A stretch of DNA of 64,000 bases, taken from Candidatus Pacearchaeota archaeon (lineage in GTDB: Archaea > Nanobdellota > Nanobdellia > Pacearchaeales > GW2011-AR1). The stretch lies in NCBI GenBank assembly GCA_038740375.1, contig JAVYLW010000006.1, positions 4,516-68,515 of the forward strand, given 5' to 3'. Position numbers and translations under genes: made by a program. This document shows, one piece after another, positions 1 to 64,000 of the stretch (position 1 is the stretch's first letter; every line of letters starts with the position of its first letter). The notes beneath the pieces were generated by a model. The model saw only the letters and a program-made list of their open reading frames with translations, searched no databases and had not been told where the DNA came from.

Positions 1-9434: not shown

Positions 9435-9508
9435 AAAAATTTAAGTTACATTAAAATTTAAATAGTCTTTTTTCTTAATTTATATAAAATATACAAAAGA
9501 GATGAATA

Positions 9509-11077
9509 ATGGAAAAAATAGAAATAAATTTAAATCCGACTATTCCTGCATTACCAAAAATAGAAGATAAAACAAAAATAAATGTAAGATATACTCTTAT
9601 ATCTCCTTATGTAAGTGTTCATATATATTGGAATAAAAATTTAGGAGAATTAATATATGAAGTTGAAGAGCCAATTTTAAATAACGAAGAAAAAATTCTT
9701 TTAAACACTCTTGAAGTAAGCTTAGGAGAAATGGTGAATGTAAATGTTTTAATTCAAAAAACTCCTGAAGCAATGATAGAATATATTGACAAGACATCAA
9801 GACTTTTAATTGAAGAATTAGATCTAAAAATTGAAGAAGAAAGTTATAAAAAAATATTTTATTTTTTATTTAGAAACTTTGTTGGATTAAATGAAATAGA
9901 GCCATTAATTAAGGATTATTTTATTGAAGACATTGAATGTAATGGACTTAATACTCCTGTATATATTATTCATAGAATATATAGAAACATGAGAACAAAC
10001 ATAAAATATTATTCTATGGAAGCTTTATCTGCTTTTGTCGAAAAACTTGCTCAAAGATGTGGAAAATACATATCTTATGCAAATCCTCTTCTTGATGGAA
10101 GTTTACCTGATGGATCTAGAGTAAATGCTACATACACTGAAGATATTTCTAGTAAAGGTCCTACATTTACTATAAGAAAATTTACAAAAATACCTTGGAC
10201 TCCTATTCAACTTTTAGATATGAAAACTTTATGTCCTGAAATGTTAGCTTATTTTTGGATATTGCTTGAATATAAATCAAATATATTAATTGCTGGTGGA
10301 ACAGCTTCTGGAAAAACAACATTACTAAATGCTATTGCATTTTTTATTTCTCCTGAATACAGAGTTGTATCAATAGAAGATACTCGAGAGCTAAATTTAC
10401 CTAGAGAAAATTGGCTTCCTTCTGTTGCAAGAACTTCTCTTGGTCAGGGAAGCATAGGAGAAATTGATTTGTTCTCTTTATTAAAAAGTTCTTTTAGACA
10501 AAATCCAGATTATGTAATTGTTGGTGAAGTCAGAGGAAAAGAAGCTTTTGTATTATTTCAAGGTATGGCTTCTGGACATTCCTCTATTTCTACAATGCAC
10601 GCAGATTCTGTAGATACTTTAGTTAAAAGATTAGAAACTCCTCCAATAGAACTTTCTCCGACTTTATTAAACACCTTAGATTGCGTTGCTATAATGACTC
10701 ATACTATGGATTCTAAAGTAGAAGCTAGAAAATTAAGAGAAATTGTAGAAATTGTAAATGTTGCTGATGATGGAACAGCTTTAACTAATACTCCTTTTAT
10801 ATGGAACGCTCGAGAAAATGTTTTTTATTATAAAAATGAAAGTAAAATTTTTGAAAAAATTTGCAGAAGATACGGCTTAACAATGGAAGAACTAAATCGA
10901 GAATTTGAAATTCGTGCAAGATTATTATACGAACTTCAAAAAAGAAGAATACATGATTTTAATCAAACTCAAAAAATTATAAATGAATATCACAAAAATC
11001 CAAAAGCAGTATTAGCTGCATTTGGTTTACTTGAAGAAGAAAACAATCAAAAAATCGAAAGTTCTTCAAAATCTTAA
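9509..11077 (+). CDS. Type II/IV secretion system ATPase (VirB11/TadA/FlaI-like pilus assembly ATPase)
   Basis: Walker A GGTASGKTT, SIEDTREL Asp box, Walker B VIVGEVRG, His box GHSSISTMH. Confidence 0.95.
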   Translation: MEKIEINLNPTIPALPKIEDKTKINVRYTLISPYVSVHIYWNKNLGELIYEVEEPILNNEEKILLNTLEVSLGEMVNVNVLIQKTPEAMIEYIDKTSRLLIEELDLKIEEESYKKIFYFLFRNFVGLNEIEPLIKDYFIEDIECNGLNTPVYIIHRIYRNMRTNIKYYSMEALSAFVEKLAQRCGKYISYANPLLDGSLPDGSRVNATYTEDISSKGPTFTIRKFTKIPWTPIQLLDMKTLCPEMLAYFWILLEYKSNILIAGGTASGKTTLLNAIAFFISPEYRVVSIEDTRELNLPRENWLPSVARTSLGQGSIGEIDLFSLLKSSFRQNPDYVIVGEVRGKEAFVLFQGMASGHSSISTMHADSVDTLVKRLETPPIELSPTLLNTLDCVAIMTHTMDSKVEARKLREIVEIVNVADDGTALTNTPFIWNARENVFYYKNESKIFEKICRRYGLTMEELNREFEIRARLLYELQKRRIHDFNQTQKIINEYHKNPKAVLAAFGLLEEENNQKIESSSKS

Positions 11078-11203
11078 AATTCTTGATTTTAACAAATATC
11101 AAAAAAGAGATGAATAATAAAAAAACTTTCTATTTAAATTTCTAAATCCATAACCTTAATAAACTTATTTTGCATATTTTATTAAAGAAAAAAAGAGAGA
11201 AAC

Positions 11204-11371
11204 ATGATAAGTTCAGAAGAATTACAAATAATTGCACAATTAATTGAAAATTTAGATAATTTAACAAATAGACTTGAAAAAGCATATAATGACAAAGATA
11301 TTGAAAGTTTTAATTCTATTAAAAAAGAAATTCTTGATATTCAAATTAAAATTTCGAACATAATAAAATAA
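11204..11371 (+). CDS. Small helical/coiled-coil protein, 55 aa (not in the ORF track)
   Basis: Manual translation MISSEELQIIAQLIENLDNLTNRLEKAYNDKDIESFNSIKKEILDIQIKISNIIK*; purine-rich RBS-like AGAGAG upstream; ends 6 nt before the TadC-like ATG. Confidence 0.65.
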   Translation: MISSEELQIIAQLIENLDNLTNRLEKAYNDKDIESFNSIKKEILDIQIKISNIIK

Positions 11372-11377
11372 TTTAAA

Positions 11378-12751
11378 ATGAACATAGATGCATTAAGAAA
11401 AAATACTCTTCAAATAAAAGAGATTGTAAGAGAATTATATATTTTTACAGATCAATATGAAAAAATAAAAAAATTAGAAAAAATAGGTAATTTAAAAGTT
11501 AATAAAGAAGAGAAAAAATTATTAGAAGAAGCAATAGATTCATTAACTAACCAGTTAAGGATATTAATTAACTCTGTTCCAAAACTTGTTCAAGGAATTG
11601 GATTTTATAAAAAATTAAAAGATGAAGAAAGTAAATTAGCAGATAAAGATTCAAAAGAAAAATTAGTACAAATAGAATATAATCCTACAGAAACAAATCA
11701 AAAGGTTTCTTTGGTAATAACTGATAAAGATAAAAAAGAATTTCTTGAAAATTTATCAAGGAGTAATTTAACAATATATAAACTCAAGAAAAAATATGCT
11801 ATTAAAGAAAAGCGACCTGATTTTGGAAAACCTAATTTATATGCAAAAATATCAAATCGTTTTTTTAGAGATTTATCGTTAAAGCTTGTTTCTAAAGGTT
11901 ATTTTAATTCCTTAAATAGAGATTTAAGAAAAATGAATTCTCCTTTTGTTGTTAGCACTTATGTTTCAATGATATTTTTTACAACTCTAATCACTTTTTT
12001 TTTGAGTATTTTACTTCTTATAGTTTTATTATTCTATAATATAAGTGTAAATGCTCCTTTTTTAACACCTCCTCCAAGCAGTGATACAATTATCTTAAGA
12101 TTTTTGAAATTTGTATGGTTGATTTTTTTTATTCCAGCAGGAGTAGGATTATTAATGTATTTTTATCCTTCTAGTGAGGCTAAAAATTTAGGAAGTAAAA
12201 TTGATCAAGAATTACCTTTTGTAGCAATACATATGTCTGCAATTGCAACATCAGGAATTGAACCGATAAGTATTTTTAGAATTATATTAAAAACAGAAGA
12301 TTATAAATATACGAATATAGAATTTAGAAAATTAATGAATTTAATTAATTTTCATGGAAAAGACTTTGTAACAGCACTTAAGGAAACTGCCAAATCTTCT
12401 CCTTCAGATAAACTAAAGAATATGCTTGATGGACTTGCAACAACTATTACTTCAGGAGGAAATCTTCATCAGTATCTTGACAAACATGCAGATAGTTTAT
12501 TATTTGACTACAAACTTGAAAGAGAAAAATATACAAAAGCCTCTGAAACTTTTATGAATATATACATAAGCATAGTAATAGCAGCTCCAATGATATTTTT
12601 AATGTTATTTGTAATAATGGGAAGTACTGGTACTTTAATGAATTACATAGGATTGCCTGTAAGTGTTTTGGGATTATTAATTGTATTACTAGTAGGATTT
12701 ATCAATATTTTTTTCCTGTTGTTTTTACAATGGAAACAACCAAAGTTATAA
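11378..12751 (+). CDS. Type II secretion system F family (TadC/FlaJ-like) platform protein with an N-terminal coiled-coil extension
   Basis: IDQELPFVAIHMSAIATSG, FRKLMNLINFHGKDFVTALKE and TTITSGGNL T2SSF motifs; C-terminal TM helices. Confidence 0.9.
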   Translation: MNIDALRKNTLQIKEIVRELYIFTDQYEKIKKLEKIGNLKVNKEEKKLLEEAIDSLTNQLRILINSVPKLVQGIGFYKKLKDEESKLADKDSKEKLVQIEYNPTETNQKVSLVITDKDKKEFLENLSRSNLTIYKLKKKYAIKEKRPDFGKPNLYAKISNRFFRDLSLKLVSKGYFNSLNRDLRKMNSPFVVSTYVSMIFFTTLITFFLSILLLIVLLFYNISVNAPFLTPPPSSDTIILRFLKFVWLIFFIPAGVGLLMYFYPSSEAKNLGSKIDQELPFVAIHMSAIATSGIEPISIFRIILKTEDYKYTNIEFRKLMNLINFHGKDFVTALKETAKSSPSDKLKNMLDGLATTITSGGNLHQYLDKHADSLLFDYKLEREKYTKASETFMNIYISIVIAAPMIFLMLFVIMGSTGTLMNYIGLPVSVLGLLIVLLVGFINIFFLLFLQWKQPKL

Positions 12752-12752
12752 A

Positions 12753-13691
12753 ATGAGAAAAAGATTAAAAAATTTATTACCCATTAAGTTGAATAAAACA
12801 CAAATAATTGGATTAATATTAGCATTAGCAATAACTATTTTATCTTACATTTTTTTAGAAAAAAATAATCCTGATTTATTCTATTTTTTAGTAGGTATTT
12901 CTTTTATAATAGGAGGATTACCTTTTTTTATGATGATTCTAATTGAATCTAAACAAAATGTTGAAAAAGAAGAAATGTTTTTAGAATTTTCAAGAGCACT
13001 TGTTGAAAGTGTAAAAGCTGGAACTCCGATAAGTAAAAGCATTTTTAATATCAAAAATAAAAATTATGGAATATTAAATCCTTACATAGAAAAATTAGCA
13101 AATCAAATTGCATTAGGAATTCCTATTAAAAATTCATTTGAAACTTTTGCAAGAGATGTTAATAGCCCGACTATATCTAGGTCTATAAATATAATAAGTG
13201 AAGCAGAAAAAGCAGGAGGTAAAATTGATGATATTTTAGAATCTGTTGTAAAATCCGTAACTCAAGTAGAAAAATTAAGAAAAGAAAGAAAAGCTGCAAT
13301 GTATACTCTTATTGTACAAGGATATATAATATTCATGATATTTATAGTTATAATGTTAGTAATGCAGTTTAAAATACTTCCTATTGCTGCTGAAATGGGA
13401 CGTTCCATGTCTTCTTCTGGAGGAGATATATCTGTAGGAGGTTCTTTAGGAGGAATATTTGGAGGAAGTGCCATTGCAACACCAGAAGAATTAGTAAGAC
13501 CTTTCCTATGGCTTTTGATTGTTCAAGGATTTTTTGCAGGACTTGTCATTGGAAAATTATCTGAAGGAAGTATGAGGTCTGGATTAAAGCATTCTTTTAT
13601 TTTATTAGTTTTAGCATTAATAATACAGACAGGAGCTAAACTTTTCTTAGGAGGTTCATTGAATGTTGTTGCTAATGCATCTAGCTTATAA
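12753..13691 (+). CDS. Second T2SS-F family (TadC-like) platform protein
   Basis: FSRALVESVKAGTPI, QIALGIPI, EAEKAGGKI, QGFFAGLVIGKLSEG...GLKHS. Confidence 0.9.
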   Translation: MRKRLKNLLPIKLNKTQIIGLILALAITILSYIFLEKNNPDLFYFLVGISFIIGGLPFFMMILIESKQNVEKEEMFLEFSRALVESVKAGTPISKSIFNIKNKNYGILNPYIEKLANQIALGIPIKNSFETFARDVNSPTISRSINIISEAEKAGGKIDDILESVVKSVTQVEKLRKERKAAMYTLIVQGYIIFMIFIVIMLVMQFKILPIAAEMGRSMSSSGGDISVGGSLGGIFGGSAIATPEELVRPFLWLLIVQGFFAGLVIGKLSEGSMRSGLKHSFILLVLALIIQTGAKLFLGGSLNVVANASSL

Positions 13692-13720
13692 TAAATTAAA
13701 ATTATATAAAATGATATCTT

Positions 13721-14401
13721 ATGAAATACAAAAAATCCCAAGGTCATATTGAAGTGATACTCTCATTTTTACTTTTTTTTTCAGCTATTTTTCTTATTTT
13801 TTATTTTATTAATCCACTAGCTAAAGCACAAGATAAAAACCCTGCTATTGACCGAGTTAAAGACATAATATTTAAAAACATAACTTATAATTTTGGAAGA
13901 TTATCTATTATTGCAGATCATGGCAATTGTTTTAATACTGGATCGGGCTGTTGTTATAATCTAACTGAAACACCTTATGAAAATTTAAAATATGTAGAAA
14001 CTACTCCTAATCCATATCAAGAATTAAAAATAGATTTATATTTTTCAGATTATTTTCCAAATAAAATTAATCCTAACGATGTAACAGGAATTAATGCTCC
14101 TTTTTGCAAGAGTAAATATGGAGAGTTTCAAAACGAAAGTATAATATATTATGAAGCATTAAAGTATATTGCTGAAAAAGGCAAAGATAATATTTTCTAT
14201 AGAGAATTAAAAAAGGAACTTGGAATAAACTATGATTTTTCTTTTAATATAACATCGACTGATGGAACTAATATTGATGAATTAAGTTTTGTAAGAAAAA
14301 TTCCTGTGACAATTGAAGTTCAGTCATTAGAAATTCCCATAAGAGTAATAAATAATTCAGGATATGTGAATGAATATAAATTTAATTTGAGAGTATGGTA
14401 A
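13721..14401 (+). CDS. Minor pilin-like protein (class III signal peptide)
   Basis: MKYKKS/QGHIEVILSFLLFFSAIF (Q+1, E+5). Confidence 0.75.
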   Translation: MKYKKSQGHIEVILSFLLFFSAIFLIFYFINPLAKAQDKNPAIDRVKDIIFKNITYNFGRLSIIADHGNCFNTGSGCCYNLTETPYENLKYVETTPNPYQELKIDLYFSDYFPNKINPNDVTGINAPFCKSKYGEFQNESIIYYEALKYIAEKGKDNIFYRELKKELGINYDFSFNITSTDGTNIDELSFVRKIPVTIEVQSLEIPIRVINNSGYVNEYKFNLRVW

Positions 14402-14892
14402 AAATAATAAAAAAAAAGATTTTGATTAATAAAAAAGATAAGAAAGCATGGCTAAGAATAATTGAGGCATTTTTAGCAGTTTTAATAGTATTTTCAGCAA
14501 TAATTATTGTTATAGCAAATAAAGAATCTAGAAATTACTTAGATAAGATAATCTATGAAAAAGAAGAATATATTTTAAACTTAATTCAAAAAAATGAAAC
14601 TTTAAGATCTTATATTATGATAGCAGAAACATGTCCTGGAAATCCTGGTTGTGGTTTTAGCAAAGAAGTTAATGATTCTATATATCCTTTGATTCCAAGA
14701 GCATGGGATTATGGAATTAAAATTTGTGAGCTAGACTATATATGCGTTCCTGATAATGCTCCGTTGAGTGGAAAAGAAGTTTATTATTCAGAAAGATTAT
14801 TTGTATCAAGTATTTCAAATAAAAATCCTTTTAATAATATAGGAGAAATTTATTCTCCAAGAAAAATAGTTTTAGGTATCTGGTCTAAATAA
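14395..14892 (+). CDS. Minor pilin-like protein (class III signal peptide)
   Basis: DKKA/WLRIIEAFLAVLIVFSAIII; C-terminal RKIVLGIW beta-strand parallels the previous gene's KFNLRVW; the genes overlap. Confidence 0.7.
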   Translation: MVKIIKKKILINKKDKKAWLRIIEAFLAVLIVFSAIIIVIANKESRNYLDKIIYEKEEYILNLIQKNETLRSYIMIAETCPGNPGCGFSKEVNDSIYPLIPRAWDYGIKICELDYICVPDNAPLSGKEVYYSERLFVSSISNKNPFNNIGEIYSPRKIVLGIWSK

Positions 14893-14932
14893 AAACCAAA
14901 AAAATTAAAGATATACTTTTTTTAAACAAATT

Positions 14933-15370
14933 ATGGAAAATTTAAATTTTAAGTTTTTAGAACATACAGCTGATAAAAAATTTCAAGCATTTGGAAATTC
15001 TCTTGAAGAATGTTTTATTAATGCAGCTCTTGCATTAAAATCAGTATTTTATGAAAAAGAGGTAAAATCAACTATTGAGAAACAAATAAATATAAAAGGA
15101 ACTGATCTTGAAAACCTGATGGTAAATTTTTTAGAAGAATTATTAGTTTTATTTGAAACCGAAGAATTTTTATTAAGCAGTATAAGTTATTTAAGTATAT
15201 CTTCTACTGGAGGATTAAAAAGAAAAAGTTTTAAATTATTTGCAGTGTTACATGGAGATAGTGCTAAGAATTATAAAATTGAGGGTTCTGTAAAAGCAAT
15301 AACATATTATGATATTTTTGTGAAAAAAGAAAAAGATAAATATATTTGCCAAGTAGTAGTTGATGTGTAA
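14933..15370 (+). CDS. Archease (RtcB activator)
   Basis: FKFLEHTADKKFQAFG start motif and VKAITYY...VVVDV end; adjacent to rtcB. Confidence 0.95.
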   Translation: MENLNFKFLEHTADKKFQAFGNSLEECFINAALALKSVFYEKEVKSTIEKQINIKGTDLENLMVNFLEELLVLFETEEFLLSSISYLSISSTGGLKRKSFKLFAVLHGDSAKNYKIEGSVKAITYYDIFVKKEKDKYICQVVVDV

Positions 15371-15500
15371 TAATATAAATTTAAATTATTTTAAAATTAT
15401 TAAAACATAAAAATTTATTAAATAGAAAACCTTTTAATACAGAAATTAATATAGAAATAATCCAAAAAATTATTTTTAATATAAATATCAATGTTGTTAA

Positions 15501-16913
15501 ATGGTTGATTTAAAAAAAATTAATGATTTTGAATGGGAAATTCCAAAAAAAGGAAATATGAGAGTTCCTGGAAAAATTTTTGCCAGTGAAAAATTAATTT
15601 TAGATATACAAAAAGACAAAGCTTTAGAACAAGTAAAAAACGTTGCATCACTTCCTGGAATTATAAAAGCAAGCATAGCAATGCCTGATTGTCATCAAGG
15701 ATATGGATTTCCAATAGGAGGAGTTGCTGCATTTGATATTGAAACTGGAATTATTTCTCCAGGAGGTGTCGGATATGATATAAATTGTTCTGTTAGACTC
15801 CTTAGAACTAACTTAAAAATTTCAGATATAAATAATAAAAAAGAAGTTATACACTCTCTTTTTAGATATGTTCCTTCAGGAGTTGGAAGAGGCAGTAAAA
15901 TTAATTTAACAAAAAAAGAGTTAGACGAAGTTTTAATTCACGGAGCTCAATGGGCTGTAAAAAAAGGTTATGGAAAAAAAGAAGACTATATTTTCACAGA
16001 AGAAGAAGGAAAAATTTCAGGAGCTAATCCAAATGACGTTTCAGAAAGAGCAAAATCTCGAGGAATAAATCAACTTGGAAGTTTAGGTGCTGGAAATCAT
16101 TTTTTAGAAATTGATATTGTAAGTGAAATTTACAATGAAGGAATAGCTAATATTTTCGGTCTTTCAAAAGAACAAATTATGATAATGGTGCATTGTGGTT
16201 CAAGAGGGTTGGGACATCAAGTTGCTAGTGATTATATAAAATTGATGGAAAACAAATATGGTTTTCCAAAAGAAGATAGAGAACTTGTAAATGCTCCAAT
16301 AAAATCAGAACTTGGGAAAAAATATTTTTCTGCTATGGCATGCAGTGCAAATTTTGCATTTGCAAATAAACAAATAATAACTCATTTTATTAGAGAAGAC
16401 TTAAAACATTATTTCAAAGATTTTAAAGCAGAAGTTTTATACGATGTTTGTCACAATATTGCAAAATTTGAAAAACATAACATTGATGGAAAAGAAAAAG
16501 AAGTTTTGGTAATGAGAAAAGGCGCTACTAGAAGTTTTGGTCCTGGAAGAATTGAAATTCCTGAATATTATAGAAAAGTTGGACAACCTGTTATAATACC
16601 TGGAAGTATGGGAACAGCAAGTTATGTATTAGCTGGAACAAAAAAAGCAGAAGAAATAAGCTTTGGTTCAACTGCTCATGGAGCTGGAAGAGTAGCTTCA
16701 AGAACTTCTGCAAGGCATAATATTCGTGGTGAAGATGTAAAAAAAGAACTTGAGAAAAAAGGAATTGATGTTGAAGCTGGAAGCTTTAAAGGCCTTTCTG
16801 AAGAAGCTCCAGAAGTATATAAAGACATAGACGAAGTTGTTCGCGTCAGCCATGCCGCAGGTATTGGAATTTTAGTTGCAAAACTTAAACCTATAGCTGT
16901 AATGAAGGGATAA
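15501..16913 (+). CDS. rtcB: RNA-splicing ligase RtcB
   Basis: MPDCHQGYGFPIGGV, GVGYDINC, GNHF, HCGSRGLGH, STAHGAGR, EEAPEVYK motifs. Confidence 0.98.
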   Translation: MVDLKKINDFEWEIPKKGNMRVPGKIFASEKLILDIQKDKALEQVKNVASLPGIIKASIAMPDCHQGYGFPIGGVAAFDIETGIISPGGVGYDINCSVRLLRTNLKISDINNKKEVIHSLFRYVPSGVGRGSKINLTKKELDEVLIHGAQWAVKKGYGKKEDYIFTEEEGKISGANPNDVSERAKSRGINQLGSLGAGNHFLEIDIVSEIYNEGIANIFGLSKEQIMIMVHCGSRGLGHQVASDYIKLMENKYGFPKEDRELVNAPIKSELGKKYFSAMACSANFAFANKQIITHFIREDLKHYFKDFKAEVLYDVCHNIAKFEKHNIDGKEKEVLVMRKGATRSFGPGRIEIPEYYRKVGQPVIIPGSMGTASYVLAGTKKAEEISFGSTAHGAGRVASRTSARHNIRGEDVKKELEKKGIDVEAGSFKGLSEEAPEVYKDIDEVVRVSHAAGIGILVAKLKPIAVMKG

Positions 16914-17001
16914 AAATAAATTAAAAAATTAACAATTTAGCATTTATTCAATAAATTTATAAAAAAAAGAGCAATATTTTAAATAATAATTTATAATTGT
17001 A

Positions 17002-17997
17002 ATGAAAGAAAAAAATAAAGATCTTATATTTATCATTATAGGAATTTTTATTCTTATAATTTTTTTAATTGATTTTTTTTTAAAAATTAGAATTTATAGA
17101 AAATATGAATATTTATGGTTCTGTGGCATATCTTTATTACTCCTTGCAATTGGATATATATTAAGAAGTAAAACATTTATATTAAGTTTTTTACCAATAT
17201 CTATTTTAGCACAATCTATATGGATATTAGATTATTATCTTTTATTGTTCAATTTAAAACCTATAACAGATAATTCAAATTACATGTTTAATTATGGGCA
17301 GACTTTTTTAGAATTTTTAATTGGATTAAAACATTTTTTTATTATACCTATGGGATTTATAGGTTTGTTATATATAAAAAAACCTATAAAAAAATATTTT
17401 TGGATAATTTCGATAATAATTGGGTATATTACTTTATTGTTGCCTTTATTTATACCTTATGATAATATAAATTGTGTAAAAAAGAATTGTTTTAATATTA
17501 AAAATAATTTGAACCAAGAAGAAATTTTTTACGATCCTATTCAAAATCAAAAAAATTTTGATGTTTTATACTTCTTTTTTTTAGCTGCATTTTCAACTTT
17601 TTTTGTCCTAAGTGTTGGATTCATAATAAAAAAAATATTAGAAAAAAAAAGATATCAAAAATATATATTATATTTAATAATAATCCTTATTATAATAGGT
17701 TTAACAGGGAGTGTTTTTGGAATAATGAAATATTTTCAAAAACCTCATGTTTATTGTGTAAATAAAAATTCAAATATTTTTTGCGAAAAAATATTTGATA
17801 AAAATGAAACACATTTATTTATAAGATCGCACATTAAAAATAGAATTAAAAAAACATGTGAAATTGAAGTATATGCTAATGATATATTGATATTAAAAGA
17901 AAAAAAAGAGATACTTGAAGATTCTCAAATAATTTATATTTATATAAAAAAACCTTTAACAAATCAAAAAATTGAATTAAAAGATTATTGTTATTAA
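17002..17997 (+). CDS. Multi-pass membrane protein with a C-terminal extracytoplasmic domain, function unknown
   Basis: About 7 hydrophobic segments and a LWFC/QSIW pattern; no diagnostic motif. Confidence 0.6.
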   Translation: MKEKNKDLIFIIIGIFILIIFLIDFFLKIRIYRKYEYLWFCGISLLLLAIGYILRSKTFILSFLPISILAQSIWILDYYLLLFNLKPITDNSNYMFNYGQTFLEFLIGLKHFFIIPMGFIGLLYIKKPIKKYFWIISIIIGYITLLLPLFIPYDNINCVKKNCFNIKNNLNQEEIFYDPIQNQKNFDVLYFFFLAAFSTFFVLSVGFIIKKILEKKRYQKYILYLIIILIIIGLTGSVFGIMKYFQKPHVYCVNKNSNIFCEKIFDKNETHLFIRSHIKNRIKKTCEIEVYANDILILKEKKEILEDSQIIYIYIKKPLTNQKIELKDYCY

Positions 17998-18105
17998 ATT
18001 TATTAATTTTATATTAGTTTTTTAATTAATATTTTATTAACAGATAAAATTTATATTTCTAAATTTTTTAAATAAGTTTATATAATAGTTATTTATTTAA
18101 ATATT

Positions 18106-27786: not shown

Positions 27787-28179
27787 TTGAAAAAGAAAGA
27801 TAAAATCAGAGGATTAACGTTGCATTTTATAACTTTCTCTGAAATAGCTAAGCTTGACACAGTTGAAAGAATAAAAAAATTATTAAAAATTATTCTTGAT
27901 AATAAAATTATAATACTTCAAGGAAGATTAAGACCTGAAGAAGAAACAAGATTAATTGAAGATACTATGATTATGATAGGAAATATTAAAGGATTTAAAG
28001 GAGTTGAACTTGCAGTAATAACTCCTGAACCTGAAAATAGAACTTTGCTTGAAAAAATGAAATTTGGTATTGCTAAAGCTCTTATTGGACAACAAGATTC
28101 TCTAACAATAATAGGTCCTGCAACAGTTGTTAAAGAAATGAAAAAAGATCCTAAAAAATTAGAAGTAATGATGAGATAA
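27787..28179 (+). CDS. oapB: DUF2073-family protein (OapB)
   Basis: IIILQGRLRPEEETRLIEDTM, FKGVE, LTIIGPA; TTG start preceded by AGGAGG. Confidence 0.85.
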   Translation: MKKKDKIRGLTLHFITFSEIAKLDTVERIKKLLKIILDNKIIILQGRLRPEEETRLIEDTMIMIGNIKGFKGVELAVITPEPENRTLLEKMKFGIAKALIGQQDSLTIIGPATVVKEMKKDPKKLEVMMR

Positions 28180-28403
28180 TTTTTCTTTTATATACAAAAA
28201 ATTTAATTTGGTTATATTAAAGTTTTTTATTTTAATTAAATTTAATTTTAAGTTTCTATTATAACACTTTTGTTATAATCAATCTTAAAAAAAATATTAT
28301 AATTATTATCATCTATTTTTTCTATACTTAATGTATTTACATAATAACCAATATTTATATATACTTCTGATTCTTTTTTGTTTAAATTAAAAAAATATTT
28401 AGA

Positions 28404-29018
28404 ATGCCACATCAATGTGTTCATTGCGGTGAAATTTTCCCAGATGCATCTCCAGAACTTTTATCAGGATGTTCTTGTGGAAGTAAGTTTTTTTATTATA
28501 TAAAACAAGAAAAACTTGATGACTTAAATAGAATAAACGATTTAGAAATAGAGAATACTTTAACACAACTTAATAAAGCTGACAAAGAACAAATTGAAAG
28601 AGATATCAGAGATATCACTGGAATGAGAGACGAGCCTGAAAAACCTGTTATTCTTGACTTAGAATCAATAAGGGTAATTAGTCCTGGAAAATTTGAAATA
28701 GATTTAGTTAATCTTTTTTCAAAAAAAAGACCTATCATATACAGGCTTGAAAAAGGAAAATATATTATAGATTTAACTTCTACTTATAAAACAGATAATG
28801 AAGAAATTAAAAAGAAAATTCGAAATCCAAAAAATTATTATAAAAAAATAGAAAAAAAATCTATTGAAAATAAAGATATATTAGAAAAAAAACAAGATAT
28901 AACAGAAAATAAAATTGAAAGCAAAATTGTAGAAAAAAATGAAGAAAATAACAAAGAAATAGTTGAAAATAAAGAAGACAAAAATAAAGAAGATAATGAT
29001 ATCTCTGTTCTTAAATAA
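28404..29018 (+). CDS. oapC: Zn-ribbon protein (DUF2072/OapC family) with a charged C-terminal tail
   Basis: MPHQCVHCG...GCSCGSKFFYY, ESIRVISPGKFEIDL, GKYIIDL. Confidence 0.88.
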   Translation: MPHQCVHCGEIFPDASPELLSGCSCGSKFFYYIKQEKLDDLNRINDLEIENTLTQLNKADKEQIERDIRDITGMRDEPEKPVILDLESIRVISPGKFEIDLVNLFSKKRPIIYRLEKGKYIIDLTSTYKTDNEEIKKKIRNPKNYYKKIEKKSIENKDILEKKQDITENKIESKIVEKNEENNKEIVENKEDKNKEDNDISVLK

Positions 29019-29188
29019 AAGATTATTTTAAATTCTTTTTATAATTTAAAAAAAGATACTAATAAATATTATCAAAATATACAATTGAATCTTTTAATTG
29101 AAAAGAAATAAGTTAAAAAATTCATTAAATTTATCTACAAAGATTTATATATTATTTATTTTTAAGAATTTTATAAAATATTATAAAG

Positions 29189-29518
29189 ATGGTTATAGAA
29201 ATAAATAATGATAATTTTGAAAGAGAAATTATTAAATCAGAGATTCCTGTAATAATTGATTTTTATGCTGATTGGTGCGGACCATGTCAGATGATGAAAC
29301 CTGTATTTGAAGAATTATCACAAAAATTTAAAGGAAAATTAAAATTTGTTAAAATAAATACTGGAGTTAATCCTGAAATAACACAGAGATATGAAATAAC
29401 TGGAATTCCTTGTTTAATTGTTATCAATAAAGGAAAAGAAATTGATAGAATAATTGGTTTTAAAAATTCAAATGAACTTCAAAAAAATATTCAAGATATT
29501 TTAGCTAAAATTAAGTAA
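29189..29518 (+). CDS. trxA: Thioredoxin
   Basis: DFYADWCGPC active site and cis-Pro GIP. Confidence 0.96.
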   Translation: MVIEINNDNFEREIIKSEIPVIIDFYADWCGPCQMMKPVFEELSQKFKGKLKFVKINTGVNPEITQRYEITGIPCLIVINKGKEIDRIIGFKNSNELQKNIQDILAKIK

Positions 29519-29524
29519 ATAAAA

Positions 29525-30436
29525 ATGATTTTAAAAGAATATGATATAATAATTATTGGAGCCGGACCTGCTGGTTTATCTGCTGCTCTTTATTCTAAAA
29601 GATATGGTTTAAATTCTATTGTTATTTCAAAAAATCTTGGAGGTCTTGCTGCTGTTGCACATATTATATGTAATTTTCCAACTTATAAAGAAATTAAAGG
29701 TTTTGAATTAATGCAAAAATTTATAGAGCAAGTTAAAGAATTAGGTGTTAAAATTGTAAATGAGGAAGCAAAGAGAATTGAAAAAATCGAGAATAAATTT
29801 ATAGTAGAAACAGAAAAAGAAAAATTTAAAGGAAAAAAGATTATTTATGCTGGAGGAACAATAAGAAAAAAATTAAATATACCTAATGAGGAAAAATTTA
29901 TTGGAAGAGGAGTTTCTTATTGCTCAACATGTGATGGACCTTTATTTAAAGATAAAAAAGTAATTGTAGTAGGTGGAAGTGACGCTGCTTTAACATCTGC
30001 ATTATTACTTTCTGATATTGCAAATGAAGTTAGTATAATTTACAGAGGAAATAATTTTACAAAAGCAGAAGCTGCTTGGATTAAATTAGTCGAAAATAAT
30101 AAAAAAATTAAAAAAATATTTAATGAAGAAGTTGTAGAAATTATTGGAAAAAATAAAGTTGAAGGTGTAAAGTTAAAATCTGGAAAAGAAATTAAAATAG
30201 ATGGTATTTTTGTTGAAATAGGCTCTATTCCTGAAACTACTCTTATTTCTAATCTTGGAATTAAGTTAGATGACAAAGGATATATCCTTACTGATAAATA
30301 TCAAAGAACAAATGTTTCAGGATTTTTTGCTGCTGGAGATATAACAAACAATAATTTAAAACAAATTATTACTGCTGCAGCAGAGGGTGCTGTTGCTGCT
30401 TATTCAGCATATCAAGAAATAAAAAAAGAACATTAG
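29525..30436 (+). CDS. trxB: Thioredoxin reductase-like FAD-dependent disulfide oxidoreductase
   Basis: GAGPAG, GRGVSYCSTCDG (CxxC), VGGSDAA, FAAGD; follows trxA. Confidence 0.93.
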   Translation: MILKEYDIIIIGAGPAGLSAALYSKRYGLNSIVISKNLGGLAAVAHIICNFPTYKEIKGFELMQKFIEQVKELGVKIVNEEAKRIEKIENKFIVETEKEKFKGKKIIYAGGTIRKKLNIPNEEKFIGRGVSYCSTCDGPLFKDKKVIVVGGSDAALTSALLLSDIANEVSIIYRGNNFTKAEAAWIKLVENNKKIKKIFNEEVVEIIGKNKVEGVKLKSGKEIKIDGIFVEIGSIPETTLISNLGIKLDDKGYILTDKYQRTNVSGFFAAGDITNNNLKQIITAAAEGAVAAYSAYQEIKKEH

Positions 30437-30493
30437 ATTAAATAATTTTAAATAATAAAAATTTATAATATTGTAAATACATATAATTTCAAA

Positions 30494-33400
30494 ATGAAAA
30501 AAAGAGGAATTCAAAATATTATATTTTTAGTTTTAATTATTTTTTTATCAATTTTAATGATATTAATATGGTTTAGTTTTTTTAATTCATTTTTGAAAAA
30601 TATTGACTACAAAATTGAAAATAGTAAAAATATAATTAACGATGTATTTAGTAATACTGGTTCTAGTTTTAACACAAATGAAGAATCTAATATAGAAAGT
30701 TTTAATCTAGAAAATATTGAGAATAATATAGCAGATTGTTTTAATATTAATTTAAATCCAATTCCTATATGCACATGTAAAGATCTTCAGAACATTATAA
30801 ACAAATTAAATGGAAATTATGTATTAATGAATAATATTGATTGTTCTTTTGATACAGGACTTGGGGGAGATTTATATAATAATGGCAAAGGTTTTTATCC
30901 TATAGGTTATGATAGTAAATTTCCATTTACTGGAAAATTTGATGGAAGAAACAAAAAAATTATAGGTTTAAATATAAATAGACCTAATGAAAATAATATA
31001 GGTTTATTTGGAAATGTTAAGAATAGTGAAATATTTAATGTGTCTATTGTTGATGCACATATTGTTGGTTTAAATAATGTTGGAATAATTATTGGAAATA
31101 ACAGTTATAGTAATATTAAAAATTGTTACGCTTCTGGTAATATTAGTGGTAAAAATAATATAGGAGGAATTATAGGATATAGCAATAGTGATAATCTAGA
31201 TGGAACAAATATATATAATTGTTATTCAAGAATAGATATATGGGGTAATTCTGGAATTGGAGGATTAGTTGGAAACCTTGATAGCGGATCTATTAGTAAT
31301 TCATACTCATCAGGTAGAATATCTGGAGAAATGAGAGTCGGAGGTATTGTTGGTATAAATAAAAATAATGGATATTTATACAATGTTTTTTCTGCAGCAA
31401 CTCCTATTGGTTCAGATGAAGAAAATTCATTTGGAGGAATAGTAGGAGAAAATTACGGTGAAATATATAACAGTTATTATTCAAGTAAAGACGCTCAGTA
31501 TTGTCAAGGTAAAAAAATTTTTGAAGAATATCCTAAAGATGTTCCATTACAAGATTCTAATGAATATGTATTTTGTTATAAAACAAATCTTAGAAATTTT
31601 ATGGATTATAAATTAGATCCTATTAATGAATGGGACTTTGATAATATATGGACTATTAATATTAACAAAACTCTGCCTTATTTTAAATGGTTAGATGATA
31701 CTACTTTTTCTAAAAAAATTTCAAATTGTTTTGAATTACAAAATATAAATGATAATCTTGATGATTTCTATTATTTAAGCGATAATATTGATTGCACTTA
31801 TTATACGCAAAATCCTTCTAGTAAGGGATTTATACCAATTGGAGATTGTGGTTTTAAAGGTTTATGTCAAGAATCTTTTTATTACAAAAATCCTTTTAAT
31901 GGAATTTTTAATGGAAGAGGACATAGCATAAAAGGAATTTTTATTAACCAAAAATCTTCTACAGGAGGATTTGGTTTATTTGGGTATAACAATGGAACAA
32001 TATACAATATTAGTTTAGATAATGTTTCAATTCAAGTTTTAACAAATTATGAAACAGAGTATCTTCATGTAGGAGGACTAGTTGGTTTTAATAATGGAAT
32101 AGTTAGTGATTGTAGTATTATTGGAAAAGTATTTGGTAGATCGCGTGTTGGGGGAATAGCAGGTTCAAATTTTGAATTAGGTATTATTGATTCTTGTTTT
32201 TTTATAGGAAATATAACTGTAATTAATGATTACGGTGGAGGAATTGCTGGTCTAAATCTAGGAGGAAAAATAAATAACAGTTATTTTAAAGGAAATATAA
32301 CTGGAAGAAATTATATTGGAGGAATAGCAGGTTATAATGGATATAGTAATTTGCAAAAAAATTTAGATGATATAACTATAATGAATTCTTATTCTAATGC
32401 AAATATATCAGGAATAGGAGGAAATTATGGAATAAGTTTAGGAGGTATAGTTGGACATTTAGAAGTAGGAAGAGTAATAAATTGTTTCAGTGTTTCGAAA
32501 ATTAATAACTATAATAAGAATAATATATACAAAAGAGGTCCGGGATACATTGGAGGAACTAGTTATAAAGGTAAAATAATTAATTGCTATTATAAAGATG
32601 ATGAAAATAATTATCCATGTGTAAACTATAGTATTTATCAAGATGTGAATAAAGATATTGATTGTCACATTAATAATCAAAATTCGTATTATTACTCCAA
32701 TAGTAATCCTCCTATGAATTTATGGGACTTTGTTAATATATGGAATTATAATCAAAATGATTATCCAAAATTAAGAATTTGCATTCCTGATTGTTCGGGA
32801 AAAGAATGTGGAAACGATGGATGTGGAGGAACATGCCCTCCTAATTGCAAAGGTTTTGTTCAAAATGGTAATCATGATTGTAATGAAGATTATAAATGTG
32901 AACTTAAATGCAATGAAGATTGGGATGATTGCGATGGTGAAATTGAAAATGGATGCGAAGCTAATTTAAAATCTGAAACAAGTTGTGGAAAATGTGGTGA
33001 TATTTGTTCCACTGGAAAAATTTGTTTAAATAAAAAATGTTACTACCCAATAACTAACTGTTATGAACTACAAAATATTAAAGATAAAAAATCTTCGGAT
33101 TTTGCTTTAATGAACAATATAGATTGCAGTGATACTATTAATTGGGACTTTGGAAATGGTTTTGATCCTATAGGAAGCTCTGATAAATATTTTGATGGAG
33201 AATTTGATGGCAGAAATTTTAATATCACAAATTTATATATAAGAAGAACAGGAAAAAAGTTCGTAGGAGTTTTTGCATATACTGGAAAGGATTCTGTAAT
33301 TAAAAATGTAGGATTTTTGAATTTAACGATTGCAGATGCAGATAGTGGAACAGGCGGAATTGTTGGAAATAACAGTGGAGAAATAAAAAATTCTTTTGTT

Positions 33401-34168
33401 ATAAATATAACAATAGATTCTTCAACTTCAAATAAGAATATTGGAGGAATTGCTGGCAGAAACTATGGAAAAATAAAAAGATGTTATGTAAGCGGTGGAA
33501 AGATTACTGGAAAATCTGATGTTGGAGGACTAGTTGGAAATAATTTTGGAAAAATTGAAGATTCATATGCAATAATAAACATCACAGCAAATCCTCAAGA
33601 AGAATTAGATGACATCGGAGGGCTAGTAGGACATAATAATGATGATGCTAACATAACTGACTGTTATTCAAAAGGAAATATAACAGGATTAAAAAATTCA
33701 AATGTAGGAGGACTAGTAGGTTTTAATAATGGAACAATAAAAGATTCATATTCTACTGCTAGTGTTCAAGGCATAGAAAATGTAGGAGGATTTGTTGGAG
33801 AAAATCTAAAAACTATCTTTAATTGTTTTTCAAGTTCAAAAAGAGTTTATGCAGTAAAAAAATCAGGAGGATTTGTAGGAAAACAAACTTCTGGAAGTAT
33901 AAATTATAGTTATTCATTATCAAATGTATCTGGAGTTTCTGGAATTGCAAATATAGGAGGTTTTGTTGGTAAAAAAGAGTCTGCTGGAGATATCATAAAT
34001 TCTTATTATCCTTCAGAAATAGTGATTATTTCACCTTCTCCAACAAACACTATTGGTTCTGAAAGTGTTAATAATTTAAAAAGTGCTTCTTTTTTAAAAT
34101 CAAGAGATTGGAAATTTCCTCCTTGGATAGACACTGGAAGTTTTCCAAAATTAGACTGGATGACATAA
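30494..34168 (+). CDS. GLUG-motif beta-helix surface protein (1,224 aa) with three modules and a Cys-rich linker
   Basis: Many GGLVG/GGIAG GLUG motifs; three module starts (CKDLQNI...NNIDCS, CFELQNI...DNIDCT, CYELQNI...NNIDCS); N-terminal MKKRG followed by a hydrophobic helix. Confidence 0.85.
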   Translation: MKKRGIQNIIFLVLIIFLSILMILIWFSFFNSFLKNIDYKIENSKNIINDVFSNTGSSFNTNEESNIESFNLENIENNIADCFNINLNPIPICTCKDLQNIINKLNGNYVLMNNIDCSFDTGLGGDLYNNGKGFYPIGYDSKFPFTGKFDGRNKKIIGLNINRPNENNIGLFGNVKNSEIFNVSIVDAHIVGLNNVGIIIGNNSYSNIKNCYASGNISGKNNIGGIIGYSNSDNLDGTNIYNCYSRIDIWGNSGIGGLVGNLDSGSISNSYSSGRISGEMRVGGIVGINKNNGYLYNVFSAATPIGSDEENSFGGIVGENYGEIYNSYYSSKDAQYCQGKKIFEEYPKDVPLQDSNEYVFCYKTNLRNFMDYKLDPINEWDFDNIWTININKTLPYFKWLDDTTFSKKISNCFELQNINDNLDDFYYLSDNIDCTYYTQNPSSKGFIPIGDCGFKGLCQESFYYKNPFNGIFNGRGHSIKGIFINQKSSTGGFGLFGYNNGTIYNISLDNVSIQVLTNYETEYLHVGGLVGFNNGIVSDCSIIGKVFGRSRVGGIAGSNFELGIIDSCFFIGNITVINDYGGGIAGLNLGGKINNSYFKGNITGRNYIGGIAGYNGYSNLQKNLDDITIMNSYSNANISGIGGNYGISLGGIVGHLEVGRVINCFSVSKINNYNKNNIYKRGPGYIGGTSYKGKIINCYYKDDENNYPCVNYSIYQDVNKDIDCHINNQNSYYYSNSNPPMNLWDFVNIWNYNQNDYPKLRICIPDCSGKECGNDGCGGTCPPNCKGFVQNGNHDCNEDYKCELKCNEDWDDCDGEIENGCEANLKSETSCGKCGDICSTGKICLNKKCYYPITNCYELQNIKDKKSSDFALMNNIDCSDTINWDFGNGFDPIGSSDKYFDGEFDGRNFNITNLYIRRTGKKFVGVFAYTGKDSVIKNVGFLNLTIADADSGTGGIVGNNSGEIKNSFVINITIDSSTSNKNIGGIAGRNYGKIKRCYVSGGKITGKSDVGGLVGNNFGKIEDSYAIINITANPQEELDDIGGLVGHNNDDANITDCYSKGNITGLKNSNVGGLVGFNNGTIKDSYSTASVQGIENVGGFVGENLKTIFNCFSSSKRVYAVKKSGGFVGKQTSGSINYSYSLSNVSGVSGIANIGGFVGKKESAGDIINSYYPSEIVIISPSPTNTIGSESVNNLKSASFLKSRDWKFPPWIDTGSFPKLDWMT

Positions 34169-34212
34169 TGTAAAATATTATAATGATATATAACTAAAAT
34201 AAATTACTAAAT

Positions 34213-35475
34213 ATGGAAGATATAAAAAAAGTATTAAATAAAGCATTAGAAAATATCAAACCTGATAGATTTACATTAGAAAAAATAAATAAAAGAGTTA
34301 AATATTTTGTTTTAGAATTAAAAAAAAGATTAAAAATAAACAGAATTGATGCTCAAATTTTCGTTGGCGGAAGTTTAGCCAAAAAAACCTTGGTTAAAAA
34401 AGATAAATATGACGTAGATATTTTTGTTAGATTTAATAAAAAATATATTAAAGAGAATATTTCAGATTTACTAAATAAAGTATTACCCTTGAATTCTGAA
34501 AAAATACACGGCTCAAGAGATTATTTTCAGATTAAAGATAATGATATTATACTAGAAATAATTCCTGTAATTAGAATAAATAAACCTGAAGATGCAATAA
34601 ATGTTACAGATTTATCTTATTTTCATGTAAATTACATTTATAAAAAGATAAAGAAGAATCCCAAATTAGCAGATGAAATAATACTTGCAAAATCTTTTGT
34701 TTATTATTGTAATTGCTATGGTGCAGAAAGTTATATTAGAGGATTTTCAGGATATGCAATTGAGCTTTTAATTTGTCATTTTGGAAGTTTTTTAAAATTT
34801 ATAAATGCAATAGCTAAATCTAATGAAAAAGAAAAAATCATAATCGATGATTCAAAATTTTATAAAAATAAAGAATGTATTTTAAGAGAGATAAATGAAG
34901 CTAAAATATTAAGTCCTATTATTCTTATTGATCCAACTTTTAAAAAAAGAAATGCTCTTGCAAGTTTGTCCGAAGAAACTTTTTTAAAATTTAAAAAGTA
35001 TTGCAAAGAATTTCTAAAAAATCCGAGTCTTAAGTTTTTTGAAAAAAAGAACATAGATTCTGAAATGAAAAAAAATAAAAATGTTAAAATAATATCGATT
35101 AAAACAACAAAACAAAAAGGAGATATTTCCGGTACAAAATCAAAAAAATTCTTTAATTTTTTCTTAAGACAATTAGCAAAAGAATTTATAATAAAAAAAG
35201 CTGAATTTTTTTATGATGATGAAAAAAATATTGCATATTTTTATTTAATAATAGATAAAAAATCTGACGAAGTTATAGAAGGGCCTCCAATTACTGAAAT
35301 TAAAGGATTAATTGGATTTAAAAAAGCTCATCCTAATGCTTTTATCAAAGGAAATAAAGCATATGTGCATATTAAACACAATCTTTCTTTTGAAGATTTC
35401 CTTAAAATATTCAAAGAAAAAAATAAATCTATTATTCAAGATATGAGTATTAAAGAAATAATTTTAGAAAAATAA
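34213..35475 (+). CDS. cca: Class I (archaeal) CCA-adding enzyme
   Basis: GGSLAKKT...YDVDIF nucleotidyltransferase motif, YGAESYIRGFSGY, IILIDPT...RNA. Confidence 0.93.
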   Translation: MEDIKKVLNKALENIKPDRFTLEKINKRVKYFVLELKKRLKINRIDAQIFVGGSLAKKTLVKKDKYDVDIFVRFNKKYIKENISDLLNKVLPLNSEKIHGSRDYFQIKDNDIILEIIPVIRINKPEDAINVTDLSYFHVNYIYKKIKKNPKLADEIILAKSFVYYCNCYGAESYIRGFSGYAIELLICHFGSFLKFINAIAKSNEKEKIIIDDSKFYKNKECILREINEAKILSPIILIDPTFKKRNALASLSEETFLKFKKYCKEFLKNPSLKFFEKKNIDSEMKKNKNVKIISIKTTKQKGDISGTKSKKFFNFFLRQLAKEFIIKKAEFFYDDEKNIAYFYLIIDKKSDEVIEGPPITEIKGLIGFKKAHPNAFIKGNKAYVHIKHNLSFEDFLKIFKEKNKSIIQDMSIKEIILEK

Positions 35476-35510
35476 ATTAATTATTTTATAAATTAGTAAT
35501 GGAATTACTT

Positions 35511-36290
35511 CTATTCTTTTGAAGCTTCGTTGAACATAAAAGATAAAGCATTTGTAAAAAAAGGTGTATTTAACCAAACAGCCATTTCTTCCTCTGGAAG
35601 ATTAGACTTTGAAATTAAGAATAGCACTTGTTCATTATCTGATATAAAAAATTTTGCATCTATATCAATTTTTTTTGCTTTTAACTTAAATTTTAGATTA
35701 ATTTTTTTAATATCTTTTTCTGAACCTGATAAACATATCTTTATTTTTATGTTTGATTTTTTTAATCTTTCAAAAATTGAAGAAAAAAATCTAGGTTTAG
35801 ACAATATTTCCTCTGCTGATGTGCAGATTATAACTTCTTTTTTAGCATTTTCTAATAATTCTTTTATATGATTATAAATTGTTGATTTTCCTTTTATTGC
35901 TCCTGTAATTTCTTCGTGTTTTACAGGTTTTATTCCTGAATTATAAAGTTCTTCAAGCTCTATATACTCTTGAGTGTTCTTTAACTTAAGTAAATTTTTT
36001 ACTTTTTCATTAGCTTCTTTTAATGTGTTTAATTTCAATTTCTCTAAAATTATATTTGGTTTAACTGCAATATATTTTACTGGTTTTCCAAGTTTCATTA
36101 TTGTAAAACCTTGTTTTTCTAAAGATTCTAAAACATCATATGTTCTTGATCTTGGAACTCCTGAAATTTCAGCAATTTCTCCTGCACTTGCAACACCTTT
36201 TCCAAGCAAAGCTAACCAAACTTTAGTTTCATAAATATTTAACTGAAAGTGTTCTTTTATCTTATTTATTAATTCAGGCTTAATTATCAT
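35511..36290 (-). CDS. TrmB-family transcriptional regulator
   Basis: LNIYETKVWLALL...GVPRSRTYDVLESL HTH and a C-terminal PLD-like effector domain; probable ATG at 36290 after GAGG. Confidence 0.9.
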   Translation of the reverse strand: MIIKPELINKIKEHFQLNIYETKVWLALLGKGVASAGEIAEISGVPRSRTYDVLESLEKQGFTIMKLGKPVKYIAVKPNIILEKLKLNTLKEANEKVKNLLKLKNTQEYIELEELYNSGIKPVKHEEITGAIKGKSTIYNHIKELLENAKKEVIICTSAEEILSKPRFFSSIFERLKKSNIKIKICLSGSEKDIKKINLKFKLKAKKIDIDAKFFISDNEQVLFLISKSNLPEEEMAVWLNTPFFTNALSFMFNEASKE

Positions 36291-36291
36291 T

Positions 36292-36591
36292 TTAATATTG
36301 CCTCTTATGAGCAAAAGGCAGTAATGTAAATCCTAATCTTGTTTTAAAATGAGCGGGATAAATTTCTCTATTTAATTCTTTTAAAGAAGTTAAATCATAT
36401 CCCATAAGGTCTTTTATATTTTCAAATTCAGCAAAAATTAAGTCAGTTATAGTATTTTTTTTATTTCCTTTTTTAGAGTTATATTGCGAAAATTCATTTA
36501 TACATCTATCTATAGTAAACCTAGTTACATTATTTTCCTCTAAAAATCTAAAATCTGTTTCTCTCATATTATTATAGATAGCGTTTTTCAT
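36292..36591 (-). CDS. Hypothetical protein coupled to trmB
   Basis: 99-aa ORF with a TATA box 23 nt upstream; its stop is 1 nt before the trmB ATG. Confidence 0.6.
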   Translation of the reverse strand: MKNAIYNNMRETDFRFLEENNVTRFTIDRCINEFSQYNSKKGNKKNTITDLIFAEFENIKDLMGYDLTSLKELNREIYPAHFKTRLGFTLLPFAHKRQY

Positions 36592-36608
36592 TTAACTACG
36601 AATATTAA

Positions 36609-36626
36609 AAAGGTTTATAAATCTTT
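36609..36626. promoter_or_regulatory. Near-palindromic TATA element AAAGGTTTATAAATCTTT in the divergent intergenic region
   Basis: Reads as BRE-TATA on both strands; correctly spaced for the minus-strand ATG at 36591. Confidence 0.5.
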
Positions 36627-36695
36627 CGTTTGTTATCACTATTTAATTATAACAAATCAAAAGTTTTATAAATATCCATATATAAAAATTATAAA

Positions 36696-37190
36696 ATGAT
36701 AATAATAAGATTATTAAAGATTTGCATAATATTTTTTTTAGGATTTCTTAGTGCAAACCTTATAAGTTATTATTTTATATACGGAGCAGAAATTCCTTTT
36801 TCAAAAAAATGGAATTTTACAGGATATTATTTTGATAAAGCTCCTTTTGACCATATTAAAGAAAATCAAATTGAAGTTTATAATGATAGAGTAGTTATTT
36901 ATGTAAATAATGCAAGTATGTCAAAATATGCTGCAACAGGTAGTATGAAACCTACTTTTGATGAAAATGCAAACGGTATAAGAATTGTCCCAAAATCTCC
37001 TGAAGATATACATATTGGAGACATTATAACTTATAGTGATGGAAAAAATTTGATAGTGCATAGAGTAATTGAAATAGGAGAAGATAGCAAAGGAATCTAT
37101 TTTATTACAAAAGGAGACAATAACACTGTTTCTGATGGAAAAATTAGATTCTCTGATATTAAATTTATAACAATAGGAATTATTTGGTAA
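36696..37190 (+). CDS. Signal peptidase I (S26, archaeal Sec11-type)
   Basis: TGSMKPT (Ser), GDII, IVHRV (His), FITKGDNN...D. Confidence 0.9.
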   Translation: MIIIRLLKICIIFFLGFLSANLISYYFIYGAEIPFSKKWNFTGYYFDKAPFDHIKENQIEVYNDRVVIYVNNASMSKYAATGSMKPTFDENANGIRIVPKSPEDIHIGDIITYSDGKNLIVHRVIEIGEDSKGIYFITKGDNNTVSDGKIRFSDIKFITIGIIW

Positions 37191-37298
37191 AATGAAAAGT
37201 AATATATTAACATTAAAAATTAAAAATAGAAAAATTATTAAAAAGTATTAATAAAAAAATTTAAATAAATAAAAAAATACACTTTTAACTTAAAAACC

Positions 37299-37769
37299 AT
37301 GAAAAAAAACAATAAAATAAATAAGAAAGATATAGAGAGAATATTGGAAATATTAGAAAAAGAAAGATTTTTTATAGTGTTTAGCAGAAAATTATCAAAA
37401 AAAGATATTGAAGAATTTTTAAAAATAACAAAAAGTTATGTTTTTGAATCTCCTGAAAGTCTTGAAGAAGAAATAAATAGGCAACATTATTTTTTTGAAC
37501 AAAATTTTAAAATTTATGAAGAAGACCGAAAATTCTTTTGCAATTATTTTGGAATTAATCTTAAAGATTTATATTCTGAAGAAATAAACTATGATGATCC
37601 TGAACTTACTCAAGAAGATTTAAAGACATTTGGACATGATAATTTTTACAGAAAATTAGTTCAGTTAAGAAATAGAGTATTAGGTTATTTAAACAGACAT
37701 ATAGATGAATACGAAATCTTTAAGAACAAATTCAAAGATTTATACAAAGAAATAAAAGGAGAATCATAA
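37299..37769 (+). CDS. Hypothetical protein
   Basis: 156-aa ORF with genome-typical composition; no motif recognised. Confidence 0.55.
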   Translation: MKKNNKINKKDIERILEILEKERFFIVFSRKLSKKDIEEFLKITKSYVFESPESLEEEINRQHYFFEQNFKIYEEDRKFFCNYFGINLKDLYSEEINYDDPELTQEDLKTFGHDNFYRKLVQLRNRVLGYLNRHIDEYEIFKNKFKDLYKEIKGES

Positions 37770-37814
37770 TATTTAAAAATCATAAATAAATTAATATCTA
37801 AAATAACGTAAAAA

Positions 37815-38318
37815 ATGGAAAAACAAAATATACAATGTCCGAAAGAAAATTTATCAGAGTTAGTTAGAAGATTAGAACCTAGAATTTTTGATTATTTAAG
37901 TTCAGAGTTTGGAAATAAAAGATTTTTAGATATAAATAAAAAACTTTTCAATAATAAAGATAATATAAATAATCAAAAAAAAGAAAAAGATAAATTAGAA
38001 GATTATTTAGAATCAATTGAAATTCTCGATAAAATTGAAGATTTATTTTATTATAAAAAACTTAAGTTATATGGAAATAACAGAGATGAAATAGTTGATA
38101 AATTAAGAGCTCATGTTATGAGATGTTCTTGTTGTAAAAGAAGATATGATAATTTTTTAATACAAGAAGCAATAACTGAGAAATATTTAGCTGAAAAATT
38201 TAATTTAGGAATAGAAGAAGATATAGAAAAAATTGAAGAAAGATTAGATTTTGAGAAATATTTAAATTTAAGAGATAAAGAATATTATAATATAAATACA
38301 GATGAACTGTTTTATTAA
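37815..38318 (+). CDS. Hypothetical protein with an HxxxCxxC motif
   Basis: AHVMRCSCCKRRY; otherwise charged and helical. Confidence 0.55.
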   Translation: MEKQNIQCPKENLSELVRRLEPRIFDYLSSEFGNKRFLDINKKLFNNKDNINNQKKEKDKLEDYLESIEILDKIEDLFYYKKLKLYGNNRDEIVDKLRAHVMRCSCCKRRYDNFLIQEAITEKYLAEKFNLGIEEDIEKIEERLDFEKYLNLRDKEYYNINTDELFY

Positions 38319-38561
38319 AAAAAGTTTTAATTAGTTTATAAAATTAAAAAAATCTAATTCTAATTTATTAATGTATTATTAATATAATTTTAATTTTTCG
38401 TGAAAATATTTTTAGTTCAAACAGTTTTTTTGAATTTTTAAAATTTTAATAAGGAATTATGTTAAAAATTTTTCTAATTTTATCATAATATAAAATTATT
38501 AAAGTTTTTATTTTATTAAAATAAATGTATAAAAAAATAAAAAATAATCTTGTTAGATTAT

Positions 38562-39020
38562 TTAGGAAAAAGCTTCTTTTACTTTTTTACTGAACAATAA
38601 ATAGCCTCCAATTAGTCCGTTTATTATAAGACTAACACTGTTCATAACAATAATAGAAGTACTCATGTTACTGCTAATTATTCCTAAAATTGCACTTAGC
38701 ACTCCTAAACATGCAAAGATTATCGCAACAATTCTTGCCCACTTTTTTGCTTTCCATAAACCTAATCCAATAAAGAATGATAAAACACCTATACCAATAA
38801 ATATTATTCCAGTAACTATAAATAAAATTGTTCCTAATACTCCAAATAATGCAAGTAATGGAAGAATCTTACTAAGATAAGCAGAAAAAAAACCTGTAAA
38901 TCCTGCTCCTATCATAAATATTATACCTAAAATTACTAAAAATGCAGCGCTAATAAAATAAAGAACTGAAATAATTTCTACTCCTATTGGAACGTTTTTT
39001 CCATTAGACATTTTTATCAC
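38562..39020 (-). CDS. Four-TM membrane protein
   Basis: PIGVEIISVL...GLGLWKAKKWARI...YLLFSKKVKEAF pattern typical of small archaeal 4-TM proteins. Confidence 0.7.
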   Translation of the reverse strand: MIKMSNGKNVPIGVEIISVLYFISAAFLVILGIIFMIGAGFTGFFSAYLSKILPLLALFGVLGTILFIVTGIIFIGIGVLSFFIGLGLWKAKKWARIVAIIFACLGVLSAILGIISSNMSTSIIVMNSVSLIINGLIGGYLLFSKKVKEAFS

Positions 39021-39043
39021 CTCCTTTCATTTTATTTATTATT

Positions 39044-40012
39044 TTAAAATATCAACCAATTGATTATCATACCTGTATATAAACCTATTGTTAAAAAAGG
39101 CATTGCTGGATAGAATTTTCCTTTTTTTGCAAATATAAATAAGCCTAAAAGAGAAATTGTAGCACAAAATATGATTATAAGTGCTGCAAAAGGATTATAT
39201 AATCTATAAAAGACTCCTGCTGTAATTATTGGAAATACTATATCTCCTCCACCTAATATTGCTAAACTTATCTTAATTTTAGCCTGTCTAAATTTTTTTT
39301 CTAAAAATTTAGAATCTTTATTTTTGTATTTTTCTTTAATATTTTTAATTTTTAATTTTTGTTTTTTATCTGCATATGGAACAAAAAAACCTGTAAAAAA
39401 TTTCAAGTTCTCTATTTGATATTTAGCCATTTTTTGCATAAACTGAGATTTCCAAACAGCCCATATGTCATACATTGATATTGCTAATAATAAAATAATA
39501 ATACCAATCTCATTTAAAATAGGAATGAACACAGAAGCAATGCCTGGATAAATGATAAGTTCTGTAAAATTATGAACTAAAAGATTTCTATTATAAATTT
39601 TAAAATAAGCTAAAAAAATTCCAATAATAAAGGCTATTATTGAAATTATTGATATTTTTGAAAATAAAAATGAAAGATTTGAAGTTATAATAAAAATATC
39701 TTTTAAATTGAAAAGTAAGAATATGGCTTTAAAAACAATTCCTATAGCAAGAGCAGTAACAATAAAAAACCAAAATCTAATGAATTTTTCTGCATTTATT
39801 TTTGTAAGAATATATAATAAACCAATTGCTATTAAAAAACCTATTAAAATAGAAAAAATAGAAAAATCTTGAGATATTGTTTCCGGAGGTTGTAATCCAA
39901 AAGGAAGATTATTTTCTGATTTATTATATATAGATATAATTAATAACCCAATTAATTGTGTAACTAAAAACATCATTATTAATAAAACAGTTATTCTAGT
40001 ATTATGTTTCAT
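39044..40012 (-). CDS. Presenilin/signal-peptide-peptidase family intramembrane aspartyl protease (A22)
   Basis: YD motif (SMYDIWAV), LGGGD (GxGD), PAMPF (PAL-like); about 9 TM helices. Confidence 0.92.
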   Translation of the reverse strand: MKHNTRITVLLIMMFLVTQLIGLLIISIYNKSENNLPFGLQPPETISQDFSIFSILIGFLIAIGLLYILTKINAEKFIRFWFFIVTALAIGIVFKAIFLLFNLKDIFIITSNLSFLFSKISIISIIAFIIGIFLAYFKIYNRNLLVHNFTELIIYPGIASVFIPILNEIGIIILLLAISMYDIWAVWKSQFMQKMAKYQIENLKFFTGFFVPYADKKQKLKIKNIKEKYKNKDSKFLEKKFRQAKIKISLAILGGGDIVFPIITAGVFYRLYNPFAALIIIFCATISLLGLFIFAKKGKFYPAMPFLTIGLYTGMIINWLIF

Positions 40013-40142
40013 AATTTATAGTATTCTAAATTTTATGATTTATTTTATCATCATTACAAAATAAATCTTATATATAAACAAAAAGAAACATATGTTTTTA
40101 AAAGTATTTATAGATAAAAAATAAAATTATATTTTTAAATAT

Positions 40143-42029
40143 TTATCTTAATCTTATTGTTTCAAGATTTCTAGGAACATTTGTTTCTATGTGATGAAGT
40201 TTATAAATAGAACTTGCTAAATCAAGACATTTTGTTTGTTCTCCATGATTTATTATTATTCTATTTGGTTTTGGCTGAACTTTATTAATATAATCTAAAA
40301 GTTCATTTCTTCCTGCATGAGCAGTTAATCCTGCTATTGTTACAACCTCCATGTTTACATCAATTGTTTCTTCTTTACCCTCTGCATTCATTTTAATTTG
40401 TTTTATTCCGTCTTGAACTTGTCTTCCTAAAGATCCTGCTCCTTGATAACAAACAAAACAAATTTTATTTTTCCTTGATTCTGCAAAATGCCTAAAATAT
40501 TCAACTGATGCTCCTCCTACAAGCATACCTGATGTTGCTAAAACAACACAAGGTCCTCCTTCTATTACTTGTTTTCTTTCTTGAGCTGATCCTACTTTTA
40601 TAAAAAAATCTGAAACAAAAGGATTATTATCTTGAAAAATTTCTTTTCTAACCATAGGATTTAAAAAATCAGGATATGCTGTATGTATTCCATTAATATC
40701 CCAAATCATACCATCTATATATATAGGAATTTTTGGAAGTTTATCTTCTCTCATTGCTTCTTCTAATATTAACATTGTTTCTTGAGCTCTTCCAAGTCCT
40801 AATTCTGGAATTAATACTTTTCCATTTTTTTCAATTGTTTCTTTAACAGTTTGAACAAGTTGTTCTTCAGATTCTTTTCTACTTGGTAAAACATCATTTT
40901 TACTTCCATAAGTTGATTCAACAATCATTGTTTCTAATCTTGGAAAACTTGCAACTGCTTTATCTAATAATTTTGTTCTATCAAATTTAAAATCTGCAGT
41001 ATAAATTAGATTATGAGCTCCATTTCCTACATTAATATGAATTATAGAACCTCCTAATGCATGACCAGAATTATAAAGAGTAATTCTCATATCAGGAGCT
41101 ATATCAGTAACCTCGTTATAATCAAGACATATAGTATGTTTTACCATTTCTTTAATATCTGTTGAAGAAAACAAAGGTGCAGCTGCCTGTTTATAAGCAA
41201 CACCTATAAAATCTAATGCTAATAATGCTGTAACATCTCTTGTTGGAGCTGTCATATATACAGGACCGCGATAACCCATTTTAAAAAGATATGGAATTAA
41301 ACCACTATGATCTAAATGTGCATGAGACAAAATTATAGCATCTAACTCGTTTATTTTAAACTCAGAAACATCTAAATATGGAAATTTTTCTTTTCCTTTT
41401 CCTGCAACATTAATACCGCAGTCTAGCAAAACTTTTGTTTGAGGGGTTGACAATAAAATGCAACTTCTTCCAACCTGTCTTCCACCTCCTAAAAATGTAA
41501 CTCTAACCCATTCTTCAACTTTTTCCGGATTCCATTCCTTGTATATTTTTTTACCAACAAGATTTAGAAATTTTTTCCTACTATTATTATTTTGATACAA
41601 AACTGCACGAATATTTTCTGTGATTTTTGATTCAATTGCAGGACTTCTCTGGACTTGAGGTATCCATAAACTCTCATCTTTTATTTCTTTTAAAATCAAA
41701 CCTGATTTTCCTATAACAAGACCAGGTCTTTTCGCTTCTATAACAACTACGCTTCTTTGAGGATCAAATAAAATATTTGTTAAACCAGCATCAGAAGGTA
41801 TCTTTGACTTTATAATCTTTTCAGTTTCTTCTTCTGATTTTAAAATTTTTTCATCTGCACGAAGCTCTATTCTTTTTTTAAATTTATTAACAAGCTCTTT
41901 TATTTTTCCTTCATTATTTCTGAAAAAATCTTTATCATCTGTATATAAAACTATATTTGCTGCTTCAAATTTAGCATTTGTTATTACCTTAGGTAATTCA
42001 GATTGAATATCTTTTAGAATATCTGCCAT
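40143..42029 (-). CDS. Archaeal beta-CASP ribonuclease aCPSF1 (KH + MBL; transcription termination factor FttA)
   Basis: N-terminal KH (RPGLVIGKSG), GGGRQVGRSC, HAHLDHSG, GHALG, VESTYG, AHAG, NHGE; adjacent to psmB. Confidence 0.95.
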   Translation of the reverse strand: MADILKDIQSELPKVITNAKFEAANIVLYTDDKDFFRNNEGKIKELVNKFKKRIELRADEKILKSEEETEKIIKSKIPSDAGLTNILFDPQRSVVVIEAKRPGLVIGKSGLILKEIKDESLWIPQVQRSPAIESKITENIRAVLYQNNNSRKKFLNLVGKKIYKEWNPEKVEEWVRVTFLGGGRQVGRSCILLSTPQTKVLLDCGINVAGKGKEKFPYLDVSEFKINELDAIILSHAHLDHSGLIPYLFKMGYRGPVYMTAPTRDVTALLALDFIGVAYKQAAAPLFSSTDIKEMVKHTICLDYNEVTDIAPDMRITLYNSGHALGGSIIHINVGNGAHNLIYTADFKFDRTKLLDKAVASFPRLETMIVESTYGSKNDVLPSRKESEEQLVQTVKETIEKNGKVLIPELGLGRAQETMLILEEAMREDKLPKIPIYIDGMIWDINGIHTAYPDFLNPMVRKEIFQDNNPFVSDFFIKVGSAQERKQVIEGGPCVVLATSGMLVGGASVEYFRHFAESRKNKICFVCYQGAGSLGRQVQDGIKQIKMNAEGKEETIDVNMEVVTIAGLTAHAGRNELLDYINKVQPKPNRIIINHGEQTKCLDLASSIYKLHHIETNVPRNLETIRLR

Positions 42030-42083
42030 GTTATTTTTTAGATACTATTTATTACTAATTATTTATTAATTTACTAATAAGGT

Positions 42084-42746
42084 TTATTTTTCAGTTTTAT
42101 ATTCCGGAACTATCTCTTGTTTAACTTCATGCTTAATTCCTTTTTTGTTTATAGTAAAAACATCTATACCGTTTCCACTAGCTGCATCTCTTTGAGTTGA
42201 GGATTTTAATGCTTCGATAGCAAGTTCAACTCCTTTTTCAAGAGTTATATTTTTATTATATTGTCTTTCTAAAAGTCCTAAAACAAAAGGCATTCCAGAA
42301 CCAAAATTAGCATCATAATCTTCTACTTTAACTGCTGTTCCAGAGGGTTCTATTGTATAAAGCTCTGTTGTTCCATCTTCATTAACACCTGCTACAAGAG
42401 TTCCTACTATTGAAGGAATCATAGCAGGTTGTCTTATATTTCTATAAGTCATTACTCCTATCAAATTAGCAGCTTCTTTTATTGTTGGTCTTTTTTTAGA
42501 CTTTAACTCTTTTAACTTAAGTTCTGCAGCAATTATTTTTTTTTGCATTTCTATATCTGACATGTTTCCTGTTCCAGCTACCACTAAATAATCATTTATC
42601 TGAACTGCTTTTTTAGCATTTTTCATAGCAATAAGATTTCCTGCAGTAGCTCTTCTATCAGAAGCCATAACTATACCATCTTTGCATACTATTCCGATTA
42701 TAGTTGTTCCAGATTTTAGAATTGCGTTTTTTAACTCGTTATCCAT
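42084..42746 (-). CDS. psmB: Proteasome subunit beta
   Basis: Propeptide then G/TTIIGI, ASDRRAT, GSG, RDAASGNG. Confidence 0.97.
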   Translation of the reverse strand: MDNELKNAILKSGTTIIGIVCKDGIVMASDRRATAGNLIAMKNAKKAVQINDYLVVAGTGNMSDIEMQKKIIAAELKLKELKSKKRPTIKEAANLIGVMTYRNIRQPAMIPSIVGTLVAGVNEDGTTELYTIEPSGTAVKVEDYDANFGSGMPFVLGLLERQYNKNITLEKGVELAIEALKSSTQRDAASGNGIDVFTINKKGIKHEVKQEIVPEYKTEK

Positions 42747-43215
42747 TTCATTAATTATTTCTAAATTTATAGTTTAAAAATATTAATTCTTTTTAGAATT
42801 TATAATATTTATATTAAATTAAGGTTTATAAAGTTTACGGATATTGAACTCTGATATATTTGATTTGGCTTAAAAAGATACCCTTTATTGTCATAAGTTT
42901 TAATTTACTGATAAAAAGATTATAAGTATATAATAAGTATTATATAATAGTTATATTATTAATTGTTAGAAAAATAATAAACCAACAACAAAAAAATTAT
43001 AAATATGAAAAATTTAGCAATACAATATAAGGATAAGTCTAGCTTATTTTATGATATCAAAAAAAAGAATTATAGAAAATAACATACCCCATAAAATAAA
43101 GTTAATTGAAAAAAAAGAAAAAATAATTAATGAACAAAAAAAATTTTTCATTGTATTAATTTGGATTATGATATTTTTAATATTAATCTCTTTTATTGAA
43201 TTTCTAATATTATTA

Positions 43216-44208
43216 TTAAAGTAAAAAAATAAATAATAATGTGTATAATACTGCAACAATTATAAAAACAGAATATTCTAAAAATTTATGAATTTTATTT
43301 ACAAGTTCTGTTTTCTTTTTTTCATACAACTCCAATGATATAACATTATAAAAAAAGCTTAAAAGTATTATAAAATAAGTTAGTACCATAAATTTGTCCA
43401 TAAATGTTAAGTAACCTACTGGTGGAATTTGATTTGCTAGTGAAACATGAAACATTACTGAAGCTACTAATGAAGAACCGACCATTGTAATTCGAGTTAA
43501 AATTTTATCAGAATCTAAAACATAACTTGAAAGCATAACTAATATTATAAAAAATACAGGTAATAAAGACTTTATTACAGAGTTTACAAGACTTCTTTTT
43601 ATAGGTATATTAAAAGAATATTGTGAATAAGATTCATTATAAATATCATAGCTATGCTCTTTTACATCAACAAAATAATTTTCATAATTCCATCCTATAA
43701 ATGTTACAGAATTATCAATTCCTGACTGATTTAAATCTGGAACATAAACTAAATAATCAGTAGTTAATCTTTTATCTTCTATAATTATCTGCATTTTTTG
43801 AACATCAAATGGAAATTTTTTTAAATCTATAGGGCTGTACAGATTTGCCTGAATTCTATAAAATTTTTCATCAGGATTATCAATTATTTTATCAATACTA
43901 TTTGCTCTTCCATTTATAAATTCAAAATCCATATCACTTGGACATTTTTTATCACATTTAAATGAAAGATAAAAATCAGCTGTAAAAGTTCCTGTCGCTA
44001 TATCAAATTTGCCTAAGTTTAAAATATATAGACCTACTTTTACTTCTATAGGTTTTAATGTTTTTGTTAGAATTTGTTGAGTTTGATTTTTTGTGACTTC
44101 TAATTTTGTAATGTTTTGACTGTATATATGAGGTATACTTAAAAATATAGCTAAAACTAAAAGTAAAATTAATAATTTCTTATTCTTATAAAAGTTACAA
44201 AATTTCAT
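43216..44208 (-). CDS. Prokaryotic pentameric ligand-gated ion channel (GLIC/ELIC-like, Pro-loop)
   Basis: Signal peptide; beta1 PIEVKVGLYILNLGKFD...GTFTADFYL; Pro-loop DLKKFPFDVQ; GW; pre-M1 R; M1 with a Pro (LLP); M2-M3 QIPPVGYLTFMD; four TM helices. Confidence 0.88.
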   Translation of the reverse strand: MKFCNFYKNKKLLILLLVLAIFLSIPHIYSQNITKLEVTKNQTQQILTKTLKPIEVKVGLYILNLGKFDIATGTFTADFYLSFKCDKKCPSDMDFEFINGRANSIDKIIDNPDEKFYRIQANLYSPIDLKKFPFDVQKMQIIIEDKRLTTDYLVYVPDLNQSGIDNSVTFIGWNYENYFVDVKEHSYDIYNESYSQYSFNIPIKRSLVNSVIKSLLPVFFIILVMLSSYVLDSDKILTRITMVGSSLVASVMFHVSLANQIPPVGYLTFMDKFMVLTYFIILLSFFYNVISLELYEKKKTELVNKIHKFLEYSVFIIVAVLYTLLFIFLL

Positions 44209-44339
44209 GAGATTTCATAAAAAAAAAGGTTTTTAAATTTTTTGAAAAAAAAAACTGTTATAAAAAGTATTGTTGCAAATTATTATAACTTATCATTACA
44301 AAACTAAATTTTTTTAAATATAAGAATTATTTAGACATT

Positions 44340-44936
44340 ATGTTTATTGTTTTTGAAGGAATTGATGGATGTGGAAAATCTACTCAAATAGTTAAATTTA
44401 CAGAATTTATTTTTAATAAAGATAAGGGAAATCATATTATTCTTACAAGAGAACCTTATAAATCCAAAGAAATTAGAGAAATTTTAAAAATAAATGAAGA
44501 TCCTAAAGAAAAATCAGAAAAATTAACAGAGCTATTTATTGAAGATAGAAGAAAACATATAGAAGAAATAATAAATCCAGCATTAAACAAAAATCTAATT
44601 GTTATTTGTGATAGATATAAATATTCTACAATATGTTATCAAGCTGCACAAGGAATTGAAATAGAAAAATTAGTCAGATTACATAAATATATGCCAGTGC
44701 CTGATGTTATTTTTATATTTGACCTTCCTGTAGATATAGCATTTGAAAGAATAAAAAATGATAAAAATAGAAAAGATGAATATAAATTTGAAAAAAATAA
44801 GGAATTTCTTGATAAAGTAAGAAAAAACTATCTGAAAATGAAAAAGATTTTTCAAAATGAGAATATAGTAATTATAAATTCAAACAAAACTATTGAAGAA
44901 ATATTTGAAGAAATAAAAAGTTATTTTACTATATAA
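44340..44936 (+). CDS. tmk: Thymidylate kinase
   Basis: FEGIDGCGKSTQ P-loop, TREP, CDRYKYSTICYQ. Confidence 0.96.
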   Translation: MFIVFEGIDGCGKSTQIVKFTEFIFNKDKGNHIILTREPYKSKEIREILKINEDPKEKSEKLTELFIEDRRKHIEEIINPALNKNLIVICDRYKYSTICYQAAQGIEIEKLVRLHKYMPVPDVIFIFDLPVDIAFERIKNDKNRKDEYKFEKNKEFLDKVRKNYLKMKKIFQNENIVIINSNKTIEEIFEEIKSYFTI

Positions 44937-45112
44937 TTTTAATAGATTAAATCAAAACGAGTATTGATATAATGTTCTTAATAATAACATTAATATAATA
45001 TATTCTTTTTTAATTTTTATATTTTCTTTAAATTAACTATAGAGTATGTTTAAATAATTAAATATAAATAGTCTATTCTAATCTTTAAATAAATATATTT
45101 AAAAATATTTTT

Positions 45113-47161
45113 TTAATAGATTTTAGTTAAACCATCTTCTTTGTAGACCTTTATTATATTATCTACAAAATCTTCAATTTTTTGTTCATGACTTACTAAT
45201 ATAAGTTGTTCAACATTTAATTCTTTTAAGATATCTTTCATTTTATCTAACTGTGTTGAAGAAAAACCGTCTGTTGGTTCATCTAATATGATTAAATTTC
45301 TTGTTTTGATATTACTTAATAAAGAATTTATAACCTGATTTAAAGCCAATCTATAAGCTAATGCAATCGCTGTTCTTTCACCACCCGATAAAAATTCATA
45401 ATCTAACTCATAATCCTGTTGTTCAATAATTGGAGAGAAATCATCTCCTAATTTCGCTGTTAAAGTATCTGAAACTAACATTGAAAACCACTTAGAAAAA
45501 AGACGAGAAAACTCTTCTTTTAATGTAAGCATAACTTGTTTTTCAGTTAATAAAACTAAATTTATGAATTTTTCTGAAATCCAATATTCTAGCTCTCGAA
45601 TTTTCTCTATAACTTTTTTTATATTTTCTTTTTTTTCTATTTCTAGTTTTTTTTCATTTATCCTTTCTTCTAAAAATTGAAGATCTTTATTTATCTCTGC
45701 ATGTCTAATTGCAAGTTCATTTTCTAATTTTTTAAATAAAGCAAGCTCCTTATTTTTTTCCTCGTATATTAGATCAAACCTGTTATAATCTAAAATTGAT
45801 TCTTTTATTGATTGTATATGTTTTTCTAAAATTTTAACGTCTTTTTCCAAAAGTTCTCTTTGTTTTTCTGCTTCAAGAATTCTTTTTTCTTTTTCCCTTA
45901 TATTTTCCAACTTTATTTTCATTAAATCAAGTTCAGATTTCTTTTGTTTTAACTCTTCTTTTTGTCTTTTAATTGATTCAACTTGTTCGTTTAATTCGTT
46001 TTTCTTTATCAGAAGTTCATTTATATTTTTTTGAATTATTTCTGTTTCTTCATTTTTTTTAAAAAAGATATTTTTTTTATAATCTGCTGAAACTTCTTGT
46101 AAACATGTCGGGCATTTTTGCAAAACAGATATTTTATTTTTTAAATTTTCTATATCTTTTAACTTAGAAAGTTCTGAATTTATCTTACCTATAATAACAA
46201 TATATTCTTTTTGAATTTCATCTTCTTTATTCTCTTGATATTCTATTCTTTTTAATATTTGATTATATTCTTCTTCATTAAAATTTAACTTTTTAGATTC
46301 TTCAATCTGACCTTTAATAATATTTATATTTGATTTAAGAGTTTTTATTTGTTGATTTTTTTCATAAAGCAATATTTCTGATTTTCCTAATTCAACTTCT
46401 AAACTTTTTTTTTCATCAATTTTTTCTTGAATTTCCTTAATAGCAGCTTCTTTTTCCATTCTTTTTTCTATAGCATTTCTATATTCTTCAGCAGATTTCT
46501 TTTGTTTTTCTTTTAACAAGATAAGCTCATCTTTTTTCTTAAGAAGTTCTTCTTTATAATTATCTAAATCATATATCATTCCCTCATTTATTCTAATTTT
46601 TTCTCTTAATTTTGAACTTAAAATATAAGCATTTTCTTCTATTCGCTTATACTTGTCAATCCCGAAAACATGCCTTAAAGTATTAAGTCTTATTTCCCCA
46701 GGTTCTAAAATTATTTGTTTCATTTCTTCTTGAGGAGTATAAACCGTAAATTTATAAAGTAAATTAGTTTTTTTTGCAAATTCCGATGGATAATTAATTA
46801 ATTTTAATACTTTATTCTTAATTTCAGTCACACTACCTTCGAATCTTTCTTTGTTGATTGTTATTGCAGTATTTTCTTGAGATATTGATTTTTTAGAACG
46901 TTTTAGTGAACGTTCAATAATGATTTCTTTGTCATCTAATTGGAATTCTAAAGATACTTTAGCATCATCTTCTCCTGATCTTAACAGAGAATTTCCCTTT
47001 TGTCCAGGTTCAAGACCGAACAACGCGAATTCTATAGCTAATAATATTGTTGTCTTTCCAGAGCCAATATCTCCTGAAAGCAAAGTAGAACCTTTTGGAA
47101 ATACTATCTCCTGTTTTTTATAGCTTCTTATATTCTCTATTGTAAGTTTTTTTAAAAACAT
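45113..47161 (-). CDS. rad50: Rad50/SbcC SMC-family ATPase
   Basis: Walker A GDIGSGKTT, coiled coils, zinc hook CPTC, signature LSGGE, LDEPT, VSH. Confidence 0.93.
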   Translation of the reverse strand: MFLKKLTIENIRSYKKQEIVFPKGSTLLSGDIGSGKTTILLAIEFALFGLEPGQKGNSLLRSGEDDAKVSLEFQLDDKEIIIERSLKRSKKSISQENTAITINKERFEGSVTEIKNKVLKLINYPSEFAKKTNLLYKFTVYTPQEEMKQIILEPGEIRLNTLRHVFGIDKYKRIEENAYILSSKLREKIRINEGMIYDLDNYKEELLKKKDELILLKEKQKKSAEEYRNAIEKRMEKEAAIKEIQEKIDEKKSLEVELGKSEILLYEKNQQIKTLKSNINIIKGQIEESKKLNFNEEEYNQILKRIEYQENKEDEIQKEYIVIIGKINSELSKLKDIENLKNKISVLQKCPTCLQEVSADYKKNIFFKKNEETEIIQKNINELLIKKNELNEQVESIKRQKEELKQKKSELDLMKIKLENIREKEKRILEAEKQRELLEKDVKILEKHIQSIKESILDYNRFDLIYEEKNKELALFKKLENELAIRHAEINKDLQFLEERINEKKLEIEKKENIKKVIEKIRELEYWISEKFINLVLLTEKQVMLTLKEEFSRLFSKWFSMLVSDTLTAKLGDDFSPIIEQQDYELDYEFLSGGERTAIALAYRLALNQVINSLLSNIKTRNLIILDEPTDGFSSTQLDKMKDILKELNVEQLILVSHEQKIEDFVDNIIKVYKEDGLTKIY

Positions 47162-47162
47162 T

Positions 47163-48353
47163 TTAAGATAAGTCTATATTTAATATTTTGCTTAACTCAG
47201 ATAATAATCTAGTTTCAAAACTTGTTTGTTTTTCTCCTTCTTGCTTTTCTTTGCTTAACACTTCAATTAAAGGAAATATTAAATTATTAAAATAAGAAGG
47301 ATTTTCTATTTCGTATTTTTTAAACAAGATTTCTTCAACTTTTTCCATATCTTGATGTTCTAAATCTAATTCCATCCTTGGTTTTTCTACATCTAATCTT
47401 GAAGTATTTTTTAAAAAAGAATAAACTCCTAACTTTTTAAGATAATCTTCAATTTCTTGAAATTTTATGTCAGAAGGTTTTCCTTGTCTAAGATTTCCAT
47501 ATAATTTTAACAATACTATCTTATCTTTTAAGTTTCTTTTTGCTAGTTCAGATAAAATAATTTCATTTCCTTTTAGAGCATCTTCTAATAATATTTCTAT
47601 ACATTCAATTTCTTTAATTTTTATTTCTTTTCTTATTATTTTTGTAAAACCTTCAACATCTATTATGTAAAATGCTCCATATCTAAGTTCTTCAAATTCT
47701 TTAAAATTATTTGGAAAAGTAGGACCTCCATATATTACTGGTTTACCATCATTTTCTTTTTCAAATTTAATGTGAACGTGTCCTAATGCATAATAATCTG
47801 CTTTTGGTAAATTTTTTATATCTATTGAATCAACAGGTAAGTTTTCTGTAACATCTTTTATTGTTGTATGCAACATCAGAATTCTAAAATAAGAAGAATA
47901 AGGTTCATTTATTACTATATTTTTTAAATCATTCACTTCAAGGCCTGATTTTTTTCCAGGATATCCATAAATATAAAAGGATTTATGAGTTATAGGTTTT
48001 AAAATAATCTTTCCTGATTCGTTAATTTCATATTTTGAAATTTCGCAAAAACCTGCTTTTTCTAAAACATCTAAAAAAGTCTTTCCAGATGCTGAATAAT
48101 CATGACTTCCTGCAATAACATAACATTTTATTCCTGCTTCTTTTAATCTCCTAAATTCATTAAAAGTAAACTTTAGAATTTCTATAGGAGGAAAAGAGCT
48201 ATCAAATAAATCTCCAGTAAATAGTATAAACTCAACTTCTTCCTGAATGCAAATATCAATTGCTTTTTTAAACGATTCTGCATTTAATTCTTGAAGTTCT
48301 GGTTGTCTCCAACCTCCTAAATGACTATCTGATATATGGGCAAATTTTACCAT
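47163..48353 (-). CDS. mre11: Mre11/SbcD nuclease
   Basis: SDSHLG, GDLFD, GSHD, ALGHVH; coupled to rad50. Confidence 0.93.
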   Translation of the reverse strand: MVKFAHISDSHLGGWRQPELQELNAESFKKAIDICIQEEVEFILFTGDLFDSSFPPIEILKFTFNEFRRLKEAGIKCYVIAGSHDYSASGKTFLDVLEKAGFCEISKYEINESGKIILKPITHKSFYIYGYPGKKSGLEVNDLKNIVINEPYSSYFRILMLHTTIKDVTENLPVDSIDIKNLPKADYYALGHVHIKFEKENDGKPVIYGGPTFPNNFKEFEELRYGAFYIIDVEGFTKIIRKEIKIKEIECIEILLEDALKGNEIILSELAKRNLKDKIVLLKLYGNLRQGKPSDIKFQEIEDYLKKLGVYSFLKNTSRLDVEKPRMELDLEHQDMEKVEEILFKKYEIENPSYFNNLIFPLIEVLSKEKQEGEKQTSFETRLLSELSKILNIDLS

Positions 48354-48438
48354 TTTAGTCTACTCTTTTAAGAGTATTTAAACTATATTTAATAATATTT
48401 ATTGTAGATTGATATATTAGGTATATAAATTATAAATT

Positions 48439-48484
48439 TATCTAAAGAGAAGGAAAGAGAATATCTAAAGAGAAGGAAAGAGAA
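48439..48484. repeat. Perfect 23-bp tandem duplication (TATCTAAAGAGAAGGAAAGAGAA x2)
   Basis: Read directly: 48439-48461 equals 48462-48484; lies in the divergent intergenic region. Confidence 0.9.
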
Positions 48485-48584
48485 CTTTTTTATTAAATCC
48501 TTAAAAAATAACCAAATAGTTGCACAATAAATTTTAAAAACTCTTATTAAAAATATTAGTTTATAATTAAATTCATACTATAAT

Positions 48585-49502
48585 ATGCATAATTTAAAAA
48601 TTGAAGAAAAAATAAAGGAAAAAATAATTGAAGAAAGAATAGGTTTTCCAAAAGATTTTAAAGGAGACCCTGAAATAAAAATAGACAAATTATCAGAAGG
48701 CATTATTTTTGTGGATTTATCAAAAAAAATAGCAAATCATTTTGAAACAATTGATATTTCTCAAAAAATATTAGATAAATTACTAAAATATTCAGGATTA
48801 AATGATAGAAAAAAAAGTTACGTAATGAATTTTGATATATTAAAAAACTATGATGATATGCTAAATCCAAAATTAGAGAGTTATTCAAAAAATAGAGAGA
48901 TATATGTCAAATTATGCAAAAGATTAAATATTATATATAAAGCAGATATTACTTCAAAATTTGAAGATAACGAAGTTAAAAAATTTGAATTTTGTTATGA
49001 AATTCCTCTAATAACAGCTCATAATTTTTTTTTAAAAACTAATAAAAAATTTGATAAAATTGAAGTATTAAGAAGTCCTATTGTTATTTCAGAAAAAGCT
49101 GAAAATACTGTTGAAAAATATTCCTCTCTTTCTTTAGAAGTATTAAATATATTACTTGAACCTTATAATACTGAAAGAATAAGAATAGAAATTTCTAAAA
49201 AAAATAAAGAAATTAGACCTATATCAGAAAGTGAATTTATGAATATTTACAACAGAAGATTATACGAACAAAGAAGCTTTGTACTATCTTTAACTAAAGT
49301 TTTTTTACTAGAAGAAAAAAAACAAAAAAATTCACTTGAATTTACTTCTGATGATATAATTGCATTAAGAACTGATGAAGAAAATTACAAAGAAGTTAAT
49401 AAAGGAATTTTTTCAATAAGAAAAAAAGGATTAAAAACAACAGTCGAATATTTTAAAAGTCCTTGTTTTAATTTTGAAAATTTTTTAAAAGGTTATTTTT
49501 AA
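48585..49502 (+). CDS. Hypothetical protein (305 aa)
   Basis: Long Lys/Glu-rich ORF; no recognisable motif. Confidence 0.6.
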   Translation: MHNLKIEEKIKEKIIEERIGFPKDFKGDPEIKIDKLSEGIIFVDLSKKIANHFETIDISQKILDKLLKYSGLNDRKKSYVMNFDILKNYDDMLNPKLESYSKNREIYVKLCKRLNIIYKADITSKFEDNEVKKFEFCYEIPLITAHNFFLKTNKKFDKIEVLRSPIVISEKAENTVEKYSSLSLEVLNILLEPYNTERIRIEISKKNKEIRPISESEFMNIYNRRLYEQRSFVLSLTKVFLLEEKKQKNSLEFTSDDIIALRTDEENYKEVNKGIFSIRKKGLKTTVEYFKSPCFNFENFLKGYF

Positions 49503-49509
49503 AATTTTT

Positions 49510-50049
49510 TCACAAATATAATTTATATATATAAAGTTCTTCAAAAAAAATTTTTTGTTTCTTTAAAAGTATTAATTTAAATCCATATTCTTTTGCTTTT
49601 GATTTTATTATTTTAGGTTTTGATACACTTGAAAATAATAATAAAATAAATCCCTTTTTATTTAAATAATATCTTGCTTGTCTTAAAAATTTAATTATTA
49701 ATTCATAACCTTCTTTTCCTCCTGAAACATCTAAATTTTTATCAAACCTGTTCTCTGGAAGATAAGGTGGATTAAAAATTATTACATCAAATTTTTTATT
49801 TTTATTAATTTTAGAAAATAAGTTTGAATTTATTGCTTTAAAACCTTTTTTTCTTAAATTTTTCACTGAATCTTGATTTATATCAACAGTTAATATATCA
49901 TTAAATCCAAGATTTTTGCAAGTTTCTGCTTGTATTCCAGAACCGGAACCCATATCTAAAATTTTTATTTTTTTTCCTAGATTTTTAAGAACTTTTTCTA
50001 ATATACTTGATAATAAATAAGAGTCTTCTGCAGGTTCGTAAATTTCCAT
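49510..50049 (-). CDS. HemK2/PrmC-like N5-glutamine methyltransferase
   Basis: YEPAEDSYLL, LDMGSGSG SAM motif, FNPPY. Confidence 0.92.
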   Translation of the reverse strand: MEIYEPAEDSYLLSSILEKVLKNLGKKIKILDMGSGSGIQAETCKNLGFNDILTVDINQDSVKNLRKKGFKAINSNLFSKINKNKKFDVIIFNPPYLPENRFDKNLDVSGGKEGYELIIKFLRQARYYLNKKGFILLLFSSVSKPKIIKSKAKEYGFKLILLKKQKIFFEELYIYKLYL

Positions 50050-50103
50050 CTCATCTAAATAAATTAATTTAAAATATTAGTATAATAAAATTTAAATTCA
50101 TTT

Positions 50104-50700
50104 CTAAGAAAAAAAATTTACTATCTGTTCCTTAAATTTTATAACTAAAATTAAAGCTCCTATTAATAACAATAATATTATAAGTAAAAGTATTTCTTTA
50201 ATATAACTTTGTTTTTTTGGCAAATCTTGCTTACTAAATGAAGTAGTATTTGAACTGGTAACTGATTGAAATTGTCCGAATTGTTCTGCTGGTTTTTGAA
50301 TCTGAACTTCCTGAATTATTTGTTTTTCTGGAACTATTTTATTAACAGACAATGCTGGAGAAATTGTTTTTTTCTGAACAGGAACTTGAACTGAAGAGTA
50401 TTTAGGAGAAGTATAATCAGGCGGAGTTATTTTAGGTATATCAGGTATAGGATTCTGTAAAGGTTCTTTTTTTGAAATCAAAGGTTTTTTTAAAAACCAA
50501 GACTTTTTACTAGGCATAACTAACGATTCCCCGTTTTTTTCTCTATAATTTGAAATGATTCCTCTGCTAATAAATTGTGAAGCTTCTTCTACATCTTTCT
50601 GATTATATCCTGAATTAATAGCAGTAGCCATAGCACTTTCTAATGATTCTCCACGAGAAATTGCATTTTTCAAAGAAGTTAATATATCTTCATTTACCAT
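50104..50700 (-). CDS. C-terminally anchored protein with an N-terminal three-helix domain and a Pro/Gln-rich linker
   Basis: NAISRGESLE...SGYNQKDVEEA; PQ/PV-rich middle; one C-terminal TM helix. Confidence 0.7.
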   Translation of the reverse strand: MVNEDILTSLKNAISRGESLESAMATAINSGYNQKDVEEASQFISRGIISNYREKNGESLVMPSKKSWFLKKPLISKKEPLQNPIPDIPKITPPDYTSPKYSSVQVPVQKKTISPALSVNKIVPEKQIIQEVQIQKPAEQFGQFQSVTSSNTTSFSKQDLPKKQSYIKEILLLIILLLLIGALILVIKFKEQIVNFFS

Positions 50701-50722
50701 ATTATTTATACACTTTTTTTAT

Positions 50723-52057
50723 TTATAAATTTAAATATTGTTTATCGTTTAATAAGAACACATTTTTTCTGAATTTATATCCAAGTTCTTCTGCAAGTTC
50801 TACCATTGGTTTAATCTTGCTGTGATTTCCATGTGCAGGTATGATTATTTCAGGAGAGATCATATTAATAAAATCTCTTAAATCTTCTCTTGCTGCATGA
50901 CCTGAAACATGAACATTGTTGAATAATCTTACTCCTCTTTTTCTAAGTCTGTAATCTAACTTTGATCTATTTTCAATATTAATTTCTGTTGGAATAACAG
51001 AAGAAGAAAATACAACATGATCATTTTTTTGAAATTGAAATGGTAACTTGTTTTTTGAAAGTCTATCTAGTATACTTCCAGGTTCTCCTTGATGTCCTGT
51101 ACAAACAACCATATACTCTCCTCTTGCAGAATTAATTTGTTTTAATTTTTTTTCTAATTTTTTCCTAAAACTAAACATTTCTATATCATCTTTAAAAGGG
51201 CATAAATCAACTCTTATAGCTGCTCCAACATATTTATTCAAACTTCTACCTAAAAAAACTATCTTTCTACCGAGTTTTTTTCCAAATTCAGATATAGATT
51301 TCAATCTTGCTATATGTGATGAAAAAGTTGTCACAATTAATCCTGAGTTATCCTTGCTTGTAGACAACAAAACATCTTCAAGCATAGTTTTTGCCACTTT
51401 TTCACTTGCAGTTTTCCTTTCATCACCAGAATACAAAGAATCTACAATAACAGCTTTTACACCTTCTTTTGCTATTTCTTTTAATTTTTCATAATTTGGC
51501 TTTTTTCCTAAAACAGGATTATCGTCTAACTTAAAATCGTTTGCATATAATATAACTCCTTTATTTGTATGTAAAGCTAAGATAGAGGTTTGTAAAGTTG
51601 AATGAGTAATATTAATAAAATCTACTCTATATTTTTTATTTTTACCTTGAACATTGCAAAAAGAATTTGGTTGTACTGTTTTTAGTCTATTTCTTAAAAA
51701 AACATTTTCATCTCTTAACAATGTATTCAAAACTTCTATAGTAAAAGGAGTTCCTATAATTTCTGAATTATATCTGTAAGCTAAAAAAGGAAGTGCTCCT
51801 ATATGATCCAAATGAGCATGACTTGGTATTATTGCTCTTACTTTTTGTCTTAATCCAAAATCATCTAATATTTCATCTGATGGTACAGCTCCTATCTGTC
51901 TTAACCTTTTTTCATTATATACTTTTTCTGTTTCTTCTAATTCGACAATTGGTGGCAAAAATAACCCGCAATCAAAAACAATACAATCTTCTCCTAAATC
52001 GACTACAGTCATGTTTTTTCCAACTTCACTATATCCACCAACTCCAAATATTCTCAT
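50723..52057 (-). CDS. rnj: Archaeal RNase J (beta-CASP)
   Basis: GGYSEVGKNMT, HAHLDHIG, THS, NDFKLD, TTFSSHIARL, TGHQGEP, HVSGH, PAHG. Confidence 0.94.
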   Translation of the reverse strand: MRIFGVGGYSEVGKNMTVVDLGEDCIVFDCGLFLPPIVELEETEKVYNEKRLRQIGAVPSDEILDDFGLRQKVRAIIPSHAHLDHIGALPFLAYRYNSEIIGTPFTIEVLNTLLRDENVFLRNRLKTVQPNSFCNVQGKNKKYRVDFINITHSTLQTSILALHTNKGVILYANDFKLDDNPVLGKKPNYEKLKEIAKEGVKAVIVDSLYSGDERKTASEKVAKTMLEDVLLSTSKDNSGLIVTTFSSHIARLKSISEFGKKLGRKIVFLGRSLNKYVGAAIRVDLCPFKDDIEMFSFRKKLEKKLKQINSARGEYMVVCTGHQGEPGSILDRLSKNKLPFQFQKNDHVVFSSSVIPTEINIENRSKLDYRLRKRGVRLFNNVHVSGHAAREDLRDFINMISPEIIIPAHGNHSKIKPMVELAEELGYKFRKNVFLLNDKQYLNL

Positions 52058-52157
52058 TATATTGTAATTTTCCTCTTTTTATATCAAATACTAGACAAAT
52101 CAATTTAAATAAGTTTTGGAAATATATGAATCTATACTTGTAGATTTATTTAAAGTA

Positions 52158-53162
52158 TCAAAATTTTTTTTCTTTTTTAATATATTTTTCATACTCTATC
52201 AAAATTAGATTAGAAAGTTGACTTGCTATATTTAAACCAATTTTATAATATTCTTTGTCTGTTTCTATGCTGTGATTAATTTTGCAAGATATAAAATCAT
52301 AAAAAGCTGAAATCATTCTCCATAATCCTTCATTGATTACATTTTCTTTTTTCAAAAAATTTCTAAAGTGTTCGTCTTTTTCTTTTATAACTTCATTTTT
52401 TTCGCTTGCAATTCTTAATGATATTTCTTTAATTAAACCCATTAATGCCTGCCTAATATAACCTCCAAACATAGCAAAATCATTTTTAGTTTCTGCTTCA
52501 TAATATCTCTCTTCTAGCTTCTTAAATGCTATTGAAAGCCCTTCGGATAATTCTAAATTTTTTATCTTTTCAATTACTGATTTTATATCTTCTTTAGAAA
52601 GTTCAACATCGTAAATATTAGATATTAATTCTGCTTTTTTAATTTCTAATTTTCTAATTATTTCTTTTCTAAGTTCATAATTGATAGAAACCTCTTCATT
52701 AGAATAATAATTCTCTCTTAATTTAAAATGACTTTTAGGTAAAAATCTATATAGATCAAGAACATTTACTCTTAATAACTCTATTTCTTTAGCTTCAAAA
52801 TTAGTATCATTAATTAAATAATTCAATCTTGCCAAACATTTATTAAATAAAGAATAATATTCTTTAAAATATATTTGACGAATTCCTCTTAATTTATTTA
52901 AATTTTTTTCTAAATATTCAAAAGCTTTTTTAATTTCTTTTATCCTAATTAAAAACTCAAATCCTAAATAAGAAAAATTAGGATTATCATAATTTAATAT
53001 AATATTTGTTATGATTGTTTCCTTACCTTTTTTATCATAGTATATATTCAAAAGAGTTTTGATATTTTTTAAAGGAATTTTATAGATTTCATTTTCTTTA
53101 TAGGTTTCATATTCTTCTGCACGAAGTATTGATTCAATAGTTTCTTTTAAATCCATTTTCAC
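52158..53162 (-). CDS. Hypothetical protein; C-terminal region resembles Abi-C/HEPN-like helical domains
   Basis: ISIAF-type helix followed by YIRQALMGLIKEI...NHS. The resemblance is by eye only. Confidence 0.5.
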   Translation of the reverse strand: MKMDLKETIESILRAEEYETYKENEIYKIPLKNIKTLLNIYYDKKGKETIITNIILNYDNPNFSYLGFEFLIRIKEIKKAFEYLEKNLNKLRGIRQIYFKEYYSLFNKCLARLNYLINDTNFEAKEIELLRVNVLDLYRFLPKSHFKLRENYYSNEEVSINYELRKEIIRKLEIKKAELISNIYDVELSKEDIKSVIEKIKNLELSEGLSIAFKKLEERYYEAETKNDFAMFGGYIRQALMGLIKEISLRIASEKNEVIKEKDEHFRNFLKKENVINEGLWRMISAFYDFISCKINHSIETDKEYYKIGLNIASQLSNLILIEYEKYIKKEKKF

Positions 53163-53335
53163 CTCTTATATTTATATTATATTTGAATTTAAAATTTTAT
53201 GTAATTTTTTATATAATACTGTTATTATAAAAAACTTTAATAAATTATAAAAAGTAAAATAATTTGAATAGTATGAAGATTAAGAGTGTATTATAATATA
53301 AAATATATCAAAAAATTTAAAAAAAGGCAAGAAAA

Positions 53336-53683
53336 ATGTATATAAAAAAAAATAAAAGAATAAAAAAAATTAAAATTGAATCAAATTGGAAATTATTGAT
53401 TATAATAATGATACTTTTAATAATATTAATTTTTTTAATTTTTAAAATTATGAATAATTCTAATAAAAAAAGCATAAAAAAAGAATCTTTAAATGAATTT
53501 GAATGTTTATCTGATAGTGATTGTGTAGCTTCCGAATGTTGTCATGCTAAATCTTGTGTAAATAAAAATTTTAGACCTAATTGCAGTAATGTCGTTTGTA
53601 CTATGGACTGCTCAGGCCCTCTTGATTGTGGACAAGGATATTGCGTTTGTATTAATAATAAATGTTCTATTTTTAGAGAATAA
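53336..53683 (+). CDS. Membrane-anchored small Cys-rich protein (candidate protease inhibitor)
   Basis: N-terminal TM helix; ECLSDSDCVASECCHAKSC...CSNVVCTMDC...CVCINNKC. Confidence 0.7.
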   Translation: MYIKKNKRIKKIKIESNWKLLIIIMILLIILIFLIFKIMNNSNKKSIKKESLNEFECLSDSDCVASECCHAKSCVNKNFRPNCSNVVCTMDCSGPLDCGQGYCVCINNKCSIFRE

Positions 53684-53684
53684 G

Positions 53685-56600
53685 ATGATAAAAAAAGAGG
53701 TGAAAGTAATGACAATTTTATTTTTATTATTTATATTGTTATTTATAATTTTAAAATTATCTTTTATATGTGCAAAAAACGATAATTATAAAGATAAAAT
53801 AAAATCTGAAGTTTATGAAAAACTAAAACATAATAATAAAACAAGAGTAGTAATAGAGTTTAATAATTTAAATATGAGTTATAATAAAAATGAAATCGAA
53901 AAAAAGATTGATATTAAAAAAATAAAGCGAATTCTTAAAAATAGTTTATCTGTTGAAATTGAAAGCTCTGATCTAGATAAATTAAAAAATTTAGAAATTA
54001 TAAAAGAAATAAAAGAGGATAGAATAATAAGTTATTTTTTACAAGATTCAATTCCTTTAATTAATGCAAGCTCTGTATGGAATATAAGAGTAAATGAATT
54101 AAATTTAACTGGAATTGATGAAACTATATGTATATTAGACACAGGAATTAACTTTTCTCATCCAGATTTAAAAGGAAAAAATAAAACTTGCAATATAGAT
54201 TGTGTTTATGAGAATTGTATTGAAAATTGTTCTATGAATGATGACAATGGTCATGGAACTCATGTTGCAGGAATTGCTGCGGCATATGGAAATATCAGTG
54301 GAGTTGCTATACAATCAGAAATTATTGGAGTTAAGGTATTAAATTCAAATGGAATAGGATATGGAAGTGATTTGAATGCAGGAATAGAGTGGTGTATAGA
54401 TCATTCTTCTGAATATAATATTTCTGTGATATCTATGAGTTTAGGAGATTGTTCTAATCATTCAACTTATTGTAATGATGATGAATCTGCTCCTTATATT
54501 AATGAAGCTGTGGCAAAAAATATTAGTGTAATTGTTGCTGCTGGAAACGGTCCTGGAGGAAGTTGTACTGGAATTACTAACACTCAAGGACCTTCTGCTC
54601 CTGCTTGTGTAGAAAATGCAACTGCCGTTGGAGCAGTAGACGATTATGACAATATTTTTTATCAAAGAGGAACCTTATTTGAACTACTAGCTCCTGGAAT
54701 TTCAATAAACTCAACTAAAAAAAATGGGCTATATGAAATTAGAAGTGGAACTTCTATGGCAGCTCCACATGTTGCTGGTGCAGTAGCTATATTAAAACAG
54801 TTTTACAGATTACAAAATAATAAAAATCTTACTCCTTCATTAATCAAACTCGTTCTTAATTCGAGCGGTAAAAAAATTAATGATTCAAGTGGAACTGGAC
54901 TTATTTTTTCAAGAATAAATATTCTTGATTCTATAATCTCTCTTGATTCTGTTGCTCCTAATGTAAATCTAATAAGTCCTGAAAACAACAGTATAAATTA
55001 TTCAAAAAACCCTGTTTTTTCTTGCAATGCAACAGATAGTATTGGATTATCTCAAATTTCCTTGTATATATGGGATTTGAATGGAAATTTAGTCTATAAT
55101 AACATAAGCAATATAAGTGGAAATAATAATTTTACGCAGTTTACAAATGCTAATTTAATCAACGGAAAATATTTATGGAATTGCAAAGCAACTGATTTAA
55201 ATGGAAATCAAGCTTTTTCTTTAAATAATTTTTCAATAAATATATCATTACCTATTTGGGGGATAATTAATTCTATATTTACCACTTTAAGTAATGGTAG
55301 TGAAACTACATCTGAGAGAGTAATTAACCTTAAAACATATTATGATTTTGCTTCAACAATAGAACATGACAGGCAGATTTCAAATGAGGAATGGAATATA
55401 AACAGAAATGAGGCTAATTCGAATAATACAGACAATAATTTTACATATTTTTTAGGTTATAAATGGAAAGGAGCTTCTTCAGGAAATTCAGAAATTTCTA
55501 TATTTTTTGCAGATAATGGAACTACATATCATGTCCGGGGAGATGATATAAATAATGACACTTTTTTAGAACTTTCTAAGTGGTTGTATGAAAATAATGG
55601 AATTGGGTGTATAAGTAATCCTGCTAAAATTGGAAATTCTGTAAATTGGAGTGAAGATGGAATAAATAACGAGACTATATTTCCATGTGTAGAAATATTA
55701 AATAAACATTACTATCATTGGAATGATTACTGGAATTGTTCTAATAATTCTGGTTGTAACACCTATGAAAATCCAAGTCCTGGTTTTTCTAACTGGAATG
55801 GTTCTGTCAAAAACGCATTAGATAAAGGATTGCATCTTGGTTTTGTAGGAGGATGGGAACATTATGAATCTTTAGCAATTCCTAACGTATACATAGGTAT
55901 TGTAAATGTTGAAAATTGGACAAGGTCAGGAGTAATTGATGCTATTAAAAAAAGACATACATGGGCAAGTCAAGATAAAATAATTATGAAAGTTAATTCT
56001 AGTAATGGCTCTAATTCATTTGTGATGGGAGATAAATTTTATCATCCTTATAATAATTTATATATTAGTTTTGATATTACTGCATCAGAAGGAAAGCTTA
56101 TTAAGAATATAAGTTTATTTTATGATGGAATCATAATAAATTTTACCCAACATTCTTCTTCAAATGTTCAAGGAACATTTTTTATTAATTTTTCTGACAA
56201 TAAAGAACATTATATTTTTATTGAAGCTGTACAAAATGATAGTTCAAGGGCATGGAGTAGTCCTATGTATGTAACTTCTGGACTAAATAATTTCGTATAT
56301 ATAAAAAATCTTAATAATTACTCAATTAATAGCACATCTGTTATTATAAACTGGACAACTGATGAACCTACGAATGCTTCTATTAATTATGGAACAACAA
56401 TAAATTTAGGAACCATAGTAGGAAACTCAACTTTATCAACAATTCACTCATTCATTTTAAATAATCTTAATTCAAATACAAATTATTATTATAATGTAAC
56501 GAGTTGTAATTCTTATTCAAATTGTAGTACAGATGGAATATATAGTTTTATAACTTCTTCTACAGATTCTACAGATGTCAGAGAATATTCTATTAGCGGA

Positions 56601-57254
56601 GCGAGTAGTGAAGGAGGATCAGGAGGAATTTCTGAAAAAAGTAATACTTCAAATGTATATGTTCTAACTGATAAAGATTTAATGTTAGGATTTACAAAAA
56701 AATTAAGTAAAGGTGATATCATTAAATTTAAATTAAATGATGAAATATATTACAACCTTATAGTAAACGAAATAAACGAAACATTTATAAAAATAACTAT
56801 AAAAAATAAAATAAAAAATCTGAAATTATTAATAGGTGAAGAATATAAATTAAATATCAGTTCTTCAGAAAATTATGATTTATTTTTAAGACTTAATTCT
56901 ATTGAAAAACAAAAAGCAAACTTAACTTTGAGAAGTATAAATGAATATGTAAACAAAATACAAGATAACATTATCAATGAATCAGACAATAATGAAAATG
57001 AAGATAATAATTTCGTTGAAAGATCATCTAAAGATAAAATGAGTAATAATCAAATGATTTATATTTTTTCTATTGGATTTATTTCTATATTAATAATTCT
57101 TCTTATGATTATTATAATTTTTTTTATAATTCAAATTAGAGATAAAAAAGATAACTTAAAAGAACAAAAGATTAATGAATATAAGAATATTTTTAAAAAA
57201 CATATAAAACCAAATGAAAAAAATTTAAGATATTTGAAATATAGAAAAAAATAA
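53685..57254 (+). CDS. Modular S8 subtilisin-like serine protease (prodomain, S8, Ig-like, degenerate PHP, Fn3, C-terminal TM)
   Basis: ILDTG, HGTHVAG and GTSMAAPH triad motifs, oxyanion AAGN. Probable start is ATG 53685 (MIKKEVK...), since the track start 53589 overlaps the upstream gene. Confidence 0.92.
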   Translation: MIKKEVKVMTILFLLFILLFIILKLSFICAKNDNYKDKIKSEVYEKLKHNNKTRVVIEFNNLNMSYNKNEIEKKIDIKKIKRILKNSLSVEIESSDLDKLKNLEIIKEIKEDRIISYFLQDSIPLINASSVWNIRVNELNLTGIDETICILDTGINFSHPDLKGKNKTCNIDCVYENCIENCSMNDDNGHGTHVAGIAAAYGNISGVAIQSEIIGVKVLNSNGIGYGSDLNAGIEWCIDHSSEYNISVISMSLGDCSNHSTYCNDDESAPYINEAVAKNISVIVAAGNGPGGSCTGITNTQGPSAPACVENATAVGAVDDYDNIFYQRGTLFELLAPGISINSTKKNGLYEIRSGTSMAAPHVAGAVAILKQFYRLQNNKNLTPSLIKLVLNSSGKKINDSSGTGLIFSRINILDSIISLDSVAPNVNLISPENNSINYSKNPVFSCNATDSIGLSQISLYIWDLNGNLVYNNISNISGNNNFTQFTNANLINGKYLWNCKATDLNGNQAFSLNNFSINISLPIWGIINSIFTTLSNGSETTSERVINLKTYYDFASTIEHDRQISNEEWNINRNEANSNNTDNNFTYFLGYKWKGASSGNSEISIFFADNGTTYHVRGDDINNDTFLELSKWLYENNGIGCISNPAKIGNSVNWSEDGINNETIFPCVEILNKHYYHWNDYWNCSNNSGCNTYENPSPGFSNWNGSVKNALDKGLHLGFVGGWEHYESLAIPNVYIGIVNVENWTRSGVIDAIKKRHTWASQDKIIMKVNSSNGSNSFVMGDKFYHPYNNLYISFDITASEGKLIKNISLFYDGIIINFTQHSSSNVQGTFFINFSDNKEHYIFIEAVQNDSSRAWSSPMYVTSGLNNFVYIKNLNNYSINSTSVIINWTTDEPTNASINYGTTINLGTIVGNSTLSTIHSFILNNLNSNTNYYYNVTSCNSYSNCSTDGIYSFITSSTDSTDVREYSISGASSEGGSGGISEKSNTSNVYVLTDKDLMLGFTKKLSKGDIIKFKLNDEIYYNLIVNEINETFIKITIKNKIKNLKLLIGEEYKLNISSSENYDLFLRLNSIEKQKANLTLRSINEYVNKIQDNIINESDNNENEDNNFVERSSKDKMSNNQMIYIFSIGFISILIILLMIIIIFFIIQIRDKKDNLKEQKINEYKNIFKKHIKPNEKNLRYLKYRKK

Positions 57255-57255
57255 G

Positions 57256-57537
57256 ATGAAAATGCTTAAACCTTCACATAGAGAAAAAAAAAGATATTTA
57301 CTTATAGCTGGAAAAGACGCTAATAAAAATAACATAAATGAAGCAATAATAGATTTTGTTGGAATTTTAGGTTATGCTCAAGCTTCACCACACTTAATAA
57401 AATCTAGTTCTGGAAAAATAGTTTTGTCTATTAACCGTTCAGAGTTGGATAAAGTAAGAACAAGTTTTTTAATAGGTAAAAAAGATATTAAAATTGTTAA
57501 AGTAAGTGGAAGTATTAAAAAATTAAAATTAAATTAG
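57256..57537 (+). CDS. rnp2: RNase P protein component Pop5/Rpp14
   Basis: LKPSHREKKRYLLI and C-terminal VSGSIKKL; position upstream of psmA. Confidence 0.88.
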   Translation: MKMLKPSHREKKRYLLIAGKDANKNNINEAIIDFVGILGYAQASPHLIKSSSGKIVLSINRSELDKVRTSFLIGKKDIKIVKVSGSIKKLKLN

Positions 57538-57553
57538 TAGCAAGTACCTATAT

Positions 57554-58078
57554 TTATGTAAAATATTTATCATGATAATTTAAAAGAGTTTTTGTTTTTA
57601 ATCCTATTATAACAGGATACTCAAGTAAAGAACCTGGAATCGTAGAATTATTTATTAATTCACTGATATAATCCTGTTCATCAAAAAGTTTTTTGGGATT
57701 TCCATCAAATATATATTTTAAAGGTTCGTAAATAATTTTTTGACCTTCTACTCTAAATTTTCTCCATCCATGACTAATAAATGTCGCATCACCGCTATAA
57801 TAATATACGTCTTCGTATCCATATTTTTTGCCAGATGAATCCTCTCTATTATCAATCAGAAGAACTGTAATCGGCAAAAGTAAACGAGTTAAATTATCAG
57901 TATCTTCATCAATTTCAACACAATTTAAACGAAGTTCTAAAGTTCTTTTTACTTTATCAAAAGAAGTTGGTAAATTAATTTCAGCAGTATAAAGCCAATT
58001 TTGAATACATTTTTCTTTAATATTATTAACTACTCCTTTATTTTCTTTAAAAATCAATGTCTCAAATACTGTTGACAT
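57554..58078 (-). CDS. Hypothetical protein, inverted within the superoperon
   Basis: 174-aa ORF; no motif recognised. Confidence 0.6.
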   Translation of the reverse strand: MSTVFETLIFKENKGVVNNIKEKCIQNWLYTAEINLPTSFDKVKRTLELRLNCVEIDEDTDNLTRLLLPITVLLIDNREDSSGKKYGYEDVYYYSGDATFISHGWRKFRVEGQKIIYEPLKYIFDGNPKKLFDEQDYISELINNSTIPGSLLEYPVIIGLKTKTLLNYHDKYFT

Positions 58079-58440
58079 TGTAATTATTATTTTTAAATAT
58101 TATAGATGAACATAATAAATAATAAAGTATATTTAAATATTACTCTTTATTTAATTTTATTATATTTTTATTAACCTATTTTATTTAAAACAATATCGAT
58201 ATCATCAGTCAATTATTTTAATTAATAACAATATTTATATTATAAGGAATAGTTTTTATAACCAATTTTAAAATTTTATTTTAATAATCCTTTAAAAATA
58301 CTTAGAAAGTTTTTTAAACCCTGATTTGTTATAAAAGCTGTATAGATAAATGTGGAATAATAAATCCAAAGAAGAGATTCTTTTTATTATTTCTTTGGTT
58401 TATTATTAAAAACATTAAGATTATAGGAGATAAAAATAAA

Positions 58441-59160
58441 ATGGAAATACCTGATATGCAGCATCAAGTAATGGGTTATGATAGAAGTGCAACTATGTTT
58501 TCTCCTGATGGACATATCCTTCAAGTAGAATATGCTGAAAAAACTGTTAGATTAGGTAATGCAAGTATTGGAGTAAATTGTTCAGATGGTGTTTTAATAG
58601 TTGCAGACAAAGGAGTTAAAGACAGTCTAATTGTTCCTGATTCTATTGAAAAAATTTATGAAATTGATGAGCATATAATGGCTAGTGCAGCAGGATTTAT
58701 TTCTGATGCTAGAATACTTGCTAATCATATTAGAGTTACAGCTCAGCAACATAGAGTAATTTATGATTCTCCAATTGATGTTGAATCAGTGATGAGAGAA
58801 GTTGCTGATATTCAACAACAATATACACAACATCCTGGAGTAAGACCTTTTGGAATAGCAATGATAGTTGCAGGTGTAAATGGCGAAGAATCAAAACTTT
58901 TTACAAGCAATATTACCGGAAATTATTTTGAATATAATGCAGTTGCTATTGGAGAAAATGATGAAAAAATAAAAGAAATACTAAGAAAAAAATATAAAAA
59001 AGAAATCAAAATCGAAGAAGCTTTAAAATTATGTCTTGAAATATTCAAAGAAGTATTGGGTGATAAATTTGATATAGGCAGGTTTAATGCGAGTTTAATT
59101 AAAAAAGGAGAAGGAAAAATAAAAAGATTAAAACAAGAAGAATTAAAAAAATACATCTAA
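58441..59160 (+). CDS. psmA: Proteasome subunit alpha
   Basis: GYDRSATMFSPDGHILQVEYA, RPFG, AIG; GGAG RBS upstream. Confidence 0.97.
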   Translation: MEIPDMQHQVMGYDRSATMFSPDGHILQVEYAEKTVRLGNASIGVNCSDGVLIVADKGVKDSLIVPDSIEKIYEIDEHIMASAAGFISDARILANHIRVTAQQHRVIYDSPIDVESVMREVADIQQQYTQHPGVRPFGIAMIVAGVNGEESKLFTSNITGNYFEYNAVAIGENDEKIKEILRKKYKKEIKIEEALKLCLEIFKEVLGDKFDIGRFNASLIKKGEGKIKRLKQEELKKYI

Positions 59161-59161
59161 A

Positions 59162-59839
59162 ATGACAGATACACTAGCAAGACTTAAAAGTGGTAAAATG
59201 ACTTTTGAAACTATGGTTGATTTAGATAATGCAATTAAATTAAAAAGAGGAGAAAAAGTAGATATTAATGATGTAATAAGAGACGTTGCGATATACACAG
59301 ATCAAAAAAAAGGATTTAAAGCTGGAAAAAACGAACTTATGAATTATTTTTCTACAACAGATTTTCCAACAATTGTTGAAAAAATAGTAAAGAAAGGAGA
59401 AATTGAAATTACTAAAGAATTTAGAGATGAAGCTCTTGAAAATAGAAAAAAACAGATAATAGATTTTCTTTCTAGAAATGCTATTGACAGTAGGACTAAC
59501 AGACCTTTTACACCTGATATGATAAAAGATTCAATAAAACAAGCAAAAATTAAAATAGAAAATCAGCCTGTTGAAAAACAAATAAAAAATATAATTGAGA
59601 AATTAAAAACAGTAATTCCAATAAAACTTGATACTAAAAAAATTAAAATAAAAATTCCTCCACAATTTACAGGACAGACTTATGGGCTTATTCAAGAATA
59701 TAAAGAAAAAGAAGAATGGCTCTCTGATGGAACATTAGAAGTTATTGTCTTAATTCCTACAGGATTATTAATGGATTTTTATGATAGATTAAATAAAATA
59801 ACTCATGGTGCAACCATAACTCAAGAGTTAAAGGAATAA
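59162..59839 (+). CDS. Ribosome maturation factor SBDS/Sdo1
   Basis: ARLKSGKMTFE...IYTDQKKG, QII..LSRNAID.RT..P; canonical position after psmA. Confidence 0.93.
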   Translation: MTDTLARLKSGKMTFETMVDLDNAIKLKRGEKVDINDVIRDVAIYTDQKKGFKAGKNELMNYFSTTDFPTIVEKIVKKGEIEITKEFRDEALENRKKQIIDFLSRNAIDSRTNRPFTPDMIKDSIKQAKIKIENQPVEKQIKNIIEKLKTVIPIKLDTKKIKIKIPPQFTGQTYGLIQEYKEKEEWLSDGTLEVIVLIPTGLLMDFYDRLNKITHGATITQELKE

Positions 59840-59841
59840 AA

Positions 59842-60159
59842 ATGTTAGTGCTTACTAGAGGAAGAAATCAAAGTATTCTTATTGGAAACATAGAATTAAT
59901 TGTAAAAGACATAAGAAAAGATGAAGTAATGATAGAGATAGATTATCCTTCAAATATTTCTGTATATAGAATAGAAATTTATCAATCTCTTGAAGAACAA
60001 AGACTTGAAAAAGAATTCACATCATATTTAAATAAAGAAGATTATGAAAAAGCATTTGATATTTTTTACGAATGTAGAGGAATTATAGGAACTCGAAGTG
60101 AAATTGAAAAAATGATATCTGGATTAAAAAATATAAATTATAAAAATAATAAAAAATGA
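59842..60159 (+). CDS. csrA: Carbon storage regulator CsrA-like RNA-binding protein with a C-terminal helical extension
   Basis: MLVLTRGRNQSILIG...EVMIEIDYPSNISVYRIEIYQ aligns by eye with the CsrA pattern MLILTRRVGETLMIG...[21 protein letters not shown]. Confidence 0.85.
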   Translation: MLVLTRGRNQSILIGNIELIVKDIRKDEVMIEIDYPSNISVYRIEIYQSLEEQRLEKEFTSYLNKEDYEKAFDIFYECRGIIGTRSEIEKMISGLKNINYKNNKK

Positions 60160-60854
60160 CAAAAAAAGAATCGGAAATGATTTTAGATAATAAATCTGAA
60201 AGAAAACTCGTAGTACCTGGTGAAACAATTATTAAAGGTGATAATTATTTACCTGGAGATTTTACAAGAAAAGAAGGAGAAGAAATTGTTGCTAATAGAT
60301 ACGGCTATGTAGAAATTTCTGGAAGAGTTGTTAAAATAATTCCAATTTCCGGAGTTTTCGAGCCTAGAAGAGGGAATACTGTTATTGGAAGAGTAGAAGA
60401 TATTACTTTTAATGGTTGGATTATGGACATTGGTGCTCCTTATTCTTCTTTTTTACCTTTAACTGAATGTCCAAGGTATATTGACAGAAATAATATTGCA
60501 GAATTTGCTGATATAGGTGATGTAATGACAGTAAAAATAGTTTGTGTAAAAAAAGGAGGAATAGATCTTACTCTAAAATCAAGAGGTTTAGGAAAACTTA
60601 ATGAAGGAAGAATTATAAGAATAAATCCTCATAAAGTTCCAAGAGTTATTGGAAAAGAAGGAAGCATGATAAACTTAATAAAAGGAAAAACAAATACAGA
60701 AATAATAGTAGGTCAAAACGGTTTTATTTGGATAAAAGGAGACATTGAAGGAGAAAAAAAAGCAGAAGAAACAATAAAATTAATTGCTGATGAAGCAGGG
60801 ACTTGTGGCTTAACTGATAAAATAGAAAAATTTCTTAATGGAGGAAAAAAATAA
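60156..60854 (+). CDS. rrp4: Exosome complex RNA-binding protein Rrp4
   Basis: LVVPGE, S1 domain (YEP-like FEPRRGNTVIG), KH KVPRVIGKEGSM, VGQNGFIWI. Confidence 0.96.
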   Translation: MTKKESEMILDNKSERKLVVPGETIIKGDNYLPGDFTRKEGEEIVANRYGYVEISGRVVKIIPISGVFEPRRGNTVIGRVEDITFNGWIMDIGAPYSSFLPLTECPRYIDRNNIAEFADIGDVMTVKIVCVKKGGIDLTLKSRGLGKLNEGRIIRINPHKVPRVIGKEGSMINLIKGKTNTEIIVGQNGFIWIKGDIEGEKKAEETIKLIADEAGTCGLTDKIEKFLNGGKK

Positions 60855-61571
60855 ATGGTTTATAAAAAAAGATTAGATGGAAGAGGATTTGATGAATTAA
60901 GACCTATTAAAGCTGAAGTAGGAATTATTCCTAATGCAGATGGTTCTGCACTATTTGCATTTGGAAAAACCGTTGCAATTGCAGCAGTTTATGGCCCAAA
61001 ACCTTTTCATCCTCAACATATGCAAGAGCCTGATAGAGGAGTAATAAGATGTAATTATAATATGTTACCTTTTTCTGTAGGTGAAAGAGCAAAACCAGGG
61101 CCTAGCAGAAGAAGTAAAGAGATATCTATGGTAGCTGGAAATGCTTTATCTTCTGTTGTAGATCTGTCTAGATTTCCAGGAACTGTTATAGATGTAGAAA
61201 TTATGATATTGCAAGCAAACGCCTCAACAAGATGTGCTGGAATAAATGCTGCTGTAATGGCACTTGCTCATGCTGGAATTGTTATGAAAGAAATGATTTC
61301 TTCAGTTTCAATTGGAAAAATAGATGATAAAATTGTTGTTGATATTACAAAAGAAGAAGAAGATTATGAAGAAGGTGAAGGTGCCACAGACATTCCATTC
61401 ACAATAACATCTAGAACAAATCAAATAACTCATCTTCAACTTGATGGAAGAATACCTGTCCATAGATTTCCTGAAGTAATTGAAGCTGCTAAAAAAGCTT
61501 GTGAAAAAATACTCGATTATCAAATTAGAGCATTAAAAGGAGAAAAAATAAACGAAAATAGTAAAGAATAA
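60855..61571 (+). CDS. rrp41: Exosome complex exonuclease Rrp41
   Basis: RLDGR...ELRP, ADGSA, AAVYGP, YNMLPFS, RRSKEIS, LQLDG. Confidence 0.96.
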   Translation: MVYKKRLDGRGFDELRPIKAEVGIIPNADGSALFAFGKTVAIAAVYGPKPFHPQHMQEPDRGVIRCNYNMLPFSVGERAKPGPSRRSKEISMVAGNALSSVVDLSRFPGTVIDVEIMILQANASTRCAGINAAVMALAHAGIVMKEMISSVSIGKIDDKIVVDITKEEEDYEEGEGATDIPFTITSRTNQITHLQLDGRIPVHRFPEVIEAAKKACEKILDYQIRALKGEKINENSKE

Positions 61572-61572
61572 A

Positions 61573-62388
61573 ATGCAGATACCTAATATAAATAAAAGAA
61601 AAATAATACAGTTATTAAAAGAAGGAAAAAGACTTTGTGGAAGAAAAAAATTTGAATATAGAGAAATCCAAATCGAAACAGGAATTTCTATTAATGCTGA
61701 AGGTTCTGCAAGAGTTAAAATCGGAAAAACTGAAGTAATAGTCGGAGTTAAAATGGATATTCAAGAGCCTTATCCTGACCATGAAGATGAAGGGACTTTA
61801 ATTACATCTATGGAATTTTCAGCTATAGCTGAAGAAAGATATGAATCAGGACCTCCCCAAATTGATTCAATCGAAGTAGCAAGAGTTGTTGATAGAGGTA
61901 TAAGAGAATCAGGATTCATTGACTGGAAAAAATTATGTATTAAAAAAGGAGAAAAAGTTTGGAGTATTTTAATAGATATTTATTGTATGAATGATGACGG
62001 AAATGTAATAGATGCTAGCTCTATTGGAGCAGTTGCAGCTTTAAAAGTAGCAAGATTTCCAGTTTATGATGAGAAAACCGAAAAAATAAAATTTGGTGAA
62101 TTTACAGATGAACCTCTTCCTCTAACTAATAATATACCTTTAACAATGACTTTTTATAAAATAGGAGAATATATAATAATGGATCCTACAAGAGAGGAAG
62201 AAGATGCTGCTGATGCAAGATTAACTTTTGCAGTATCTTGTCCAAAAAAAGAGAAAATAATAAACGCCTTGCAAAAAGGTGGAATTACCTCAATTTCTAT
62301 TGAAGAAATTAAAAGTATGATAGAACAAGTAGAAGAAACATATGATAAAATATTTCCTGATATTGAAAAAAAATTAAAATTGTATTGA
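61573..62388 (+). CDS. rrp42: Exosome complex component Rrp42
   Basis: AEGSA.VKIG.T, ESGPP, RVVDRGIRES, DDGNVIDA, DPTREEE. Confidence 0.96.
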   Translation: MQIPNINKRKIIQLLKEGKRLCGRKKFEYREIQIETGISINAEGSARVKIGKTEVIVGVKMDIQEPYPDHEDEGTLITSMEFSAIAEERYESGPPQIDSIEVARVVDRGIRESGFIDWKKLCIKKGEKVWSILIDIYCMNDDGNVIDASSIGAVAALKVARFPVYDEKTEKIKFGEFTDEPLPLTNNIPLTMTFYKIGEYIIMDPTREEEDAADARLTFAVSCPKKEKIINALQKGGITSISIEEIKSMIEQVEETYDKIFPDIEKKLKLY

Positions 62389-62476
62389 AAAAATAAAGAA
62401 GTTTAATTCACATAAAACCGCATAATTTATAAACATATATTTTAACAATATAATATAAAAAATAAATTCAATTAAT

Positions 62477-62944
62477 ATGACGAATATAGAATCACTAGAA
62501 GACCTAGAAAAAAAATTCACGAAATATGAAATAGCTAGGATTATTGGAGCTAGAAGTTTGCAACTTTCTATGGATGCTCCTATACTTTTAAAAATGACAA
62601 AAGAAGAAGAGGAAGAACTTAATTATGATACTTTAAAAATTGCTGAAAAAGAGTTAATTGCAGGAGTTTTACCTATAACTGTAAGAAGACCTTTACCTAA
62701 AAAATCTTCAAAAGTAATTAAAAAACTATCAGAAGAAGAGATAAAAGAAAAACTTGAAGAAAAAGCTAAAAAAGAAGAAAAACTTGAAGAAAAAACTGAA
62801 ATTGAATCTGAAAGTGAAGGTGTTATTGAAGAATCAGAAGATTTAGAAAAAAGAGAAAAGATTGATATTGAAGATGAATTAATGGAAATGGCAACTCCTG
62901 AAGATGAAATAGAAGAAGAGGAAGATATAAACGAATATGAGTAG
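62477..62944 (+). CDS. rpoK: RNA polymerase subunit K (Rpo6) with a long acidic C-terminal tail
   Basis: FTKYEIARIIGARSLQLSMDAP...IAEKEL..GVLPITVRR core, then about 80 Glu/Lys-rich residues. Confidence 0.95.
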   Translation: MTNIESLEDLEKKFTKYEIARIIGARSLQLSMDAPILLKMTKEEEEELNYDTLKIAEKELIAGVLPITVRRPLPKKSSKVIKKLSEEEIKEKLEEKAKKEEKLEEKTEIESESEGVIEESEDLEKREKIDIEDELMEMATPEDEIEEEEDINEYE

Positions 62945-63284
62945 ATTTCTCTATGTTAATTTCTTTTATTTCATAGAATATAAAATTAAAATTTTATTTT
63001 TAAATTAATAATATTAAAAATTTTATAATATTAAACCCATAAGATAAAATTTCTTAAAATCAAGATACTAAAAAAAGTATATTTTCTATAAAGAGATTAT
63101 CTTTACATTCTTAATTTTATCAAAAAAATATATAACAAGAGTATTTGTATTTATATCTCATTTATACCTATTATTATATAAATTTTATTTATGCTTGTAA
63201 TTAATAAAAAGATTCTACCTCCGAAATGAATTTGAAATAATTATAGAAAAACTTTATGTAATCATTTTTCTTTTATTTAAATAA

Positions 63285-64000
63285 TTATTCTAATTCTCCT
63301 GTAAAATCAGTTAATTTTGCATTAAAAGGAATTTTTTTATTTTTACAATATTCTCTTGCTAAAATAAACAAGACGCATCCTATTGATTTTTTTGCTTTAT
63401 TATTGCAAGGTATAATCTTTGCAATACCTGTTGTAAAGTTATTTGTATCGCAAAGACTAAGAACTGGTTTTTTTAATTTTATTGTATCATTTAAAGCATT
63501 TTTATCCATCCAAGGGTCACATATTATAGTTAATTCAGCTTCAAAAAAATCATCTAATATTAAATTAGTAGTTATACCTGGAGGATATTTTTTCGTAAAT
63601 ACTTTTATTCCTGTAATTTCTCCAAACTTTTCTGCAGCAGACCATCCAGCTTCTCTCTTACAAATTAAATATATTTCTTTAGGTTCATAATTAGACATAA
63701 AATCTATTGCTTCTCTTAATTTCTCATCTATTAGAGCAGTGTTTATTACAGCAAGTCCATCTGCTCTTCTTTTATAAACAAATTTTCTCATATGAGGTGT
63801 TATAACTTTTGTTCCTAAATGCACTGCACATTTAATATAATCCTCTAAAGGAATTAAAGTTTCTTTTTTACCATCAACATTTTTCTTTTCTTCCAAAATG
63901 TCTTTTTCTGTAATTTGTTCAGAAATCTCTTGTATTTCTTCATCAGATAAATCCTCTTTAGACTTTTTTGATTCTTTAATCTCTGTTAGAATTTCATTAT
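63285..64000 (-). CDS. rps2: 30S ribosomal protein S2 (uS2), N-terminus beyond the right window edge
   Basis: LIPLEDYIKCAVHLGT...RRADG, DTNN, IPCNNK. The frame stays open upstream of the TTG at 63896 (NEILTEIKESKKSKEDLSDEEIQEISEQITEKDIL) to the window end. Confidence 0.95.
   Translation of the reverse strand, partial: NEILTEIKESKKSKEDLSDEEIQEISEQITEKDILEEKKNVDGKKETLIPLEDYIKCAVHLGTKVITPHMRKFVYKRRADGLAVINTALIDEKLREAIDFMSNYEPKEIYLICKREAGWSAAEKFGEITGIKVFTKKYPPGITTNLILDDFFEAELTIICDPWMDKNALNDTIKLKKPVLSLCDTNNFTTGIAKIIPCNNKAKKSIGCVLFILAREYCKNKKIPFNAKLTDFTGELE

What the first reader, a model, noticed from the sequence alone, without database searches (positions are those of the whole stretch)
59842..60159. 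Bacterial-type CsrA embedded in the archaeal exosome operon: candidate new post-transcriptional control system
Seen: residues 1-50 match CsrA nearly position by position, keeping the RNA-contact residues equivalent to L2, L4, R6, V42, R44 and I47, as well as G15 and P37. R7, R31 and G33 are substituted, and a ~50-aa helical extension is added (EEQRLEKEFTSYLNKEDYEKAFDIFYECRG...). The gene starts 2 nt after the SBDS stop and overlaps the rrp4 start (ATGA), so it is translationally coupled to the exosome cap subunit. Codon style matches the host, and SD-like GGAG/GAGG sites precede several genes here (psmA, oapB, trmB). Established: CsrA/RsmA is a bacterial (and phage) dimer that binds GGA motifs, blocks ribosome loading and alters mRNA decay; I know of no characterised archaeal member. 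Inference: a horizontally acquired CsrA domesticated as an mRNA-selecting adaptor or regulator for the exosome or ribosome maturation, with the extension as a possible docking arm.
Basis: partly seen in the sequence, partly recalled or inferred. Interest (0 to 1): 0.88.

Follow-up and report, generated by a model that had tools for sequence, protein, structure and literature searches.

The report
Bacterial-type CsrA inside archaeal exosome operon
A tiny AT-rich archaeon carries a real copy of the bacterial RNA-binding regulator CsrA, extended by a new three-helix tail and wedged between the SBDS and Rrp4 genes of the exosome operon; relatives share this layout but often lose the gene, so it looks like an optional RNA regulator of bacterial origin whose job is untested.

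Summary
ORF 59842-60159 (105 aa) matches Pfam CsrA (E 2.6e-13, 50 bits against a cut-off of 27). Its AlphaFold model hits only CsrA/RsmA/RsmE chains in the PDB, and it keeps L2, L4, R6, V42, R44 and I47. It lies 2 nt after SBDS and overlaps rrp4 by ATGA.

It is not a chimera or a one-strain insertion. In the same genus, 18 of 20 CsrA-bearing genomes have the gene beside SBDS. Five of five tailed homologues from unrelated metagenomes lie between SBDS and rrp4. GC3 tracks each host.

The 55-aa tail is a conserved, confidently folded three-helix module. It matches no Pfam or PDB entry and was absent from 80 bacterial CsrAs, mostly Planctomycetota, whose CsrA domain is about 85% identical to the archaeal ones.

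The gene is accessory. Twenty-one genomes of the genus lack it, with SBDS abutting rrp4, and the host tree needs at least 6 gains or losses. No FliW and no CsrB-like decoy RNA were found.

The exosome-adaptor idea stays untested; an autonomous GGA/SD-binding regulator is at least as likely. I found no paper describing an archaeal CsrA. Another agent of this scan reported the same family in a different genome.

The parts
58425..58429 (+). SD-like AGGAG 11 nt upstream of the psmA start, in the leader of the operon's first gene
   Evidence: Read directly from the sequence.
58441..59160 (+). psmA, proteasome alpha subunit; first gene of the tight operon
   Evidence: Pfam Proteasome E 2.1e-47 and Proteasome_A_N. 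There is a 1-nt gap to SBDS.
59162..59839 (+). SBDS-family gene
   Evidence: Pfam SBDS_N, SBDS_domain_II and SBDS_C are all over their cut-offs.
59831..59836 (+). AAGGAA, an SD-like GGA motif made by the last SBDS codons (AAG GAA), 5 nt before the csrA ATG. It is a likely ribosome-binding site for csrA and a possible CsrA self-binding site.
   Evidence: Sequence. A GGA lies at -20..-3 in 32 of 44 archaeal csrA genes, against 7 of 29 rrp4 and 7 of 28 SBDS starts.
59842..59994 (+). CsrA domain (aa 1-51)
   Evidence: Pfam CsrA E 2.6e-13. PDB sequence hits are all CsrA/RsmA/RsmE. The top 15 Foldseek hits are all CsrA chains, with target-normalised TM-scores of 0.44-0.71. It has the longest terminal branch among the archaeal copies.
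59995..60156 (+). C-terminal three-helix tail (aa 52-105). It is lineage-specific, with F59, L63, A71, G94 and L95 invariant in the family.
   Evidence: Alignment A1. AF2 pLDDT is 91-95 in the full model and 90 alone. No Pfam family matches and the best Foldseek PDB hit has E 2.2, weakly TPR/PPR-like. The tail HMM hits no other ORF in the genome and none of 80 bacterial CsrAs.
60156..60159 (+). ATGA overlap of the csrA stop with the rrp4 start (translational coupling)
   Evidence: Sequence.
60156..60854 (+). rrp4, exosome cap subunit (S1 + KH)
   Evidence: Pfam KH_6 and KH_1 over their cut-offs; RRP4_S1 and ECR1_N_2 just below theirs.
60855..61571 (+). rrp41 (RNase PH ring subunit), preceded by GGAGGA at 60840-60845
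   Evidence: Pfam RNase_PH E 3.3e-32; sequence.
61573..62388 (+). rrp42 (RNase PH ring subunit), last gene of the tight run
   Evidence: Pfam RNase_PH E 1.8e-31.

Best explanation
The gene encodes a genuine CsrA-family RNA-binding protein of bacterial (Planctomycetota-like) ancestry. It entered one lineage of small-genome DPANN archaea long ago and settled in the psmA-SBDS-rrp4-rrp41-rrp42 operon. There it acquired a lineage-specific, TPR-like three-helix tail.

Shown: family membership by sequence and fold, the key RNA-contact residues, operon position, conservation across species, compositional amelioration, and accessory status (frequent loss).

Inferred: it forms the usual intertwined dimer and binds single-stranded GGA motifs. 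In this AT-rich, mostly leaderless genome such motifs occur chiefly as Shine-Dalgarno-like sites of leadered or internal cistrons, including its own AAGGAA site. Binding there would tune translation and hence mRNA fate. Because it sits in a constitutive operon, it is produced together with the exosome. The tail probably provides a protein-protein or regulatory surface in place of the bacterial antagonists FliW and CsrB, which are absent.
For: Identity:
- Pfam CsrA over the cut-off; PDB sequence and fold matches are only to CsrA/RsmA/RsmE.
- L4 and R44, the residues singled out as critical (PMC7652899), are kept.

Not an artefact:
- The same slot is used in 18 of 20 CsrA-bearing genomes of the genus.
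- It is also used in 5 of 5 independent metagenome contigs, from TARA, JGI, ENA and Logan.
- GC and GC3 follow each host's flanking genes over a GC range of 22-44%.

Selection:
- Domain dN/dS is about 0.05-0.3; some tail residues are invariant.

Bacterial origin:
- Archaeal domains are about 85% identical to Planctomycetota CsrAs and interleave with them in the tree.
- CsrA was found in 5 of 401 genomes of the phylum sample and in one family only within the order.
- The literature reports CsrA only from bacteria (PMC7366521), with Planctomycetota among the phyla where it is widely found (PMC13443453).

SD link:
- The 16S 3' end is GGATCACCTCCT.
- A GGA lies upstream of 32 of 44 csrA genes, against about a quarter of the flanking genes' starts.

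Accessory status:
- 21 genomes of the genus lack it, with clean empty sites; at least 6 changes are needed on the SBDS+Rrp4 tree.
Against: - No RNA-binding, dimerisation or expression data could be obtained.
- The window's copy is the most derived of all. It scores 51 bits against 59-92 for the other full-length copies in the genus, differs at 15 of the 27 positions that are nearly invariant in alignment A2, has R7 replaced by G, and has the longest branch. Its RNA specificity or even binding may have changed.
- It falls below NCBIfam's equivalog cut-offs (46 against 73 bits).
- Only about 4-9% of ORF starts in this genome have an SD, so the pool of canonical targets is small.
- Tail dN/dS is high, about 0.3-1.
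Confidence: 0.65

Rival explanations
1. Exosome (or SBDS/ribosome-maturation) adaptor. The CsrA dimer selects GGA-bearing RNAs, and its helical tail docks on the Rrp4 cap, the RNase PH ring or SBDS. In that way it delivers transcripts to, or shields them from, 3'-5' decay.
For: - The tail and the operon slot go together. Every tailed CsrA found lies in the psmA-SBDS-rrp4 block.
- CsrAs elsewhere in related genera, or elsewhere in the same genomes, lack the tail, as do 80 bacterial CsrAs.
- The gene is translationally coupled to rrp4 (ATGA) here and in several relatives.
- The tail folds confidently into a TPR-like helical unit, a type that usually mediates protein contacts.
- Tailed copies are inherited vertically within sub-clades.
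Against: - The gene is lost repeatedly while the exosome genes stay.
- Tail-less CsrAs sit in the same slot.
- In G006 the gene lies between psmA and SBDS instead.
- Unrelated small ORFs occupy other junctions, so the operon looks like a general landing pad.
- The residues conserved in the tail are mostly hydrophobic core positions (F, L, A and aromatic residues), not an obvious surface patch.
- No multimer prediction or interaction data are available.
Confidence: 0.2
2. Passenger or decaying gene. The operon junctions are permissive sites where small genes hitch-hike on strong constitutive expression. On this reading, the window's highly derived copy is under relaxed constraint and no longer acts as a CsrA. 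It would be either neutral or serving some non-RNA role of the tail.
For: - It has the longest branch and the weakest HMM score among the full-length copies in the genus, and R7, R31, G33 and many near-invariant positions are replaced.
- Loss is frequent in sister species.
- Other small, unrelated ORFs sit at neighbouring junctions.
- Tail dN/dS approaches 1 in some pairs.
Against: - The frame is intact.
- All positions invariant across the tailed family are kept, including L2, V3, R6, D27, P36, R43, F59, A71, G94 and L95.
- The alternating hydrophobic pattern of the beta strands is kept.
- The whole chain, tail included, is modelled confidently.
- A dedicated SD-like site precedes the gene.
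- The extreme AT bias of this genome (24.5% GC) explains many K, N, I, E and Y replacements without invoking decay.
Confidence: 0.13
3. Assembly chimera or bacterial contamination in the MAG.
For: None beyond the bacterial affinity of the domain.
Against: - The gene lies 2 nt and -4 nt from archaeal genes on a 75-kb contig.
- The same arrangement appears in about 25 independent assemblies.
- GC3 is 8.5%, like the host genes around it.
Confidence: 0.01

Closest known systems
Planctomycetota CsrA (for example P0198 'Planctomycetaceae bacterium', P0214 and P0237 'Pirellulaceae bacterium' carbon storage regulator)
   Same: These have the same 52-residue CsrA domain. Less derived archaeal orthologues in the same operon slot are about 85% identical to them (MLVLSRHRDESIMIGDD..VDIRGDKVRLGIDAPKEIPVHRQEVYEAI). 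They dominate the nearest named genomes.
   Different: The bacterial proteins have short, unconserved tails, and none of 80 matches the archaeal tail HMM. They lie in bacterial genomes, not in an exosome operon. The window's own domain is much more derived, at about 40-50% identity.
E. coli CsrA / Pseudomonas RsmA and RsmE (PDB 1y00, 2bti, 1vpz, 2jpp, 7yr6)
   Same: The fold and the beta1/beta5 RNA-contact residues (L2, L4, R6, V42, R44, I47) are shared. Sequence E-values are 2e-5 to 6e-4 and Foldseek TM-scores normalised to the target are 0.44-0.71. An SD-like GGA in front of its own gene recalls E. coli csrA autoregulation (PMC7652899).
   Different: R7, R31 and G33 are replaced. There is a 55-aa three-helix tail. 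No CsrB/RsmZ-type decoy RNA was detected. The host is an archaeon with mostly leaderless mRNAs.
Bacillus/Geobacillus CsrA-FliW (PDB 5dmb, 1t3o)
   Same: This is a CsrA whose C-terminal extension beyond the core is the contact surface for a protein regulator. That is a precedent for a functional tail (rank 6; PMC13443453).
   Different: FliW is absent from all 26 archaeal CsrA-bearing genomes tested. The tail here is longer, is a folded three-helix unit, and is unrelated in sequence.
Archaeal exosome superoperon (proteasome alpha - SBDS - Rrp4 - Rrp41 - Rrp42; the comparative-genomic description by Koonin, Wolf and Aravind in 2001 is cited from my own knowledge)
   Same: The gene order and the tight coupling of the flanking genes match. 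CsrA-less relatives show the canonical SBDS|rrp4 junction.
   Different: CsrA is an added, lineage-restricted cistron that is not part of the described superoperon.
CsrA in a DPANN exosome operon, reported by another agent of this scan in a different genome (e1-4611621)
   Same: It reports the same family, the same operon slot, the helical tail and the Planctomycetota affinity.
   Different: It is an unpublished AI note on another genome. The window's copy is a more derived member. I re-derived the claims independently here.

Membership tests
CsrA/RsmA family (Pfam PF02599) | Sequence match to the family HMM above the curated gathering score | tested here: met
   50.1 bits against a cut-off of 27, E 2.6e-13, covering profile positions 1-52 of 53. 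51 bits in the six-frame genome search.
CsrA/RsmA family (Pfam PF02599) | CsrA fold: five short beta strands followed by a C-terminal alpha helix | tested here: met
   AF2 model with pLDDT 84.5. The top 15 Foldseek PDB hits are all CsrA/RsmA/RsmE, with about 54 aligned columns in 13 of them, target-normalised TM-scores of 0.44-0.71 and best E 5e-4. DSSP assigns only beta2-beta4 in the monomer model, which is expected because beta1 and beta5 pair with the other subunit.
CsrA/RsmA family (Pfam PF02599) | Critical RNA-contact residues L4 and R44, plus L2, R6, V42 and I47 | tested here: met
   L2, L4, R6, V41, R43 and I46 align to these positions. Their importance is taken from PMC7652899. R7 is not conserved (G7).
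CsrA/RsmA family (Pfam PF02599) | Intertwined homodimer with two RNA-binding faces | not testable with these tools
   Only single-chain prediction was available. The hydrophobic strand pattern is kept.
CsrA/RsmA family (Pfam PF02599) | Binding of GGA motifs in single-stranded RNA or hairpin loops | not testable with these tools
   This needs EMSA or SELEX. The only support is indirect: SD-like GGA sites, including one before its own gene.
Canonical CsrA equivalog (NCBIfam NF002469 / TIGR00202) | Score above NCBI's equivalog cut-off | tested here: not met
   46.1 bits against 73, and 44.9 against 70.1. It is a family member, not an equivalog of the enterobacterial or Bacillus CsrA.
Csr/Rsm regulatory system (CsrA plus an antagonist) | A protein antagonist, FliW | tested here: not met
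   PF02623 is absent from 26 of 26 archaeal CsrA-bearing genomes. The controls B. subtilis and T. maritima were detected.
Csr/Rsm regulatory system (CsrA plus an antagonist) | A decoy sRNA with many GGA motifs (CsrB/RsmZ type) | tested here: inconclusive
   No intergenic region of the 85%-complete genome exceeds about 2.5 GGA per 100 nt, and the GGA-dense windows are Gly-rich coding sequence. Rfam found none in the window. The scan was crude, and a small decoy with 2-4 sites would be missed.
Archaeal exosome superoperon | Co-linear, tightly spaced psmA-SBDS-rrp4-rrp41-rrp42 | tested here: met
   Gaps are 1, 2, -4, 0 and 1 nt. Gene identities are confirmed by Pfam.
Exosome cofactor or subunit (physical partner of Rrp4/Rrp41/Rrp42) | Co-occurrence with the exosome across genomes, and physical interaction | tested here: not met
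   For co-occurrence, all 33 CsrA-bearing and 8 CsrA-less genomes checked have SBDS, and in the loci fetched it lies next to rrp4. Yet 21 genomes of the genus lack CsrA, and the phylum-wide frequency is 5 of 401. Physical interaction is not testable here.

The most novel reading that the evidence does not exclude
The tailed CsrA is a physically docked specificity factor of the archaeal exosome or of SBDS-dependent ribosome maturation. In this reading a bacterial translational repressor was captured by a DPANN lineage and refitted, through a newly evolved TPR-like helical tail, into an adaptor. The adaptor would hand GGA-marked transcripts to the 3'-5' decay machine or protect them from it. This would be an archaeal, horizontally acquired analogue of eukaryotic exosome adaptor proteins.
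Probability: 0.17. Interest if true: 0.85.

Novelty: new variant of a known kind. Interest (0 to 1): 0.62.

Why it matters
CsrA is one of the best-studied bacterial post-transcriptional regulators, and a 2020 survey states that it had been found only in bacteria (PMC7366521). Here it is a long-resident gene in one archaeal lineage, under selection there. It sits in the most conserved RNA-processing operon of archaea and carries a new folded tail, with none of the known antagonists present.

This gives a compact natural experiment on three questions. How does a bacterial SD/GGA-reading protein work in a cell whose mRNAs are mostly leaderless and whose decay machine is the exosome? Did it become linked to that machine? 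What replaces FliW or CsrB control?

All of this can be tested with small recombinant proteins. It also adds to the list of bacterial regulators, such as the sigma-70-like genes noted in this same genome, that DPANN archaea have taken up.

Tried and rejected
- **Single-protein word-index search.** It found only the protein itself. The exhaustive representative search and a profile search were needed to find relatives.
- **FliW search.** Absent from all 26 genomes tested, so a FliW-type partner is rejected.
- **CsrB-like decoy scan and Rfam on the window.** GGA-dense windows are Gly-rich coding sequence. The best candidate, C2:85431-85553, is a repeat inside a minus-strand thioredoxin-like gene. 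No decoy was found, but the scan was crude.
- **Shared motif between the tail's last helix and the ~90-aa operon ORFs.** I compared the tail's last helix (EIEKMISGL) with the C-terminus (LLKMINGLELN) of the ~90-aa ORFs that sit at other operon junctions. hhalign aligns exactly those 11 columns but with probability 0.7%, so no claim is made.
- **Stand-alone tail domain.** The tail HMM hits nothing else in the genome or in the fetched loci.
- **Fold search with the tail alone.** No significant PDB match; the best hits are PPR and TPR repeats at E 2-6. There is no Pfam match either.
- **CsrA-domain tree.** With 56 columns it is unresolved, so it cannot separate one transfer from several or name a donor clade. 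It shows only that archaeal and Planctomycetota sequences interleave.
- **Pairwise dN/dS.** dS is saturated in most pairs, so only the qualitative contrast between a constrained domain and a fast tail is used.
- **The search for related loci.** The broad alignment failed for lack of a conserved stretch.
- **Chimera or contamination.** Rejected on synteny and composition.

Full report
**1. Observation**

The ORF at 59842-60159 (+) encodes 105 residues.
- Pfam CsrA (PF02599) matches residues 1-51 to profile positions 1-52 of 53, with E 2.6e-13 and 50.1 bits against a gathering score of 27.
- NCBIfam's csrA equivalog models also match, but below their strict cut-offs: 46 against 73 bits and 45 against 70.
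- Against PDB sequences, the only hits are CsrA, RsmA and RsmE (best 1y00, E 2e-5).
- The printed alignment shows L2, L4, R6, G15, P37, V42, R44 and I47 (E. coli numbering) retained. R7 is G, R31 is M and G33 is E, with a one-residue deletion after G15.
- A published review singles out L4 and R44 as critical for RNA binding (PMC7652899).
- An AlphaFold2 model built on a 40-sequence alignment has mean pLDDT 84.5. It has strands at 10-14, 17-24 and 29-34, and helices at 44-64, 68-77 and 85-104.
- The first 15 Foldseek PDB matches are all CsrA-family chains, with target-normalised TM-scores of 0.44-0.71. Thirteen of them align over about 54 columns.
- The neighbours are confirmed as proteasome alpha, SBDS, Rrp4, Rrp41, Rrp42 and then RpoK.

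**2. It is neither an artefact nor a one-strain insertion**

- The window lies on a 75-kb contig of a 0.97-Mb genome that is 85% complete and has 24.5% GC. Earlier notes of this scan call it Pacearchaeota. I did not verify the name, but the gene content is archaeal.
- CsrA is present in 19 of the 37 genus genomes in the first sample, and one further carrier appeared in the order-level sample.
- Comparing CsrA and SBDS coordinates shows that 18 of these 20 genomes have CsrA on the same contig and strand, within about 1.5 kb of SBDS.
- A bulk ORF/HMM annotation of the fetched loci shows the order psmA-SBDS-CsrA-rrp4-rrp41. There is one variant in which CsrA lies between psmA and SBDS (G006). Several genomes carry tandem pairs.
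- Five of five tailed homologues taken from unrelated metagenome assemblies (TARA ocean, JGI, ENA, Logan) lie in the same slot.
- GC and GC3 of csrA follow the flanking SBDS and rrp4 genes in every genome, over a range from 22% to 44% GC. The gene is therefore long-resident and ameliorated.

**3. Two kinds of CsrA occupy the slot**

- The first kind is tailed. It includes the window's copy and carries a conserved C-terminal module in which F59, L63, A71, G94 and L95 are invariant and an aromatic residue at position 69 is nearly so.
- The second kind is tail-less. Its domain is almost Planctomycete-like, followed by an unconserved, low-complexity end.
- Tandem pairs usually combine one copy of each kind.
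- The tail modelled alone is a confident three-helix unit (pLDDT 90).
- The tail has no Pfam match and no significant PDB match. The best hits are PPR and TPR repeats at E 2-6.
- A tail HMM finds nothing else in this genome.
- It also finds nothing in 80 bacterial CsrAs, nor in archaeal CsrAs located outside the operon.
- The tail and the operon slot therefore go together. This is the best circumstantial argument for a functional link.

**4. Origin**

- In the order-level sample, CsrA passes the Pfam cut-off in 23 of 401 genomes, all in one family.
- In the phylum-level sample of high-quality genomes it occurs in 5 of 401.
- The nearest named sequences are overwhelmingly Planctomycetota: Phycisphaerales, Pirellulales and Planctomycetaceae. 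The less derived archaeal domains are about 85% identical to them.
- CsrA is reported in about 30% of bacterial genomes, with Planctomycetota among the phyla where it is widely found (PMC13443453). A 2020 survey states it had been detected only in bacteria (PMC7366521).
- A tree of the 56-column domain is unresolved. Archaeal and planctomycete sequences interleave, and the window's copy has the longest terminal branch.
- Transfer from bacteria to archaea is thus the economical reading. The number of transfers and the exact donor remain open.

**5. Selection and dispensability**

- Rough pairwise Nei-Gojobori estimates give dN/dS of about 0.05-0.3 for the CsrA domain and about 0.3-1 for the tail. 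dS is saturated in most pairs. The best pair, L004/L038, has dS 0.61, domain 0.10 and tail 0.79.
- Twenty-one genomes of the genus have no CsrA, even when searched with the family's own profile.
- In eight of them SBDS directly abuts rrp4.
- On an SBDS+Rrp4 tree of 30 loci, presence or absence needs at least 6 changes. Strongly supported sister pairs differ in state. Tailed copies are clustered in sub-clades.
- The gene is therefore inherited vertically but lost often. It is accessory, not a core exosome component.

**6. What it probably does**

- No FliW is present in 26 CsrA-bearing archaeal genomes.
- No GGA-dense intergenic RNA exists in this genome, and Rfam finds no Csr/Rsm sRNA in the window.
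- The 16S rRNA ends in GGATCACCTCCT, so Shine-Dalgarno pairing is possible.
- However, only about 4% of ORF starts have GGAGG upstream, and an A-rich peak at -26..-22 indicates mainly leaderless transcripts.
- Within the operon, psmA (AGGAG), csrA (AAGGAA) and rrp41 (GGAGGA) have such sites.
- Across relatives, a GGA lies at -20..-3 of 32 of 44 csrA genes, against 7 of 29 rrp4 and 7 of 28 SBDS starts.
- My best reading (confidence 0.65) is a conventional CsrA-type dimer that binds GGA/SD-like sites of the minority of leadered or internal cistrons, possibly including its own. It would be co-produced with the exosome because it sits in that operon, and the tail would serve as a new partner or regulatory surface.
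It is weakened by the frequent loss, by the tail-less occupants of the same slot, and by unrelated small ORFs at other junctions. I give it about 0.2.
- A decaying or neutral passenger gets about 0.13. The window's copy is the most derived: it has the weakest score among the full-length copies in the genus and differs at 15 of the 27 positions nearly invariant in alignment A2. Even so, it keeps every family-invariant residue and a confidently folded tail.
- A chimera gets about 0.01.

**7. Novelty**

- I found no paper describing an archaeal CsrA.
- Automated annotation already labels some of these proteins 'carbon storage regulator'.
- Another agent of this scan reported the same family in another genome. 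I re-derived its main claims independently.
- I classify the finding as a new variant of a known kind. It is a known fold and family in a new domain of life, with a new tail, a fixed place in the exosome operon and no known antagonists.

**8. Limits**

- No multimer modelling was available.
- The taxon name rests on earlier notes.
- The dN/dS values and the tree are rough.

Noticed in passing
L050:1206-1490 (G005), L047:2839-3114 (G027); also L004:2345-2734, L003:2527-2847, L039:879-1211 and 3336-3581: Relatives carry other small ORFs (about 80-130 aa, with no family recognised by eye or in the precomputed Pfam hits of the contig look-ups) at other junctions of the same exosome operon. Two of them end in ...LLKMINGLELN and ...LLKMIEGLKLN, which resembles the end of the CsrA tail (...EIEKMISGLKNI). 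hhalign aligns exactly these 11 columns but without significance (probability 0.7%).
   Followed up: partly
L002, L003:1501-1788, L007:1366-1656, L009, L039:1904-2200, L021, L037: The tail-less archaeal CsrAs have low-complexity ends that repeatedly finish in an aromatic residue (...YSNNY, ...PLRNY, ...RLYNF, ...LLYNKY, ...LSYSHY, ...DVRGY). This could be a short C-terminal motif. It was not analysed.
   Followed up: no
Proteins P0003, P0006-P0011, P0151-P0161: Many of the strongest database hits are single polypeptides with two complete CsrA domains in tandem (130-190 aa), that is, potential single-chain pseudo-dimers. Their organisms were not determined. One lies on an 854-kb contig, so is probably bacterial.
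   Followed up: no
whole genome G000: The genome has 24.5% GC. Upstream of ORF starts there is an A-rich peak at -26..-22, and only about 4% have GGAGG. This suggests mostly leaderless mRNAs, with SD use restricted to a minority of cistrons.
   Followed up: partly
window 62477-62944 (+): The RpoK/Rpb6 homologue (Pfam match on residues 10-67, E 1.2e-7) carries a Lys/Glu-rich acidic C-terminal extension of about 85 residues, giving 155 aa in total.
   Followed up: no
window 57256-57537 (+) and 53589-57254 (+): A 93-aa ORF with a weak, sub-threshold Rpp14/Pop5 match (E 0.0018, 18.8 bits against a cut-off of 23) starts 2 nt after a 1221-aa ORF. By eye, that large ORF looks like a membrane-anchored subtilisin-type surface protein; it was not scanned against Pfam. 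The 174-aa ORF at 57554-58078 (-) has no Pfam match.
   Followed up: no
L021:727-1650 (G001) and L037:588-1449 (G028): Extra-operon CsrA copies in two genomes of the genus share their own synteny. In both, the gene lies directly upstream of a ~196-aa Cys-containing protein, which by eye has a DUF1858-like part followed by a HesB/IscA-like part. This suggests a second conserved CsrA context.
   Followed up: no
L135:1321-1677 (G555, another family of the same class): This is a divergent CsrA (49.5 bits) with a different 65-aa tail. It lies next to a polytopic membrane protein, possibly a prepilin-peptidase-like one. It is the only CsrA found outside the window's family in the 401-genome phylum sample.
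   Followed up: no
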